IMG/VR virus record: IMGVR_UViG_3300035703_000079
Location: 4,011 to 68,010 of that record
DNA: 64,000 nt
Direction: 5' to 3' (one strand)
Source of the DNA: a virus
Shown here: positions 1 to 64,000 of the stretch, piece by piece
Layout of the letters: every line of letters begins with the position of its first letter
Position numbering within the stretch: the first letter of the stretch is position 1
The notes under the pieces: model-generated
Databases searched by the model: none
What the model was told of the DNA's origin: nothing
Seen by the model: the letters and a program-made list of their open reading frames with translations, nothing else
Position numbers and translations under genes: made by a program

Positions 1-2184
1 GAGAAAATATGGACGCTTGATTGCGCTACCCCTCCCATCCCCTCGGATTTAACGAAGGTTCCTGGGTATGGGAGCAATTCTTACAAGTTCACCCGGACAG
101 AAATCCCGGCGTATATGGCCGTGGAGGCCCACCAGCGTAACCCGGACGGAACGGTGGAGTGGACTACGCAACAGAAAGAGTTCATCTTTCAGGAATACGA
201 CCGTTGCTATGAATCCGGATATTGGCTTTACATCCGGGGTGTTCTCACGTGGCTCACTCCATGGCAATACATGGGATTGAATTATTGGCGGCCAGCACTT
301 GAAACCGAGGATGGGTTCATGGAATACCGGAACCGCCAACGCAAAATCCTGCATTTCTGCTGGAATGTCTTCAAGAACCAGAAGGAATTTGGCGTAGTGT
401 ACCTCAAGGGCCGTCAGGAGGGGCTTTCCACATGGGCGCACTTGATTATGTATTGGTTGGCTTCCAATAAGTCAAACCAGATTGTCGGGCTTTCAGCGTC
501 GGATTTGGCCCTTGCTGAGTCCAACTTCGACGAACTTATGGCTAAGCCCATTGAGAATCTTCCGTTGTGGCTTTTGCCTACCCTTCGGGTGAACAAAGGG
601 GAAATCCTTTTCCGGGAACCGAAGGAAAACATCTCGAAAAACAAGATGGTGAAGAGTATGAGTGGGGCGCTCAACTCAAAGCTTGAACTTGTAGCCCTTA
701 CTCCGAGAGGATGGGATGGGAAGCGTTTGAATGGCCTTTTTGCCGATGAGGGCGGAAAGTGGACCCGGGTGAATGTCAATAAGTGGTGGAGCAAGCAAAT
801 CCCGGCCCTAAGGATAAACGGGCGGAAAAGGGGCTTTGCGTTTTTCCCTTCGACAAACGAAGAGGGGGACAAAGGGGGACTTGAGTTCCAGAAGCTATTC
901 CTGCAAGCGGACGTTTCTACCCGGGGGGACGGGAAATACCCGCACACCACCAACCAACTCATTTCGCTTTTCATTGATACAGCCGAGGGCTACCCGGGCT
1001 GGATTGATAAATACGGGAATGACATTGTGGACTACCCGGACGACGAGCAATGGCAGGATATGCAGGAGAACGGCCATACGGAGCGTATAGGCAGCCGGGA
1101 CTACCTTGTTCGATATAGGCAACAACTTTTGGAGAGCGGGGATGACGAGGCGTATGCGGAGCAATTGCGGCAGAACCCGTTCAACCCTACGGATGCGTTC
1201 AATAGCATGAACGAGCATTGCCCGTTCGACGTCACCATCCTTCAAAACCTCAAGAAAAACGCTTCGGCCCGGGATGTTCAGGACCGGATTATGCGGGGCT
1301 ATTTCAGCCCGATTGACCCGAACGACTTCTCCAAAGGGGCCAAGTGGAATCATTCGATCAAAGGCCCGATTGCCCGGACGTGGGAGCCGCACCCTGATTT
1401 TATTAACGTACTGAAAGTTTCACGGGGTGAATACCACCCGGCAAACCTGAGCCTCGGAGCGTTTGGCCTTGACCCCTACCTGAAAGCGATTGTCAAAACG
1501 AAGGGGTCGAAAATGGCGTTCTCGGGCAAGTTGTTTTTCAACGAAAAGTACGAAAGGGACAATTGGATGTATCGGATGGAACGAGGGGAGAACAAGCCCG
1601 ACTATTTCCCCACTCCGGCGATATTCCTTCATTTCTGCCATCGGAGCGAAATGCAGCAGGACTTGGATCAGCTATTGCTTGCGGCCATTTATTATTCTAT
1701 GCCCATCGCAGCGGAGAACAACACGCTGATTGCCACGGAGAATTATTTTAAACAAAAAGGGTTTGGCGGCTTTTTGCTCAACGAAGCGGACATTGAATGC
1801 TCTATAAGCCCTTCGGAAAAAATGTTTATGCAAAAGGGCGTTACTACGGGGGCTGAAAACCAGGGGAACGACGTTGTGCGAAAAGGGGCCACCTATTTGA
1901 ATGACTTCCTTCGAGGGAATAGTTTGTATCTGGGGCAGCACACTTACGAGATTCAGAATACGCCCTTGCGTTACCCGTTTATGGATGCGATTGACGACAA
2001 CATGAATTTCGACATTCACAACAGAACCAAGTCGGATACCACAATGAGTCAGGTGATGGTGCATTATTACGAGTTCAATAAGAACGACTATTCTTCGCCT
2101 ATCGGGGCAAAAATCCGGGGAGGAGCAAGCGTTGGAGCAAGGCTTATGCCCTCCGGTGTATTTGTTCGGAAAATCAGAAATTGA
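1..2184 (+). CDS. terL: Terminase large subunit (5' end runs off the window; frame is open from base 1)
   Basis: Walker A-like LKGRQEGLS, Walker B LFADEGGK, RNase H-like FGLDPY and C-terminal DTTMS. Frame 1 has no stop upstream of the ATG at 115. Confidence 0.9.
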   Translation, partial: EKIWTLDCATPPIPSDLTKVPGYGSNSYKFTRTEIPAYMAVEAHQRNPDGTVEWTTQQKEFIFQEYDRCYESGYWLYIRGVLTWLTPWQYMGLNYWRPALETEDGFMEYRNRQRKILHFCWNVFKNQKEFGVVYLKGRQEGLSTWAHLIMYWLASNKSNQIVGLSASDLALAESNFDELMAKPIENLPLWLLPTLRVNKGEILFREPKENISKNKMVKSMSGALNSKLELVALTPRGWDGKRLNGLFADEGGKWTRVNVNKWWSKQIPALRINGRKRGFAFFPSTNEEGDKGGLEFQKLFLQADVSTRGDGKYPHTTNQLISLFIDTAEGYPGWIDKYGNDIVDYPDDEQWQDMQENGHTERIGSRDYLVRYRQQLLESGDDEAYAEQLRQNPFNPTDAFNSMNEHCPFDVTILQNLKKNASARDVQDRIMRGYFSPIDPNDFSKGAKWNHSIKGPIARTWEPHPDFINVLKVSRGEYHPANLSLGAFGLDPYLKAIVKTKGSKMAFSGKLFFNEKYERDNWMYRMERGENKPDYFPTPAIFLHFCHRSEMQQDLDQLLLAAIYYSMPIAAENNTLIATENYFKQKGFGGFLLNEADIECSISPSEKMFMQKGVTTGAENQGNDVVRKGATYLNDFLRGNSLYLGQHTYEIQNTPLRYPFMDAIDDNMNFDIHNRTKSDTTMSQVMVHYYEFNKNDYSSPIGAKIRGGASVGARLMPSGVFVRKIRN

Positions 2185-2231
2185 ATTTTGTGTATCTTTA
2201 CCCCGTTTTACTTACAAACATTTTTCGAAAA

Positions 2232-2474
2232 ATGCCAATTCTAAACATTATGACAGTGGTTGGTCCGGGCTCTGGAGCCTCCCTCACTGCATCCCGCTTG
2301 GTGTCCTACAACACTGATGAGATTTACTGGCCGTCTTTGGCTTCCCTCACCGGGACCACCGCTTCCTCTTCGTTCCTTTATCCGAACCCAAGTGGAGCCC
2401 TTTCCCCGGTTCAGGTGAAAGCCTCTGTATCAGGCATTCGGGCCGGGGCCTCTGCGTCCACACTCGCAGGGTAA
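2232..2474 (+). CDS. Small Ser/Ala/Gly-rich hypothetical protein, possibly a virion component
   Basis: ATG at 2232 after an A-rich leader; followed by a terminator hairpin. Confidence 0.55.
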   Translation: MPILNIMTVVGPGSGASLTASRLVSYNTDEIYWPSLASLTGTTASSSFLYPNPSGALSPVQVKASVSGIRAGASASTLAG

Positions 2475-2493
2475 CCCAGCCCAACTCCAAGGA

Positions 2494-2522
2494 AAAGCCG
2501 CTCCGCAAATGGGCGGCTTTTT
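2494..2522. terminator. Bidirectional intrinsic terminator
   Basis: aaagccgct-ccgcaaat-gggcggcttttt between convergent genes. Confidence 0.7.
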
Positions 2523-3565
2523 CATTTTAGCCCCTTGTAATACCTGTCGTATTGATCTGCCGTAGGCTCCCCCTCCCGGGTGATGGCTTCGGCAATCCGG
2601 AGGTTGTGCATATTCCCCTCTTTCCCTTCCTCGGACATCCATTTTTGCTCATGGGGGAAATGATAGCAAACGTTGTACGGGAGCTTATGCCGGATTTTAT
2701 TGGCCCACACATTGTCCCATCCAGCCCTTCCCAGCAAAAACGGGGCTTTGAGTAATTCCGGGAGAAACGAAGCGTTTGGCCGGATGGCAAACAAGTCAAT
2801 CCCTTCGTATTCTGTTTTTCCGGCAATGTCCTTGTGCCATAAAAGGTGATTAGTTTGAACGTCCACCCGTTTTGCGAAGCAGCCTTCCAAGTTATGTGTA
2901 TCCATGAAAGCCCGGATGATACCCGTTGCTTCGGGAACAAGGCAAATGTCCCGGTTGAGGATAATGAGAATGTCATCGGGGTGCTGGAATTGTTGAATCC
3001 CCTCGTGTAACATTTCGTTTAGCTTAGGCCATTCTTCGCTGGTGTGCAGCAGGACGTTCGCATGAATGTCAAATTGCGCAAGGTGGTTCCATGTGAAAGC
3101 AGCAAAGCCATTCCTTGCAATTGTCGCAGAATCGCCCGGAGTGAACTCGTTTGCCAGAATGAATGTCTTACACGGAGCAAGGTTATGATGCTGTCTGACG
3201 GGCTTATTTCGGGCAATACACGCAATGAATTGACTTGGCTCAAATGCAATCATTTCATGGGTGAAAATTCCGATGGTGGAGTTTTTTGGGGTAGATTCTA
3301 CCCACGGGGTAAACCGGGTGAGCAGGATGTTTGGCTTTTCGCAAAGATGGAACGGAAGACTGTCGTTGAGAATGTAAAGGGCGTCCTCCTGATTCATTTC
3401 TTCCAGCAATAACTCCGGGGAGAATACGTCGTGCCTCTGGTGTATTTCCATGGGAATATGCAGGGCATTTAGGGCATACCGGATGTTAATAAGAATCTGG
3501 TTCTCGTCGTTGATTTTGCTCGAATGCCCGTCGAGGGATACAATGGCTTTCTTAAAAACTTGCAT
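2522..3565 (-). CDS. Putative glycosyltransferase-like protein
   Basis: IIILNRDI (DxD-like), GRAGWDN and CYHFPHE motifs; third gene of the GT/MTase operon. Confidence 0.5.
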   Translation of the reverse strand: MQVFKKAIVSLDGHSSKINDENQILINIRYALNALHIPMEIHQRHDVFSPELLLEEMNQEDALYILNDSLPFHLCEKPNILLTRFTPWVESTPKNSTIGIFTHEMIAFEPSQFIACIARNKPVRQHHNLAPCKTFILANEFTPGDSATIARNGFAAFTWNHLAQFDIHANVLLHTSEEWPKLNEMLHEGIQQFQHPDDILIILNRDICLVPEATGIIRAFMDTHNLEGCFAKRVDVQTNHLLWHKDIAGKTEYEGIDLFAIRPNASFLPELLKAPFLLGRAGWDNVWANKIRHKLPYNVCYHFPHEQKWMSEEGKEGNMHNLRIAEAITREGEPTADQYDRYYKGLK

Positions 3566-4595
3566 AGTGTTCTTGAAACGCTTGATAATTTCGGAAATGA
3601 GCCATGAGCTTCGGGTCTTGCCCGTTTTGCTGGCAGGTGATTACTTTCTTGTTGGGGTGTCGCATTCTTACGGAAGTTTCAGCGTTAGGGAGATTGTGCT
3701 CGTGTTCTTCGTCAATGTGTATCACTTTGTGTTGCGGGAATAGCCGCATGATGGCGGAAAAGCGCTGTAAACACGCAATTATAGAAGGCTGCTTGAGTGC
3801 CCGGGCCACCATGTAAATATCCCCCATGCGCCCCAGAATAACGTACACGGGCCATTCTTCGTCCATTTTTGCGGGCTTGTATTCCCAGAACTCCAGCGGC
3901 CCGTCCGGATCAACAAGCCCGGCGGAGGTGGCTCCCGGCCACGCCCGGCCCCGGTGAGTGCCGCCAATTTCCCCGCAGTTGTACGCCCGGGCGATGGAAG
4001 GGAGAATTTCGTCCCGTCCGTTCAAATGGGAGGACATAATGACATCCCATGATGTGTCGTGGGAGTCGTCCCCCGTGGTCCATGTTTGCAGCATTTCTTC
4101 CCATCGGGAGCGCCACGTTCCCCAGCCCCAGCAAGTGAAATACTGCTGGCGCATCACTTTCCCGGCTTCCTTTGGGCTTAACGCTTGCCATGGCTGGTAC
4201 CCTTTGTTGTGGCCCCATAACCCGATGGTGCGAACGGAGGGGTCGTCTTTGTATTCCTTTGCGGCCCATTGGACGTACATGAGAGCATCCGGGGAAACAA
4301 TAATGTCGTCTTCAATGAGCAGCACAAAGTCCGGGTTCCCGCTCCAAGCATGAACCAAAGCGCTTTTGATTGTACCATTGCACCCCTGCTTGGCTTCGGA
4401 GAGGATTAAGGGGCACTCGAAGCGCTTTGCTACGGCAAGCACAGCTTCGTTGTATGTCCCATCCGGGAGTTTATCCACGGCAACGCAAATAGGCGTTTTA
4501 ATGGCCTCTATGCCCTTCATTCCGAAGATGGCAGCCAAACAACGCTGGAGATATTCGGGCCGATTGTAGGCCGCAACAACAATGTCTATTCTCAT
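3552..4595 (-). CDS. GT-A fold glycosyltransferase (GT2/GT13-like)
   Basis: VAAYNRPEYL N-terminus, LLIEDDI DxD motif, CWGWGTW and SWD motifs. Confidence 0.85.
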   Translation of the reverse strand: MRIDIVVAAYNRPEYLQRCLAAIFGMKGIEAIKTPICVAVDKLPDGTYNEAVLAVAKRFECPLILSEAKQGCNGTIKSALVHAWSGNPDFVLLIEDDIIVSPDALMYVQWAAKEYKDDPSVRTIGLWGHNKGYQPWQALSPKEAGKVMRQQYFTCWGWGTWRSRWEEMLQTWTTGDDSHDTSWDVIMSSHLNGRDEILPSIARAYNCGEIGGTHRGRAWPGATSAGLVDPDGPLEFWEYKPAKMDEEWPVYVILGRMGDIYMVARALKQPSIIACLQRFSAIMRLFPQHKVIHIDEEHEHNLPNAETSVRMRHPNKKVITCQQNGQDPKLMAHFRNYQAFQEHYASF

Positions 4596-5707
4596 TTTCG
4601 TACCAACCAGCAGAACTCCGCTGTCTGAATGTTTTCTACGCCAAAAATTTCGTCCACGGCCCTTTTAACGCCGCTCCAATGTTCGTCCGGATAGTAGTCA
4701 TGTCCGGCAAGGAATCCGCCCGGTTTTACTTTCGGGAGCCACGCCTGAATGTCCGCTTTCACAGCGTCGTACTCATGGGCTGCATCAATGAACACAAAGT
4801 CAAGGGAATTATCCTCGTATCGTTTTGCGGCCTCAAGGGAGTCCATTCGAACAACATTCACGTAGGAACGAACGGGGGAAATATTCCGAAGGAATGTGTC
4901 GTAGAGCGAAGCAAGTTCCTCTTGGTCCTGATGTTCCGGGCTTCCCTCCCATGTATCCACAAGGTCAAGCAAAATGGTTTTCCCGGAGTTGATGATTTCT
5001 ACGGCCATGAAGGCAGCGCTCCGGCCCTTCCATACGCCCACTTCGACAAAATGCGCCTTCACTGGGGCGATGCGAACCATCTGGCGATAGAGTGCCGGGA
5101 AGGTGAACCAATCCTGACCTTCGGTGAGGTGGTAGAAATGATCAATTGTTTTGACCCCTTTGAGTTCCTCGGTGGACTGCTGGAGCAGGAAAGGCTCGGT
5201 CCATCCCACGACAAGTCCGAGGGTTTCGATGTAATGATTCAGGGCGTGGTCAATGGGTTTGTCATGTATTTCCCCGGCTTCAATAATGCGTTTTGCGGCC
5301 ACATGGGAAATCCAATATCCATGGGTGCAACGGGTTTTGTAGGAATAGTCGAAGTACACCAGCTTCCCATCCCGGAGCATTTCCGGGGAAACACTGGCGG
5401 GTACGCCCCAGCGGGCTTCCACTTCCGGGCTTACGCCCCCGAAGAAAACAAGGTCAAGTCCTTGGAGAATCGCTTCGCTTTCGATTCGTTCGAATGGAAA
5501 ATCCGGGGCGATGAGGATGTCATCCTCGACAATAAATGCGTCATTAAATTGCTTGAAAACGTGGTAGTGTTTCGTGTTCAACGATGAAGGCATTGGGAGG
5601 CTGTCTCCCTCGCTAATTATTTGATAATCATAGCCTTCTGGCAAATTCTTGAGTCTGTCCGGGTAGCCTTTGTAGTGGCATACGTGGAGTGTAATTGGCT
5701 TTTTCAT
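4592..5707 (-). CDS. Fusion of GT25-like glycosyltransferase and class I SAM-dependent methyltransferase (Methyltransf_24-like)
   Basis: N-terminal IVEDD, RCTHGYWIS and PID motifs; C-terminal VEVGVWKGRS, DFVFIDAAHEY and KPGGFLAGHDY. Start chosen at ATG 5707, just after the TACATTTG promoter box. Confidence 0.8.
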   Translation of the reverse strand: MKKPITLHVCHYKGYPDRLKNLPEGYDYQIISEGDSLPMPSSLNTKHYHVFKQFNDAFIVEDDILIAPDFPFERIESEAILQGLDLVFFGGVSPEVEARWGVPASVSPEMLRDGKLVYFDYSYKTRCTHGYWISHVAAKRIIEAGEIHDKPIDHALNHYIETLGLVVGWTEPFLLQQSTEELKGVKTIDHFYHLTEGQDWFTFPALYRQMVRIAPVKAHFVEVGVWKGRSAAFMAVEIINSGKTILLDLVDTWEGSPEHQDQEELASLYDTFLRNISPVRSYVNVVRMDSLEAAKRYEDNSLDFVFIDAAHEYDAVKADIQAWLPKVKPGGFLAGHDYYPDEHWSGVKRAVDEIFGVENIQTAEFCWLVRK

Positions 5708-5713
5708 CGGACA

Positions 5714-5793
5714 CAAATGTACGGGGACTTTTTTAACAATGAAACGGGAAAAGTTCCTTTGCTTTTTTATTGCATACGCTTTGCGTATTTTCG
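5714..5793. promoter_or_regulatory. Divergent Bacteroidota-type -7 promoter boxes (TACATTTG on -, TATTTTCG on +)
   Basis: Match or near-match to TAnnTTTG, 5-6 nt before the ATGs at 5707 (-) and 5799 (+). Confidence 0.6.
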
Positions 5794-5798
5794 CCCCC

Positions 5799-6491
5799 AT
5801 GCTTGAGCAACTCATTCAAACGATTCTGACCTACCTCAACGCTTCGAGTTATTACAAGAGCGCCGAGGAAATTCAGAACGCCATAAACAACGCTCAAATC
5901 CTTTTGTACGAGGAACTTAGGGGCAACATGGCGGAATACAGACCGGGCGCTCCCGTTCCAAACATTGTGCCGCAAAGCACAAATGTTTCCTCCGAGGCTC
6001 TTGCAGAACTCTATCGGGTGTATCAATTCGACGGTCCAGGGCCTCTTTCTGTTGTCACCGAAGACGACCGGGTTGTGGATGTAATTCTTTCTGTCGAAAT
6101 CCGGGAAACAATCACCTCTCTATACTATCCCGTCAATATTGTTCCCGACAATCAATATCTCAAACTCTTGCGCAACCCCGTTGTTCCTCCGACATTCGAG
6201 CATCCGTACGGGCGCACAAGTGGCTTAAATAGCGGGTCTCCGTCGTTTGATATTGCCCCGGAAGGGTACAACCGGGCGCAAGTGCGTTGCCTGACACTCC
6301 CTACCAATGTCGAGTTTACATTTACGGAATCCGGCGGGGCACTCCCGGACATCACTATTGCTGTGGATACGGACTATACGCCGGAGAAACTTTCTCCGCT
6401 ACTCTCCCGGACAATTGCGCAATTGGGCTTCAATTTGTCAAACGGGGTGCTTGTTCAGGCTGGAAACCAACAATCTAACGCTTCATTGTAA
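5799..6491 (+). CDS. Putative neck/ring (tail tubular-type) structural protein
   Basis: EEIQNAINNAQ N-terminal helix typical of head-tail adaptors; first of three coupled proteins of about 200-250 aa, as in crAss-like phages. Confidence 0.55.
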   Translation: MLEQLIQTILTYLNASSYYKSAEEIQNAINNAQILLYEELRGNMAEYRPGAPVPNIVPQSTNVSSEALAELYRVYQFDGPGPLSVVTEDDRVVDVILSVEIRETITSLYYPVNIVPDNQYLKLLRNPVVPPTFEHPYGRTSGLNSGSPSFDIAPEGYNRAQVRCLTLPTNVEFTFTESGGALPDITIAVDTDYTPEKLSPLLSRTIAQLGFNLSNGVLVQAGNQQSNASL

Positions 6492-7108
6492 TGGACTATA
6501 ACTACGTTGCCAACCAGATCATTCTCATGTTCATGGCCGGGCGACCCACCACAGAGGGTCCGGATGAAAGGGAAATTGAAGCGTTAGTAAAAGAAGCTCA
6601 CGCCCGGGTGGGGGTGCAGGAGTATTTCGAGAACTACAAAGCGGAGAACCAATCGGAAGTGAACGGCAATTGGCTGGTGACATACCCCATTGCCCTGACA
6701 ACGGATTCCACCACCGGGTATAAGCAAGCGCCCCTCCCCGTGAATTACCTGCCTCTTCCGAAAAACCGGGGCGTAGTGCGGGTGACAGTTTCGGATGCCG
6801 GGTTTGCCAAGCGTCCAAAGCAACTCAAGATGATTCCCCTTGATTCGTATGAATTTATGAAAGGGGGAACAACGCTTCGCTTTTCCGGGGACTATTTCTA
6901 TTCCGTTTCAGCGGGGAAATTGTTTATTCTCCCGGCTTGCGATAAGACACTCCCGTTCAGCAACGTGAACGTCACGCTGGCGGTTCCTAATGACGCTACG
7001 TTAAACGAGGCTCATGTGATGCTCATTATTTCGATGGTGATGCCCCAGATGATGCAGCGTTTTGGCCGGAAGGCGGATATGAACACAGACTTCAACCCTA
7101 ACAACTAA
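6491..7108 (+). CDS. Putative neck/ring structural protein
   Basis: TAATG-coupled; size and synteny; LPVNYLPLP motif. Confidence 0.5.
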   Translation: MDYNYVANQIILMFMAGRPTTEGPDEREIEALVKEAHARVGVQEYFENYKAENQSEVNGNWLVTYPIALTTDSTTGYKQAPLPVNYLPLPKNRGVVRVTVSDAGFAKRPKQLKMIPLDSYEFMKGGTTLRFSGDYFYSVSAGKLFILPACDKTLPFSNVNVTLAVPNDATLNEAHVMLIISMVMPQMMQRFGRKADMNTDFNPNN

Positions 7109-7869
7109 TGGAGAACCTTCAAACCGTAGATGACATTGTAGCCACCACATTGCTGGAAATGGCCGCTCCTGCATCGGAAGCAATGCGGCTCACCTCCTTT
7201 GCGCTGGACTTTGTTAGGGACTTGCAGAAGGCCGCAAAAACCACCATCCCCAATCGGGACAAGGAATATTTCGTTGTCACCGACAGATATGGCTATCAGG
7301 AAATTCCTTTGCCCAATGACTACTTCGAGCTTATCAGCGCAGGAACGCAAATAGGCCGGGTGGTGAAGGGGCTTGCATACAATTCTTACGTTACGTCCCA
7401 TAAATACCAGGAACCGCCCCGTTACCTCCAGATACAAGCCCCGGCAAACGAGGAGGCAAGCCCATGGGTGTGGGGGCTAAACTCATGGTGGGGAATGGGC
7501 TGGGGGACGGACGGCGTTGTTCAGGCGTATGGCAATGGGTATGACTACGGGGACTTTTCGATTGACCTCGACAGAAAGCTCATTATCACCAGCCCGACAT
7601 GGCGCTGGAAAAACATTGTCTTCCGCTACTACCCCAATTGCATAACGCCATCCGGCGATACCTGCATTCACACATGGTTCATTTCTTCGCTCAAGTATTG
7701 GCTCAATTGGAAATATTGGTTTATGCGGGGAGATAGCCGCTGGCAAGTGGCCAAAGTGGAATACGAAAAGGAGTTTATGTTTGCATTGCAAAGCGTTTAC
7801 AGAAAGAACGTGAGCATTCCGACAATTGTGAAAACGATAGAAAGAACAAGAGGGTACCGACATGGCTGA
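7108..7869 (+). CDS. Putative neck/ring structural protein
   Basis: TAATG-coupled; IPLPNDY motif typical of ring/adaptor proteins. Confidence 0.5.
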   Translation: MENLQTVDDIVATTLLEMAAPASEAMRLTSFALDFVRDLQKAAKTTIPNRDKEYFVVTDRYGYQEIPLPNDYFELISAGTQIGRVVKGLAYNSYVTSHKYQEPPRYLQIQAPANEEASPWVWGLNSWWGMGWGTDGVVQAYGNGYDYGDFSIDLDRKLIITSPTWRWKNIVFRYYPNCITPSGDTCIHTWFISSLKYWLNWKYWFMRGDSRWQVAKVEYEKEFMFALQSVYRKNVSIPTIVKTIERTRGYRHG

Positions 7870-9418
7870 AATGTATAACACGGCGGGGAACCTGGTTCCC
7901 TTGGGACGGGAAGGAACGGGGGCGGCTACGGTGTTATCGCCGAATGTTCTCCCGCTTATTCAACAATTCCGAAGCGAACAAATCAAGCAAAGACAACTTG
8001 AGGAGGCGAAGCGTTACCAGAGGGAACAAGCGGCTCTGAAAGCCACTCAGGAGCAAAAGCCTAAAGAGTTTATTCCGGAAGCCTTTGCTGCCCCGGAATC
8101 CGGGTATTTCACTCCGCTTGTCGAGCAACAGCAGAAGCAAGTGATTGATTCCTACAAGGAATGGCTCAAGACAAACCCCAATGCGTCCATGGCAGACAAA
8201 ACCATGGCGTTTCAGGATGCAAACCGAAAGGTGCAGGGGCTTAATTCGTACAACAAGTTTCAAACGGAGCAGCTCCAGAAAACACTCCCGGAACTTCAGA
8301 AGTATTACAACACGAACGAATCGGACGCTTTCCGATATGTAACGAGCCGTCCGGGGCTTTCTGAGGCTCCCGTTGTGGAATTTCAGGAAACAATTCGTTC
8401 CAATCCGGACCGATTCCGCTGGAGGGACGTAGGGGCTAACTTGTTCAAACCTTTGGGAAACAACAAGTATTCCTACACGGACAATCTGGGGCGCACCGTG
8501 GAAGTGGACAAGAATCAATTGTTTGAAACCGAGGAAGTGGTTGACCCGATTCTCAAGAAGAAGGTTCCGGTGAGCAAGCTCAATTACTCCAAAGCGGCTG
8601 CCGTTGCGTTTGCTGACCCGGAAGTACGAAACGCCCTTGAGCGGAACGCTGAGAAAGCCCTGCAAATCATCAATAGCGACCCGCAATACGCCAACGCCAC
8701 AAAGGAGCAAAAGGAAGACCTTGCGGTGAAGGACGGGCTGGATAAGCTGTTTGAGGGCATGGGAGGTGTTGCGTATAAACGAAACATTCAAACGGAAATT
8801 AACAAAGCAGCACAAAAAGCAAAAGGGGAAAGACTGGCGGAAGTTGAGAAATTCATAGTGCCAATCACCGAAAGTTTTGTGGTGAAAGATGTCAACGGGA
8901 AAAGCATTCAGAACGCTTCTGTCAACTTCGGGCAATCTCGGGTAGTGACATTACAAAAGGCAATTCCTGTTCAGGCCGGAACCACCGGAACAATCCTTAG
9001 CGGAAATGAGCAAGTCTTGCAAACTTTGAGAGACAAGGGCTATGTCACTGCTTTGAGCGATGGAACCTACCGATTGAATTTTGGGTTCAACGTCAATTCG
9101 GCAAAGCGCCCTGAAGCGGCCTATATGTCCACAAAGCCATTCCTTATTCAACACGTAGGAGGGCCAAAAATGGCAGCAGCAAACACGCTTCTCACCCCTA
9201 AACAAGTGAAACATTTCCTTGATAGGGGGCAAAGGGATATGGTGAAAAGAGTAGATTCATATATTGTCAGCCCGGAAACCTTCCGTGTAAACGCTGAGGA
9301 TGAAGAGTTGATTGGACCACAAATTCGTTCGCTGAAAATTATGATTCCAGCAACCAGAGTGCCCGAGATTAAAGCCGCAGACAAGGAACCAAAACAAGGG
9401 CTACAAAGCTGGAAGTAA
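7862..9418 (+). CDS. Putative internal virion (ejection) protein
   Basis: 518 aa, Gln/Glu/Lys-rich and helical; precedes the giant virion genes. Confidence 0.45.
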   Translation: MAEMYNTAGNLVPLGREGTGAATVLSPNVLPLIQQFRSEQIKQRQLEEAKRYQREQAALKATQEQKPKEFIPEAFAAPESGYFTPLVEQQQKQVIDSYKEWLKTNPNASMADKTMAFQDANRKVQGLNSYNKFQTEQLQKTLPELQKYYNTNESDAFRYVTSRPGLSEAPVVEFQETIRSNPDRFRWRDVGANLFKPLGNNKYSYTDNLGRTVEVDKNQLFETEEVVDPILKKKVPVSKLNYSKAAAVAFADPEVRNALERNAEKALQIINSDPQYANATKEQKEDLAVKDGLDKLFEGMGGVAYKRNIQTEINKAAQKAKGERLAEVEKFIVPITESFVVKDVNGKSIQNASVNFGQSRVVTLQKAIPVQAGTTGTILSGNEQVLQTLRDKGYVTALSDGTYRLNFGFNVNSAKRPEAAYMSTKPFLIQHVGGPKMAAANTLLTPKQVKHFLDRGQRDMVKRVDSYIVSPETFRVNAEDEELIGPQIRSLKIMIPATRVPEIKAADKEPKQGLQSWK

Positions 9419-9420
9419 CA

Positions 9421-12400
9421 ATGGCAGAGAATCCGAAGAAAAAACTCTACTCCCTTTTGTGGAACAACCCGGACAAGTCCGTTTCCGGGCCGTTCAAGAA
9501 ATATTCCTATCCACAATTCGAGCAGAAGCTCAATGACCCTACGGCAAAGGAGGAGCTTGTTACCTTCATGCTGGAGAAAAACCTTGTGGCAGACCCCGTG
9601 GAGTTTGAGGTAAAATACATGGAAGGCCCTGCCAAGCCAGCGAGAAAACCCGTTTCCTTGGCTCCGCCAAAGCAGCAGGACATTTCCAGCGTCACCGCTT
9701 CGCAAATCGCCGGAACGCCCGTTCAGGTGGAGAAGCGCCCTATTGCCCCGAATGTTCCCGAGCCTACACTCCGGCAGCAAATGGGAGAAATGTTTGGGAT
9801 TGAAACGGAACCAGCGGCGAAGGAGGAGCCAGCAATTATTAGCCCTACTTCCGCAGACCCTTCGTTTTTCCAAAAGGTACAATCGTATGCGTCTGATATT
9901 GGGAAATCCATTGAGAGAGGCTGGAAACAAGGCGAAGCAATCCAACAGACAAAACTCACAGACCTATCCACCGGGAATTACCAGAACCTTGACTTCGACG
10001 CAATGGCGAAAGCCAACGCAGAACTCCGGGCGATTGGGCAAACAGCAACCGAGCAGGACTTCCAGAAAAGCGACGGGATTTGGGATGATGTTACGGATTG
10101 GGCCAAAATGGCCCTTCCTGTTGTTGCTGAATCATTTACGGCTCTTGGTAGGTCTGGGTGGGATGAAGCGATTGCTGGAGGTGCCTTAGCCGGGCTTGCG
10201 ACTGCCGGGCGTGGTACGGGAACCGGGATTCAGGCTGGGCTTGCTGTTTCGTCCTATCAAATGGAACTCTATTCGTCCATCATGGATGAATTGGAGGAGA
10301 AGGGGATTGACACGGGAAATGCTCAGGCGTTGAAAGCGGCGTTTCAGGATAAGGCTTTAATGGGTGAGGTGCTGAAAAAAGCCAACACCCGGGCCGGAGT
10401 GATTGCCGCAACGGACCTTATGTTTGGGTCTGGGGTGGGTAAGGTACTCAAAGCGTTTGCCCCGAAAACAGCCGTTGGAAAGGCCATACAGAAGGTTGGG
10501 TCTAAGGTGCTGGATAGTGAATTGGTTGGTGGGGCCGGAGGTGAGGCAGCGGCTCAATTGATTACCGAGGGGAAAATCAACCCGCAGGACCTTGCGCTGG
10601 AAGCCATAGGCGAAACCGTAAACATTTCCGAAATTAAGCGTGCCCCTCGTGCGGCTCAAAAGGTTGTTGGTACGGTTCAGGAGATTGTGGGTGCCATGCG
10701 TAATCCCAAGGCCGTCAATACCATTGACGAAGTCCCCGTTGCGGCGCAGGAGTCGGTGGTAGAGGTCAATACGCCGGAGGGCAAGAAGTTGGTGTATGAT
10801 GATATAAACATAACTGTCACCCCCGAAGAATTTCAGGCATATCAGGCGGGCACAATCGACCCGGAAAGACAAGCCGGGCTTGCCGACGATGTGGCCAAGG
10901 GTGTAACGCCGGAGTCTGTTGCTGAGTCCGACCCGTTGTACGCCCGGATGCTGGCGGCTGAGTATGCGAAGCAAAGAGCGGCTAGAGATCAAAGGATTTC
11001 AGAAATAGAAAGTTTATTATCTAGCGACAATGCTTCTAGGGAAAAAACAGGCACAGGCAATTTAATTCCAGAAGGCAGACAAGAACTTTTAATCGAACTT
11101 CAAACACTAAGACAAGCCAATGATAATCAAAACCAACAAGGGGTATCAGGTGAAGTCCGAGAAGGGCAAGAACCTGTCCAAGGACAATCTCTCGAAGGAA
11201 CAAGCGAAACACCGATTGGCCCAAGTGGAGATGTTCAAGTCAATGAAACGGAAGTAGCTCCCGGGTACGACGAGGAGGCTGCTCTCGACCTCGACGCCGA
11301 ACTTGCGGCGTTGGAGGGCTTGGAATTGCCCGAAGAATCGCTACCATTGCCGGATGAAACTGGCCAAGAAGTGGATGCTTCAGGAGGAGAACCTGTGGCG
11401 ACTGAACCAGGAGGACCAGAAAACCAAGGCGAGGTGGTGCAGGGCGTGGAGCAAGCCTCCTCTGAAATAGGATTAACAAAAAAATCCGTTACTGAAAGAC
11501 TTGGTATAAACCACCCATTTTACCAAAAAGTTTCTGAGGCTCTTGCAAAATTAGGTCTTATTGAAAAGTACAATCCTGAAACACAAACAGGGGATGTTCT
11601 TGGCGGGTATGTTCAGAAAACGAGCACAGGAGGATTTAGTTCTGGCAAGTTTGTATTTAATAAGAATGGCGACATAACGTATTTTGACGGTGGTATTGAG
11701 GTTAAGTTTGACCAAGACGGAAATGTAATATCCGAAAATATAGCTGAAGCCAAGCAAGAAGCTGCCAAAGTTGAAATTGAAGGCAAAAAGTCTGCAATTG
11801 AGAGTCTGAAAAAAAACAGAGATTCTGAAGAGTTTAAATATAAAACGGGCATAGAAACCAATCCTTTTACTGGCGAGAAAAAGACCTTCAAAAGGTTGAA
11901 AACAGCCGAAGAATTAAAAGAAAGCACCGATAAAATCAATGCCGCTATATCAAAAGCAGAAAACGAATTAAATGACCTTCAATCGTCTCAAGCGATTTCC
12001 GAATTGGAGGGTGCTAACCCACAGCCTCAAGGCGAGGTGGTGCGCCAATTTGCTGACCGGATTAGGTCCGGAGAGCAAATGAGTGCGCCAGAGGACTTGC
12101 AATTCTACGAAAACAACAAAAAGGCGATTGAGGATGAATTAAAACAACCCATAGTTAAACAACCCGCCGTTCCCTTAACTACGGGGGAGGGGAAGGAAGG
12201 GGAGCTGGTAGAAAACAGTGAGTTGAAGGATGTGAGTTACATGGATGTCCCTGCCAAACAGGGGGGCGACCAAACTAAAGTAAAACAAATTGAGGGAAAA
12301 ATACAGTCCCTCCCGCCCGATGTTCAAATGCAACTTTACAAACAATCGGTTAAGGAGGAACATGAGTCAAGTGGCAGGGTTGAATTAAAAGAAAATAAAA

Positions 12401-13761
12401 AAGACGAATCTCTACAAACCCCTGAATTAAAAAGTATGGGGATAGTTCCATTGAATGTGAATGGGCTTGAAAATGTGTTTCGTGGGTCTTTAAATGAAAG
12501 CGTTAAATACGATAGTAATCAAGGAGTAGTAGACGCAATTAAAACTGGAACGCCAGAGAAAGGATACCATCCTTATTGGAAAGGAACAGGTGGGATTGGA
12601 ATTGGAATTGGGAAAGAAGAGCAAGGCAATTGGCCTGCATTGGGTCGGTTTTTTGGAACATCAAGTTCAACAGCAGAATCGTATCCAATGATGACGGCCT
12701 CTGACTTAGATGCTGGGGAAAAACCATTCTTGCATAAATTCTCGCTAAAAAGGACTCCTGTTATTATTTCTAAAGAGGATGCAAAAAAAATAAGCAAGTA
12801 TAAGTTTAGAACAATTGAGGAGTTAAATCAAACAACTCAAAAGTTTAAAGACCTTGGGATAGATGGGGTTTATGATAATCACGAACTTTTCTTGTTCAAC
12901 CCTTCCGATATTCTGAAAACAGAAAAGACGAGAGGTTCGGCTAGAAGTATAGATAAGAGTGTTTATATTCCCGCAAATCACATTGCCGAAACTTATGCAG
13001 CAGCAAAAAGAAATGGAACAAATCCAGAACTTGTAAAAACCATTGATAGTTTATTTGCCAATGCAGCACCCGCCGTTCCCTTAACTACGGGGGAGGGGAA
13101 GGAAGGGCAATCCCCCATCCAATCCTTCGACGCCGCCCAATCCCTGAAAGGGGAGGAAGGGAGAAACGCCCGGAAGGCGTGGGACGTAGCTAGGTATAAG
13201 GCCGAGATTCAAAAACTTCAAGCAGAAAACTTGGACAAAAACACTCCTTTGATTAACCAATTGATAACCGAGCTTGGCGAATTGGTCATGGAGTCATTAA
13301 AAGGATTTCAGCCACCAGCCCAAAAGCGTCAAAAGGTCAAGAAACAAACGGATTTAGAAAAGGCCATCTTTGAATACGAAGAAGGTTCGGATACGTTTGG
13401 AGATTTGGTTAATAAAGTCGAAGGAATCGCTTTTGAAACAGAAAGCAAAACTCTTCAAGATGCGGTCGATGCATACCGTGCTGCGGAGCAAGAAGACTTC
13501 AAACTTTCTGGCAGAGGCGACATGGATGCCGCGCAGTCGCAATTCTTGGAAAAAATTCAGTCGTCCCCTAAAAAATCAATTGTCTCCGAGTTCGATTCAG
13601 CGCAGGCATTAAAAGGCGAAGAAGGGAGAAACGCCCGGAAGGCCCTGAAGGAATCCATGGGTAAAGAGCAATACAAGGACTTGGAAGCCATTACCAACAA
13701 GTTTCCTCAGATTGCTAAAGATTTGGAATCCCGTGGGGCTTGGAAGATTGATTGTCCGTAG
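9421..13761 (+). CDS. Giant putative ejection/polyvalent virion protein with internal repeat-bounded modules
   Basis: 1446 aa; Gly/Ala-rich hydrophobic segment, acidic linkers, duplicated QGEVV, PAVPLTTGEGKEG and LKGEEGRNARKA; ends KIDCP. Confidence 0.7.
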   Translation: MAENPKKKLYSLLWNNPDKSVSGPFKKYSYPQFEQKLNDPTAKEELVTFMLEKNLVADPVEFEVKYMEGPAKPARKPVSLAPPKQQDISSVTASQIAGTPVQVEKRPIAPNVPEPTLRQQMGEMFGIETEPAAKEEPAIISPTSADPSFFQKVQSYASDIGKSIERGWKQGEAIQQTKLTDLSTGNYQNLDFDAMAKANAELRAIGQTATEQDFQKSDGIWDDVTDWAKMALPVVAESFTALGRSGWDEAIAGGALAGLATAGRGTGTGIQAGLAVSSYQMELYSSIMDELEEKGIDTGNAQALKAAFQDKALMGEVLKKANTRAGVIAATDLMFGSGVGKVLKAFAPKTAVGKAIQKVGSKVLDSELVGGAGGEAAAQLITEGKINPQDLALEAIGETVNISEIKRAPRAAQKVVGTVQEIVGAMRNPKAVNTIDEVPVAAQESVVEVNTPEGKKLVYDDINITVTPEEFQAYQAGTIDPERQAGLADDVAKGVTPESVAESDPLYARMLAAEYAKQRAARDQRISEIESLLSSDNASREKTGTGNLIPEGRQELLIELQTLRQANDNQNQQGVSGEVREGQEPVQGQSLEGTSETPIGPSGDVQVNETEVAPGYDEEAALDLDAELAALEGLELPEESLPLPDETGQEVDASGGEPVATEPGGPENQGEVVQGVEQASSEIGLTKKSVTERLGINHPFYQKVSEALAKLGLIEKYNPETQTGDVLGGYVQKTSTGGFSSGKFVFNKNGDITYFDGGIEVKFDQDGNVISENIAEAKQEAAKVEIEGKKSAIESLKKNRDSEEFKYKTGIETNPFTGEKKTFKRLKTAEELKESTDKINAAISKAENELNDLQSSQAISELEGANPQPQGEVVRQFADRIRSGEQMSAPEDLQFYENNKKAIEDELKQPIVKQPAVPLTTGEGKEGELVENSELKDVSYMDVPAKQGGDQTKVKQIEGKIQSLPPDVQMQLYKQSVKEEHESSGRVELKENKKDESLQTPELKSMGIVPLNVNGLENVFRGSLNESVKYDSNQGVVDAIKTGTPEKGYHPYWKGTGGIGIGIGKEEQGNWPALGRFFGTSSSTAESYPMMTASDLDAGEKPFLHKFSLKRTPVIISKEDAKKISKYKFRTIEELNQTTQKFKDLGIDGVYDNHELFLFNPSDILKTEKTRGSARSIDKSVYIPANHIAETYAAAKRNGTNPELVKTIDSLFANAAPAVPLTTGEGKEGQSPIQSFDAAQSLKGEEGRNARKAWDVARYKAEIQKLQAENLDKNTPLINQLITELGELVMESLKGFQPPAQKRQKVKKQTDLEKAIFEYEEGSDTFGDLVNKVEGIAFETESKTLQDAVDAYRAAEQEDFKLSGRGDMDAAQSQFLEKIQSSPKKSIVSEFDSAQALKGEEGRNARKALKESMGKEQYKDLEAITNKFPQIAKDLESRGAWKIDCP
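11425..12043 (+). repeat. 16-bp direct repeat CAAGGCGAGGTGGTGC at 11425-11440 and 12028-12043
   Basis: Exact copies 603 bp (201 codons) apart. Confidence 0.9.
12162..13107 (+). repeat. 40-bp direct repeat ACCCGCCGTTCCCTTAACTACGGGGGAGGGGAAGGAAGGG at 12162-12201 and 13068-13107
   Basis: Exact copies 906 bp (302 codons) apart. Confidence 0.95.
13156..13643 (+). repeat. 23-bp direct repeat GAAGGGAGAAACGCCCGGAAGGC at 13156-13178 and 13621-13643
   Basis: Exact copies 465 bp (155 codons) apart. Confidence 0.9.
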
Positions 13762-14536
13762 TTATCGAGCAAAACATGGGATTGGTGGATTAAATTCAGC
13801 CAAAAGTTCTGTCTTTGGTAGAATTGCGTATTCTTTAATTTATGCAGCTATCCATTGACTACCCCGTTAAACTTGCCGACCCCTCAAAGATAAAGGTGTT
13901 GATTGCCTGCGAAGAAAGTCAAGCAAGCACAATTGAATTTCGAAAGCGTGGATTTGATGCGTATAGCTGCGACATTCAAGATTGCAGCGGGGAACACCCC
14001 GAGTGGCATATAAAAGGCGACGCAATTGAACAGGCTTATAGTGGCAAATACGATTTAATGATTGCCCATCCGCCATGCACATATTTGACTAATTCAGGCG
14101 TTCGTTGGCTGAATATCGTAGATGGCCGCATTACAAATAAAGAGTGATTGCAAGAGATGTTATGGGCGTCGCAATTCTTTAAAAGTCTTTTGGAGGCACC
14201 AATCAATTTGATTGGAGTGGAAAATCCGATTCCTCACAAATATGCCGCCCTCCCGGATTATGACCAACTAATTCAGCCGTACCATTTTGGACATCCAGAA
14301 AGCAAGGCAACTTGTTTTTGGCTTAAAGGTCTCCCGAAATTGCGACACACAAACGATGTGAAACAAGAATGGGAATCTTTGCCGATAAGTGAGTCTCAAA
14401 AGATTTTTTACATGAGCCCTGGTCCCGAAAGAACCAAGTTGAGATCAAAGACATACAAAGGGATTGCCGAAGCAATAGCGGATCAATGGGGGTGCCGGGC
14501 TATGGAATATTATGGGCACAGGAAGATTGATTGTCC
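13742..14536 (+). repeat. 16-bp direct repeat GGAAGATTGATTGTCC at 13742-13757 and 14521-14536, flanking the methyltransferase
   Basis: Exact copies; both encode a C-terminal KIDCP. Confidence 0.9.
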
Positions 14537-14540
14537 ATGA
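13842..14540 (+). pseudogene. Phage DNA (cytosine-5) methyltransferase interrupted by one in-frame TGA (14145-14147)
   Basis: VLIACEES, AYSCD, IAHPPCTYL (catalytic PC), VENP, QPYHFGH and RSKTY...QWG motifs split over two abutting same-frame ORFs. Confidence 0.8.
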
Positions 14541-14673
14541 CCACCCATAAACGCATCCCCCGGCGGCTCAAGAATCCACGGTTAAGCTGGCTGATTTGCT
14601 GGTTCGTCGGGAGGAATAGTTGGAACATCGAGAAAATTAGCCCTTCCGGGTCCGGGAGGGTTTTTTTGTATCC

Positions 14674-14886
14674 ATGAGAGAACACATCATCGGCCCACTA
14701 ACCCCGGACCAAAAGTCCGAACTGCGGGGGCTATTAACCCGGCTGGGGGAGTCCGTGGAGGAGTCCTACAATTGGTCGCACACGAGCCTTACAACGGTGC
14801 GCTGGAGTAACGCTGACAAGCAATGGATGGCAAGCCGTTACGAACCGAATATTACGTTTGAAGAGTTTAAAGCATTAAATCCATGA
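14674..14886 (+). CDS. Small hypothetical protein (paralog of 50981..51226)
   Basis: ATG at the box+47 position; ATGA-coupled to the next gene. Confidence 0.6.
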   Translation: MREHIIGPLTPDQKSELRGLLTRLGESVEESYNWSHTSLTTVRWSNADKQWMASRYEPNITFEEFKALNP

Positions 14887-15353
14887 CCCTCCCCCAAATC
14901 TACGAAACACGCCCGGACGGAATGGAATGGCTGGCGTATAACGAGAAGCATCGCTTGTACCACCACCCGCAGCAAGAGACGTTTGGGTTCCTATACCGCC
15001 CGGGCCCAAACGAAAAATACGGGCCCGATAATCATTGGGAAATGGACAAAGACGAGCGGAATCATGATGGCTGGGAATGGCAGGAGGTAAGGCCGGAAAT
15101 CAGGGAAATGGATAGTGAAAGAATAACGTCAAAAGGCCATTTTTACATCAACTGCTGGATTCTCTGCCGGGATGTCTATCTCGAAATCTTCCCGGACGGT
15201 CACATGGATTTTCGGGAGGAGTTGCATGAAACCCACTACACCCCGAAAGAGAAAGCGCAAATCCTTGAGATTGTCAAGGAACACTACCGGAAGGAAAAGG
15301 AGAAGGCCGAGCAGCGGATCAATGATTGTGTGAAATTTATCAGTTTTTTATGA
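14883..15353 (+). CDS. Hypothetical protein
   Basis: 156-aa ORF with ATGA overlaps on both sides. Confidence 0.6.
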   Translation: MTLPQIYETRPDGMEWLAYNEKHRLYHHPQQETFGFLYRPGPNEKYGPDNHWEMDKDERNHDGWEWQEVRPEIREMDSERITSKGHFYINCWILCRDVYLEIFPDGHMDFREELHETHYTPKEKAQILEIVKEHYRKEKEKAEQRINDCVKFISFL

Positions 15354-15532
15354 CAGCAAAATTCAAAATAGGCGACAAGGTTTGTAAGCCGAAGGGGTAC
15401 GGGTTCGATGGAATCATTGTGTCCGTGTTCCAGAACACGAAAGGGGAGGTTCGCTACGTGGCGGAACTCGAAGGGAACGGGATGCTCCATATCTTTTCCG
15501 AGGGGCAGTTGGAGGTGCGGGACCCAAAATAA
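15350..15532 (+). CDS. Small SH3/KOW-like hypothetical protein
   Basis: KFKIGDKV...RYVAE...LHIFSEGQLE pattern common in small phage proteins. Confidence 0.55.
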   Translation: MTAKFKIGDKVCKPKGYGFDGIIVSVFQNTKGEVRYVAELEGNGMLHIFSEGQLEVRDPK

Positions 15533-15591
15533 TAATATAGGGGATTCCCTATATCCTACTTGTCACGTATGACGACTAAGTTTCAGCCGGG

Positions 15592-16254
15592 TTACTTCAC
15601 CCCGGCTGAATACAATTCCGAAAACATTTGAAGATTTCGGTGTCTTTCAATCTTTGACACGCCTTGATTTATCATTTTGATGTTGGCTAACTGAAGCTGA
15701 TTCATTAGGCTCAACTCTTCGGCTGTTGCTTCGTTGCGCTGATTGGCTTCAGCCCGGCCAAAAACTAACTTGTTCAGAAATTGCGCTTCCTTAACAAATA
15801 CCAACGGGTCTGGCGCGGTGCTGTAAAAATCCTTGTACTTTAAAGCAATCGCTTCGCACATTTCTTTGTAATAGTCGCCCGCTTGGTTTCGGTATTCAAT
15901 CAAATTGTCGTACACCCATTTGATGATTCGCACCTCCAATTCCGGCGATAACCACATGGCAAACTTGACAAACAGATACGGGTGCATCCACGTTGCGCCC
16001 CCTTTCCCACGGGTTGTTTCGTAGGTTTTTAAATGTAGGGGAATCCCTACATTATGAGTAACTAACTCATTTTCAAGGGCCTCTATAAATTCTGCGGTGT
16101 TTTTGTTCGACCAGAACTCCGCCAAGACTTTTTGCTTCCCGGACACAGAGTTGTAATGCTTGAGTAGTTCGGTGGCATTAAAGAAACTGTCTTTTGTGCG
16201 TTGCGAAACTTCGGCGTTGTCGAACTGTCGCTTCATTATTTGATTCGTTTTCAT
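15592..16254 (-). CDS. KilA-N domain DNA-binding protein
   Basis: MKTNQIMKR, QRTKDSFFNATELL, GKGGATWMHPYLFVKFAMWLSP; TATATTTG promoter upstream. Confidence 0.9.
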   Translation of the reverse strand: MKTNQIMKRQFDNAEVSQRTKDSFFNATELLKHYNSVSGKQKVLAEFWSNKNTAEFIEALENELVTHNVGIPLHLKTYETTRGKGGATWMHPYLFVKFAMWLSPELEVRIIKWVYDNLIEYRNQAGDYYKEMCEAIALKYKDFYSTAPDPLVFVKEAQFLNKLVFGRAEANQRNEATAEELSLMNQLQLANIKMINQGVSKIERHRNLQMFSELYSAGVK

Positions 16255-16330
16255 AATGTATGGATTTGGCTGCAAATATAGGGAAGAAAGCATATAGTTA
16301 GATAAAAATTGTTTGTGGTATTTTAGCCCC

Positions 16331-16798
16331 ATGAAAAAGGAACTCCTCACCACATCGCAGCTTGACTTCCTGAACGACCGGGGGAAAGACGAAATCTATG
16401 CCTCCCACGTTTACCGTTATGCCTCCCGCTGTATGGAAAAGCAGGGCTTATTCGGGTTTCAAGCCTTGTTTATGGATGAATCCAAAACCGAGTTGAAACA
16501 CCGGGGTAAGCTGGAGGACTTCGCTAACAACATGGGATGTGAGCTGGATATGCCAGCGATTCCCGCCGTGGAGTTCAAGGACGAAACACCCGAAGGGATT
16601 CTTGCCTATGTGTTCAACATGGAAAAGAAGTTGCTGGAGGCATACGAGGAGGGATGCGAAATGGACGCCCGGCTCAAGCCCCTGATTCTGGAAATGATTG
16701 CGATTCAGGTGGAAGGTGTCGGGGAGATTGGCGACCTGATTGCCGCCGTGGAATCCAAAGGAGTTGCATTGGTTGATACCGATTTGTTGAAGAAATAA
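16331..16798 (+). CDS. Ferritin-like protein
   Basis: EIYASHVY, GLFGFQALF..ES..E..H..KL, and E...Q..E di-iron ligand pattern. Confidence 0.75.
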   Translation: MKKELLTTSQLDFLNDRGKDEIYASHVYRYASRCMEKQGLFGFQALFMDESKTELKHRGKLEDFANNMGCELDMPAIPAVEFKDETPEGILAYVFNMEKKLLEAYEEGCEMDARLKPLILEMIAIQVEGVGEIGDLIAAVESKGVALVDTDLLKK

Positions 16799-19700
16799 TG
16801 AGCCTTACCCCCTGCAATTTTATTCTACCGGACCGGACGCTTACATTCGACGAAGCCCGGCAATACCTGCTGGATAATCCGGGGGTTTGGAAGAAATCCA
16901 CGGCGAAAGAATCTGGACCGCTCTCGAGCGTCGAGGCTACGGCTAAGGCGTTGGAGGCATTGAGGCTATACAACCAAGACGAATTTGTAAGAGATTTTGC
17001 AAGCATAGACTTACCGTTTAAGCAGCAAAACATACAAGCAGGGGTGGATGACGCTACTCAAAAGCAGCTATTCCCTAATGAAAAAACAAGAAGAAAGTAT
17101 CAGGAAAACATATACAGAGCAGTAGTTCGTTCGTCGGTATTCCCCGGTATTTTATCCGAAGCCTACCACGCCGCCAAGAAAGACGGGTCCAACCCGGAAT
17201 TAGTCAAGGCGGTCGAGGAGTTGTTGGGCGGGAAGAAATCCACCATCGACTCCCTGATTGACCAAGCGGATCAACTCATAGCCGAAAACAAAAGGAAGCG
17301 GGGCGGGGCTGGGAGCGGGTTACAATCCATCGTATCTCCCGGCGCAGCCTACGATGCCCTATTGGGTGCTTACAAGGCCGTGCTACTCGCCGCCAAAGCC
17401 GCCGGGAAAGTCCTGACCCGGGCGCAGGCGATGTTGGAAGCCCGGAAGAAAATCGAGGGGAAGTTTGACGCCAAGGACATTGCTGCCGCCGAAGCGGCGT
17501 TGAACGAAAGGCTATCTGGGCAACCGCCAAAAGCCCCGGAGGCAAAACCGGAAACGCCAAAGCCTGCCGCTGAGTCCGGCGAAAAGAAGAAAACCTTGTT
17601 CGAAAGGGCTGCCCGTGGAGAAGCTGGAAAGGACGCCCCTCTCATGGAGAAACTCGACGAAATCGGGCGTACCCGGCTTTCCAAGCCATTTGCGGAAGTA
17701 ATTCGGGAAGTGAAGGCAGCGACAAAAGGAGTGTCTGACGAAAAAGTGCTGGAAAGGGCCCGGGATAAAACCGTGGAACAAGAGGTTCGTGTGGCCCTCT
17801 ATGGCGAATTGCTGGAGCGTAATAAGAACACGCCCTTCACGCAAGAAACGCAGCAGGAAATAGCCGAAAGACAAGCGTTATATATGAACGAACTTTCGGC
17901 CCTGCAAACAGCTTCCGGACGTGCCGGGGCTATCTCCCAATTGATTTACGAGAACCTCGAGGGCTACTTTAATTTCTCCAAGCAGCTTGTGGAGTTCCTT
18001 GGGAAAAACACCGGGATTGACGAAGGGGAAGTGAAGCGCCTGAAAGACCTTGTTGCCCGGCTGGAAAAGGCCAATGCAACCCTCAAGGAAAAGCAGGAGG
18101 CAAACGAAAAAGCCCGGATGCAGGAGGAGGAAGATTCGGCTGTCGAAAGGATAAGCGACGGAATGAAACGGGAAAAGCCCGTCACCAAATCTGTTCTCAA
18201 GGAAAAAGCCAAAGAACTTCGCAAGAAACAATTCAGCCGTCCGGGGTATTTCTCCGCTGCTACGCCAGCGACACTTGCGTTTGATGCAGCCGTCGAAGGA
18301 ATGGCCCTTGCGCTTGAAGCCGGGGGCGAAGTGGAGATAGCCATAAAGAAAGGCATTGAAGCTCTGAAGAAAACCGATTGGTACAAGGGGCATAACAATA
18401 AGGACAAGGCGGAAAAGGAATTTGAGAAATGGGCCCTTGGAGAACTCCTTCCAAAAGCGGAAGTGGACGAAAATGGCAAAGTGAAAGTTCCTTCGGCCCT
18501 GATTCGTTATTACGTTGGAAAGGGCGAAAAGGACATTGATGTCATTGCCGGGGAAATCAAGGAGGACTTGGCGAAGGAAGGGCATGAATTGTCCATCCGG
18601 GAAATCCGGGATGCCATTACGGGATATGCCCGGGAAATCAACCCTCGCAAGAATGAGCTTGAGGAGCAGATAAATACGCTCAAGCGGATTGGGCGCAAAT
18701 TGTCCAATCTGGAGGATATTCGTCGCAACATTCAAAAAGCGAAAAGCCCTAAGCTCAAGAAAGAACTTTCGGACCGGGAGAAGATATTGGACGAGCAAAT
18801 TGAAACGGAGTTTTTCAATATGTTTGGGTATAAGCCCCGCCAAATGTCCGACGTGGAGCGATTGAAGGCGTTTAAGGAGCGTTCCCAGAAAGCCACAAAG
18901 GACCTCGAACGTCGTTTGCGGGAAGGGGACTTCGACAAGAAACCCCGGAGAGCAGCCGTGGAATTGGACGAAGAAGCCCGGAGGTTGGCCAACGAACGCT
19001 ATGTGCTTCAGGAGGAATTCGACCGGGAACTCGAAAAGGCTTTTCGCAATACCGACGAAGGCCGGGTGGATACAGCAATACAATTGCTGCTTTCCAGCCT
19101 TTCAATCAAGCGGGCCTTCCAAACCGGGGTTGACTTAGGCGTTGTCTTTGTTCAGGGGGCCATGCTCCCGTTCTACGGCAAGGGAATGTTCTCGAAGGGC
19201 ATAAGAGGCGCTGTGTCCTCCGCTAAAAGCGAAGAAGCGTTTCTTGCCATTGCAAGGGAAATGAAAAGCAACCCCTTGTACTACCTGATTAAGAAATCCG
19301 GACTTGACCTCGCCCTTCCTCATGCAAAATCCACGGCAACGGAGGAATTCCTCCAGAACCGGGCGATGGAAGCAATGTGGGACGTAATTGCCGAAGGTGT
19401 GGGAGCCGCTTCGCCAAAAACCGGAAACTTCCTCAAGAAAGCCAATCCAATTGCGTTTTTCAACCGGACGCAGCTTGGCTATTTGAACACAATGAAAATG
19501 GCGATATTCCTTGACGGGGCGCAAAAGCTCATAGATCAGGGAATCACCTATGAAAACACGCCACAAGCGTACAAGGATCTTGCGGACATGATTAACACCT
19601 TGTCCGGGAGAACGTCGCTCAAAGGGGCTGAATCGAGCAAATTCGTTATGGCCGGGCTGAACGCCTTGTTCTATTCAGCGAGAAACCTTGCGTCTGTATT

Positions 19701-20898
19701 GAAAATGGCCACGCCTATTGCGTTCTACCACGTTGGTCGCAGGAGGGCCGGGGCTGTCCCCGGACAAATGAGCGTTGCTCAAGGCGTATATACAAAAATC
19801 TTTCTTCGGAGTATGGCTTCGACGATTGGCACGGTGCTGCTCCTGAAAGCACTCCGGGAGGCCATAGGGGACGACGAGGAGGAGGAGAAAACCGGGGAAC
19901 GCAAATGGGATGTAAGCACCGACCCTAAGAGTTCATTGTTTATGAAAATCCGGGTGGGCAATCAAACCATTGATCCGTTCCATGGATTCCAGCAGACAAG
20001 CGTTTTACAATCCCGTTATGCCTTGGCAGCCTTGGACCAAGAGGCATACACAAACACCCGCACGGGAATCCCGTATAAACTTGGGGAGAAACCAGCCCCC
20101 ACAAAAGCAGAATTGAGCTGGAGGTTTATTTCCGGCAAATTCTCCCCGCAAGCCTCGTTTGCAAAGGATTGGATTATGGGGGAGCCCGTGAAAGGCACCC
20201 CGTATTACAAATCGCCAAACGGGGAATATTTCACATTGTCCGGGAAATTGGTTGAGGATATGGCCCCATTGTCTTTCGGAGCCGTCGAGGAAACTTTTGA
20301 GGAACAACAGAACCCGGTGTTAATTGGGATATTCTCGGCCCTTGCGGTGGCGGGAGCAGGGTTAAACACCATGAAACCTAACGACAAAACCGCTGGTGCT
20401 ATGCGGGAGCGATTGGGGGTAGAGCCGGACGAAAAGAAAACATTCCGAGAAGCGTTCCTAAGCAGGGCGAAAACGGGAGAAGACCCCGTGAAAGCCCGGG
20501 AGTATTTCGACAAGAGTAAGCCCGAGGATAAGGATATTGCGCAATACACCTTGCAAATCTTCAAGGAGAACACTTCGGAAGATGTCCTCGACAGCAAGTA
20601 CAAAATCACCACCACCAGAGGGAAAACCCTTTTGGCGAAAATGGTGTTCGAGGGGTATAAACCAACTTCCTCAGACTACTTCATGCTTTCTCCCAAGGAC
20701 GAACCAGCCTTGAAGAAATTTGCCGAATCCGGGACTGCTCAGGACATGGAGATATTGCGGGCCGAGATAAAAACGCAAGTGGCGGAATGGGACAATTTAG
20801 CCCGGACGCTTGGGGAATATCGAGGGGACAATGAGCGATATGTGGAGCGGCTTGAGAACAAGCCCTTGTTCCGGGCATACAAGGAAGTAGCCAAGTAA
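16798..20898 (+). CDS. Giant putative ejection/polyvalent virion protein
   Basis: 1366 aa, coiled-coil N-half, hydrophobic C-terminal segments, SEAYHAAKKDGSNPELVKAVEELL motif. Confidence 0.7.
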   Translation: MSLTPCNFILPDRTLTFDEARQYLLDNPGVWKKSTAKESGPLSSVEATAKALEALRLYNQDEFVRDFASIDLPFKQQNIQAGVDDATQKQLFPNEKTRRKYQENIYRAVVRSSVFPGILSEAYHAAKKDGSNPELVKAVEELLGGKKSTIDSLIDQADQLIAENKRKRGGAGSGLQSIVSPGAAYDALLGAYKAVLLAAKAAGKVLTRAQAMLEARKKIEGKFDAKDIAAAEAALNERLSGQPPKAPEAKPETPKPAAESGEKKKTLFERAARGEAGKDAPLMEKLDEIGRTRLSKPFAEVIREVKAATKGVSDEKVLERARDKTVEQEVRVALYGELLERNKNTPFTQETQQEIAERQALYMNELSALQTASGRAGAISQLIYENLEGYFNFSKQLVEFLGKNTGIDEGEVKRLKDLVARLEKANATLKEKQEANEKARMQEEEDSAVERISDGMKREKPVTKSVLKEKAKELRKKQFSRPGYFSAATPATLAFDAAVEGMALALEAGGEVEIAIKKGIEALKKTDWYKGHNNKDKAEKEFEKWALGELLPKAEVDENGKVKVPSALIRYYVGKGEKDIDVIAGEIKEDLAKEGHELSIREIRDAITGYAREINPRKNELEEQINTLKRIGRKLSNLEDIRRNIQKAKSPKLKKELSDREKILDEQIETEFFNMFGYKPRQMSDVERLKAFKERSQKATKDLERRLREGDFDKKPRRAAVELDEEARRLANERYVLQEEFDRELEKAFRNTDEGRVDTAIQLLLSSLSIKRAFQTGVDLGVVFVQGAMLPFYGKGMFSKGIRGAVSSAKSEEAFLAIAREMKSNPLYYLIKKSGLDLALPHAKSTATEEFLQNRAMEAMWDVIAEGVGAASPKTGNFLKKANPIAFFNRTQLGYLNTMKMAIFLDGAQKLIDQGITYENTPQAYKDLADMINTLSGRTSLKGAESSKFVMAGLNALFYSARNLASVLKMATPIAFYHVGRRRAGAVPGQMSVAQGVYTKIFLRSMASTIGTVLLLKALREAIGDDEEEEKTGERKWDVSTDPKSSLFMKIRVGNQTIDPFHGFQQTSVLQSRYALAALDQEAYTNTRTGIPYKLGEKPAPTKAELSWRFISGKFSPQASFAKDWIMGEPVKGTPYYKSPNGEYFTLSGKLVEDMAPLSFGAVEETFEEQQNPVLIGIFSALAVAGAGLNTMKPNDKTAGAMRERLGVEPDEKKTFREAFLSRAKTGEDPVKAREYFDKSKPEDKDIAQYTLQIFKENTSEDVLDSKYKITTTRGKTLLAKMVFEGYKPTSSDYFMLSPKDEPALKKFAESGTAQDMEILRAEIKTQVAEWDNLARTLGEYRGDNERYVERLENKPLFRAYKEVAK

Positions 20899-20901
20899 AA
20901 G

Positions 20902-20926
20902 AGGCCCCGAAAATCCGGGGCTTTTT
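20902..20926 (+). terminator. Intrinsic terminator
   Basis: ggccccg-aaaatc-cggggc followed by ttttt. Confidence 0.7.
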
Positions 20927-20943
20927 GCTTTAATTTGCAGGGT

Positions 20944-23900
20944 ATGGCAAAGCAAACAGAAACTCACCGCATTGACCGGGTAGTTCCGGACCTTGACGAC
21001 AACCTGATTCAGCCAAACATGGCGAGGTCAGCCAAGAATCTTCGCTTTGCTGCTTCCGTGAATAACACCGATAGGTCCGGCGGAACGCTTGTCAATGGAA
21101 TGTCAGAGCTTTCCTACGCCCTTCCTAGCGGGGACAACAAAGTGATTGGCCGCCGGGAGGACTATGAGAACAACTCCGTTCTATTCGCCCTTTGGAACTC
21201 GGGAGGAAACCACGCCATCTATCGCATTTCTCAGGACGGCACCATTGTTAAAGTGGTGAACGCCGAAGGGTTTACAGAGGATATGCAGGTGAGCATTGCT
21301 GTAATCGACGGGAAGGTGTATTGGACTGCATCCGGGCTTAATGAGCCAAAGATGGTCAACATCGCCAAGGGGGTGGACAATCAATACCCTACGCCATACG
21401 AGGAGTGGTATTACACGCAAATCAAGCGTCCCGGGGGTGTTCCATTGGAAGTGCTTGTTGCCACCAACCCATCTTTCCCCGACACATACGGGAACGCCCA
21501 GGAATGGCCGAGGGAATCTGTAAGCCTTGATTATCGGACGCTAATTTCCCTGGCCGCTTACGTTAATTTCAACACAGAAACCGGGTATCAATTTTCGTAT
21601 TACTATGTGTACGACAACAACGAAGAAAGCGTTTTAGCCCCGTTCTCCTTCCTTTGCTTTTACGAAACCAACTTGCGTTTGAGAATCCCTCAAAACGAGT
21701 TTGAAACGTATTTGCAAAACGCCAATCTGGTGAAGAAAGTTGTGTTTGTCTATCGCAAGGGCGACGACGGGGAATGGCTTTTGGCAGGAGAAAGAACCAA
21801 TCCCGGAGATGGAACGGACACTTCGTTTTTCATTAACATCCCGGATATTCGGAAGGTTCCCACTTCCGTTATTGCCTCCGACATCACCGACAGATTGTAC
21901 GACGAGGTCCCGGTGGAAAGCCAATGCAACGAAATAGCGCAGAACAGGCTTTTCCATGCCAACTACGCCTCCAGCTACGACACGATAACAACGCTCTCCA
22001 TGAGTACTTCTGTTGTAGCTGCTGGGAATCCCGTGGCAAACTCGACATCCGGGATAAACCAGGTGCATAAGCCCGGAGGACAATACAGCGTTGGCATTGA
22101 AGCCCTTGACGAATACGGGCGAAGAATAGGTGTTGTAAACAGCGTTGGAATCCAGATTCCTACATACCAGAATTTTAACACGGCATACACCCTCCCCTCA
22201 CCATTTAAAGCAAGTCCGGACAATAAAGACTTGGAGGACAATTCCTATTGGATTGACTTTAACATTACCGGGAGCGTTCCTTCGTGGGTGAAATACCTTC
22301 GGATTGTGGAAACCCGGGCGCAATCAACGGTGAACTTCTATCGCTTCAGTTGCGTGATGATGTATTGGTATGTCGGGGATAATAACGTCAACTACTATTC
22401 CCGGTTTTACCTCGGCCCCACATACGCTCAAGGGAATCGTCAGGATGCGCAATTCAAAGACGCTATGACGTTCTACCACCGGGGATATGCCTTGTTTCTC
22501 CCTGCTGGAAGTCCCATTAGCATTTCCTCGACAGAAAAAGGGTTTGTAACGCTGATTGGCAACTGGACCCCGAATGGCGATACGCTGTATGACTTTCTTT
22601 TTGATAAGTTCGGGGGAGGCAAGAAGTATAAAGTGGCTTCTCAGGTAGATAATGCTTTGCTCTTTGAACTTCCGGATCAAATCCTGAACAACCCTTCGCC
22701 TCCAGCGTCATACGAATATGGCCTTGTGGATTTTGCTTGGGGGCCATTGGTGTTCAACGTGGAAGTGGAAGTGGAGCAAAACATTGTTGAGCCTACGTTT
22801 TTCCAGCAAGGACCGCAGGGGAACACATACGTTGTCACAGACCCGGACAACGTTTCTTTTTCCGGGACGTTATACGGGGACTGTTACCTTTCCCAATACA
22901 GAAAAAACCTTCAGCCCTTGTATGTGTCATTCATTTACAACTATCTGGTAACGCCGGGGCCAACCCTCGACATTGAATACATTGACTATCAAACCACGCC
23001 GGACTTCCCGATTCCAAATGACGGGGAGATATGGGAAGGGGTGAACATCTCCATGAATCCGGGCGACATTTATGCGCAAACATGGAATGTCGGGGAAGGG
23101 CAGAGGTCAATTGTTAATACAGACCAAGCGCAAGTGAGGCTTTTGAATGGCATTTGCTTTTCGGAGGTGTTGCTGCAAGGGACAAAAATCAACGGGCTTT
23201 CCAAGTTTACAGCGGCAAACATTCGGCAGGCTCCGCTTGAGAACGGGGCGATTACAGCGATTGTCCGAACCAACGCTACACAGCGTGAGCCCGGGGTGAT
23301 GCTCTCCATCGGCACAAACGCCGTAAGCTCGTTTTATTACGAAGGAACACAGCTCACAAACCTTGATGGAAGTACAAACGTCACCACCACCGATAGTGTG
23401 CTGGCAAGCCAGCGTCCGCTCTTAGGGAACTATGGAACGCTCAAATTGAACAATGTGTGCGTCACGCCTTTAGGCACGGTGTATTATTGGTCGGAGAATA
23501 TCCAGGATTGGATACGTTACACGCAAGCAGGGCTCGAGCAACTCGGGGAAACCTACTTGTTTATGAACTATGCCCGGGGCGCTCTTCAGACTTCCAGCAC
23601 ATTCCCCTGCGTGTACGACCAAGTGACGGACGAAGCGATTTTGATAGGGAACGACGCCAAAGCCCTTGTTTTTTCGGAGCGATATAAGACGCTCCAGCCC
23701 TCCCGGGACTATAACCAAGGGGAAGATTCTGTATGTCCGGAGTTAATGGCTTCGCTTGCGACAAGCACGTTTTTCTTTCTCAATGGCCATGTATGGCGCA
23801 TGACCCCGAGTAGCCCGGAAAACTCTTTCTTCGGGGAAATCAAAAACCCGGAACTTACGATTGTCACCAATCGTGCACCCACCGATGTTAAGCAATGGAG

Positions 23901-24180
23901 CGGGTATTCGGTTATTGGCCCTAAACCAACGACAACACAGCTAAACTCTGGTGAGGACGAAAGTCCGGTGAGACAGAGCTACATTGAACCCGGATGGTGG
24001 ATGGACCGGAAGGGGAACTTTAGTGTCGCCATCCGAAGGGATGAAAATTCGACGGGAGGAGTGCTTGGCGGGAAGGTAATGGAAAGTCGGATACTTATTT
24101 CTACTTTTGCGTGGGACGCCGAAACGTTCTACAAATTGAATTTCATACAAGTAATGTTCAACTCAGCCGTCGTTCAATAA
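20944..24180 (+). CDS. Tail nozzle / stabilisation protein (P22 gp10 or crAss muzzle-like)
   Basis: DLDDNLIQPN..RSAKNLR N-terminus, YQFSYYYVY, EIAQNRLFHANY; beta-rich; synteny. Confidence 0.7.
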   Translation: MAKQTETHRIDRVVPDLDDNLIQPNMARSAKNLRFAASVNNTDRSGGTLVNGMSELSYALPSGDNKVIGRREDYENNSVLFALWNSGGNHAIYRISQDGTIVKVVNAEGFTEDMQVSIAVIDGKVYWTASGLNEPKMVNIAKGVDNQYPTPYEEWYYTQIKRPGGVPLEVLVATNPSFPDTYGNAQEWPRESVSLDYRTLISLAAYVNFNTETGYQFSYYYVYDNNEESVLAPFSFLCFYETNLRLRIPQNEFETYLQNANLVKKVVFVYRKGDDGEWLLAGERTNPGDGTDTSFFINIPDIRKVPTSVIASDITDRLYDEVPVESQCNEIAQNRLFHANYASSYDTITTLSMSTSVVAAGNPVANSTSGINQVHKPGGQYSVGIEALDEYGRRIGVVNSVGIQIPTYQNFNTAYTLPSPFKASPDNKDLEDNSYWIDFNITGSVPSWVKYLRIVETRAQSTVNFYRFSCVMMYWYVGDNNVNYYSRFYLGPTYAQGNRQDAQFKDAMTFYHRGYALFLPAGSPISISSTEKGFVTLIGNWTPNGDTLYDFLFDKFGGGKKYKVASQVDNALLFELPDQILNNPSPPASYEYGLVDFAWGPLVFNVEVEVEQNIVEPTFFQQGPQGNTYVVTDPDNVSFSGTLYGDCYLSQYRKNLQPLYVSFIYNYLVTPGPTLDIEYIDYQTTPDFPIPNDGEIWEGVNISMNPGDIYAQTWNVGEGQRSIVNTDQAQVRLLNGICFSEVLLQGTKINGLSKFTAANIRQAPLENGAITAIVRTNATQREPGVMLSIGTNAVSSFYYEGTQLTNLDGSTNVTTTDSVLASQRPLLGNYGTLKLNNVCVTPLGTVYYWSENIQDWIRYTQAGLEQLGETYLFMNYARGALQTSSTFPCVYDQVTDEAILIGNDAKALVFSERYKTLQPSRDYNQGEDSVCPELMASLATSTFFFLNGHVWRMTPSSPENSFFGEIKNPELTIVTNRAPTDVKQWSGYSVIGPKPTTTQLNSGEDESPVRQSYIEPGWWMDRKGNFSVAIRRDENSTGGVLGGKVMESRILISTFAWDAETFYKLNFIQVMFNSAVVQ

Positions 24181-24181
24181 T

Positions 24182-24985
24182 ATGCCATTCAATCCCGTCA
24201 CCCTTGGAATTGGAGCCGCAGCCTCGGTTCCCTCGTTTGTTCAGGCATACAACCAGAACAAGGCCCTAAAGAATTTGCTCAAACAAGGCCCGCAAGACCT
24301 TGCTCCGGTGTCTTTCCGGCAAATGCAGCAGGGATTGGAGAATCAAGCCAACAACGCCCAGATTGCGGGGTATGGCTCGGCGATTGAGGATATTAACCAG
24401 CAGCAGGCGGATACGCTTGGGCAGGCCCGTAGGGCTGCATTAACGCCCGGGTCGCTATTGAATGTTCTTTCCCGGCTGGATAGGTCCGGGCGCAACTCCA
24501 GACGTTCCCTTGCAATGCAGGGGGCGCAAATGAAGGAGGCACGCCTCAACCGGGCATTGGCAGCAAGAGAGCGCCGGGCTGGATTCCAGGAACAAGGACG
24601 TCAGGAGTTCAACCGGACAGTTGGCGCTTTGAGGGGAGCAAGGGACCAAAACATTAACGCCGGGGTTCAGAACTTGCTTGGCGCGGGGCTAATGAGCTAT
24701 ACGCCGAAAGCAGCGCCTACGCCGGCGCCTACGCCGGAAATGATGAAGGGAAAGACGCCGCAATTTGACTTGGCTCCAAACTTCGTTCCTCCGGCTACGC
24801 TCCGAAGGGAAAATGTTTCGGGAATGCCTGAGTATCAGGAAAATAGCGAAACGCCTTATTTAAACTCCATGTATAGGAACGCCCTTGACCCAGATGTGGT
24901 GGCTGCAAGAATCCGCGCAAGCAGAGAGCCTCAGCCATTAAATCCAAGCCAAATGCTTCGGACGCAACCTTACAACTCTTTCTAA
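24182..24985 (+). CDS. Putative internal virion / DNA pilot protein
   Basis: Gly/Ala N-terminus, Gln/Arg-rich helical middle; lies between nozzle and portal. Confidence 0.5.
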   Translation: MPFNPVTLGIGAAASVPSFVQAYNQNKALKNLLKQGPQDLAPVSFRQMQQGLENQANNAQIAGYGSAIEDINQQQADTLGQARRAALTPGSLLNVLSRLDRSGRNSRRSLAMQGAQMKEARLNRALAARERRAGFQEQGRQEFNRTVGALRGARDQNINAGVQNLLGAGLMSYTPKAAPTPAPTPEMMKGKTPQFDLAPNFVPPATLRRENVSGMPEYQENSETPYLNSMYRNALDPDVVAARIRASREPQPLNPSQMLRTQPYNSF

Positions 24986-24988
24986 CCA

Positions 24989-27307
24989 ATGTTTCAACCG
25001 GACCTTAACGCCCCTCTCTCGGAAAAACGGGACAAGAAGTTTGGCTTGGCGTTTGCCAGAGGGCTGGAAACGTGGCATTTGATGCAAATTCAAAGCCCGA
25101 ACTTCCCTCGCTCAAAGTGGGCAGAGAACTATCAATACGCCCATGGAACGCAAAGTTACCTCCGGACAATCCAGCCCGTAGAGAACCTTGCAGGCAACGA
25201 TAGCCAGACATTACCCGGGGCTGACCTTCGGAACATGAAACTCCTTTCCACCATTCTGGAAAGTGTTGTAGGGAAGCTCAACAAGCAATCCTTTAAGCCT
25301 ACGGTGACAATGGTGGATTCGTTGGCAGAGGACCAACGGAACGACATGAAGGCCCGGCTGGAATTAGCCATGATTGCCCGGCAACAAGGGGCGGAAATGG
25401 ACGCCTACCTGAAAAACCTTGGGCTGAGCCCGGACGACGTTCCTATTAGTCAGGAAGACCTCAACCTCACCCTTGCCACTCTCCCGCAATTCCGGGAGGA
25501 AATGGCGCTGGAACTTGCCCTTTCGAAAGTGAACAAGGAAAGCGCCTTGGACACCCTGCTTCGCATGACCGATTATGATGATGCGATCACCGGGACAAGG
25601 TGTTTGTATGTGAACACTTCCAGAGGTCAGCAGCAGATTGAATGGGTGGATGTGTTGAATGCAGGGCATTCGATGTCCATGTATCCGGATGGTCGGGATA
25701 TTGTTTGGTCCTATCGGATTCGCCCGGTGCCCGTCGAAACCATCAAACTCGAAGCAGCCGGGGACTTAACGCCGGAACAACTCAAGAGCATCCGGGGCGG
25801 CAATTGGACCACGCTTTACAACGTTCTTTATTTCTGGGACCAAAACCAAGGCAACAATGGATATACACCATATTTCTATAACACATACACCGACTACGCT
25901 TTGGTGTTGGACTTTGAGTTTGTTTCCACAGAAACACAGAACATCAATTACAAGAACGGGAAACTTTTCCCTCCCTCAAGCCGCAAGCGCGTGGAAGGAA
26001 GGGACGGAGAAGTGTATGACACAAAGATTCAGCACCTTTTCGGAGGGAGTTATATCATAGGGAACCAATTCTTGTATAACTACGGGCAAAAGGAGGGCAT
26101 ACGCCAGCCATTGCCTATGAATCTCCGGGATGCCACAAGGGTGAATGCCTCTAAGGTGTACGGCTCATTCATCTGGCAACATTCCAGCATGATACGGGGC
26201 TCAAGTACAACGCTTGTTGACCGGGCCAAGCCACATCTTGACAGCATTGAAACGCTGTTTAAGAAATTCAAAACGTATTCAGCGGAGTTTCTCCCTTGGA
26301 TTATTAAAGTGGATCAGGATGCCGTTGTGGACCTTGCCTTCAAAGAAGGAAGCGAAGTGACGCCGGAAGACCTTATGACCACCCTTTTGACAAAAGGTGT
26401 TGGCGTTGTGAGTTCCAGCGCCTATCGAGGGTTTCATAATGCGTCCATCAAAGACGCCATCACCATCATTGAAAACGCCGGAGGGGCCAACCTTCAAATG
26501 GTTTGGAACCTGATTCTCCAGCAAATCAATCTGGTGCGTGACGTTATGGGCGTTCCTTCTGTTGAAATGGGAGGAAGTGTAAACCCGGAACAAGGGAAGG
26601 CCGTTACGCAAAGCATTATTGCCGGGAGTGACAATGTTCTTTCCGGGCTCATGGACGCCCGTGTTCGCCTTGTGAGCAACCTTTGGGAGAACCGGATGTA
26701 CCACATCCTTGCGTCCGGGGAAAGCGGCATTAGCCCCGAAGGGCTGCCCTTTGACGTTCCCGTTGGTAATCCTGACGGACGTATTCCGAATTTGATTGTG
26801 GAACCCGTTCCGCAGGAACAAGAGTGGATGGTGCTGTATAATGCAGCCAACCAAGCCCTTGCAGCCAAGACGCTTACAATGGACCAATTTGCGTTCATTA
26901 AGAACATCACCAACCTCAAGCAGGCATGGGCATACCTTGCTACGCAACAGCGCCGGGGAGAAATGCGTCAGAGTCAGCAACAACAAATGATTGACCAGAC
27001 GAACACCGAAAGGCAAATGCTTTCCAACCAGCAGGCACAAGCCGGGAAGATGGAGTTGGAAAGGGCCAAGGGCTTTAATGCTGTTGTAGCCGAATGGGCG
27101 AAGATGGCTTTTGCCCCGCCACAAACGGACGAAAACGGCAAAACCAAGAAAGTTGCAAGTATGGAGGAAGCAACGCTACTTTTGCAGCAAGCGATAAGCA
27201 CACTAACAAGTATTTATGGAGAATCAGGAACCACAAGTGGAGGAGCAAGTCCAGAACTTGCCGCCGGAGCAGAATCCGGAGAACTCCCCGCACCCCTCGA
27301 GCAATAA
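24989..27307 (+). CDS. Portal protein
   Basis: 772 aa; YAHGTQ motif, VRDVMGV..VEMG and Gln-rich C-terminal barrel; precedes scaffold and capsid genes. Confidence 0.8.
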   Translation: MFQPDLNAPLSEKRDKKFGLAFARGLETWHLMQIQSPNFPRSKWAENYQYAHGTQSYLRTIQPVENLAGNDSQTLPGADLRNMKLLSTILESVVGKLNKQSFKPTVTMVDSLAEDQRNDMKARLELAMIARQQGAEMDAYLKNLGLSPDDVPISQEDLNLTLATLPQFREEMALELALSKVNKESALDTLLRMTDYDDAITGTRCLYVNTSRGQQQIEWVDVLNAGHSMSMYPDGRDIVWSYRIRPVPVETIKLEAAGDLTPEQLKSIRGGNWTTLYNVLYFWDQNQGNNGYTPYFYNTYTDYALVLDFEFVSTETQNINYKNGKLFPPSSRKRVEGRDGEVYDTKIQHLFGGSYIIGNQFLYNYGQKEGIRQPLPMNLRDATRVNASKVYGSFIWQHSSMIRGSSTTLVDRAKPHLDSIETLFKKFKTYSAEFLPWIIKVDQDAVVDLAFKEGSEVTPEDLMTTLLTKGVGVVSSSAYRGFHNASIKDAITIIENAGGANLQMVWNLILQQINLVRDVMGVPSVEMGGSVNPEQGKAVTQSIIAGSDNVLSGLMDARVRLVSNLWENRMYHILASGESGISPEGLPFDVPVGNPDGRIPNLIVEPVPQEQEWMVLYNAANQALAAKTLTMDQFAFIKNITNLKQAWAYLATQQRRGEMRQSQQQQMIDQTNTERQMLSNQQAQAGKMELERAKGFNAVVAEWAKMAFAPPQTDENGKTKKVASMEEATLLLQQAISTLTSIYGESGTTSGGASPELAAGAESGELPAPLEQ

Positions 27308-28301
27308 ACTTGAGATTGTAGGGGTGAAGATGCAGGGCCAAGAGGAAACGGCCCCAGAGAATCGTGCCCCGGAAGCGCCTGCCGCTTCGCAAGAAAGCAC
27401 AGCACAGCCCTCAAGTTCGGAACAAACATCCGCAAGTCAAGAGGGGGCCGCAACTAATTCCGACAAACTGAAGGAATTGGAGGACGAACTATCCCGTTTG
27501 CGGGCCGAACAAAAACAAGTCAGGGTGGAAAAGATTGTCCCTGACGAAGTGAAGGCTCTTTTGGACAACCCAAAGGAACTTTCGATTTTGATGGAAGATT
27601 TCGCTCAGCGGGATATTCTGTCGCTGCTCATTGATAAAACCCAGCAGGAGAATCCGTGGATAAAGAATGAGCAATCAGCATTGGCTTTTCTACAACGCAA
27701 ATACCCCGACTTAGACCCTGAAATCCCAGAGAATCTCGGCCTTAGCGAATTGGACTATGAACAAGCGAAGTATGAGTCCGACGGACACAGAAACGCTTTG
27801 ATTGCCAAGCAAGACGAGGTGAAAGGGAAAATCAAGGAACTAACGCAAACTAAAGAGGGGCAAGCTCCTGCTTTTGACCAGGAAGCCTACAACAAGCTAT
27901 ACGCTGAGAAGGTGGCTGAAGGGATTAAGCAACTTGCCGCTCCGGCAATCGCTCTGGATATTCCGGGGTATGACTTGCCTAAGTTTGACTTAGAAAAAGT
28001 CTGGGAGATTGCGTACTCCGAGAACACTCCTTTGAAACTTGATGAGGAAGGGAACTTGTGGCCGGACATGGAATCTGCGTACAAAATCGCTTTGGCGGAC
28101 TATCTCTCGCAAATCTTCACACCGACGGTGGAAGCGGCGAAAAGAGCAGCCCCGAAGGAAACAGCAGAAGCTATTGCTCAGGCATTACGAGGGAACAACA
28201 CGCAAGTGACATCTCCGGGGATTCCAGGGGCTCCAGCCAACGGGAAATCCGCTGCAAGCGTAAGAGGTGTTCCGGTGGTGGGCGTAAAAGCAAACTTTTA
28301 A
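27216..28301 (+). CDS. Capsid scaffolding protein
   Basis: Acidic, low-complexity N-terminus; position between portal and major capsid gene. Confidence 0.65.
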   Translation: MENQEPQVEEQVQNLPPEQNPENSPHPSSNKLEIVGVKMQGQEETAPENRAPEAPAASQESTAQPSSSEQTSASQEGAATNSDKLKELEDELSRLRAEQKQVRVEKIVPDEVKALLDNPKELSILMEDFAQRDILSLLIDKTQQENPWIKNEQSALAFLQRKYPDLDPEIPENLGLSELDYEQAKYESDGHRNALIAKQDEVKGKIKELTQTKEGQAPAFDQEAYNKLYAEKVAEGIKQLAAPAIALDIPGYDLPKFDLEKVWEIAYSENTPLKLDEEGNLWPDMESAYKIALADYLSQIFTPTVEAAKRAAPKETAEAIAQALRGNNTQVTSPGIPGAPANGKSAASVRGVPVVGVKANF

Positions 28302-28334
28302 ATTTCTTTTCACTTGTAAATTTTTCAAACAACC

Positions 28335-29759
28335 ATGGCAGAACCACAGTATAGCCAGCTTAATGCACTCAGCCCGCAGAACATTGCGAGTGCGAGTGAT
28401 CTCTCCGGGTTAGCGGACACCGTGTCCCAGACCCGTTCCTTTTGGCCCACTCTTTTGAGCCGCTACCAAGACCGTCAGTACATCGAAAACGGCATGATTG
28501 CCGACTTGGTGGACAATGCCGGATTCGTTGGTGTGCCTATGGGTACCGCCAATGTATTCCACGCTGAACAGGATAGTGTTCTCAGCACTTCCACAGTAGT
28601 GAGCCTTACTGGCGGAGGAACCGCTGGCGCACAAGCCACCATCACCATTGAAGTGGTGACTGTTGACGGGGCGTATTTCAACTACGCAAACGTTGGTCAA
28701 CGCTTCCAAGTGGCTAACAATCCGGGGGTGACATTCACCGTTGATAGCACTTCGTTTGACGAATCATCAACCATTCACACCATCACAGTAACGCCTCCCC
28801 CTACTGTAACGCTGGCAACTTCCGTTTCCGATGGCGACACCCTGCTTCCAATTGACGCTGTTCAGGCCGAAGGGTCTGACTTCCCGAACGGAGCTGTTCG
28901 TGGCTGGGCACGTTTTGGCGTGAACTTCCAGTACATGATGACTTCTTCCGCTTTGATGGGCCCAAGCGCTTACAGCCAGAACTTCGAGTTCACTTTGGCT
29001 GATGGTCGCACCATCCTTGCCCCTAAAAACTTTGCTGATGCCGTTCTTACCGCCTACCTGCGTAAGTCTGCTGCCATCACCATTGGTAAAGGGGTGACAT
29101 ACGGAGGAAAATCCACCACCACCGGGCTTGTTACTGCTGCTCAAACATTCGGACTCACCGCTGATTACCTTGCAGGTGGTGTTCAGATGGATGACTTCCA
29201 GAACATCTTCTATAAGCTGCAAAACCGGGGTGCTGGCTCAAAACTGAAAGTGTACGGCGGATATGCGTTCCTGCAATCCTTCCAGAAAAACTCGGTTTCA
29301 GGATTGAGCAACGGAGCCATCCAATACATCTCTGGCGAATTGAACCAGAAAGACGAAGCCACTTCGCTGCGTCAGAAGTTCGGAAAATTCAACATTGGTG
29401 GATTCGAGGTGACGCTCACCGAAGCAACCGAATGGCGCCACAAGGAAATGTACACTCCTGACCTTGGCGGGGACAGCCTTGCCACCGGATACTGGGCCAA
29501 CTCTTTCGTTGTAATGCCTGATGAGCAAGTGGCTGTTGCCCGTGAGCTGACTCAAACCAGCTTCACCGTAACTGCTCCGATGTTCCGGGTGTTGCAACTG
29601 CAAGCTCCTGTTGAGCCGGGTGCAGCCGTAACTTCCAGCCGTGTGTATGCACGAGGAGGTGTGAACTTTGGTAAGGAAAACTACCAAATCACCCACGTTG
29701 AGCAATTCGCTGCTCAAACAATGATGGCAAACAAGCTGTATTTCGGAGGAACGCTTTAA
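28335..29759 (+). CDS. Major capsid protein
   Basis: 474 aa; strong codon bias; TTTGLV motif; follows the scaffold gene and is followed by a terminator. Confidence 0.75.
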   Translation: MAEPQYSQLNALSPQNIASASDLSGLADTVSQTRSFWPTLLSRYQDRQYIENGMIADLVDNAGFVGVPMGTANVFHAEQDSVLSTSTVVSLTGGGTAGAQATITIEVVTVDGAYFNYANVGQRFQVANNPGVTFTVDSTSFDESSTIHTITVTPPPTVTLATSVSDGDTLLPIDAVQAEGSDFPNGAVRGWARFGVNFQYMMTSSALMGPSAYSQNFEFTLADGRTILAPKNFADAVLTAYLRKSAAITIGKGVTYGGKSTTTGLVTAAQTFGLTADYLAGGVQMDDFQNIFYKLQNRGAGSKLKVYGGYAFLQSFQKNSVSGLSNGAIQYISGELNQKDEATSLRQKFGKFNIGGFEVTLTEATEWRHKEMYTPDLGGDSLATGYWANSFVVMPDEQVAVARELTQTSFTVTAPMFRVLQLQAPVEPGAAVTSSRVYARGGVNFGKENYQITHVEQFAAQTMMANKLYFGGTL

Positions 29760-29791
29760 TCGTTCGTCGGAGAAATCTGGCAATTCATCGA

Positions 29792-29822
29792 AGAGAGGGG
29801 CTTAGCGGTCCCTCTCTTTTTG
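29792..29822 (+). terminator. Intrinsic terminator after the major capsid gene
   Basis: agagaggggc-ttagcg-gtccctctct followed by a T run. Confidence 0.75.
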
Positions 29823-29850
29823 TTTTTTTGTAGAGCAGAATAAATAACGT

Positions 29851-30822
29851 ATGCAACGAAAAAGTTCAACAACAATTGAAATGGTGCGGGAGGTGTACTA
29901 CAATGACATCCCCGACGAGCTCAAAGAGAAAGCGAAGCCATTCCCGGAGAACGGGATTGCCAAGTTCCGAATCAATCCCATCTGGTTCACCAGCGTTCAG
30001 GAGCAACGAGGCACCGGGGAAGTGGGGCAGAATGTGACATTCTCCGGAACCACGCAGAAAGTGGGAACCCATGAAATATTGGGACAATGGCCAATCCGCT
30101 ACAAGGGCAAAACCTACAACCTTGGATTCATTGACGGGGAAACCATGGACGGCCCTACATTCCGGATGTATAGTAATGATTCCCGGGGCAATCTCTACAT
30201 CACCAAAAACGACAACAACTACGAGGAGCACTTCCTTGCCATTCAGTTTCACCCTCAAATGCGCTTTGATCCCATCACTGGGGAGCAACGTAAGAACTGG
30301 AAATGGGAATATGTTGACGAGGAGGCCGCTGGCGAAGCCATCATCACCACGGCAGAACGAGAGCTTGCCCTGAGCACTCAAATCATGTCGGAGCTCACCG
30401 CGTCGCAGCTTGACCTTTTGGTGAAACCGATGTACAACGGCATAGCGTTCTTCAACCAGCCTTCATTGATTGGAAAGCCGAAGGGCATCAAAGCGTTCTT
30501 GTATAACAAGGTGAAATCCGGGGAGAAAGGATTCCGGGAAGTGGAGCAAGCGATTGCCCGGATGAATAAAGCCCTTGAGGTGGACCTTGTGAAAGAAGGG
30601 TTGCGGCAGAATCATTTGATTTGGGCCAAGGAGAAGATTTCGCTGGCGAACGGCAAAGTGTTGTTCGAGGGAGCCATGGACATTCCCGTGAGTGTTGATG
30701 ACAAGGCGAAAACGTTGTTTGATACGTTCGGGCGTCAAGCGTGGTGGAAGGACGAAATGATTCCATTTCTTTCCGGGTATGCCTCAGCGGCCAATTCAAA
30801 ATCCAAACCAGCGGGTAAATAA
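29851..30822 (+). CDS. Hypothetical protein following the capsid gene
   Basis: 323-aa ORF in a syntenic position seen in crAss-like phages. Confidence 0.6.
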   Translation: MQRKSSTTIEMVREVYYNDIPDELKEKAKPFPENGIAKFRINPIWFTSVQEQRGTGEVGQNVTFSGTTQKVGTHEILGQWPIRYKGKTYNLGFIDGETMDGPTFRMYSNDSRGNLYITKNDNNYEEHFLAIQFHPQMRFDPITGEQRKNWKWEYVDEEAAGEAIITTAERELALSTQIMSELTASQLDLLVKPMYNGIAFFNQPSLIGKPKGIKAFLYNKVKSGEKGFREVEQAIARMNKALEVDLVKEGLRQNHLIWAKEKISLANGKVLFEGAMDIPVSVDDKAKTLFDTFGRQAWWKDEMIPFLSGYASAANSKSKPAGK

Positions 30823-30845
30823 CGCTGGGAGTGAGTGAAAAGAAG

Positions 30846-30869
30846 AAGGGGCCCGTAAGCCCCTTTTTT
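30846..30869. terminator. Bidirectional intrinsic terminator
   Basis: aaggggc-ccgtaa-gcccctttttt. Confidence 0.7.
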
Positions 30870-30994
30870 CATTTTATCGCCACCCATTCAGAAATGGCCC
30901 TTGTGAGCCAGAAACACATAAACGGGAAGAATACAGCAAACATAATTGCAATAAGGCCCAAGAGCCATCCGGGGAGTTTTTTTGGTGTTTTCAT
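30869..30994 (-). CDS. Small membrane protein (41 aa)
   Basis: MKTPKKLPGWLLGLIAIMFAVFFPFMCFW; preceded by a GTCGAAAGA box and CTGTTTTG. Confidence 0.55.
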   Translation of the reverse strand: MKTPKKLPGWLLGLIAIMFAVFFPFMCFWLTRAISEWVAIK

Positions 30995-31079
30995 GTTCAA
31001 AACAGCGTGTATTCCCCTTGAATTACAATCTCTTTCGACGGATTGAAAAAAGTCCCGGACAAACATTACTTTTGCCTAC

Positions 31080-31436
31080 ATGAACGCTATACGCATCGGA
31101 TGTCACTTGTTCCCCTCGGGGAAGGCTTCATGGGAGCCATCCGAGGTGTTAGCCCTGATTCTTTCATGCGAGGCATGGGACGCCTCCAATGGCCCTATGT
31201 TAGCCCATTGCGACGAAGTGGTGGCAGAATTTCTCATGGAATCCGGGCTTTATGAGCTTTACATTGAATGTATTCACGAAAGGGAACCCATCCCTTCGGA
31301 TGTAGAGCGCATTTCCCCTTTCTCCGGACATGACTTGCTAAACTTCGAGGAAGCGCAACAAGCATTGTCCCCGGAGAATCTGGCGTTGTACAAAGAAATC
31401 GAGCAATCACTACTCACCCTTAAAGCCCTTTCGTAG
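31080..31436 (+). CDS. Hypothetical protein
   Basis: ATG 5 nt after TACTTTTG. Confidence 0.6.
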   Translation: MNAIRIGCHLFPSGKASWEPSEVLALILSCEAWDASNGPMLAHCDEVVAEFLMESGLYELYIECIHEREPIPSDVERISPFSGHDLLNFEEAQQALSPENLALYKEIEQSLLTLKALS

Positions 31437-31438
31437 CC

Positions 31439-31642
31439 ATGGCCATAGACACTTCCTTGATTAACGCCTTTCAGCTCCGGGTTTACACCTTGAGTGCCAC
31501 TAACGGCAAAAGGACAAACGAAGGGCCAGACCAAACGGCGTTTGACGCCCAATCGGTGCTGGATGACATTGCGTACAGCCTTGAGATAAACGACGAAGTG
31601 CGGGCTGAATATTTACTTCAAAAACTCCGGGAAAATTTCTAA
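31439..31642 (+). CDS. Small hypothetical structural protein
   Basis: Tightly spaced within the tail operon. Confidence 0.55.
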   Translation: MAIDTSLINAFQLRVYTLSATNGKRTNEGPDQTAFDAQSVLDDIAYSLEINDEVRAEYLLQKLRENF

Positions 31643-31645
31643 GCC

Positions 31646-32323
31646 ATGCCGTATTCTGATTTGATTGTCAAGCCCATTATTGTTTCCGTCGCCGACGACG
31701 GCACTTCCATTGTTGTGGGAGATGATACGGGCACCTATCCGGAAAGCCCGGGAGGCTACGCCCCTACGGGGGAAGGAACGGCGACACGCCCGGCTTTAAA
31801 CCAAGTGCTGCGCTGGGTGATTTACCGGAAGGCCCCTTTTGACGATGTTGATTTTGTCCGGATACCCGCCGAGCAAACGGGAGTCCCGATTGAGCTTCCG
31901 ACAATAGGACTTGATGGGGAGTCCCTGATTGGGGCATGGCAGATATGCCTGCTTGTGGTGTCTGATTCGCTTAGTTATGCTGAGTTGTTGGACGAGGGGT
32001 ATGGCTTCGAGCAGTTCGTTGAAGCGGCGCAAAATGGCGGGGCTGTGGGCCAAGTGGGGCTGGCACTGAACACTTTCGGGGCTAATTGCTTCAATGATGC
32101 CCGGAGAAGGTATAATAATGCGCTTTTTCAGGGCGATTGCGACTCTACGGAGTATGAAACGCTGCTGGCCCTATGGCAGGGCGCTACGTCAAGTATTGTC
32201 GTAGGGCAAGCGTACGAGAACCCTTTGGACACAACGGGGGCTGCTTTCTATGAATCCGGGGATACAATTCTCCAATCCATAACGACATTCTGTAACACTC
32301 CGGGCTGTAAATGCAATTGTTAA
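31646..32323 (+). CDS. Putative tail hub / fibre adaptor protein
   Basis: DDTGTY...GGY motif and C-terminal CKCNC; directly precedes the fibre gene. Confidence 0.55.
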   Translation: MPYSDLIVKPIIVSVADDGTSIVVGDDTGTYPESPGGYAPTGEGTATRPALNQVLRWVIYRKAPFDDVDFVRIPAEQTGVPIELPTIGLDGESLIGAWQICLLVVSDSLSYAELLDEGYGFEQFVEAAQNGGAVGQVGLALNTFGANCFNDARRRYNNALFQGDCDSTEYETLLALWQGATSSIVVGQAYENPLDTTGAAFYESGDTILQSITTFCNTPGCKCNC

Positions 32324-35300
32324 ATGGCAACCTACTTAGATACCCTCTCTGAATTTACCACCAAGGCCCATGTCCGGATGTCGGAATTGGGCCTTGAGGC
32401 GGCAATCATCATCAATAACCAAGGGATGCCATGGAGTCAAATTCAGGCAATCAATTGGTATAACATTTTGCTCACGGGAGCAAACAATACGACACTCCCG
32501 GGGCTGACAGACGACATTCGTCTGGAGTTGCTTACGGTGTTGGTGGACAATGCCCGGCTGAATGAGATTCCGATTGTTTTCGGGGTGAATGGTCTTGTCC
32601 AAACGATAAGTGGGACGGTGATTTCCGAAGTGGCATGGGGGAGTATAACGGGGAACATCAATTCTCAATCCGACCTGATTGCCAAGTTCAACACCTATCT
32701 GCCGCTGGCGGGCGGCATTATGACGGGTGGCATTGACTTTAACGGGGACGGGCTTGGCATCGACGTATTCAACGAAGGCGACACCCTAAACATCGGGGCT
32801 TCGGCGGGGGTAATCCAACTTGGTCCTGATGCAGAGGTTAAGCTCAACATTGTGACAGAGGGGGCGTGGCAAGCGACCCCTATTCAACCTGCCTACGGCG
32901 GCCTTGGGGCTTTGACTTTGACGGGTCAGGCCGGAAAGGCGATTGTGGTGAATGGCGGGGAGAATGGGTATGGGTTTGCGACGATTCCTGACGGGTCGTT
33001 GTATGTATTGAAAGCCGGAAGCACCATGACGGGCAACCTGCTTTTTGATGCCAGCACCAAAATCGACGCTTCTTCCGGGATTCCGTTAGTGCTGGGAGGT
33101 ACGGCCTCTCAAATTACGGTGAACTCCCTGCTGGTGACGGGCAACATCGACGCTGCCACCATCACCGGAACGTGGGGCGGTGATGTTATCCCGTTTAGCA
33201 AGGGCGGCCTGAATGCGCCCCTAAGCGCCCCGGCGGGAAACCGTCTGGTTGGCTATTACAATTCCGGGTCTGGATTTGTAACGCTCTCCAACCTCGCCCT
33301 TAACAACTCTGGAGTTTTAAGCCTTGCCTCTACGCTTACGGGCGTGACTTGGGGCGGGTCCACAATTGGCGTTGGATTCGGGGGTACGGGTCTTAATTCA
33401 TTGGGGAGTGCCTTACAATACCTACGGGTGAACGCCGGGGGTACAGCGCTCGAATACGCTACCCTGACGGCTCTTTCCAACCCCATGACTACGCTGGGGG
33501 ATATTATCTACGGGGCTGCTTCTGGAACGCCTACACGGCTTGCTGGAAACACTTCTACAACCCGGCGATTCTTACGGCAAACGGGCGACGGCACCAATTC
33601 CGCCGCCCCGGCATGGGATGTCCTTTCAGCAAGCGATATTCCAAACATTGCCATTTCGCAAGTAACCAACCTCACTTCCCAACTTTCCGGCAAACTCTCC
33701 ACCACGCTTTCAAACACGTATATGTTTGTGGGCAACGGGGCTGGGGTTGCCGTGGGAGTAGCGATGTCTGGGGATGCCACGCTGGCAAACACGGGCGCTC
33801 TCACCATAGCCAATTCAGCCGTTACCTTTGCCAAATTCCAGAATATTTCGTCTGGCAACCTTTTGGGCCGTTATTCGGCTGGAAGCGGGGCGGTGCAGGA
33901 AATTACGTTGGGATCGGGCCTTACCCTTTCCGGGGCTGGAGTGCTTTCTGCTTCTGGCGGCGGCGGGGGTAGTCCCGGCGGGGCTTCTGGCGAAGTGCAA
34001 TGGAATAACAGCGGGGCTTTTGATGGCCTATCCATTTTCACTTACGATGGGGCGGACCTGAATGCCACAGCCGACAATTTCTTTTTCATTGACGCCACCA
34101 ACCCCACCTCAAGGGCTTGGTTTTTACTGAGCAACATTACGCCCGGCACAGACCGTAGGATTACCATTCAGGATTCCAACGGTACCATGGCCTATCTGGA
34201 AAACAAACTTGACGCCTTTGCCTCCACTACTTCGGCAGAACTGGCTTCGGTTATTTCCGATGAAACGGGGTCCGGGGCGTTGGTGTTTGCAACACAGCCT
34301 ACGCTTCGCACCCCTCGAATTGGTTCTGGCGGCGGGAACGGGCACATTCATTTGCATTATGCTACAAGCGCCCCGTCCGGCATTGCAAGTTTTACCACCC
34401 ACTACACGCAAGCAAACACGCTGGGCTGGATATTTGGCACCAATGCCTTTCAGTCGGTGTTTTCTTTTGCTGGCACCGCAACCCGCACTTACACTTTCCC
34501 GGATGCAAGCGGGGAAGTTGTGCTGGGTTCGGCTACGCAAACCCTCTCTAATAAAACCCTAACAAGCCCGGTTATCAACGTGGGCAGCGATGCCACCGGG
34601 GATGTGTACTATCGGGATTCTGGCGGGTTGTTTACCCGTTTGGGCATAGGTACCACGGGGCAGGTGCTCACTGTTTCTGCGGGCGGTATTCCTGAATGGG
34701 CTGCTGGTGGCGGAGGTGGAGGCGGCGTAACCACCGTAGGCACATTTTCTGCTTCGGCTCAGGCCAACGGGGCAAGTATTTCCGGGGTTACGATTACCTT
34801 CGGGCCTGCGGACGCTTCTACGCCCGGCATGGTATCAACCGGCACACAAACATGGGCTGGGGCCAAAACGCTTACCTCGGCGCTGACGATTACGCCGGGG
34901 ACAAACCAAATTGTGTTGGGAACAACCCGGACGGCTACTATTACGGCCCCAATTCCAAGCACATCGTCCCGGACATGGACCATGCCGGATGTTGCTGGCT
35001 ATACGGGTAACTATACGTTTGCTGCTTTAGAGGGCGCCCAAACCTTCTCCGGGGCTAAAACCTTTTCCGGCGCCATCACTCTCACCCGTGCGGGGTCTGG
35101 GATTGATTCCGGGGCTCAGATTGTTTTTTCGGGGGCTACATCCAACTGGATAATGTTCGGGGCTACTGGTGCAGGGGCGCCTACTTTTTCTGGATCGGGG
35201 CGTTCCGCAGGGACTAAATTGGTGTTATTTAATGCCATAGGGGTTTCTTCTGCGGATTATGCCATTGGCTACGCCTCTACGGAATTGTGGATTGGAACGG

Positions 35301-35593
35301 CTACGACATCCACCACCGTTGGGATTTATGCCGGAACTACTCGGGTTGCTCGGTTTGGTGGCAGCGCAAGCACGGCTATGACCATTACAGATGGGTTTAA
35401 CGTGGTGCTTGGCACGACTACCGGAACTCAATTTGGGACGGCCAGCACACAGCGGATTGGATTCTTGGGCGTAACCCCCGCCGTTGCTCAAACCGGGGCT
35501 GCCCAAACCGCTGGGGCCACTTATGGGGCCACAGAACAGGATATGCTTCAAAAGGCGTATAATGCGCTCAGAACTTTTGGATTTTTACAATAA
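32324..35593 (+). CDS. Tail fibre protein
   Basis: 1089 aa, Gly/Thr/Ser-rich; YLPLAGG.MTG, GGTG, QTLSNKTLTSP and AQTFSGAKTF fibre motifs. Confidence 0.85.
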   Translation: MATYLDTLSEFTTKAHVRMSELGLEAAIIINNQGMPWSQIQAINWYNILLTGANNTTLPGLTDDIRLELLTVLVDNARLNEIPIVFGVNGLVQTISGTVISEVAWGSITGNINSQSDLIAKFNTYLPLAGGIMTGGIDFNGDGLGIDVFNEGDTLNIGASAGVIQLGPDAEVKLNIVTEGAWQATPIQPAYGGLGALTLTGQAGKAIVVNGGENGYGFATIPDGSLYVLKAGSTMTGNLLFDASTKIDASSGIPLVLGGTASQITVNSLLVTGNIDAATITGTWGGDVIPFSKGGLNAPLSAPAGNRLVGYYNSGSGFVTLSNLALNNSGVLSLASTLTGVTWGGSTIGVGFGGTGLNSLGSALQYLRVNAGGTALEYATLTALSNPMTTLGDIIYGAASGTPTRLAGNTSTTRRFLRQTGDGTNSAAPAWDVLSASDIPNIAISQVTNLTSQLSGKLSTTLSNTYMFVGNGAGVAVGVAMSGDATLANTGALTIANSAVTFAKFQNISSGNLLGRYSAGSGAVQEITLGSGLTLSGAGVLSASGGGGGSPGGASGEVQWNNSGAFDGLSIFTYDGADLNATADNFFFIDATNPTSRAWFLLSNITPGTDRRITIQDSNGTMAYLENKLDAFASTTSAELASVISDETGSGALVFATQPTLRTPRIGSGGGNGHIHLHYATSAPSGIASFTTHYTQANTLGWIFGTNAFQSVFSFAGTATRTYTFPDASGEVVLGSATQTLSNKTLTSPVINVGSDATGDVYYRDSGGLFTRLGIGTTGQVLTVSAGGIPEWAAGGGGGGGVTTVGTFSASAQANGASISGVTITFGPADASTPGMVSTGTQTWAGAKTLTSALTITPGTNQIVLGTTRTATITAPIPSTSSRTWTMPDVAGYTGNYTFAALEGAQTFSGAKTFSGAITLTRAGSGIDSGAQIVFSGATSNWIMFGATGAGAPTFSGSGRSAGTKLVLFNAIGVSSADYAIGYASTELWIGTATTSTTVGIYAGTTRVARFGGSASTAMTITDGFNVVLGTTTGTQFGTASTQRIGFLGVTPAVAQTGAAQTAGATYGATEQDMLQKAYNALRTFGFLQ

Positions 35594-35946
35594 TGGAAAA
35601 CGAAAACATTCTCTCCGTCTATTCACATCCCGACTACCCATCGCTGGCAAGGCAGGTGGACCTAACGGAAGTAGGGTTTACTTATGACCCCAAGAATAAG
35701 ATTGTGGTGCTGGAGGTCCCGGTGCAAACATTAGACCCGGACGGGAACACAATCAAAGAGATGTCAAAGCCTTATTTCCTCAATGCCACCAACGAAACGA
35801 AGGTGAATCAATTAGGGCAGCCGGACCCGCAGGGGGAGATTGGGGAATTTGACTTTTTTCAAGCACTGGCGAAAAGCCCCGTTGTTATATTTGACCTTTT
35901 GAAAGGCAAGGTGCAATGGGCCGATGCCACAAACAGACTTCATTAA
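35593..35946 (+). CDS. Putative tail fibre chaperone
   Basis: TAATG-coupled immediately downstream of the fibre gene. Confidence 0.45.
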   Translation: MENENILSVYSHPDYPSLARQVDLTEVGFTYDPKNKIVVLEVPVQTLDPDGNTIKEMSKPYFLNATNETKVNQLGQPDPQGEIGEFDFFQALAKSPVVIFDLLKGKVQWADATNRLH

Positions 35947-35949
35947 ATC

Positions 35950-36291
35950 ATGGAAATACAACCATACGAGGCGGCAAAGGCCGCATTTGCGCTCAGGGAG
36001 TTGAGCTTGCAGAAAATGAGTTTCAAGGCCGCCTATGCGGTGAAGCGCAACCTCGACTTTTTGGGCGGATATGCCGAAAAGTATGAGGCAGACCTCAAAG
36101 CTAAAGAGGTGAAGACCCCGGCGGAGTTTGTTGCCGCCGATGCCGAAATCAAGGCCAAATGGCTGGAACTGCCCAAAGAGAACGTCCAGACTTACGCCAT
36201 TGACTTCTCCACCGAAGGGCCGGACTTCCAGATTGCCCCGGACATTTTAAGCCGTATCTCTTTTTTGTTGAAAGATGAAACACCAGCCTGA
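35950..36291 (+). CDS. Hypothetical protein (fibre-chaperone-like)
   Basis: KAAYAVKRN helix typical of small post-fibre genes. Confidence 0.5.
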   Translation: MEIQPYEAAKAAFALRELSLQKMSFKAAYAVKRNLDFLGGYAEKYEADLKAKEVKTPAEFVAADAEIKAKWLELPKENVQTYAIDFSTEGPDFQIAPDILSRISFLLKDETPA

Positions 36292-36745
36292 AGCCTTCGA
36301 CGTGCGCCTGATGCGGGTGCCTCGGGAGCGATTCGTTAAAAAGACCAAAGCCTACATTTTCGGCCTTTTCCCGGAAACCAGATGGGAGCGGGAAGTGGAA
36401 ATCCGGGATGAAGCCTGGATTGCCCTTAAAATCTCCCTCACCGACCGGGATACGCCCACCCTCTATTGGGCCGGGATGACCGAAAAGGGATTTGCCATCA
36501 TGCTCGATGGCCCGCAGCTTGCCGGTGAAATTACCTCAAAGGGGTGGGATGTCCTTGATACTTTCCGCATCGACGGCTTTGCCAGCCTCGACAAAATCAA
36601 GCGGGTAATTGGGAGAACCCGGCTGGAGGGAGTGGACCTCACCGACGCCCGGGCCATTGCCTACATTTTCAGCCTTCCGGATTGGGAGAAAGCCACGGTG
36701 AAGAGTTTAACCCTGAGTGCCAAGAAGGACGATGAGGTTTATTGA
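36275..36745 (+). CDS. Hypothetical protein
   Basis: 156-aa ORF overlapping both neighbours. Confidence 0.55.
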   Translation: MKHQPEAFDVRLMRVPRERFVKKTKAYIFGLFPETRWEREVEIRDEAWIALKISLTDRDTPTLYWAGMTEKGFAIMLDGPQLAGEITSKGWDVLDTFRIDGFASLDKIKRVIGRTRLEGVDLTDARAIAYIFSLPDWEKATVKSLTLSAKKDDEVY

Positions 36746-36995
36746 CATCTACCGATACGCAACCGATTGGAGTTGCGAGCACAAAAGGGCGTTCTGGGGA
36801 GCGCTCCTTCTAATGGATGGTCCATTGCTTACAATTGACTTCAGCATTCTCTATGTTTGGTTTTGGGCCCCGGAGGCCCTCACCTACTTTGGGCAAGGGC
36901 TGGGAATTGTGGCTTCCGGGTCAGGCATCTACCTGACTTGGCTTAGAATTAAGCAGGTGCGGCGTGATTTAAACAAGAAGAAAGATGATGGTTGA
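36732..36995 (+). CDS. Putative holin
   Basis: Two hydrophobic segments and a basic C-terminus (RRDLNKKKD); end of the late operon. Confidence 0.5.
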   Translation: MRFIDIYRYATDWSCEHKRAFWGALLLMDGPLLTIDFSILYVWFWAPEALTYFGQGLGIVASGSGIYLTWLRIKQVRRDLNKKKDDG

Positions 36996-37059
36996 TAGTT
37001 CTGATTATCGCCATCATTCACCTTATGCTTAGGGTGTATCTTTGGTGGCTTCGGAAACA

Positions 37060-37092
37060 AAAAAAAGGCCCGGGATAACTCTCCGGGCTTTT
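37060..37092. terminator. Bidirectional intrinsic terminator
   Basis: A run, gcccggg...ccgggc stem, T run. Confidence 0.7.
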
Positions 37093-37122
37093 CGCATTTT
37101 AATACACCAAGATTAACCAAAT

Positions 37123-37524
37123 TTACAAGTCTTTCAATCTCTCAATTACATCCTTTGTCGTATGCCCGTCGAAGGGCGGGGCTTTGTCCAATATGTCATT
37201 GTGTGGAAAATCATCCCACATCTCAATCGGGAGATGAAAGGAGATTTGCCTGCCTGATTCTTGATTTATCCCAGCAAGGAAATATCCCTCAAGCTCAACC
37301 CCATTCGGGTGGCGTTTTGAGCGCCATAGAAAGTCATTGCCGGAAAAAATATACTCACCATACGCCGCACTAATCGCCGCACTAATCGCCGCACACAGCG
37401 CCACAAACAAAGCGTTCCTCGTTTCATACAACTCCTCGAAGGAATGAAAGCCATCGGATAGTTGCGCCCGGTCCTCGGAGGGTAGGGCGTCGATAAAGCG
37501 TTGGACGGTGGATGTTGGTTCCAT
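37123..37524 (-). CDS. WDGH-domain-like phage protein
   Basis: SDGFHSFEELY..R..LF, QISFHLP and FDGHT motifs; start at ATG 37524. Confidence 0.7.
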   Translation of the reverse strand: MEPTSTVQRFIDALPSEDRAQLSDGFHSFEELYETRNALFVALCAAISAAISAAYGEYIFSGNDFLWRSKRHPNGVELEGYFLAGINQESGRQISFHLPIEMWDDFPHNDILDKAPPFDGHTTKDVIERLKDL

Positions 37525-37637
37525 ATTGTGTTTTGTTTGAAATTCCCGGCTATTACGGATTCCCGAAGGAAGCGTGAGTTTCGCAATTCGATGCCCCGCC
37601 CATTTGCGCATTGTTAAGAGGCGTGGCGGGGGACTTG

Positions 37638-37709
37638 TGGACGGGAAGGGACTCGAACCCTTAGCTTTCGGAATCGTGCCGAATATGTTACCAATTACAC
37701 CACATATCC
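37638..37709 (-). tRNA. Non-canonical or pseudo tRNA (anticodon loop CACGATT, nominal CGA)
   Basis: GGATATG TG GTGT-AATTGGTA-ACAT A TTCGG-CACGATT-CCGAA AGCT AAGGG-TTCGAGT-CCCTT CCCGTCC A. Perfect T and anticodon arms, two acceptor mismatches, A33, no encoded CCA. Confidence 0.65.
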
Positions 37710-37861
37710 ATTTTTTAAGAACACTTTGCCTTTCAGCGATGCCCCGACGTTGTACTTTCCTCCATTCGTCGGGGTGGTACCCCTCTTTCGAGATCAATGC
37801 AAAAGTACCCCCCTTGCCCCATCTCAACAAACTATTATCTTTGACCCAAACGAAACACCCC

Positions 37862-38143
37862 ATGAAATACCTCATTTTCTCGATAATCGTTTTAACCGGG
37901 TGCCACGAAGCCCGCATCAAACAACTAGAAAAACAAGATTCCCTCAAAACCGAACGACAATTCCTGCTTGAAGCCTATGTCGGGGCGCAGTCCGAACGAA
38001 TCGACTCCCTCGAATCCGCCATTTACGCACAAGGACAAGGGCTTGTCTATCTGGATTCTATCGTTCAAGAACGCAAGTTCAAGCGGGACCGCTGGGGCAA
38101 AGCCGGGGCGTTTATCGGGGGTGTTATTAAGGCGGTGAAATGA
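37862..38143 (+). CDS. Lipoprotein, putative spanin
   Basis: Lipobox VLTGC, coiled coil, Gly-rich hydrophobic C-terminus; overlaps the endolysin start; TATCTTTG promoter upstream. Confidence 0.6.
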   Translation: MKYLIFSIIVLTGCHEARIKQLEKQDSLKTERQFLLEAYVGAQSERIDSLESAIYAQGQGLVYLDSIVQERKFKRDRWGKAGAFIGGVIKAVK

Positions 38144-38592
38144 GCTTCTTCAAAATAACCGAGCTTGTCCCGCAGGCCACCTATCAGGAGTTCGGGGAGG
38201 ATTCCATCCAATTCCTGCACCCCGACCTTATTCCGTCCCTAAACGCCCTGCGGGAGAAACTCGGGTATGGCCTGATTGCAAACAATTGGGATTCCGGTGG
38301 TACATTCAACTTCCGGGGGTATCGCCCGGATTGGTACAAGGGCGGTGCGCCACGTTCCCTGCATCGCAAGGGGATGGCCATTGACTTCCACGGGGCCGGG
38401 GTGCCCATGAAACAGCTATGTATTGACATCTGGCAACTCCGGGATTGGATACCGGAAAACACGGCGTTCCACCGGATTGAATCCTTTGAGGTTACGGCTC
38501 GGAAAAACAGGCGTGGGGAGATTGTTTCGGGTTGGTGTCACCTAGACATGGGAGGCCCTAAGCCGAAGGAATTGGTGGTGTTTATGCCATAA
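38140..38592 (+). CDS. Endolysin, peptidase M15-like
   Basis: RGYR, SLHRKGMAIDF and WCHLD zinc-peptidase motifs. Confidence 0.8.
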   Translation: MSFFKITELVPQATYQEFGEDSIQFLHPDLIPSLNALREKLGYGLIANNWDSGGTFNFRGYRPDWYKGGAPRSLHRKGMAIDFHGAGVPMKQLCIDIWQLRDWIPENTAFHRIESFEVTARKNRRGEIVSGWCHLDMGGPKPKELVVFMP

Positions 38593-38782
38593 AAAAGCCC
38601 CGGATATTACTCGGGGCCCTTCCAAATCCTCTTAGCGACTCGCCAAGCGGCGCGGGGTCCAATTCTTGCTCCGTGGAAGTCCCGGAAGACAATCCGGACA
38701 AAGAGCCAAAGGGCGTTTAACATAGGTTTTATGGTTTAGGCCCCACCGTTTTGGCAGGGCTGGAGTTGCGTTTAGCGAATTG

Positions 38783-39085
38783 TTATAAGCAATTGCTAAG
38801 AACCTGCTTCCAATTGAGTTTTTCGCCACAATAAGGGCAGTAAACAAATCTACTTAAATAACCTTTTCTGCCATCTACTATTTGACTTTTAGTTTGTGGT
38901 TCTCCATTCAATAAACCATACTTTTTAAAAGTCGGCTGAATATTTACAATCTTTTCTACTTCAAAATCAATAGTAGATTTGTTTACTTTTTCTCCACTAA
39001 GAAATCCTACCAAGCAATCGCAACTGCTTATAACAGCAGTCTTGCGTAATGCGGGGTTCTGTGGTTTATCAATCTTTTGTCCCAT
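38783..39085 (-). CDS. Cassette gene, Zn-ribbon-like protein
   Basis: CDC and YCPYCG motifs; N-terminus NPALRKTAVISS is encoded by the repeat arm. Confidence 0.65.
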   Translation of the reverse strand: MGQKIDKPQNPALRKTAVISSCDCLVGFLSGEKVNKSTIDFEVEKIVNIQPTFKKYGLLNGEPQTKSQIVDGRKGYLSRFVYCPYCGEKLNWKQVLSNCL

Positions 39086-39163
39086 AATTGAATATTTGTG
39101 CTTTAACAAAGTGTAGTGCATTTTAAGCCCGCACTAACGCAAGGCTGCGAAACGTTACAGGCA
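39025..39163 (+). repeat. attC-like site 1
   Basis: tgcttaTAACagcagtcttgcgtaatgcggg ... cccgcactaacgcaaggctgcgaaacGTTAcaggca. Confidence 0.8.
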
Positions 39164-39167
39164 AGTG

Positions 39168-39884
39168 TTACCGACCTGCTACGATTTGAAAGTATCTATC
39201 TTTTAATGCTCTTAAATAAATATCATTGGGAATACCGTAGTTGCCTATTGCCCACATATCATTAAATTCTACAACGACATTCTCATTGCTTTCTAAAACA
39301 GCAATATCAACCGTGTAAGCACAAGGAAATTTGCCTTTATTATTAGCGATAACCGTCAAAGCATATTCATAATTTGGAGAAACTATAAACTCACCAGAGT
39401 AATTTCTTGCATCAATAAGTTTGTCCTTATGCACATATAAACGCCATTCACTAACAATCTTACTATTGAATACATCATAAGCCATTACTTTAGTTTCAGG
39501 TGGTAAATTGGATAAGCAAGAGTATTGCATACCATCAAGAATTAAACCTGTAAACAGTTTTATCTCAATTGGCTTAACAAATAACTTACTGCCATTTGCA
39601 ACTCTTTTATGAGCATCTTCAAGTGTAATTATCTCACAATCTCTATTTGAGTTTATAGGTAATCTTACGTCATCTAATCCAATTCTCTTGAAAACCTCTC
39701 TCATAAATTCAGTTGAACCTACAAATAAGCTTTTCTTGATAAGCATATCAAACTTACCACTTGCAACTTCTTCAAAAGATGTTAAACGATAATCCATAGC
39801 GTTATCAATTGCACCATATAATGCACAAGAGCAATCAAAATGATGTGCTAATGTTCTTTCTGTATTTGACTGTATATAAATCAT
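39168..39884 (-). CDS. Cassette gene, ATP-grasp protein (DUF4343/R2K-like)
   Basis: LFVKP..KLFTG, SEWRLYV, YTVDIAV and VVEFNDMWAIGNYG motifs. Confidence 0.8.
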   Translation of the reverse strand: MIYIQSNTERTLAHHFDCSCALYGAIDNAMDYRLTSFEEVASGKFDMLIKKSLFVGSTEFMREVFKRIGLDDVRLPINSNRDCEIITLEDAHKRVANGSKLFVKPIEIKLFTGLILDGMQYSCLSNLPPETKVMAYDVFNSKIVSEWRLYVHKDKLIDARNYSGEFIVSPNYEYALTVIANNKGKFPCAYTVDIAVLESNENVVVEFNDMWAIGNYGIPNDIYLRALKDRYFQIVAGR

Positions 39885-39906
39885 AATTTGTTTATTAACC
39901 CACACC

Positions 39907-40045
39907 TGCCTGTAACATCGGTTTGCCGCAAGGCGGGGTTCATTTCTTCGTTTGACATTGTGTTGTTATTTAAAAGTTAGTAATTCTAATCAAGTTCTGT
40001 GGTTAAATACCCGCCCTGACGGCAAGCCGAGAACCGTTATGGGCA
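39907..40045 (+). repeat. attC-like site 2
   Basis: tgcctgTAACatcggtttgccgcaaggcggg ... cccgccctgacggcaagccgagaaccGTTAtgggca. Confidence 0.8.
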
Positions 40046-40047
40046 AT

Positions 40048-40296
40048 TTAAAACCGACAATCAAAAAGATGGTCAATTATGTCTAACATTTCATCAAATG
40101 TTTTTGAAATTTGTAAAACTTCATCACAATCATTTGTATTATAAGCACACCATTTATTTTCCTGTTTCCTGCTATAATCATAATCAAACTCTTTTATTTC
40201 ATATCCTCGATAAATAAATAAACGATTTGCTAACAGCGGTTTTGTGCTATTGCCGTTTTGGTTAATAATTTGAACGTTGTTTTTTTCTTCAATCAT
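40048..40296 (-). CDS. Cassette gene, hypothetical protein
   Basis: Starts in the loop of site 3; NGNSTKPLLANR is encoded by the repeat arm. Confidence 0.6.
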   Translation of the reverse strand: MIEEKNNVQIINQNGNSTKPLLANRLFIYRGYEIKEFDYDYSRKQENKWCAYNTNDCDEVLQISKTFDEMLDIIDHLFDCRF

Positions 40297-40365
40297 TTGT
40301 CTTAAATTTAAAAGTTAGTGTGTGTTTTTTCGGCAACATCACAAAGCCACATAACGTTATGCACA
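40226..40365 (+). repeat. attC-like site 3
   Basis: tttgcTAACagcggttttgtgctattgccg ... cggcaacatcacaaagccacataacGTTAtgcaca. Confidence 0.8.
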
Positions 40366-40368
40366 AAG

Positions 40369-40659
40369 CTAATAAAGCGTTTCCATATCAGACGAAAAGT
40401 CTCTAACATAATCATTTATATAATCAAAATTGACCATATCTCTAAAAGGATTTTCGCTATCAAATTCTATTTTAGCACCCACCAATTGAAGTTGCTGAAC
40501 ATGAATTACGTGCATTAACAATCTGATTGCTTCGTGTTTATCCATTTTGTCAAGCAACCTTATTGTTTGGTGCATTTCTTCACAGTAGTGGATATTGTCA
40601 GCTTGAACTCCCATGTGGTTCAACCCAATTATTTGCTTGCATAATTCTTTTAATTCCAT
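40369..40659 (-). CDS. Cassette gene, hypothetical protein
   Basis: AT-rich 96-aa ORF; upstream lies a degenerate repeat half (aaacttagtgctgatagtccgcccagcac...gcgtta). Confidence 0.6.
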   Translation of the reverse strand: MELKELCKQIIGLNHMGVQADNIHYCEEMHQTIRLLDKMDKHEAIRLLMHVIHVQQLQLVGAKIEFDSENPFRDMVNFDYINDYVRDFSSDMETLY

Positions 40660-40711
40660 TTCGTTTTCAAATTAAACTTAGTGCTGATAGTCCGCCCAGC
40701 ACTTTTAGGCG

Positions 40712-40975
40712 TTAATCAATCAGTCTCTCAAAATTTGCATTTACCCAATCCCACGCTTTATTCAGGTCAGCATCCGTAACCTTATAGCCATCGGGACCGG
40801 ATACTTCAAGCGAAATAATCTGGCATTCACGCTCCATTACTCCAGCATCAAAGCCTTGTTCCCCATGGTACTCATAGGACCCAATGCCTGACATTCCGGT
40901 TTCAATCACCTCAATTTCGCCGGAAACTTCGAGGTTTAGTTCGGGGATGTAGTAGGATTCGAATTCGTGGCTCAT
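40712..40975 (-). CDS. Hypothetical protein
   Basis: GIGSYEYHG motif common in small phage proteins; ATGA-coupled. Confidence 0.6.
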   Translation of the reverse strand: MSHEFESYYIPELNLEVSGEIEVIETGMSGIGSYEYHGEQGFDAGVMERECQIISLEVSGPDGYKVTDADLNKAWDWVNANFERLID

Positions 40976-41136
40976 ACATTCTCTTCGCTTATCTCCTTAC
41001 ACAATTCAATCAAGGCCCGGGCGAACTCCTGCTCACGCTCGGACAGCGATTCGATGCCTTTGTCCCTTAGTGCCGTCTGGCAGTCCTGAAGGTCCACAAA
41101 GGTGTTCTCGAATCGGGTGTAGGTCATGTTGCTCAT
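40972..41136 (-). CDS. Small hypothetical protein
   Basis: MSNMTYTRFENTFVDLQDC; ATG at the box+47 position. Confidence 0.65.
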   Translation of the reverse strand: MSNMTYTRFENTFVDLQDCQTALRDKGIESLSEREQEFARALIELCKEISEENV

Positions 41137-41202
41137 GGGTACAAAAGTCTGGTTTTGGGGCGCCCCTATAAACTTTCTTCGACAAGTGTTACCTTTGGGT
41201 CG

Positions 41203-41439
41203 ATGAACGCCCGGTCCACATACACGAAACGAATGCAGGTGGTAGCCTACATCGCCGCCACAATCTCTCTCTGGGGCGTTATCCCTGGTTTGGGAGTGGC
41301 AAGTAAGCACTTAGGGCTTGATATTCCTGACGGGGTTGTAATGATGCTTGTAGGCGGGTTATTAACCCAATGGCAGCGACTCACCGATAAGATATTCCGG
41401 ATATTCACCGCCGGGGAGCAACAAAAAAACCCGGAGTAA
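41203..41439 (+). CDS. Small two-TM membrane protein (holin-like), transcribed alone
   Basis: TACCTTTG 5 nt before the ATG; two hydrophobic helices; terminator at 41423-41454. Confidence 0.6.
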   Translation: MNARSTYTKRMQVVAYIAATISLWGVIPGLGVASKHLGLDIPDGVVMMLVGGLLTQWQRLTDKIFRIFTAGEQQKNPE

Positions 41440-41474
41440 GCACCCCGGGCCTTTCGTGTTTGTTCAATCGTTGT

Positions 41475-41762
41475 TTATTTCTGCTTTCTCTCCTCATAAA
41501 ATCCCCTCAGCAACTCCCCATACCCCTTCAAGTCCTGAATGGTATCGGCGATCCCTTCGTGGTTGGGGGTGTGCCCCGCCTGACTTTTCCTGACCAGACT
41601 AATCAGGCGCAACACCTTCTTTACCACTTCCTGCACAATGGCCTTCTCCGGGCCTTCAATCCCTTCCGTCAGCCGGGCCGCCTCCTCGAATATCCAGAAT
41701 TTCCCCTGCCCGAAGCAATAGTCGGAGGATTTGGAGGCCAATAATTTATCAAGCTGTTCCAT
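41475..41762 (-). CDS. Nucleotide-modification-associated domain (Nmad1/DUF1599-like) protein
   Basis: KSSDY...K..RL..L...NHEGIADTIQDLKGY pattern. Confidence 0.65.
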   Translation of the reverse strand: MEQLDKLLASKSSDYCFGQGKFWIFEEAARLTEGIEGPEKAIVQEVVKKVLRLISLVRKSQAGHTPNHEGIADTIQDLKGYGELLRGFYEERKQK

Positions 41763-42093
41763 ACTTCTCGTTGAATTTTTTTGCCATTTCGTTATACATC
41801 TCCTGAAACGCCTTGGACCGTTCCTCATCTTGGTCCAATAGGTTCTCCACGATATTGAACAGGATTGTGTTCATATCGTCCTCCAGATGGGCCTTATCGC
41901 CCAACAAGCGGTCCATCGTTTTTTCCAGCTTTCGACAAGCGTTTATCGCAGCATTGGTATCTCTCCGAACCTCATGGACAAGCTGCTTGGTTGTGTCCCG
42001 CTGGATTACGTCCCCCAGAATCGAGGCGCTCTTGACGTGGAAATAAAGATGGCTGTAAAGGGCCACTTGGGCCGGGGTCATTCTCACTATCAT
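41749..42093 (-). CDS. Hypothetical protein
   Basis: 114-aa coupled ORF. Confidence 0.55.
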   Translation of the reverse strand: MIVRMTPAQVALYSHLYFHVKSASILGDVIQRDTTKQLVHEVRRDTNAAINACRKLEKTMDRLLGDKAHLEDDMNTILFNIVENLLDQDEERSKAFQEMYNEMAKKFNEKYGTA

Positions 42094-42416
42094 TGGTCAA
42101 TCAATTGTTTCACTTTTTTCTTGTACTCACCGTACCCAATCCGGGCACGAAACTTTGAATCTCTCATGTAAATCATCCGGCTTATCACGTCAATCCGGTC
42201 AATGTGCTGAATGTTTACAGCATACTCGTTATGCACCCGGAGAATTACCTCCGGGCACTTGCTCATAAAAACGCCCATGGGGCCCGCAAACGAAAAAGAG
42301 TCTATGGCCCGGGTGGTGAACACCTCCACCGTATCTCCATGGCTCACAGCCATAATGATTTCTTCCGGCAATACGTTGTAAAAAACCGGATGGGGTTGGA
42401 GGACTTTCAGGAACAT
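42090..42416 (-). CDS. Stand-alone LytTR-like DNA-binding domain protein
   Basis: LRVHNEYAVNIQHIDRI resembles the LytTR FxRxHRSYxVNxxxI motif. Confidence 0.6.
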   Translation of the reverse strand: MFLKVLQPHPVFYNVLPEEIIMAVSHGDTVEVFTTRAIDSFSFAGPMGVFMSKCPEVILRVHNEYAVNIQHIDRIDVISRMIYMRDSKFRARIGYGEYKKKVKQLIDQ

Positions 42417-42536
42417 AGCTCTCTCAATACAACAACAAAACACAACCCCGCCGGGACCGTTTCCCCGGTGACAAGGCAGGCGAGGCCGCATAGGACGATG
42501 AGCCAGAGGAGGAGGGGTTTCATGTCACAAAAGTCT

Positions 42537-43220
42537 TTATCCCTTGTCGTTTGTAGAAATCCCCTCGACAATCGGCCCGGTTTGCTCGTTGGTTGAACCG
42601 AAACCCCCGATGCGTTCGTTGGTTAAAACCGGGATGCAGGCAGGTCTTTCAACCTTTGAGAATACCCCCTGAGCAATTCGTTCTCCCCGTTTGCATCGGA
42701 ATGTATCTTCGCCCAAATTGATTAGCAGAACCTTGACCTCCAAAGCAAAATCTGCATCCACAGTCCCCGGGCTATTCAGCACGGTGATTCCATGCTTAAA
42801 AGCATTCCCGGACCTTGGTCGGATTTGCAGTTCTGTATCGGCTGGCATATTGTGAACGAAGATGCCCGTAGAAACCAGCATACGCTTCATTGGGCGCAAT
42901 TCAATGTCCTGGTTACAGGCAATATCAAACCCCGCACTTCCGCTTGTCTGGTAGGCTGGAATGAGGTCTGAGGGGTGCGTGAGGTGGAAGGGGTTTGGAT
43001 CGAAAATATCAAACTCCGGGACGTCCAACCCTTCGGCTGCAATCTCTTTATTGCCAAAACAGTCAATATAATCCGGGTATTCCATTGGTTCTTCTTTGGT
43101 CGGCAATTCCCCGCTTGACCACCAAGTATACCCATCCGCTTCCAGCATGGGGGCAATCTTGTTCCATTCTTCGTTGTTTTCCACCCGAACGGAAAAGGGT
43201 GGTTTTGGAAGTGTTTTCAT
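42537..43220 (-). CDS. dut: Trimeric dUTPase with an N-terminal extra domain
   Basis: GSAGFDI, QIRPRSG, NSPGTVDAD, GERIAQ and RIGGFGST (motifs I-V). Confidence 0.92.
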   Translation of the reverse strand: MKTLPKPPFSVRVENNEEWNKIAPMLEADGYTWWSSGELPTKEEPMEYPDYIDCFGNKEIAAEGLDVPEFDIFDPNPFHLTHPSDLIPAYQTSGSAGFDIACNQDIELRPMKRMLVSTGIFVHNMPADTELQIRPRSGNAFKHGITVLNSPGTVDADFALEVKVLLINLGEDTFRCKRGERIAQGVFSKVERPACIPVLTNERIGGFGSTNEQTGPIVEGISTNDKG

Positions 43221-43225
43221 TTTGT

Positions 43226-44503
43226 TTACTGAATTAAAACCTCTCTCCATCTGTTGTTAGCCTGATCATTCCCCTCTACCACCACCGAACGAACTCTTCG
43301 GAAAATCCGAACAGTTGTATCAGGTTTGCTGGTTGTTGCTGAGAAAACCACAACCCCATCGGCCAGAACTCTAACCGGCTGAATTGGACTGCCCCATCGG
43401 TTATTTGAAAAGAACCCGGAAACAACCCTGACCGAATTAACCCGCACCGAATCGGAATAGGCAATGGTAACGGTACTCCTTCCGGTCGTTACCCATCTGG
43501 TGTCGGTGTTCCCGTCGTTTACGTTGGATGTGGTTCCCGAATGAGTCGTGCCTGAAAATGTCCAGGTTGTTGTAATGGGCGTTGGTGGGGGTGTATTGCC
43601 GGGCGTGAAGGTCGGTAGGGTGGAGTAGAATAGGGACTGATTCAGAACCGCTACAATAGCCGGGTGAATCTTCCAGGACTGGGAGTTCCAAAAATGGCCA
43701 TAACCCATAATATCCGCTTCGTGCCGCCTGGAAGTAGTGCGGCATAGTGGGGAAGGGGTACAAGTGCGTTCTCCGGCCCAGGTTGAATCAAGTCTTCCCA
43801 ATTGTCTTCCGTTCTTATCCAGCCAAACACAACAGTTGAAAGCATGGCTCAGGCCCAAATTATGCCCGATTTCATGCACAATGTTGTATTCCAGCTTGCC
43901 GGGTGTAGTGGTGTTCCCCATCGGAACAAATCCCATACCAAGTACCGCCCATTTTGCACTGGTTACTGAACCTCTCGACAAATAAGCCGACCCGCCAATG
44001 TTTTTGCCGGAAAGTCGCAATTTGAAAATGGTAGGGTCAAGGGTTGGATATTCGGTTGTCCATGCGTACAGCATGGGTGTTGCGGCTGTGGCTCGATAGG
44101 TTTGATCGGATCGGGTCCTGATTAGGATAGAAACAATCTCCATGCGAATGCCATATCTTGGCTCACATACCCGGTTTATCAAGGCAATACGGCTACGAAT
44201 GGCCTGTTCGGCACTATCCTTATACAATGCCCGGAAAAGCGTATCAGCTTCAATGTAGAGCCTGATTACCCGGTTAGGTCGGTAGTTTGGGTCCCAGAAG
44301 TCGGGAATGCTTGCCAGTCGCATGGCAATACGTGGTTCGGCTGTGGTATCAATTTCACAGGTAGGGTTGATTTTGACCGAATCTGTGAAAGTTTGTTGGA
44401 CGGTTCGTTCGGGGGTTGGTTGGCAGCCGATAAGCAAAAAAGCCAAGCCGAAACAAGCTACCCATAACAGGGAAAAGCCAATGAATTTTACAAGATTTTT
44501 CAT
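43226..44503 (-). CDS. Lipoprotein zinc metallopeptidase (metzincin/reprolysin-like) with a C-terminal discoidin/F5-8-like domain
   Basis: Lipobox LLIGC; HEIGHNLGLSH; Met-turn DIMGY; DGNTDTRW. Confidence 0.8.
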   Translation of the reverse strand: MKNLVKFIGFSLLWVACFGLAFLLIGCQPTPERTVQQTFTDSVKINPTCEIDTTAEPRIAMRLASIPDFWDPNYRPNRVIRLYIEADTLFRALYKDSAEQAIRSRIALINRVCEPRYGIRMEIVSILIRTRSDQTYRATAATPMLYAWTTEYPTLDPTIFKLRLSGKNIGGSAYLSRGSVTSAKWAVLGMGFVPMGNTTTPGKLEYNIVHEIGHNLGLSHAFNCCVWLDKNGRQLGRLDSTWAGERTCTPSPLCRTTSRRHEADIMGYGHFWNSQSWKIHPAIVAVLNQSLFYSTLPTFTPGNTPPPTPITTTWTFSGTTHSGTTSNVNDGNTDTRWVTTGRSTVTIAYSDSVRVNSVRVVSGFFSNNRWGSPIQPVRVLADGVVVFSATTSKPDTTVRIFRRVRSVVVEGNDQANNRWREVLIQ

Positions 44504-44513
44504 GCGTGTGTGT

Positions 44514-44756
44514 TTAATTATTGTTTTTGTGTTTGACCTTTTTCCTGACGTCAGGAATTTGGTTGGTGACTTTTACCAAATCTTTCATCGCTGCCATGTA
44601 CTGCCGCACCCAATATTCCCGAATCCGGATTTCGCCCTTGATGATTTCATTGATGATGCGAATCTTTTCCTTGAAAGGCTTTTCCGGGTCTGACAAAGCT
44701 ACTTTCAACAATGGCTCGTAAGCCTTGATTTGTTTTTTGATTTCTTTTTGTGTCAT
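44514..44756 (-). CDS. Basic hypothetical protein
   Basis: 80-aa ORF in the operon. Confidence 0.5.
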   Translation of the reverse strand: MTQKEIKKQIKAYEPLLKVALSDPEKPFKEKIRIINEIIKGEIRIREYWVRQYMAAMKDLVKVTNQIPDVRKKVKHKNNN

Positions 44757-44780
44757 GGTTTTTAGATCAGTTTCCTGATG

Positions 44781-45119
44781 TCAGGAAGGTGATGTTTGCC
44801 CTTGCTCAGGATCGGCGGGTTTGTGAATAATGCTTTCAACTGCCGGGCGAATAAAATCAACAAATTCGCTACGATTGGCAAGAATTTTTTGCCAGTCCAA
44901 AAGTCGGTTAATCAACCCGGCCAAACTTTCTTCCGTAAGCAAAAAACGAATATCAGCAATCGGGCCCGGTTCAGTAATTAGTTCCTCGTTTTCAATTTTG
45001 TACGCCTTCCCGTCTCGGTAGGCAATGACAAGCTCGATAAACGGCATTAAACTGTTTTGGCCAGTTGGGTCAAGGTCGGCAAACCGGAAATTTGCCCGTA
45101 CGTCGGTTAGTGTTTTCAT
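44781..45119 (-). CDS. Hypothetical protein
   Basis: 112-aa ORF in the operon. Confidence 0.55.
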   Translation of the reverse strand: MKTLTDVRANFRFADLDPTGQNSLMPFIELVIAYRDGKAYKIENEELITEPGPIADIRFLLTEESLAGLINRLLDWQKILANRSEFVDFIRPAVESIIHKPADPEQGQTSPS

Positions 45120-45291
45120 TCTTCTTTCAGGATAAGTGCAAAAGTTTCTTGGTCTTCCCGGCCCTCTAAATAAACGGGGTCAATGGTAACGCTATTTACA
45201 AGCCCGTAGCGTTCTTCGGTAAGTCGTCTATCCATATACACCTCCATTTCGTTCGGAAGGTCTTGGATGGCTCTTTTGAGGTCTTGGATGG

Positions 45292-45720
45292 TCATAGCGG
45301 GTCAGCGGTAAATTCGAGTTCGGTTCCGTATATCCCAAATACAGTGTTTTGAAGCACATGAACATGGCTCGGTTTCACAATGAAAGCGTCGCCCTTGACA
45401 CCCATTGAAAACCCTTCTACCTCTGGGTGTTCCCATACCTGAACCAACATAAAATTTACATGCTTCCAAAACATTCCAAGTTTCACAAACCCCGCCCTTC
45501 TCAGCCACGTCTCGTCGAGTGGGATGGGTTCCAATTCATCCAGACAAACCCAGAATGAATCCGGGGGGTTGATTTCAACAATCCATTTGTCCTTAAATCG
45601 GTCAGGCGTTGGTTCTGGCTGTCGGATGCTTACAACCTTGTTGTACGCCCCGTTGTAAAGGATTCCAGACCCAATTCGTAATTCGTTTGCGTTCATTTCG
45701 TTTTGTTCGGATGGGTTCAT
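45292..45720 (-). CDS. Hypothetical protein of the NELRIG...EPIPL.E.WL..GF family
   Basis: ANELRIG, LEPIPLDETWLRRAGF and HVHVLQN motifs recurrent in Bacteroidota phages. Confidence 0.65.
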   Translation of the reverse strand: MNPSEQNEMNANELRIGSGILYNGAYNKVVSIRQPEPTPDRFKDKWIVEINPPDSFWVCLDELEPIPLDETWLRRAGFVKLGMFWKHVNFMLVQVWEHPEVEGFSMGVKGDAFIVKPSHVHVLQNTVFGIYGTELEFTADPL

Positions 45721-45956
45721 GGCTTTATCCATCTGACCTTGTAGTGTTCACACATCATTTCAAAATGAGCCTTGCTGCTGTTTTCGTGAAAGGACACGGG
45801 ATTTTTTGAGTCAATCCAATAGCCTTCTTTTTTGAAAATCAATGCTGGCGAATCGTGGTTTTCTTTGTATTCACAAATTCCAGCAATCGCCGTCTCATCC
45901 TGAATCAAATCAAACAGTTCGGCGTAATCGGTGGAAAGGGTGTAGGGGGTTTTCAT
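45717..45956 (-). CDS. Hypothetical protein
   Basis: ATGA-coupled ORF. Confidence 0.55.
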   Translation of the reverse strand: MKTPYTLSTDYAELFDLIQDETAIAGICEYKENHDSPALIFKKEGYWIDSKNPVSFHENSSKAHFEMMCEHYKVRWIKP

Positions 45957-46231
45957 TTTAGCTCTGGGAATAATCTGTTTACAATCATAACATAGGCATA
46001 GAACGAGTCTTTACGGACCATCATTTCGTAAAACACATATCCCACTCCGTTAATAACCCTTTTGAAGTCATATTTTGCAGTTGCCGGATATGCTCGAATT
46101 TGGCGAATCAATACGGCTTCATCTGCATTTACTCCTTTCATAACGCCAACAATATGCAATGCCCGACCTGTCTTTTCTCCGGTCTCAAGATTGATTATGT
46201 CGTTTTTAAAACTTTGATAAAATACTTTCAT
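45953..46231 (-). CDS. Hypothetical protein
   Basis: ATGA-coupled ORF. Confidence 0.5.
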   Translation of the reverse strand: MKVFYQSFKNDIINLETGEKTGRALHIVGVMKGVNADEAVLIRQIRAYPATAKYDFKRVINGVGYVFYEMMVRKDSFYAYVMIVNRLFPELK

Positions 46232-46500
46232 GGTTTTCTGGTTTTGATTCGGAAGCAAGCAACATATTGTCCATTGTCAGACATTAACAAAACATGATCC
46301 ATCCGATAGGAATAGAGAAGCACCCCATATTCTGAAACTACGGCATCTTTTTCATCCATTGGCGCAGGAACAACCGCCCCGCACTCCCTCACATTCCTTT
46401 CGTAAGTCTCCGGTTCATTGGCCCGGATATGCTCAAGCACTCGAATCAATTGGTCTCGATTCGGCTGGTTGGCTGGGATTTGGTTGTATGGATTATTCAT
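46228..46500 (-). CDS. Hypothetical protein
   Basis: ATGA-coupled ORF. Confidence 0.55.
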   Translation of the reverse strand: MNNPYNQIPANQPNRDQLIRVLEHIRANEPETYERNVRECGAVVPAPMDEKDAVVSEYGVLLYSYRMDHVLLMSDNGQYVACFRIKTRKP

Positions 46501-46694
46501 GGCTTAATCGTAGTTAAATACGGGGTCCTATCAATCTCTGGCTGACCAAATTGATTGTACTCCAATGGCATAATCACGACAAAAAAATCCTCCCCAATCC
46601 CTCCCTTTGAGTAATTCGACCAACTCAGGCCACTCCTGTTCATTCAGAGCAATCCGCTCCCGGCGCAATTGCTCTCGTTTTGTTTCGATGAATT

Positions 46695-47027
46695 TCATGT
46701 CATTCCAATTAAATTGTTGAAACATCCCTCGCAATACCCCTCGTGGAGAACCTCTGGGGCCTTTCCGCAGGATTTGCAGAGGGAGTCTTTTATGTTTTGC
46801 AGGAAGTATCTCAGGAGTATCGCCGTGTATTCCTCGGCTTCTTCCCGAGAGGGCGCAACATGGGTTCGGGCACGATAGTGGGAATTGTATGAAAGACCCC
46901 CCTTAAACGGGTTATCGGAGAGAGATATATTCACCCCATGTTCCTCCCACGCCCATTCCCGGAATTGCTCCCACGTGGTTCCCGGGAACCCGATGGATTG
47001 CGCAAGGGATAGTGCTTCGTTGTTCAT
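46695..47027 (-). CDS. Hypothetical protein with C-terminal CxxC...CxxC
   Basis: ATG 46 nt after a GTCGAGAAA box. Confidence 0.6.
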   Translation of the reverse strand: MNNEALSLAQSIGFPGTTWEQFREWAWEEHGVNISLSDNPFKGGLSYNSHYRARTHVAPSREEAEEYTAILLRYFLQNIKDSLCKSCGKAPEVLHEGYCEGCFNNLIGMT

Positions 47028-47223
47028 GCTGCAAATCTGCCCAATCCCGGGGCTGCCAGCATTTTTTCTCGACCAAACTTTCGAATTTTCGGACAAAATT
47101 GTGTTTTCAAGGGAATATTCCATAAGGAATAACGCAGAATACTCCAAAAGGTCCTATAATCCGGGGTAAATCCCCTCAGTTGCACCGAGCCTTTGTATCG
47201 CTTTTTATTTCCCCCGTTCATTA

Positions 47224-48105
47224 TCAGCCATTTACCCGATGTCTGTTCCTTTTTAGTTCAACTTTCGGCAACACTTTGTCGGCCATGCGAAGCACGTCTT
47301 TTCCCTGATAAGTGGTGAGACAATGCCCTTCTTCGGGGTAAAGCAGAAAGAAAACAGATTTGTCCATGCCTTCCGGGAGTTTCTTGAAGCGTTTGTAATG
47401 CTCCAGAAGATTATGCCCTTTCGCTTGTCGCTTCATCCGGGAAGCAAACATTCTGCTTCGACCAAATGGGGCACAAAGGAGGGAACATGAGACAGCGTTA
47501 TATTCTGCGTAAGAGGAAACAAAAGGAGAATGAAAGTCGGCACCAATAGCAACACTTCTTCTTATTTCTTTTGATTTCTCTTCCGTCCGAATGATTTTGT
47601 TTATGCGTCGCCTTGCGTTATCTGCAAGCAACTTGTAGGACTCCAAGGTGTGTCCCAGAGATGGCAACGCTTGTTTGAGTTTTTCTTCTTTCCGGGCTTC
47701 CCCCAATTTTCTGTCCATGTGTTTCGCTTCAGCAGCAAAAACCAGAGACTTGAAATGGGCGGCACTTTCGATGTTGTCCGGAAGGACAATGGAAGTGCTT
47801 GTGTAAAGTTTTTTTCGACTTGCAATTTTTCTCAGGCTCACAACCCACCACCTTCCGAATTTCTTATACATAAATCCGGCCTCTACAAGGGCGCATCGGT
47901 ATTTCCGGAATTGGGAATAGGACATTCCCAGAGAAGTGGCTATAAGTCGATTGTGGGCCTCTGAGCCGTCCCAGTTTCCGCCTTTGTATGTTTTCCAGAG
48001 GGGGATGTAAACAAGAGGAACTGCCCGCTGTAAACGCACGTTTCTTTCCCGGAATATTTCCGTTGCTAAGTGGAGAGGAAAGAAGCGGTGTTGTGTGTTG
48101 TCCAT
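47224..48105 (-). CDS. Basic putative DNA-binding protein (wHTH-like N-terminus)
   Basis: IATSLGMSYSQFRKYRCALVEAGF helix-turn-helix-like segment; structured leader upstream. Confidence 0.5.
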   Translation of the reverse strand: MDNTQHRFFPLHLATEIFRERNVRLQRAVPLVYIPLWKTYKGGNWDGSEAHNRLIATSLGMSYSQFRKYRCALVEAGFMYKKFGRWWVVSLRKIASRKKLYTSTSIVLPDNIESAAHFKSLVFAAEAKHMDRKLGEARKEEKLKQALPSLGHTLESYKLLADNARRRINKIIRTEEKSKEIRRSVAIGADFHSPFVSSYAEYNAVSCSLLCAPFGRSRMFASRMKRQAKGHNLLEHYKRFKKLPEGMDKSVFFLLYPEEGHCLTTYQGKDVLRMADKVLPKVELKRNRHRVNG

Positions 48106-48405
48106 AAACAGTTCGGCCCCGAAAAACTAGTAGCACTTTGTAGTTTCCGGGGCCTTGATGTTTGTGGCACGAGGGGGACGAAGGTGCTACTCTTAATCCG
48201 TTGGAACAAAAGTAACTTTCCCCCATCGCTTTGCAAAGAAATTCTCAAAATTTTACTCCGGCAAGTTCTTCTCTATATTTTCCGGGATTCTCTCGACAGA
48301 ATAACAAAAAAGCTCGAGGGACGCCCCCGAGCCTTTCCATTCCTAGTACCTCTTGAAACAAGTTAGTTCGCAATTCTGACGTTCATTTGCTTCCCCAATA
48401 ATAGC

Positions 48406-48894
48406 TTAATCAATGGCTTTCGGAAGGGAAACAGCAATCCCCGTTTTGCTCGTTTTGTACGGAGGGAATATTTTCACCACTTCCCCCGTGTTGGCATCAA
48501 CAAAATCCATAGGCTCTTTCAGCGCCTTGAGGAAATCCTGTCGATCCTTCTCCTTGGCTTTCGCTTGTTCTGCCTCGGATTGAAGGGAGAATAACACGGC
48601 ATCATTCGTTTTGTCGAAATGCCATTTCGCCCCCACTTCCTTCACTTGAATTTTGCAGCCCTTGTATTCCGTTGTTTTTGTGCGTCCAGAGAGTTCCTCG
48701 GCTTCTTTGAGGGCTTTCTCCCCAACCATTTCCATGGCCTTATCCAGGGCCGCAGAAAGGCCCTTCATGGCAATGTATAGCGGAAGGGCGTCTTCCCCTT
48801 CGTCCATCACAGCGTTTCTCACGCTTACAGCTTCGTCAGCGGCAGCCACTTCATTCAGAATGGCGTTGTCCCGCAGGTATTCGTATAGATTCAT
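48406..48894 (-). CDS. Hypothetical protein of a common Bacteroidota phage family
   Basis: VKEVGAKWHF and TGEVVKIFPP.KTS motifs. Confidence 0.65.
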   Translation of the reverse strand: MNLYEYLRDNAILNEVAAADEAVSVRNAVMDEGEDALPLYIAMKGLSAALDKAMEMVGEKALKEAEELSGRTKTTEYKGCKIQVKEVGAKWHFDKTNDAVLFSLQSEAEQAKAKEKDRQDFLKALKEPMDFVDANTGEVVKIFPPYKTSKTGIAVSLPKAID

Positions 48895-49115
48895 TTGCTT
48901 TCTCTTGGAATAATTTTCACAACACTCCTTTGTTCAACACGCTTTATCATCCGGGAGAAGTCCCCTCCCGGCTCCCGGAAGAGCCTGTACGCCCCTCCCA
49001 TTTTCTCGAGGACATACACTTCGTACATCCCCGCCACCATGCGTATAAACTCCGTAGGGACAACAGAGCCCTTCGCCCCGTTTATCAGAATGTAATCTCC
49101 TTTCGTTGGTTTCAT
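48891..49115 (-). CDS. Hypothetical protein
   Basis: ATGA-coupled ORF. Confidence 0.5.
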   Translation of the reverse strand: MKPTKGDYILINGAKGSVVPTEFIRMVAGMYEVYVLEKMGGAYRLFREPGGDFSRMIKRVEQRSVVKIIPRESK

Positions 49116-49152
49116 AGAAAAAAGCCCCGTGTTTCAGGGGCTTGTCTTTGGT

Positions 49153-49974
49153 TTAGAACGGAAGAAAGAAGCTCTCAATTTCTGCCCGCTGCTCGGCAGA
49201 CAGCACAATGTTAAAACGCTTTTCCAGCTCAGGGACATCTCCAATACTTCCCCCGTTTGTTTTCACGTATTCCAGCATTTCGGCGTAGCCGGGGGGTGTA
49301 GCAGCGACAGCCGCAGGGGCCGCAGGAGCGGGCTTGGCTTGCGCTTCGAAGGCAGAAACAGCAGGATTGGTAGCGGGGGGAACAACGGCTTGCTGTGCCC
49401 CTTGTGTGGCCTGCCATTCAGCGCTCGTCTTGGCTTTCTCCTGAAGGAAAGCAGGCAATTTCTCGAAGGCGGCAATGTGCTCGGCATTTCCAGCCAAATA
49501 TTCCCGGACATCAAAGAGCAATGTGGGATTGACAGCCGCAGGGCAGGAGAGCCCGGCCATGAGCTTTGTGATGGACAGGATTTCAGCCCTTGTAGAGCCA
49601 GACTTGCTTGTCTTGTGCACCACCTGCACCTGCGCAGGAGCACCAAGCAGCTTTGACATATCAAACTCCCCGGCTTCATCATCCGTCAGGGGTTTTCCTC
49701 TCCACGCTCCCAGCGTCTTTCTGAGGTTGGCGTTTTCTCCCATGTAATAGGAGAACTCCCGGCTTACAACAAAGGGCTGAGGGCCGTTTTCCTCCTTGAA
49801 AACGTGTGTAGCGTTCGGGAGCTCAAAGCTCAAATACACCTTGGGCGTGTTCTTGGCTTGGCCTTGGTATTCGTCAGCAATAATGCCAACATACACCATT
49901 TGGTAACAACGGGCAATGTGTGTGTCTTCTGGCGGAAGTGTGCGAGGAGAAGATGGAAGGACAGGCGCTTTCAT
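49153..49974 (-). CDS. Putative single-stranded DNA-binding protein (NGO0469-like)
   Basis: THIARCYQMV, NLRKTLGAWRG, KLLGAPAQVQV; C-terminal LPF tail; strong codon bias. Confidence 0.7.
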   Translation of the reverse strand: MKAPVLPSSPRTLPPEDTHIARCYQMVYVGIIADEYQGQAKNTPKVYLSFELPNATHVFKEENGPQPFVVSREFSYYMGENANLRKTLGAWRGKPLTDDEAGEFDMSKLLGAPAQVQVVHKTSKSGSTRAEILSITKLMAGLSCPAAVNPTLLFDVREYLAGNAEHIAAFEKLPAFLQEKAKTSAEWQATQGAQQAVVPPATNPAVSAFEAQAKPAPAAPAAVAATPPGYAEMLEYVKTNGGSIGDVPELEKRFNIVLSAEQRAEIESFFLPF

Positions 49975-50160
49975 AGAATTGAATTGTTTTTAGAATGTTA
50001 AAAAAAGATGGACAAAGTTGGACATTTAATTTCGTTCTCCCTCTCCCTTCTCCACGTCCAATCAATTACGCTCGACAAGCGTTTGATATTCAACGACGAA
50101 TGTAGCAGATTTTCCAAGGGAAAACAAAAAGAATTTTTGATGGAAAAATGGAACAAAATT

Positions 50161-50550
50161 TCAGACAATAGAGCGAGGGGGTAATTCCTGCAAATAAACG
50201 GGCAATCTGGCGCTTTTCCCTTGTCGGTGGAGCGTAACACAAGTGAGGTCGCTTGACGTTATTTCCTTTGGCCAGCGTATTCCATGTTCTTTCTCAGAGG
50301 AATGAATGCAGAGCCCTTGTTGTATGTCCGGCAATGGCTTGTAGGGCTTTTCCAGCGCCTCAGCAAGCAGTTCAAACGCAAGGGAGGCTGCCCCTTCAGC
50401 ATTTAGGGCCATAGCCCGGGCCGCTTTCGGGAAATCGGAGAGGGCAATGTGCTTTCTCCGGAGCATTTGTGTTGGCAATGGAAGCCCGGACGCTTCCCAC
50501 GTGGCAAGCAAATGATTCAGCTTGCGGACGTATTCGTTTGACGTATTCAT
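50161..50550 (-). CDS. Hypothetical protein
   Basis: ATGA-coupled ORF (MNTSNEY...). Confidence 0.45.
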   Translation of the reverse strand: MNTSNEYVRKLNHLLATWEASGLPLPTQMLRRKHIALSDFPKAARAMALNAEGAASLAFELLAEALEKPYKPLPDIQQGLCIHSSEKEHGIRWPKEITSSDLTCVTLHRQGKSARLPVYLQELPPRSIV

Positions 50551-50768
50551 TGATTTTCGATTTGTTTTCCGAAGTGCTTGGTTTTCCAGAATTTGTCTCG
50601 GGCCGGGATATGCCAGCCAAGCAAGGCAAGGACAGCCGAAGGGATGAACGCCAGGACAAACCAAAGGATACCCCAAGGGTATGTGGCGTAAAGCGGGGAC
50701 AGGAACACGGCAACAGCCGTCAGGGCCGCAATTAAGCGGAAGATGGTGTTTTTAGAAGCGGGCGACAT
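50547..50768 (-). CDS. Small membrane protein
   Basis: Two hydrophobic segments. Confidence 0.55.
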   Translation of the reverse strand: MSPASKNTIFRLIAALTAVAVFLSPLYATYPWGILWFVLAFIPSAVLALLGWHIPARDKFWKTKHFGKQIENQ

Positions 50769-50976
50769 ATTGACGGGACTTAAAGCGTTCGTATTGCGTT
50801 TGCGTGGCTTGGATGTGATTCCAGGCGTTGTCGTATTCCTGCTGCCCTATTGGGGCTTTGCGGAGCTTTTCCCGGAATTCCTCTGCGGGCATTTCGTCCG
50901 GGGCATTGAGGGCAATAGCGGCCTGCAAAAGGAGCGTATTGCGCAAATGGCTGTGTTTTATGTCTTGTGCTTTCAT
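50752..50976 (-). CDS. Hypothetical protein
   Basis: MKAQDIK... ORF in the operon. Confidence 0.5.
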   Translation of the reverse strand: MKAQDIKHSHLRNTLLLQAAIALNAPDEMPAEEFREKLRKAPIGQQEYDNAWNHIQATQTQYERFKSRQYVARF

Positions 50977-50980
50977 GGCA

Positions 50981-51226
50981 TTAGTTCTCCCAATTTCCTT
51001 GACCTGATTGTACGCCCCGGTATTTCGCAATAAACCCGCTTGGACTAATCGTAGGGGTAAATTCATTGGTTCGGGTCCACTCCCCGAACATTTCAGAGTA
51101 GCGCAGGGAATGCCCCGCCCTTGGCATAGTGCTCAGGAGTATCTTCTCCCCCAGCCTTTCCAGATGGGCTTTCAGGGGTAGGAATGTAGCGGTGTCCGGG
51201 AAGGGCCCGATTATTTCGTGGTGCAT
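50981..51226 (-). CDS. Small hypothetical protein (paralog of 14674..14886)
   Basis: Shares IIGP...L.RLGE...W....P.I...F. Confidence 0.55.
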   Translation of the reverse strand: MHHEIIGPFPDTATFLPLKAHLERLGEKILLSTMPRAGHSLRYSEMFGEWTRTNEFTPTISPSGFIAKYRGVQSGQGNWEN

Positions 51227-51507
51227 GGCTCGAAGTATTTGGTGATGAAGTCTTGGAAGGTGATGGTGGGAGTTCGGTCCGCAAGAGAGCAAGTGTCCCA
51301 TTCTTTCGCATTTACAGCCTTAAAATTGTGGTAGTATGCCGCCACTTTTTCCTTCATCCACAGCCAAAGCCAATATTTATTTGGGGCTACTTCTTCCGAA
51401 GACTGTTCAAAAATGGCTTTTAGTTCGGGCAAATCGCTTGAATGAACTTCGATAACCTCGCCCCGCATTTCCCGCAGGTCCGCCCCCGGTTTCAGTTGGT
51501 ATTTCAT
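51211..51507 (-). CDS. Hypothetical protein
   Basis: Ends PTITFQDFITKY. Confidence 0.55.
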   Translation of the reverse strand: MKYQLKPGADLREMRGEVIEVHSSDLPELKAIFEQSSEEVAPNKYWLWLWMKEKVAAYYHNFKAVNAKEWDTCSLADRTPTITFQDFITKYFEPCTTK

Positions 51508-51749
51508 GGCTTTAATTCTTTCAGTCTTTCATTCATCCCCCTTTGCCAAATCTCCTGGGCTCGTTGTGAGAGGTTCCAGCCTATTTGCTCCGGGCTGTAT
51601 CCCGGGGCTTCCAACACGATGGATATTTCCAGCATTTGACTACCCAAATCCCGGGTTTCGACCAAAGGGGTTTGCAGCGGGAATAGTTCTTTCAGGGCCT
51701 TTCTCACGTAGGGAAGAGAGGTTTGGACGATGGATAAAATCAATTTCAT
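51504..51749 (-). CDS. Hypothetical protein
   Basis: ATGA-coupled ORF. Confidence 0.5.
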   Translation of the reverse strand: MKLILSIVQTSLPYVRKALKELFPLQTPLVETRDLGSQMLEISIVLEAPGYSPEQIGWNLSQRAQEIWQRGMNERLKELKP

Positions 51750-52027
51750 AACCCTTTCACCCATTCCTGCACCTCTTTCGGGGCGTTTGTTATTTCAATC
51801 TCCACGCCTATCCAATCCGGGTCCGCCCGGTATGCCTCCAGCATGGTGTGAATAGGCTTATTCCAGTCTTGCCGGATGTTGCCTGTAAATTGCCCGAATC
51901 CAGCCGGATGGGTTGGGTTTTCAGAGGCTCCAAACATATCGCCGGACCTCCGATTGATGATGGTAAAGCGGTCGTAAGTCTTGCCGCCATTGTCAAAGAT
52001 TGCGGGGTTTTTCATGGTGTCATTCAA
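51746..52027 (-). CDS. Early hypothetical protein
   Basis: FDNGGKTYDRFT and HPAGFGQ motifs common in phage early genes. Confidence 0.65.
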   Translation of the reverse strand: MNDTMKNPAIFDNGGKTYDRFTIINRRSGDMFGASENPTHPAGFGQFTGNIRQDWNKPIHTMLEAYRADPDWIGVEIEITNAPKEVQEWVKGL

Positions 52028-52101
52028 TTTGATTTAGCCCCCTCGCCTGATGCCGAATCGTGCCCGCCCGTGTTTCAGGCGGGGGTGAGGGGTGGGCTGC
52101 A

Positions 52102-52770
52102 TTAAATAGCCGCTAATTGCCCGGCCAGCTCAAAAATTTTATCCAGATTGGGCCGCTTCTTTTTAGGCAGGAAGTAGTGCACCCGGGACGCCCCTATTTT
52201 TGACTCCGCCCCCATTTCCCGTAATAGTCCAATGGTGCGGGGGTGCGCCTGAATGTTTTTCGCCTCAAGGGCCGCCAGAAAGTCAATAATTGAGGCCATT
52301 TCCCCCGCTTTGATTGTGTCAATAGCTTTTTGTGCGGATTCGTGCAGCGCCTTTTCCTGCGCCTCTTTGCGCTCGATTGCGGCCCGTTCCTTTGCTTCCT
52401 TTTCGGCCTGCGCTTTCTGTTCCCGCTCCGCTTTAATTTGCTCCCTGCGGGCCCACATTGGCGCCGTATCAATCCCGGCCATATTTGCGGCCTCGATATG
52501 TAGTAAGCTAATCCAAGGGAAAGACATAATGCCAGAAAGGAAGTTTTCCGCCGTTTCGTCAATTCGGGCTGCGTTGCTTTCAAGGGTTTGCAGGTAGTAC
52601 GTGCCCTCGCAGATATACACACCCTCAGCAACCCGCAAGACCAGCCAGTAATATCGCCCCTCGTCCGGAACGCTAAACCCGTATTTTGAGCCGGGGACAG
52701 GGGTCAATTCCATGTTTTTAAGGCAGACAGTGTTTTGATCTGCCTTGTAGGTTAGAACTTTCGTTTTCAT
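52102..52770 (-). CDS. Early hypothetical protein
   Basis: 222 aa with a coiled coil and HPRTIG motif. Confidence 0.6.
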   Translation of the reverse strand: MKTKVLTYKADQNTVCLKNMELTPVPGSKYGFSVPDEGRYYWLVLRVAEGVYICEGTYYLQTLESNAARIDETAENFLSGIMSFPWISLLHIEAANMAGIDTAPMWARREQIKAEREQKAQAEKEAKERAAIERKEAQEKALHESAQKAIDTIKAGEMASIIDFLAALEAKNIQAHPRTIGLLREMGAESKIGASRVHYFLPKKKRPNLDKIFELAGQLAAI

Positions 52771-53122
52771 GGTGTTAAAAATGGTTAGCCCCCAGCTTGT
52801 TCCGATGTTGAAGCGTGCGGCCCGTAGGCATGGGGGTGTGTTTTATTTATTATCCCTTTGAGCCCCGGCCCACAACAGCCCCGCAAGGCAGGCAACAAGG
52901 CACATGAAAGGCCAAACGATGGACAGAATCACGGCAATGGAGAGAAGGAGGAAGGCGGTTTTCATGCGTTCTCAATACTTAAACGTTCAACAATACACCC
53001 AGCCGCCCAACCTTCAATTTCCGGATTGTAGGCATGAAGTTTGTGAGGTTCCACATGAAACACTTTGGTTTCTCCGATTCGCTCAGGGGTTTTGAAGTCC
53101 TGACGAATGATGTAGGTTATTT

Positions 53123-53449
53123 TTAGCATTGGATTAGGTGTTTAGCAGCCCGGTATAAATTTTGGTCGTCCTCTATTTCATCAAGAGTATAGGCCCGGAC
53201 AACAAAGTCCCCAAATTCGCCGGACGTATCGCCCTGCTCCCATACAACCCGCTCAGAGGCGCATTCAATCAGTTTTCCCGGTTCTTTGTCGGTTAGGTCA
53301 TATCCAGGCCCTAAAAGCCATTTTTCCATCGCTTCGGGCTTATTTGGTGCGTCAATCAGTCCGACAGCCTCAAATCCGCCCGTGTGCCGGAATTGCTGGT
53401 AACGTAGGGTGCACTCGCTGTGTTGCTCAAAGATGTAGTAGGTTTTCAT
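53123..53449 (-). CDS. Early hypothetical protein
   Basis: MKTYYIF... after an accgatttac leader. Confidence 0.55.
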   Translation of the reverse strand: MKTYYIFEQHSECTLRYQQFRHTGGFEAVGLIDAPNKPEAMEKWLLGPGYDLTDKEPGKLIECASERVVWEQGDTSGEFGDFVVRAYTLDEIEDDQNLYRAAKHLIQC

Positions 53450-53462
53450 TGGTAAATCGGTT

Positions 53463-53816
53463 TTAATTTTCACAATTGTTACAGCCGTATTTCCCCGGCC
53501 TTTGCTCCAGCATTACCCCAGCATTGCAAACGGGGCAGACTTGGGGCAGGAAATGGAAGAAGGCCCCCATTTCATAAATTCTTTTCTCTGTAAAACAGGA
53601 GCGAGAAGTATAATACCAATACCCCCAGCCTGCTTTCTCTACGAAATCCGGCTTTTCTCCCTTTGGCAACATTGCACAAAATCGGGTTTCTGACACAAGC
53701 CATTGCCCCCCGACAAAGCGGGCATGAAGCCGGATTTTCTGCACCCCTATTTCCTCCCCCGTTTGGAAGGAATACAGGGGAGCAACAAAAACACGGATGT
53801 AAGGAAGAACCACCAT
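53463..53816 (-). CDS. Early hypothetical protein with a C-terminal Zn ribbon
   Basis: CPVC...CNNC. Confidence 0.5.
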   Translation of the reverse strand: MVVLPYIRVFVAPLYSFQTGEEIGVQKIRLHARFVGGQWLVSETRFCAMLPKGEKPDFVEKAGWGYWYYTSRSCFTEKRIYEMGAFFHFLPQVCPVCNAGVMLEQRPGKYGCNNCEN

Positions 53817-54088
53817 TATTTTAGCGTCAAATAATGGCCAGTATCAAGAATAAGGTATTTGCGGCCCCGGTAGAGGTAGATGGGGGGGAATAAGTCAATG
53901 CGGCAGCCTTCGACATAGGCAAATTCAGTAGAATGTCGTGTGCAGTATATGGCTTTAGGGAAGTCCCATAATTCTTTGAGGTTGCCAGTGCCTAAAAGCT
54001 TACCCCTGAATTGGGCAAAAATGCTTTCCTGCGTTTCAGGACGTAGGCCCCGACTAACGCGGCCAAATGTTGTGTTTCTTGTTTTCAT
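53816..54088 (-). CDS. Early hypothetical protein
   Basis: MKTRNTT... after a structured leader. Confidence 0.5.
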   Translation of the reverse strand: MKTRNTTFGRVSRGLRPETQESIFAQFRGKLLGTGNLKELWDFPKAIYCTRHSTEFAYVEGCRIDLFPPIYLYRGRKYLILDTGHYLTLK

Positions 54089-54166
54089 GTCAGTAAATTG
54101 GTAAAAATTGGCCCCTTTGCCCCGCATTGAAGGGCAGCCCCGAAGGCAGCAAAGGGGGTGTTTTAT

Positions 54167-55030
54167 TTAGGCCGGCAATTGAATGCCTAACAAACTACGA
54201 ACAGTAGACCGCCCGTTCATTGTGTTTTGCCGTTGCCAAGCCTGGTTAGTCGGGCTCCATTTCAGGCCGTTTCTCTTGAGCTTCTGAATGGTTTCAGCGT
54301 CCGGCCTTGCATCGTGCTTAATGCGTATGCGGTCGGCCTCCCAATCAATCTCTACAACTCCATCAGCAAAAGGCACAACCACTACACCTACGGTTTCGGT
54401 GCGCTCCTGCTTTTTCTCAAGCTCCTTTATCCGGTCCTCCACTCTTTTAATGTTAGCCAGATTGTTAGGCAAATGAAAACCAAAACGCATGGTCCAATCC
54501 AACATATGCGGCTCAATGCCAAAAGTTTCTGTCAGGTATGCATCAATATTTCCCCCCGTCCGCTTCGCCTGTGAAATCCGGCGGTTTCCTTCTTTCATAA
54601 GTTCATGCGACTTTTTCAGACTTGCCAATTCAGCCCGGTAACGGTCCAATTCCGAAAGGTGCGTTTTAGCCGGGCCCGCATTGCGTAAAATGGCTTTCTT
54701 TGCACGTTCCCGCCATTGCATAAAAAGTTCATAGTGCTTCTGCTCACTCATTTGCCGCTTGCGGTTACGCTCTACGGGAAACCTTGCCGGACCTGTTACC
54801 GCTACACTTGCCGTTCTGGATAATGCGCCCAACCAAGTGGTAAAAAGCCGCTCAAATTTGTTTTGGTAGTCCGTCCGGCTTTCCTCCGGTAATTCCTGCA
54901 AATCGGCTTCTAGGATGGCGGAAAACTCTTTAATGGTGCGTTCTCCACGTGCTTCAGGATTGAACGAAACCCAATAATAAGCCCGGCGGGCTGCCTCTGT
55001 GTGGTGTGCTAAGATCATATTAGTATCCAA
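54167..55030 (-). CDS. Early protein resembling leading-region / polyvalent-protein-associated families
   Basis: VSFNPEARG, SRTASVAVTGPARFP and LKRNGLKWSP...AWQR motifs. Confidence 0.6.
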   Translation of the reverse strand: MDTNMILAHHTEAARRAYYWVSFNPEARGERTIKEFSAILEADLQELPEESRTDYQNKFERLFTTWLGALSRTASVAVTGPARFPVERNRKRQMSEQKHYELFMQWRERAKKAILRNAGPAKTHLSELDRYRAELASLKKSHELMKEGNRRISQAKRTGGNIDAYLTETFGIEPHMLDWTMRFGFHLPNNLANIKRVEDRIKELEKKQERTETVGVVVVPFADGVVEIDWEADRIRIKHDARPDAETIQKLKRNGLKWSPTNQAWQRQNTMNGRSTVRSLLGIQLPA

Positions 55031-55250
55031 ATTCTTGTTTCAACTCGCTGCCCTCAAACATTAACGCCAAATCTTTCTTGGACACCCTTTTGGGTTTGCC
55101 GTTCCGAAAGTCGAAAATCTTGAAATACCCAGGCTTACAGCCGTCAAACTTTATCACCTCATTGAGTTGGGTGATGTTGCAGAAATAGTCCCGTCCTAAT
55201 GTGGTGCGGACGTGGAAAACCCGTAGGTTGTTGTCGATGGTAGTGTTCAT
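55020..55250 (-). CDS. Early hypothetical protein
   Basis: ATG after a structured leader. Confidence 0.55.
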   Translation of the reverse strand: MNTTIDNNLRVFHVRTTLGRDYFCNITQLNEVIKFDGCKPGYFKIFDFRNGKPKRVSKKDLALMFEGSELKQEFGY

Positions 55251-55361
55251 GGAGTAAATTGGTTTTAAAATTGGCCCCCTCGCCTGTTCCGATGTTAAGG
55301 CTTGCTACCCGTGTTAGGGTGAGGGGAAACCGCTTCCTGAACTTGCAGGAAACAGGAAGAT

Positions 55362-55643
55362 TTATGCTAACCTTTCGGCAATGTCGCAGGCACTAATCCA
55401 AACCCAACGGATTAAGCTTTCTTGATGGTCCGCTAATTGCTCAGCATCCCAGGCCCCGTATTCTTTTAATTCCTTCGCCAAATTTTCAGGGCTTAATAAA
55501 GCCAATTGCTTTTTCACATAGGGTTTTTGGCTCACCTCTATTACATCCCGCTCACAGTCCCCTGAATGGGAACACCTCAAAGCGTCCGATTTTGTTAGGC
55601 TTAATTCATTGCCATAGTTGCCGGTGTTGTAATGCGTTTTCAT
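55362..55643 (-). CDS. Early hypothetical protein
   Basis: CSHSGDC, ELKEYGAWD and RWVWISA motifs; TATGTTTG promoter at 55675-55682. Confidence 0.65.
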   Translation of the reverse strand: MKTHYNTGNYGNELSLTKSDALRCSHSGDCERDVIEVSQKPYVKKQLALLSPENLAKELKEYGAWDAEQLADHQESLIRWVWISACDIAERLA

Positions 55644-55694
55644 GTTGCAAGTTTTTTGTTCGTTTTTGATGGGACAAACATAACACCCCCCAAT

Positions 55695-55931
55695 CTAATT
55701 CTCCAAACTTTTTTTTATCTTTTTTTTCAAATAATCTGTAAGTTCCTCACGTACAGCCTCTAAGCCTCCCAAAGTTTCTATCTCAAACCCGGTAACCCAT
55801 AAACGAACAACCTGTTTTTTATCCTGTTCTTTCATAGGCTTTCTCCCCGCGTTCCTGTAATGGCCCACGCGTTTTTCCCTTTCGTTGCTCCCCTGAATAC
55901 TCCTTCCGTTTTTCATAGCGTTCTTTTCCAT
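55695..55931 (-). CDS. Small putative DNA-binding protein
   Basis: GHYRNAGRKP motif; ATG at the box+47 position. Confidence 0.55.
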   Translation of the reverse strand: MEKNAMKNGRSIQGSNEREKRVGHYRNAGRKPMKEQDKKQVVRLWVTGFEIETLGGLEAVREELTDYLKKKIKKSLEN

Positions 55932-55939
55932 GCTACAAA

Positions 55940-57230
55940 GGAACAAACAAAGGGAAACACGAAAGGAACTTTCCCGACGAAATACAAGGGGAAACACGAC
56001 AAACCAAACAGAAGGCTAGACGAATAATTAAGCGGAAAACCAGCAATACTCCAAAGGGGCCCGAAAGGGACAAGAAAGGCGGATTTTTGGGGCGGGGAAA
56101 AAATTGTCCCTTTTTCGTTTCCCCTCTTTTCCCTTTGGTTTCCCCTTTGGACCTTTCCTGGTTCTTCCCTTGGTGCTTCCCTTGGTGCTTCCTTTGGTCG
56201 GTCCCTTCGTTGCCTTTCGTTCTTCCCTTGGTGCTTCCCTTTGGTTATCCCCTTTCCTTTTCCCCTTCGTTACTCCTTTGTGCTTTGAAAGGAATACTCC
56301 CTGGAAATTCGAAAGGGACAAACGAAAGGGGTTTCCCTCTGAAACGAAAGGGGCAAACATTCGACAAACGAAAGGGAACGGAAGATCCTTCTTTCGGGTT
56401 TTCCTTTGAGTTCCCCTTTCGACAATCCGGGAGAGAGGTTTCTTCGGACCTTCCAAAGACAAACGAAAGGAAAAGACGAAAGGAATGCACGGGGTTTAAC
56501 AGGATGGATTCCGGGAAACCAGGGACACCCCGGGGTGGGAGGGGGTCATACTTCCGCTATGTGTAACGATACTTCCGCTGGAAGGGCTGGGATTAAAAAT
56601 CCCTACTTTCGCTGTATGGTACGTTGTGGATTTTCGCAGTGTTCTCCGGTGTCCCTTTCTTTCGCTATGAATTTCCATTCTCCCTTTCGAATGTTCCTTT
56701 TTGGTCCGAAGTGTTTTTCTGTGGGATTGCTTTCGTTTTTCGAAAGGAGTTTTGAAAGGGAGAATTGAAAGGAATAACGAAAGGGACGGGAGTGTTTCGA
56801 AAGGGAGTAATGAGAGGGGGAATCAGAGGGAGTAGTGAAAGGGTGTAACGCTTGTATTATACATAGCGAAACAGTAAAAGTGGCGAAAAAGAGGCTTAAA
56901 TATGTGAGTATCAGGGAGAAACGTGATGTGTTTTGCCGTCGGGATTTCCGACTTTAGGGGCTAAAAAAGGGGTTGGAAGTCGGGAATACCGACGCTAACG
57001 AAGTGGAAAAACGAAAGGGGTAAACATTCCCATTTCGGGAATAAATTCCCGATTCGGGGGAATTTTCAGGGGAATAACGAAAAGGGGAGAGATGGAGGAA
57101 CGAAGGGAGTATTGAGAGGTACACTATAGGAGATATATAATAGGAAGCCGAAGATTTTTCATTTTTTGTTTGTAAGTGAGTGATTTTAAAAAAGATGGGA
57201 TATTTTTGCCCTTGTCAAGATAATTAACGC
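55940..57230. other. Repetitive, strand-skewed non-coding divergence region (candidate genome terminus/packaging or origin region)
   Basis: Many TTCCCTT(G)/GAAAGGG motifs, G-tract cluster at 56522-56545, palindromes; gene orientation switches here. Confidence 0.6.
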
Positions 57231-57267
57231 AGAAATGTTACCTTTGTCAATAATATTGACACGGGGT

Positions 57268-57753
57268 ATGAGTGAGGAAAAATGGGGGCCTGATTTTATC
57301 CGAGCGATTGTTAAGACAGCTGACATTGGTCTTAGTAAGTTTGTGTCGGAGAAACATATTCCTGTAAGAATGGTGAGAGGCAAAGTAGTTGAACGGCGAG
57401 GCAGGGTTCGGGTGAATCGGTCGCCGGAGTATAGAAACGCTGTATTGTCGTTGTCTGGTCCTGCATGGAAGCTATGGACGTGGATATGTTGTGAGATGAC
57501 GATTGACGCTGATAGGGTGTGGGTGAATCGCAAGCATTTTGTCAGTACAATTGGGGTGAAGGAGGGGATATTCCGGCTTGCTGTCCGGGAATTGTGCGAA
57601 AAAGGGTTTATTCAGAAGGTGGAAGAGAACAAGTTCCCTAAGCCGATTAAAGATGTCTTTTTCGTCAATCCTCATTACGTGTTCTGCGGGAACATTACGG
57701 AGCGATTCAAGCATTTTCTCCATTTCGAAGGGGATGTTGATAGGGCAAAGTGA
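57268..57753 (+). CDS. RepL-like wHTH replication/maintenance protein
   Basis: LSGPAWKL, AVRELCEKGFI and FFVNPHYVFCGN motifs. Confidence 0.65.
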   Translation: MSEEKWGPDFIRAIVKTADIGLSKFVSEKHIPVRMVRGKVVERRGRVRVNRSPEYRNAVLSLSGPAWKLWTWICCEMTIDADRVWVNRKHFVSTIGVKEGIFRLAVRELCEKGFIQKVEENKFPKPIKDVFFVNPHYVFCGNITERFKHFLHFEGDVDRAK

Positions 57754-57934
57754 GGAATAGTTGGAGTTTTTTGGTTTATTCGGAATTGTGCCACACCTTT
57801 GCCTGCCCGGTTTTTTTGTATTCATCGCAAGAGCCCTTGGATATTTCCGAGGGTTTTTGCGTTTTAGTCGCCCCATTCTGTCATTCCGTCGAAAGAAATA
57901 GCCGGAACGAGGGGCCGCCGGGATATTTGGGGGA

Positions 57935-58123
57935 ATGACAAAACAGCAATACACATTAGGGGGAGTGTCGTTAGAGCTCCCTATGAGCCATCAGGAGGCC
58001 AAAAAGTTCGTTCTGGGGCTATGTCCCTCCGCCCGGATTGACGTGCTTACAGCGGTGCTTTCTGGGGGAATTACGGAGCAAACGCAGGATATTCCCAATT
58101 ACAACACAGAAGGAGCGGAATGA
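57935..58123 (+). CDS. Small hypothetical protein
   Basis: ATG at the box+47 position. Confidence 0.55.
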   Translation: MTKQQYTLGGVSLELPMSHQEAKKFVLGLCPSARIDVLTAVLSGGITEQTQDIPNYNTEGAE

Positions 58124-58320
58124 CATTCGACTGGAACACAGCTCACGAGTGGTGGGAGCGCCACAGGGGCATTGACACATTCCGGGCGTCCCCGCAAGTG
58201 CGGGAGGCCATGGATAAGGCCCGGAGTGCCATGCTAACGAAGGAATTGTCGGAAGTGAAAACGCTTCAGGAAGCGTTTAGCCAGGTTTGGGAGGAATACC
58301 AGAAAGGAATCAAAAAGTAG
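58120..58320 (+). CDS. Small hypothetical protein
   Basis: ATGA-coupled ORF. Confidence 0.55.
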   Translation: MTFDWNTAHEWWERHRGIDTFRASPQVREAMDKARSAMLTKELSEVKTLQEAFSQVWEEYQKGIKK

Positions 58321-58429
58321 ATAGTGTTTCATTGTCAAAAAGGGAAAGGGTCGGGTGCTTCATCCGGCCTTTTATTCATTCTGTCGAGAAACACGCCCGG
58401 TGTAACGCCCGGGAAACTAAGTTTGCCCC

Positions 58430-58585
58430 ATGGAAAAACGTTTGCCCCTTTCGATAAAACAAGAAATCCGGCTGGAAGCGGAGCTGCTCTCCCGGGAACT
58501 CGGGAAAGGGGCCGAGCGTAACATCCGGCAACTCGTCCGAAACAGAATTGAGGCCTTCTGGGCCTCGAAAGGACGGAGAGGGTAG
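58430..58585 (+). CDS. 51-aa protein absent from the ORF track (MEKRLPLSIKQEIRLEAELL...)
   Basis: GTCGAGAAA box, TAAGTTTG and ATG; terminator at 58633-58657. Confidence 0.55.
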   Translation: MEKRLPLSIKQEIRLEAELLSRELGKGAERNIRQLVRNRIEAFWASKGRRG

Positions 58586-58677
58586 GGAGAAGTCTTGTAA
58601 GTAGTTTTTCATTTGTTCCATAGTGTCGAAAGAACCCGGTGTTTCGCCGGGTTTTTTCATGTAATCCCAAAAATAAA

Positions 58678-58918
58678 TTTGACAGGTTGTAAAAGTGTTA
58701 TACCTTTGCACTCATGGAACAGAGACCAGCGCAAGAATTTATGACCCCAGCACGGAAGGTGCTGACAATCATTGATTATGCCCGGGAAAACAAGATTACC
58801 CGGCAGACGGTGTACAACTACATTAAGCAAGGGAAACTCAAGACAATCAAATTGGGTAACCAGCAATTCATCCAAGTCGGGTGATTTTTTTTCTCCAAAC
58901 GTTTGACAAAGTGTAAAA
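58678..58918. promoter_or_regulatory. Two operator-like TTTGACA-N3-TGTAAAA sites (58678-58694, 58902-58918) and a TACCTTTG promoter (58701-58708)
   Basis: Near-palindromic 17-mers flanking a small HTH gene. Confidence 0.65.
58714..58884 (+). CDS. 56-aa excisionase/AlpA-like HTH protein absent from the ORF track
   Basis: LTIIDYARENKITRQTVYNYIKQGKL. Confidence 0.75.
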   Translation: MEQRPAQEFMTPARKVLTIIDYARENKITRQTVYNYIKQGKLKTIKLGNQQFIQVG

Positions 58919-59560
58919 ATGGCATTGCAACAGAAGTATCAAGATTTGGTGTTGGAAGCAAAAAAACAGCATTACGCAGTTTTGCGGGGGATTTACGAAA
59001 AAGCCTTTTCGGATGTTGATATTAAGATTGGCGATTACGTAAGAACCGATAAAATAGGTTGTGGCAAGTTTTTGTGGAACGTTGTGAATATAAGGTTGTT
59101 AGACTATGCGAAAGACGACTTTAACACGATAGACATGGATATTGTGGTTGACATTAAGAGAGTTAACAAGTTTGGCATTCTTAGTCCTTACGTTAAGACG
59201 GTTTTGGTTTCAGACGTAAAAAAAGACAGTGCTGCGGGGTTAGAACCAAAATGCCATTCTAAGGACAAAACGTTTGTGTATGTGATGTTTGACGCAAATA
59301 CTTGTTTATTTAAGATAGGGAGGAGTAAAACCCCGGTTTTTAGAGAAAGAACGCTCCAGTCTGAAAAGCCTTCAATTTCTTTAGTGTTTTATTTTGAGGG
59401 GTTAAAGGAAACGGAACGAGCGCTTCATAAAAAGTACAAGAAAAAGCAAATAAGAGGGGAGTGGTTTGCCCTGACAAATCAAGACATAAAAGACCTTCGA
59501 AGTGAGTTCAAAGGCGATGGATTGGTAGAAGTGTTAGACCAAAACCAAGCGAAGAAATGA
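58919..59560 (+). CDS. T5orf172/GIY-YIG-like domain protein
   Basis: FVYVM...FKIGRS, ERALHKKY and RGEWFAL motifs. Confidence 0.8.
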   Translation: MALQQKYQDLVLEAKKQHYAVLRGIYEKAFSDVDIKIGDYVRTDKIGCGKFLWNVVNIRLLDYAKDDFNTIDMDIVVDIKRVNKFGILSPYVKTVLVSDVKKDSAAGLEPKCHSKDKTFVYVMFDANTCLFKIGRSKTPVFRERTLQSEKPSISLVFYFEGLKETERALHKKYKKKQIRGEWFALTNQDIKDLRSEFKGDGLVEVLDQNQAKK

Positions 59561-60588
59561 AGCGGAAATCTTTCATCCTACACATGGACAGCTTGGACGT
59601 TTTGAGTGAGTTGAGCCACGAACAAGTCGGACAATTGTTTATTGCAATGCGTGATTACAACAATGACGAAGAGGTGAAACTCGAAGGTTTGCTCAAGGCG
59701 GTATTTATCCCTTTCAAAAATCAATTTGACAGGGATGCGGAAAAGTATGAAGCTATCGTATTGAGAAACAGGGAGAACGGGAAAAACGGAGGCAAACCCA
59801 AGAAAACCCAAACAAACCCAGTGGGTATTTTGGGAACCCAGCCGAACCCAGACAAACCCGATAATGATAGTGATAGTAAGAGTGATAGTAAGAGTGATAG
59901 TGATAATGAAAGTGATAGTGGTATTACCCCCTTACCCCCAGAGGGGGAATTGAGCGCTACACCGCCGGAGGAGGAGAAACCTACCCCTAAGCGAAAGCAG
60001 CGTTCACAATACACCATGGACGACTTGTCGCCTGAGTTTGTTGAAAAGTTCGAAGCGTTCCGCAAGTCTTACCCCGGTGAAAAACGAGGGCTGAAAATTG
60101 AAATCCTGAACTTGGTCAAAAAGCACGCGGACTTCGAGGAAGTTATGGACATTCTCCCGGGGTGCATGGAAAACATGAGGAAAGTCCGGGAGCAACAAGC
60201 AGCCGTTTCGAAAGACAAGAAACTCTACATCCCAAGTCTTGCCGTTTGGATAAACCAGAGGGCTTGGGAGAAATGGATTCCCGAGAATCTCCCGCCTAAA
60301 GAAAACCTGTTTGCCGCGGACCTCTCGATTATGCCTACAAGTGAAGCGAACATCGAAAGGGGGAAACAGCAACTCCGGTATTTCTGGATGAAAAAGGACC
60401 AATACTGGGGATGCACGAAAGAGGAACTGATTTGGGTCTATGACTTCCTCTACTACCACTCCATGTTGATGCTGGGGTTCCCAAAAGAATACGCCCCGGT
60501 TTCCAAGGGACTTCCCGGAACACCCGGAAGGCCAAACACGCAAGAAATGGTTATGTCCCTTCTCAAAGTAAACTATGACAATGATTGA
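59557..60588 (+). CDS. Replication initiator / replisome organiser (DUF6291-like)
   Basis: KSFILH...LSHEQVGQLF, NRENGKNGG and DNDSDSKSDS linker; FEAFRKSYP C-terminal domain. Confidence 0.75.
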   Translation: MKRKSFILHMDSLDVLSELSHEQVGQLFIAMRDYNNDEEVKLEGLLKAVFIPFKNQFDRDAEKYEAIVLRNRENGKNGGKPKKTQTNPVGILGTQPNPDKPDNDSDSKSDSKSDSDNESDSGITPLPPEGELSATPPEEEKPTPKRKQRSQYTMDDLSPEFVEKFEAFRKSYPGEKRGLKIEILNLVKKHADFEEVMDILPGCMENMRKVREQQAAVSKDKKLYIPSLAVWINQRAWEKWIPENLPPKENLFAADLSIMPTSEANIERGKQQLRYFWMKKDQYWGCTKEELIWVYDFLYYHSMLMLGFPKEYAPVSKGLPGTPGRPNTQEMVMSLLKVNYDND

Positions 60589-62596
60589 TATTTCCTCTCT
60601 AAACTCTCTTGATTCCTTTCAGTTTGTCCCGGTGGGGGAAAACAAAGCCCCGACAATAAACGGGTGGCAAAACACAAAGGCGAAACATTCATTTGCCGGA
60701 GCGTATGGCGTAGGGCTTGTATGCGGAAAGATTTCCGGCAATGTCGAAGTGATAGACATTGATTTGGCCCACGACAAAACGGGGCAGATTTACAACGACT
60801 ACAAAAAACTCATTCAGGAAATGGACCCGGCGCTTCTTCGCAAGCTGGTGGTTCAGAAAAGTAAATCCGGGGGCTATCATTTCTTCTACCGTTGTTCGGT
60901 GATTCAGGGGAATCGCAAACTGGCAAACGAAGCGAAGGACGAAAAAGGGCTTGCCCCGTCGCTGATTGAAACCCGCGGCGAAGGAGGGCAAGTGGTAATT
61001 GCTCCAACCCCCGGGTATGAGTTCGTGTATAAATCCCTTGCCGAAATCCAGGAAATCACCCCGGACGAACGCGAGATATTGTTTTCCTGCGCGATTGCCC
61101 TCAACCGTCAGGTGGAAATCGTTGCTCCAACGAAGAAAGTTCAAAAGGAAGTGGCGCAAGAGGGCGAGAAACCATGGGAGGACTTTGACAAACGCGGGGA
61201 TTGGCAGGGGTTGTTGGAAGCACACGGATGGAAATACGTTTGCACCCGCGGGTCGAAGATTCATTTCCTGCGTCCCGGGGAAACCAGCGCAAAGTGGAGC
61301 GGAGATTTCCATACAGAGAAAAACTTCTTTAGCGTTTTCACCACGTCAACGCAGTTTGTCCCTCAAAGGGGGTATAGCCCTTCGGCTATTTATGCGATGC
61401 TGGAATGTGGAGGGGATTTCGCGGAAGCCGGGAGAAAGTTGCTGAAGATGGGGTTTGGGAAGTTACCGGAGAAACAGCCAGAAACTCCAAAGCAGCCCTT
61501 GATTCAGGTGGTGGAACGTCCAAAAATTGCTTTGCTACCCGAGGAGGAGATTGCCGCGGATTGGAACGAAGTGGAGAACTACCTGAACCAAGTTCGGACC
61601 AACACGCTCAAGATGGGAATGAACACAGGGCTAAAATCCCTTGACCGCTATTGGGTGCTGAAAGAAAGCCATTTTGTGATTGTGAATGGGTTTGACAACG
61701 TAGGGAAAAGTACGTTCATGTGGTACATTGCCATGGTGTCGGCTATTTTCCACGGGTGGCGCTGGGTGATTTTAACAATGGAGAATAACACGGGTCCGGT
61801 GGTTCAAAAACTTTGCGAGTTCTATTGGTCGCGCCCGTACCAAACCATGTCCGACCAACAAGTTGAGCAAGCCAAAAAGTTTATCCGGGAAAATTTCTTT
61901 TTCCTCAAAATTGAGTTTGGCTGGAAGTACATGGAAGTGTTGGAGGCTTTCAATCGGCTCAAAACGAAATACGGGTATAACGCCGGGCTGATTGACCCCT
62001 ATCGGAGCCTTGTCACGGACCCGGATTCCAAAAACGAATATGCTTACCACTCCCGCGCCGGGAATGACTTTAAGCGTTTCTCTCAGTCCGAAAAGATGGG
62101 CATATACGTCAACATTCACGCCACCAGCGGCGCGGCCCGGACGTACAACAAGGAAACCAATAGCCAAAGACCTCCGAGCAAAGCAGACGTTGAGTACGGC
62201 GGCGCTTGGACGGGTCCGGTGGACGACTTCCTAACGGTTCACCGAAACCTTGGTCATACCGAGTTGAAAAACGTCACGAACGTTTACACCCGGAAAATCA
62301 AGAACCGGGAAACCGGAGGGGATTGGACTTCGGACGAAAGCCCGGTGAACATCCGGATGCCGCACGGAGTAACATACGTTGACGACGACGGCTGGAACCC
62401 GATTGAGCAATGGCATTTGAACGGCTATCACCCGGGAAGTTTCCAAAGGGAGAAATTCGAACCGCCCCGCCTCACCGGGTTAAGCCCTATTAGCAGAACG
62501 ATGGAAAGGGCGTTGAAGGACTTTGACCCCAACTACACCATCGAGCCAAAAGCAATTGAAAACGATTTAACAAACCCTGACGACCCTCCATTCTAA
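60575..62596 (+). CDS. Primase-polymerase (Prim-Pol) fused to a DnaB-like helicase
   Basis: VIDID, KSGGYH and ETRGEGGQVVIAPTPGY; Walker A GFDNVGKST; LIDPY. Confidence 0.85.
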   Translation: MTMIDISSLNSLDSFQFVPVGENKAPTINGWQNTKAKHSFAGAYGVGLVCGKISGNVEVIDIDLAHDKTGQIYNDYKKLIQEMDPALLRKLVVQKSKSGGYHFFYRCSVIQGNRKLANEAKDEKGLAPSLIETRGEGGQVVIAPTPGYEFVYKSLAEIQEITPDEREILFSCAIALNRQVEIVAPTKKVQKEVAQEGEKPWEDFDKRGDWQGLLEAHGWKYVCTRGSKIHFLRPGETSAKWSGDFHTEKNFFSVFTTSTQFVPQRGYSPSAIYAMLECGGDFAEAGRKLLKMGFGKLPEKQPETPKQPLIQVVERPKIALLPEEEIAADWNEVENYLNQVRTNTLKMGMNTGLKSLDRYWVLKESHFVIVNGFDNVGKSTFMWYIAMVSAIFHGWRWVILTMENNTGPVVQKLCEFYWSRPYQTMSDQQVEQAKKFIRENFFFLKIEFGWKYMEVLEAFNRLKTKYGYNAGLIDPYRSLVTDPDSKNEYAYHSRAGNDFKRFSQSEKMGIYVNIHATSGAARTYNKETNSQRPPSKADVEYGGAWTGPVDDFLTVHRNLGHTELKNVTNVYTRKIKNRETGGDWTSDESPVNIRMPHGVTYVDDDGWNPIEQWHLNGYHPGSFQREKFEPPRLTGLSPISRTMERALKDFDPNYTIEPKAIENDLTNPDDPPF

Positions 62597-62601
62597 CAAC
62601 C

Positions 62602-63282
62602 ATGCAATCAATTCCAACAAAATACGCCGGAGTGCAATTCCGGTCAAAACTCGAAGCAATCTGGGCAAGATTTTTTGACATGAATTATCTCCCATGGAAT
62701 TATGAAATCGCTAGGTTTGAACTTGGGAAAACGCCCGATGACAAAAAAGGCTACATTCCGGACTTTTACCTCCCTACGCTGGGAGTATGGCTGGAAGTAA
62801 AGCCCTCTTCGTTTGAATTTGATTCAAGGCATTTTCAATTCGGGTATGTGATGACCAGTTCATTTGTTGTCGCAAAAGGCGAACCCTTGGATTGCACCAC
62901 GTACACCTTCGAGGAAAACGGGGTTTACATGGATTCTAAAACCAAGAATATTCGGTTTGTTGATTCCATTTTGGCCACCTACGCATTAGGAGAAATCCCG
63001 AGAAACATTCCAATCCACGTAATACGGCAAGCGTTCAAAAAGCACTCCTATGGGTTTGATTTTAACGATACAAGCCCTGAGGCAGATTGGCGGGAAGGCG
63101 GGGCAAAGGGCGTTACTCAAAACGAAGTTGTGGAATCCATTTTGGAAATCTGGTTCAAAGAGCGATTTGGTCGATTCCCGCGCTATGCCGAAAAACATTT
63201 GGATAGTTGCGACAGATGTGGGTATTGCGAAATTGGAGAGGAAGGGATTTGTAGTGTTTGCGGTTGTCAAAATGACTTTTAA
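62602..63282 (+). CDS. PD-(D/E)XK nuclease-like protein
   Basis: FRSKLEAIWA, YIPDFYLP and WLEVKP motifs. Confidence 0.7.
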   Translation: MQSIPTKYAGVQFRSKLEAIWARFFDMNYLPWNYEIARFELGKTPDDKKGYIPDFYLPTLGVWLEVKPSSFEFDSRHFQFGYVMTSSFVVAKGEPLDCTTYTFEENGVYMDSKTKNIRFVDSILATYALGEIPRNIPIHVIRQAFKKHSYGFDFNDTSPEADWREGGAKGVTQNEVVESILEIWFKERFGRFPRYAEKHLDSCDRCGYCEIGEEGICSVCGCQNDF

Positions 63283-63348
63283 CCCCCATCCCATTCATTT
63301 CGTCGAAGAAATTTCACCCTTCGGGAAGTGTCGGGATACTTTTGCCGT

Positions 63349-63624
63349 ATGAAAATGCCGATAGGAAATTGCGTTCACGCTCCAACGCTGGCGGACGCCC
63401 GGAAGATTTGCCACATGGCCAACCTGAGTGATTTGATGTTCAACAACGGGGACATCCCGGGGATATTGACGCATTGGGAGATGTTCGAGAAAGACACCTG
63501 CTACAACGTTTTTGACGGGCGCTTGGTGTTCCAGAGTTTGTCTTGGTACAAACGCAATGGAGTGACGCCAATAACCCCGGAGGAGTTTTACGCTTACAAC
63601 AAGGATTTGTCGCAGAAGGCGTAA
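63349..63624 (+). CDS. Small hypothetical protein
   Basis: GTCGAAGAA box, TACTTTTG and ATG. Confidence 0.6.
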   Translation: MKMPIGNCVHAPTLADARKICHMANLSDLMFNNGDIPGILTHWEMFEKDTCYNVFDGRLVFQSLSWYKRNGVTPITPEEFYAYNKDLSQKA

Positions 63625-64000
63625 TGGCACTCGAGGGAGATTTGCTCAAATGGGACATTTTGCATTGCGCCGCATGGGTGGTGACGTGCAATCCATTTCC
63701 GGAGGACCGCTTGGACCCGGAGTATATGTCCGACCGGGAGCTCATTCTGGCAAACACGGCAAATTCTCCCCATTCTGTCAACTGGATAGAAGCAGGGGAG
63801 CGATTCGGGCGTACAAGGCCCTTCCGGCGGGCCGTGAGCGTCGCAAAAGAATTTTATGAGGAATATATCCAAAACGACCCTGCGGCCCGTAAAAGCGTTT
63901 TATGGGAGCCATACGCCGGATGGGTGCAAACAAGGGCCGGAATAGCGGAACGAATGAAACACGAAGCGATGTGGCGGGAGGTGTTTCAGAAGGAGAACCA
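63624..64000 (+). CDS. Hypothetical protein (3' truncated)
   Basis: TAATG-coupled; frame open to the end of the window. Confidence 0.55.
   Translation, partial: MALEGDLLKWDILHCAAWVVTCNPFPEDRLDPEYMSDRELILANTANSPHSVNWIEAGERFGRTRPFRRAVSVAKEFYEEYIQNDPAARKSVLWEPYAGWVQTRAGIAERMKHEAMWREVFQKEN

Follow-up and report, generated by a model that had tools for sequence, protein, structure and literature searches.

An AT-rich island in the genome of a freshwater phage is a real integron-type gene cassette array, belonging to a non-canonical family, and very probably represents an integrase-less array of four cassettes operating by the mechanism proposed below. It occupies positions 38782-40714 of the stretch of DNA analyzed here (64,000 nucleotides of the 68-kb phage record IMGVR_UViG_3300035703_000079, hereafter the window) and lies at the end of a leftward operon. 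An earlier reading of this sequence on its own had proposed that the phage carries integron-like cassettes which it captures and shuffles; the crossovers recovered by comparison across phages map to the GTTA core of the repeats, as that proposal implied, and the cassette content differs among natural variants of the same phage.

Architecture of the array

The island has a GC content of 34-37% within a phage of ~50% GC (0.344 and 0.368 across 39001-41000, against about 0.50 in the surroundings), a difference that may be a sign of foreign origin. It is built of four minus-strand genes (g1-g4) with three imperfect palindromes (sites B, C and D) between them, and can be parsed into the following units:

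38782-38796, plus strand: backbone-to-array junction, a GTTA core and the first 11 nt of cassette 1, with no palindrome on its left
38783-39154, plus strand: cassette 1 (g1 and site B), with 16-nt complementarity between its ends, position 11 being A against G
39155-40036, plus strand: cassette 2 (g2 and site C), with 15-nt complementarity between its ends, position 11 being A against G
40037-40356, plus strand: cassette 3 (g3 and site D), ends no longer complementary (4/12)
40357-40711, plus strand: cassette 4 (g4 and a site remnant), with a leader, an ATG, a short hairpin at 40680-40703 and then GTTA at 40711-40714

All genes are antisense to the orientation of the sites, just as had been described from the sequence. 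Cassette 3 looks decayed or rearranged; its left flank is also found in loci L034 and L037. The degenerate fourth site that had been placed at 40638-40714 did not hold up: this region neither forms a palindrome nor matches the covariance model described below, and is only a remnant, with a related leader and ATG and a GTTA core at its end. The segment 40654-40702 is 90% identical to the leader immediately left of a full site in L024, and the terminal core contains the stop codon of the backbone gene g5.

The 68-kb phage record encodes no tyrosine recombinase detectable with the TIGR02249 and PF00589 models and no Y1 transposase detectable with PF01797. Provided that the sites are counted as attC, the three sites within 1.4 kb and the lack of a nearby integrase give the configuration termed CALIN, for which two or more neighboring attC sites are required in a region devoid of an integrase.

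Structure of the palindromic sites

The three palindromes, for which outer limits of 39025-39163, 39907-40045 and 40226-40365 had been given, are indeed present and measure 127-129 nt from the TAAC core to the GTTA core:

39031-39157, plus strand: site B, attC-like imperfect palindrome, scoring 116.5 bits with the model on the plus strand versus 19.7 on the minus strand
39913-40039, plus strand: site C, attC-like imperfect palindrome, 117.2 bits, fold z-scores of -2.9 and -3.3
40231-40359, plus strand: site D, attC-like palindrome, 148 bits

A covariance model (R1) built from the window sites matches sites B, C and D and nothing else in the 64-kb window, and identifies another 119 copies across 11 Flavobacterium phage genomes (28 in three of these phages and 91 in eight more), in all of which the sites lie on the strand opposite to the genes. 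Site D is 81-91% identical to sites in the Flavobacterium phages 11b, snusmum6-1 and filifjonk9-1 and in IMG/VR and MAG contigs, and an exact 22-mer of it recurs in 46 IMG/VR and 5 MAG contigs. Site C shows 79% identity to sites in L019/L046.

Folding of both strands gives a long interrupted hairpin in each case. On the plus strand TAAC is followed by a single unpaired base and then by stems of 11 bp and 6 bp, with an internal loop between them; the 6-bp stem leads into a loop and the return arms, after which come a 5-nt unpaired spacer and GTTA. Both TAAC and GTTA are present in sites B, C and D and invariant in 38/38 distinct sites, so that the palindromes, like attC sites, are bounded by AAC...GTT cores. 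Their secondary structure is conserved through compensatory changes, which affect 9/17 pairs in the six-sequence seed alignment. Across the 38 distinct sites 96.2% of the cells are paired as against 65.3% in shuffles (0/500 shuffles being as high, with slid controls at 32-41%), and double changes number 216 versus 59 in shuffles and are seen in 16/21 pairs, all these counts coming from alignments fitted to the model itself.

In other respects the sites depart from canonical attC. The wider canonical core consensus is RYYYAAC / GTTRRRY, which they follow only loosely, and the arrangement of an R box, a roughly symmetric unpaired central spacer and an L box with extrahelical bases on R''/L'' was not found in them. 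Instead their spacer is asymmetric, with 1 nt on one side and 5 nt on the other, and the extra bases are those next to GTTA, whereas the canonical extrahelical bases are on the R''/L'' arm, opposite to the arm that bears the extra bases here. A T.G in the stem is conserved in 31/38 distinct sites, and since each strand has one conserved wobble and one conserved mismatch the folding strand cannot be named.

Complementarity between the two ends of a cassette, which had been noted over 10 bp, proved to be longer at 15-16 nt: 38781-38796 pairs with 39020-39035 (16 nt, 94%) and 39154-39168 with 39902-39916 (15 nt, 93%), the sole mismatch in both being position 11 counted from the G of GTTA. The third such pair (40036 onwards with the bases up to 40234) is not complementary (4/12). 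When the 11 phage arrays and the window are taken together, 100 of 110 adjacent site pairs, many of them common to related phages, show matches at no fewer than 9 of the 12 flank positions. The start of a cassette is likewise complementary to its own inverse core in 84/113 chromosomal cassettes (at least 8/11 positions), and 76 of these 84 have the A/G mismatch at flank position 11.

Chromosomal arrays and a candidate recombinase

The site family is also matched in 120/151 Flavobacterium genomes and in 40/151 genomes sampled across the Bacteroidota. Three complete Flavobacterium chromosomes contain one-strand arrays of 30-55 kb with dozens of cassettes, the cargo of which includes defense genes coding for ApeA and GmrSD-like proteins. 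In five of the seven arrays examined (G001, G002, G003, G039 and G093) homologous XerA/IntI-like tyrosine recombinases of 345-347 amino acids, with 42-74% identity, are encoded 1.2-2 kb upstream of the array and in the same orientation; in G151 the homolog lies 0.46 Mb from the array, and in G015 a homolog with 37-39% identity is in divergent orientation. The recombinase co-occurs with the sites (81/120 site-positive versus 7/31 other genomes, Fisher p = 9e-6), and 39 of the 120 site-positive genomes have no homolog at E<=1e-50. Downstream of the recombinase gene by ~100-130 nt, G002, G003 and G093 share a conserved attI-like junction motif, followed by GTT and the start of the first cassette; in its place the window has only the bare GTTA junction.

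The array-adjacent recombinase scores 206.7 bits with the integron integrase model TIGR02249, in two stretches and below the cut-off of 265, and 221.5 bits against a cut-off of 220 with NF040815 ("tyrosine recombinase/integron integrase"); its best and continuous alignment is to the archaeal XerA, the best solved relative. No clear IntI-specific insertion was found in this enzyme. A host or unseen tyrosine recombinase had been proposed to drive the phage cassettes, and these results supply a candidate host family beside the chromosomal arrays, with its adjacency to and co-occurrence with the sites being what points to the XerA/IntI-like recombinase as the putative acting enzyme.

One could instead suppose that the sites are ordinary attC sites moved by a classical IntI of the host, with the Xer-like recombinase next to the arrays being unrelated. 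Precedent for this exists in the description by Qi et al. (2023, PMC9892861), wherein IntI1 recombined 5/6 virulent-phage attC sites with attI1, including one of the Polaribacter phage P12002L. By eye, short sites in the latter phage resemble the present ones in their build (TAAC-A-stem...spacer-GTTA), and its methyltransferase genes lie on the strand opposite to them; moreover, one Flavobacterium genome does encode a true IntI (308.6 bits). However, this is the only one above the cut-off among 301 Flavobacterium genomes searched, as against sites in 120/151, and neither the build of the sites, unlike that of canonical attC, nor the co-oriented recombinase in 5/7 arrays, with its conserved junction motif and its co-occurrence with the sites, fits such a scenario, which we consider unlikely.

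Crossover point and natural variants

In the phage comparison 173 ends of blocks with at least 96% identity fall within 40 nt of a core, of which 159 are at GTTA and 14 at TAAC; 91 more block ends are far from any site. Among pairs of D-type sites 37 share only the left flank, five only the right, one both and 903 neither, and each palindrome travels with the gene on its left. Cassette order differs between filifjonk9-1 and snusmum6-1. In seven phages the backbone is identical up to the G of GTTA and then continues into seven different first cassettes, and it is at this backbone-proximal junction that the alignments show new cassettes apparently entering.

Variants of the same phage in public metagenomes, compared as assembled contigs only, reveal comparable changes. 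In contigs from two different studies (3677 nt in run X4 and 2167 nt in run X5) cassettes 1 and 2 are exactly absent, with 38781 joined to 40036, a joint that skips 1254 nt and has 5 ambiguous letters. In another study a 5128-nt contig (run X3) has 718 other bases in their place, between 38785 and 40035. The start of cassette 1 is preceded by four different left contexts in runs X2-X5. These breaks fall at GTTA cores, the resolution of the crossover being limited to the shared 4-7 nt. The aligned breakpoints thus place the predicted strand exchange at the GTTA core and, as in attC recombination, at the G|TT of the 3' core, with the cassette keeping its own site.

These breakpoints bear on two explanations that dispense with a cassette-type recombination. 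Under the first, the repeats would be regulatory modules like the PeSLs of T4-type phages, and the genes would be shuffled by homologous or microhomology-based recombination, with no site-specific enzyme. As portrayed in PMC2839356 and PMC4122927, PeSLs are repeats made up of a stem-loop and expression signals, which lie on either side of small accessory genes in variable regions and are tied to gene shuffling between related phages, for which homologous exchange was proposed. The resemblance is considerable: the sites described here have a conserved AT-rich leader and start codons in their loops, lie on either side of small accessory genes in an early region that is variable, and occur in phages with general recombination proteins (ERF in 11b and a "recombination protein" in filifjonk9-1). 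Yet homologous exchange could occur anywhere within a repeat, whereas the breakpoints here concentrate at a 4-5-nt core at one end of it (159 versus 14), and the left junction of the window is used precisely despite having only ~5 nt in common with the right end of site C. Nor does homologous exchange predict that the variable 11-nt cassette ends should be mutually complementary with a fixed mismatch. In addition, unlike PeSLs as described in those studies, the same sites occur in host chromosomes in arrays with a dedicated recombinase and junction. Hence, we view the PeSL-like explanation as highly unlikely.

The second explanation, that the repeats are MITE-type elements and that genes and repeats do not move as units, is scarcely credible. 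It could account for the terminal inverted arms of the sites and for the TA on each side, which is readable as a target duplication, and a survey (PMC11602168), whose MITEs could be compared by their description only, reports many MITEs common to Flavobacterium genomes and their phages. But a MITE would be mobile as the repeat alone and be flanked by a direct target duplication, while what varies here as a unit, by presence, absence or replacement, is a gene with its site, from GTTA to GTTA, and never the palindrome alone. Furthermore, the flanks of the sites are reverse complements across the gene rather than direct repeats, all copies within an array have a single orientation, and the Y1 transposase model has no match in the phage record.

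Inverted genes and site-supplied start codons

In the chromosomal arrays the longest ORF is on the plus strand of the site in 100/113 cassettes, which is the canonical orientation, the gene preceding its site on the top strand; all phage cassettes, including those of the window, are inverted relative to it. The reading frames of the island are:

38783-39121, minus strand: g1, 112 amino acids from the ATG at 39121 or 100 from the ATG at 39085
39168-39884, minus strand: g2, 238 amino acids, an R2K-clade ATP-grasp protein (PF18299, 82.7 bits; phrog_7313)
39881-39958, minus strand: leader ORF of 25 codons, starting in the loop of site C and reading through the site arm and core
40048-40296, minus strand: g3, 82 amino acids, the first ~22 codons being encoded by site D
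40369-40659, minus strand: g4, 96 amino acids

No family match was recovered in profile searches for g1 and g4. The remainder of g3, beyond the part encoded by the site, shows 40% identity over 67 amino acids to a gene left of the same type of site in L037. The start of g1 is in the loop of site B, with the ATG at 39085 sitting behind an AT-rich leader, and its stop codon (TAA) is inside the core at 38782; the TGA of the leader ORF overlaps the ATG of g2 (ATGA).

The sequence-only reading had held that sites 2 and 3 share an AT-rich leader, that ATGs sit in the repeat loops and that the repeat arms are consequently translated. The leader shared by sites 2 and 3 is an exact 14-nt match (39968 and 40306), and the translated arms are as quoted. 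The start codons are in the loops as claimed for g3 (40296), g1 (39085 or 39121) and the leader ORF (39958), but as a general property of the family this applies to only 17/53 distinct phage sites, in which the ORF from the loop ATG extends at least 30 codons beyond the site; among D-type sites the corresponding count is 36/40. The reading frame through the site into the gene is kept, and the loop of the site probably serves as promoter and translation start.

Proposed mechanism

We propose that a cassette would comprise one gene and one imperfect-palindrome recombination site. With exchange at the GTTA core it would keep the whole of its site and leave only TTA... to its neighbor. Excision is predicted to give a circle in which the ~11 nt that open the cassette would pair with the bases preceding TAAC and lengthen the hairpin by an outer stem of 15-16 bp, with a conserved non-Watson-Crick position. 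As the phage appears to have no recombinase of its own, the candidate XerA/IntI-like tyrosine recombinase of the host likely acts on its cassettes; in Flavobacterium chromosomes this enzyme is encoded ~100-130 bp upstream of the attI-like junction, with arrays of the same sites coming next. In the inverted phage cassettes the gene is on the bottom strand, and the loop of the site contains an AT-rich leader, to which many sites add the ATG; in such loop-ATG cassettes translation would pass through the arm and core of the site before it reaches the gene.

More broadly, the Bacteroidota may own a widespread and unrecognized integron analog, with a XerA-like enzyme devoid of the IntI insertion, its own attI-like junction and long attC-like sites that form an outer stem with a fixed non-Watson-Crick mark. 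Hosts would use it to bank defense genes, and phages would carry docking arrays that borrow the host enzyme during infection and swap inverted cassettes, with the site acting as promoter, leader and start codon so that any in-frame ORF becomes an expressed counter-defense gene. The window would then record the passage of cassettes from Flavobacterium-type phages, which are AT-rich, to an unrelated phage of ~50% GC. For this joint reading taken as a whole, we see the chances as evenly balanced.

Integrons are regarded as nearly absent from the Bacteroidota, and the summary of IntegronFinder 2.0 results (PMC9024848) lists for this phylum no more than In0 elements and a single complete integron, from Salinibacter; the present site family is common in Flavobacterium. 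If confirmed, these findings would extend integron-type gene capture, with a different enzyme, to a major environmental and host-associated phylum and give a concrete mechanistic account of how the methyltransferase regions of Flavobacterium phages come to be hypervariable. They also suggest that hosts and phages share one recombination system for defense and counter-defense genes. Cultures exist of the phages and of host strains LMO6 and LMO9 (PMC7077304), which makes the system directly testable.

Relationship to known systems

Literature searches found neither this site family nor its inverted, site-started genes. Phage CALINs have been published: Qi et al. (PMC9892861), using canonical attC models on 10,705 phage genomes, describe 17 of them, with the word "Flavobacterium" being absent from the main text. 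In that description they resemble the window in being integrase-less arrays of hairpin sites between accessory genes, there in virulent phages, with a host enzyme presumed to act in trans, and one example is from a Flavobacteriaceae (Polaribacter) phage with DNA methyltransferase cassettes. In contrast to the CALINs as described there, the present sites are long, at 127-129 nt from core to core, and combine an asymmetric spacer with a complementary outer stem of 15-16 nt, the genes are all inverted, many of them starting inside the site, and there is a distinct chromosomal platform.

Among sedentary chromosomal integrons is the Vibrio superintegron with its VCR sites. According to the general accounts of this class (PMC8618304, PMC4889954, PMC9024848), such integrons and the arrays described here have in common long arrays in one orientation, one-gene cassettes with near-uniform sites, a recombinase and an insertion junction (in the present arrays a candidate one) at one end, defense cargo, crossover at G|TT and a cassette start complementary to its own inverse core. 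They differ, on the same accounts, in that the recombinase here shows no clear IntI insertion, does not reach the cut-off of the IntI model and is co-directional with the cassettes rather than divergent, and in the build of the site.

With a leader and start codon supplied by the loop, the inverted cassettes would also show recombination sites taking on the role of an expression module in a new way. In class 1 integrons a short ORF in attI1 gives ribosome entry that aids the expression of the cassette gene. There, as here, a site beside the cassette helps express the gene, but in the present arrays the start is on the bottom strand, within the loop that belongs to the attC-like site of the cassette itself, and is either fused in frame with the gene, as in g1, g3 and 36/40 D-type sites, or coupled to it through ATGA, as in g2.

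The AT-rich island and its genes

The window corresponds to bases 4011-68010 of a 68,010-bp IMG/VR virus record bearing direct terminal repeats. Among the genes of the window are those for a portal, a primase/helicase and a DNA methyltransferase, and its GC content of about 0.50 drops to 0.344 and 0.368 across 39001-41000. This island holds four minus-strand genes (g1-g4), separated by attC-like imperfect palindromes (sites B, C and D, each running from TAAC to GTTA) and bordered by genes of the phage backbone:

4592-5815, minus strand, DNA methyltransferase, further away
37123-37947, minus strand, WDGH-domain protein, backbone gene near the array
38140-38592, plus strand, M15-type peptidase gene, convergent, bordering the island on one side
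38783-39121, minus strand, g1, ORF of the island
39031-39157, site B
39168-39884, minus strand, g2, R2K ATP-grasp protein (PF18299)
39913-40039, site C
40048-40296, minus strand, g3, ORF of the island
40231-40359, site D
40369-40659, minus strand, g4, ORF of the island
40712-40975, g5, last gene of a leftward operon, bordering the island on the other side
42537-43250, minus strand, dUTPase with a long N-terminal extension, backbone gene near the array
43226-44503, minus strand, reprolysin-like metallopeptidase, backbone gene near the array

No family in Pfam or PHROGs matched g1, g3, g4 or g5, and the M15 peptidase used as a query for relatives of this phage in IMG/VR returned no match. When g1-g5 were compared by tblastn with all the phage, metagenome-assembled genome (MAG) and chromosomal loci that we fetched, g3 alone matched, with 40% identity over 67 aa to the gene lying left of the same site and flank in one of them (L037). 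Against isolate phages, blastn of the island recovered only site D, which is 81-85% identical in Flavobacterium phages 11b, snusmum6 and filifjonk9-1, and a 46-nt leader, with the gene bodies unmatched. That leader, belonging to the fourth cassette (40657-40702), is 91% identical over 46 nt to LR745206, a 634,780-bp uncultured phage record. Scarcity of Shine-Dalgarno sequences upstream of starts is a Bacteroidota trait. A Shine-Dalgarno-like 4-mer between -20 and -5 precedes only 2 of 43 longer ORFs in the window, and A+T content is 61% in the 30 nt before starts as against 51% overall; the scarcity is weakly consistent with a Bacteroidota-type host.

A family of long attC-like sites

Folding either strand of the window palindromes gave one long interrupted hairpin. 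As a simple arm-alignment scanner missed the relatives of site D (D-type sites), we instead used a covariance model of 21 base pairs (R1), built from six sites, three in the window and three in phages. Its only matches in the window are B, C and D, which score 116-148 bits on the plus strand and at most 20 bits on the reverse strand. A fourth, degenerate site had been proposed from the sequence alone; the segment forms no palindrome and has no R1 match, keeping only the leader, the ATG and a terminal GTTA. With this model, of the kind that the sequence-only reading had proposed building from the three sites, the family could be traced through Flavobacterium phages and Bacteroidota genomes. There are 14 matches in filifjonk9-1, 10 in the first 12 kb of snusmum6-1, 4 in 11b and 91 in eight further Flavobacterium phages, and within each phage the sites all share one strand, the genes being on the other. 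The Polaribacter phage P12002L gave a single weak match (E 0.01); its short sites are by eye of similar build, again with genes on the opposite strand, their membership of the family being a matter of judgement rather than score.

Among 38 distinct sites from the eight further phages, standard pairs fill 96.2% of the pair cells, as against 65.3% after shuffling (none of 500 shuffles as high) and 32-41% with slid partners, and double changes number 216 versus 59 in shuffles, figures that lean toward structure because the alignment was fitted to R1. Compensatory changes were already present at 9 of 17 pairs in the six-sequence MAFFT seed.

Cassettes exchange from core to core

Public metagenome runs were searched with 38300-41100, and contigs from four runs (X2-X5) with about half of the words of this stretch were compared; window parts without contig cover in these runs were excluded from the evidence. 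In two contigs from separate studies, one of 3677 nt (X4) and one of 2167 nt (X5), position 38781 is followed immediately by 40036, so that 1254 nt are skipped, with five letters assignable to either end of the joint. What is missing from these backbones is precisely cassettes 1 and 2, the units carrying g1 and g2, from core to core, the core being the GTTA or TAAC at either end of a site. In X3 a 5128-nt contig matches up to 38785, continues with 718 other letters and resumes at 40035, so that a different insert occupies the slot of cassettes 1 and 2. The first approximately 80 nt of cassette 1 follow four different left contexts in X2-X5, each breaking at 38781/38782, and two of these contexts end in an attC-like 3' arm. 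Being assembled contigs rather than reads, the variants attest the existence of these forms and not their origin.

The same point of exchange is seen in the isolate phages. Blocks of at least 96% identity among ten related phages have 264 distinct ends, of which 173 fall within 40 nt of a core, 159 of these at GTTA as against 14 at TAAC; the other 91 lie elsewhere, mostly outside arrays. Cassette order, which we compared as the sequence-only reading had suggested, is not fixed: two blocks are swapped between filifjonk9-1 and snusmum6-1. With crossovers at GTTA and variants differing from core to core, the integron-like cassette array first read from the sequence is real, and that reading was largely right.

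The unit that moves was indicated by the D-type sites. A 22-mer from site D was found unchanged in 46 contigs of IMG/VR and 5 of MAGs, and pairs of such sites share the left flank only in 37 instances, the right only in 5, both in 1 and neither in 903. The excess of shared left flanks indicates that palindrome and left-hand gene move together, and the 5' end of that gene faces or enters the site. We also considered a canonical arrangement on the minus strand, with a site downstream of each gene; it is ruled out by the breakpoints, the flank sharing and the variant contigs alike. The palindrome is thus taken to accompany the gene whose 5' end it adjoins.

Cassettes 1 and 2, proximal to the backbone, are intact and variable. 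All three variants contain cassettes 3 and 4, whose ends are decayed. This distribution fits entry of new cassettes at the backbone junction. In seven Flavobacterium phages the backbone is identical up to the G of GTTA and is then followed by seven different first cassettes.

An outer stem with a fixed mismatch

The exact 10-bp complementarity initially reported for the cassette ends extends further, to 16 nt at 94% and 15 nt at 93%. Comparing the bases that start at each GTTA with the reverse complement of those ending at the TAAC of the next site, we found a match of at least 9 of 12 in 100 of 110 consecutive pairs, many of these pairs being common to related phages. The match typically extends over 14-15 nt with a single fixed exception at position 11 from the G of GTTA, where the right flank has A and the complemented left flank has G, giving A.C on the plus strand and G.T on the minus strand. 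In the window this mark is seen at 38792 versus 39024 in cassette 1 and at 39164 versus 39906 in cassette 2; the flanks of cassette 3 match at 4 of 12. It is present in loci L005-L015 and L092-L099, and among chromosomal cassettes it is kept in 76 of the 84 whose ends match well. Next to position 11, some cassettes have an additional bulged base. Within the 11-bp stem of the site a T.G wobble on the plus strand (columns 14 and 149 of alignment A4; 39041/39144 in the window) is kept in 31 of 38 distinct sites. With one conserved wobble and one conserved mismatch per strand, the folding or active strand is not readable from sequence.

Inverted genes and starts within the sites

In chromosomal arrays the longest ORF lies on the plus strand of the site in 100 of 113 cassettes, which is the usual integron layout of a gene upstream of its own site. 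In the window and all 11 phages, by contrast, genes lie on the strand opposite to the sites, bearing out the original claim that the phage cassettes are antisense to their repeats.

Read on the gene strand, many site loops contain an A/T-rich leader in which the motif ACTAA recurs, some 18-24 nt ahead of an ATG. The ORF from this ATG stays open for at least 30 codons past the site in 36 of 40 non-duplicate D-type sites, and since at least eight distinct left flanks lie behind such sites, the kept frame is unlikely to be due to chance. D-type sites (L016-L066) encode a conserved N-terminal leader peptide, about 22 aa long with ...GNS(T/S)KPLL at its end, that is fused to unrelated proteins that include N6/N4 and C5 methyltransferase-like sequences. 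Overall, 17 of 53 distinct phage sites have an internal start, and the short sites have none. The proposal that the window genes start inside the repeats holds for g3, which begins within site D, and for g1, which begins within site B, either at 39121 or, following the leader, at 39085; the start in site C belongs instead to a 25-codon ORF, the TGA of which overlaps the g2 ATG. We infer that the site loop may act as a promoter or translation start.

A chromosomal platform with an Xer-like recombinase

Model searches found no match to an integron integrase, a general tyrosine recombinase or a Y1 transposase in the phage record, and no tyrosine recombinase was found in phages 11b, snusmum6-1, filifjonk9-1 and P12002L. 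Sites are common on chromosomes: R1 matched 120 of 151 genomes at E<=0.001 in the genus of a Flavobacterium MAG and 40 of 151 sampled genomes at E<=1e-6 across the phylum. Regions from three complete chromosomes contain one-strand arrays of about 30, 45 and 55 kb. In five genomes (G001, G002, G003, G039, G093) the first detected site is preceded, at a distance of 1.2-2 kb and on the same strand, by a tyrosine recombinase of 345-347 aa that is 42-74% identical between genomes. A homologue is found on the same strand about 0.7-10 kb from the sites listed for seven more (G100, G068, G031, G018, G142, G026, G113); G015 has a 37-39% identical homologue in divergent orientation, and G151 has no recombinase nearby.

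The enzyme, with PF00589 and PF13495 domains, passes NF040815 ('tyrosine recombinase/integron integrase'; 221.5 bits against a cut-off of 220) and falls below the cut-off of the integron integrase model (206.7 against 265 bits, in two stretches). Its best and continuous alignment is with archaeal XerA, while Vibrio IntI4 aligns in two stretches, and it has about 70 extra N-terminal residues. Past its stop codon by about 100-130 nt, G002, G003 and G093 share a motif ending in GTT, and the 11 nt that follow are complementary to the left flank of the first site, position-11 mismatch included; this junction looks like an attI. A copy differing at one or two positions occurs at L017:2900 (plus strand), with a cassette start behind it, on an 11.4-kb contig of the G002 MAG that also has D-type sites and could be either phage or chromosome.

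Sites and recombinase co-occur, the latter being present in 81 of 120 site-positive versus 7 of 31 site-negative genomes (odds ratio 7.1, p = 9e-6), a figure blurred by MAG incompleteness and paralogues. Of 301 genomes searched in the genus, one had a classical IntI above cut-off, at 308.6 bits on a 1.5-kb contig (G231:C174:652-1518, L075). The array-adjacent enzyme is thus the candidate recombinase of the sites; a circular cassette intermediate and an active strand of the sites are likewise presumed.

Relationship to known systems

The arrays resemble integrons in working as cassette arrays. They differ from the canonical form in having neither an IntI-type integrase nor the canonical spacer and extrahelical layout, and, in phages only, in the reversed gene orientation. 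Clusters of attC sites lacking an integrase (CALINs) have been reported in phages: PMC9892861 describes 17 among 10,705 phage genomes, including one with methyltransferase cassettes in P12002L, and recombination by IntI1 of 5 of 6 phage attC sites tested. For Bacteroidetes, IntegronFinder 2.0 reported a single complete integron and otherwise In0 elements only (PMC9024848). A MITE survey notes many repeats common to Flavobacterium genomes and phages (PMC11602168), which may include the present sites. The terms 'palindrom' and 'variable region' are absent from the accessible text of Nilsson et al. 2020 (PMC7077304). In the literature searched we found no description of the long-site family with its Flavobacterium phage and chromosomal arrays, though supplementary tables of PMC9892861 and PMC11602168 may list some; nor of the adjacent Xer-like recombinase and its junction as an integron-like platform, nor of the position-11 mark and starts inside a recombination site. 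From the accounts available, the nearest functional analogue in phages appears to be the PeSL motifs of T4-type phages. The phage array is best filed as a variant of the integron kind, one not found described in the literature searched, supplementary tables aside.

Cargo of the arrays

The Flavobacterium phage arrays (L005, L008-L015) have up to five annotated DNA methyltransferases each, in cassettes that adjoin HTH regulators and many tiny ORFs. A counter-restriction role would fit these methyltransferases; the source paper of these phages ties plating differences to methyltransferase content (PMC7077304). The chromosomal cargo (L088:3740-5155, minus strand; L093:7849-9669; L095:11449-12534; L095:6164-7240; L095:13386-14567; L093:2785-4158) includes an ApeA-type HEPN protein encoded by the first cassette, which adjoins the recombinase; two GmrSD_N-family proteins, classed by PADLOC as HEC-06 and NsnA-like; one protein each of baeRF family 3 and the beta-lactamase fold; and an IS110-family transposase located within the array.
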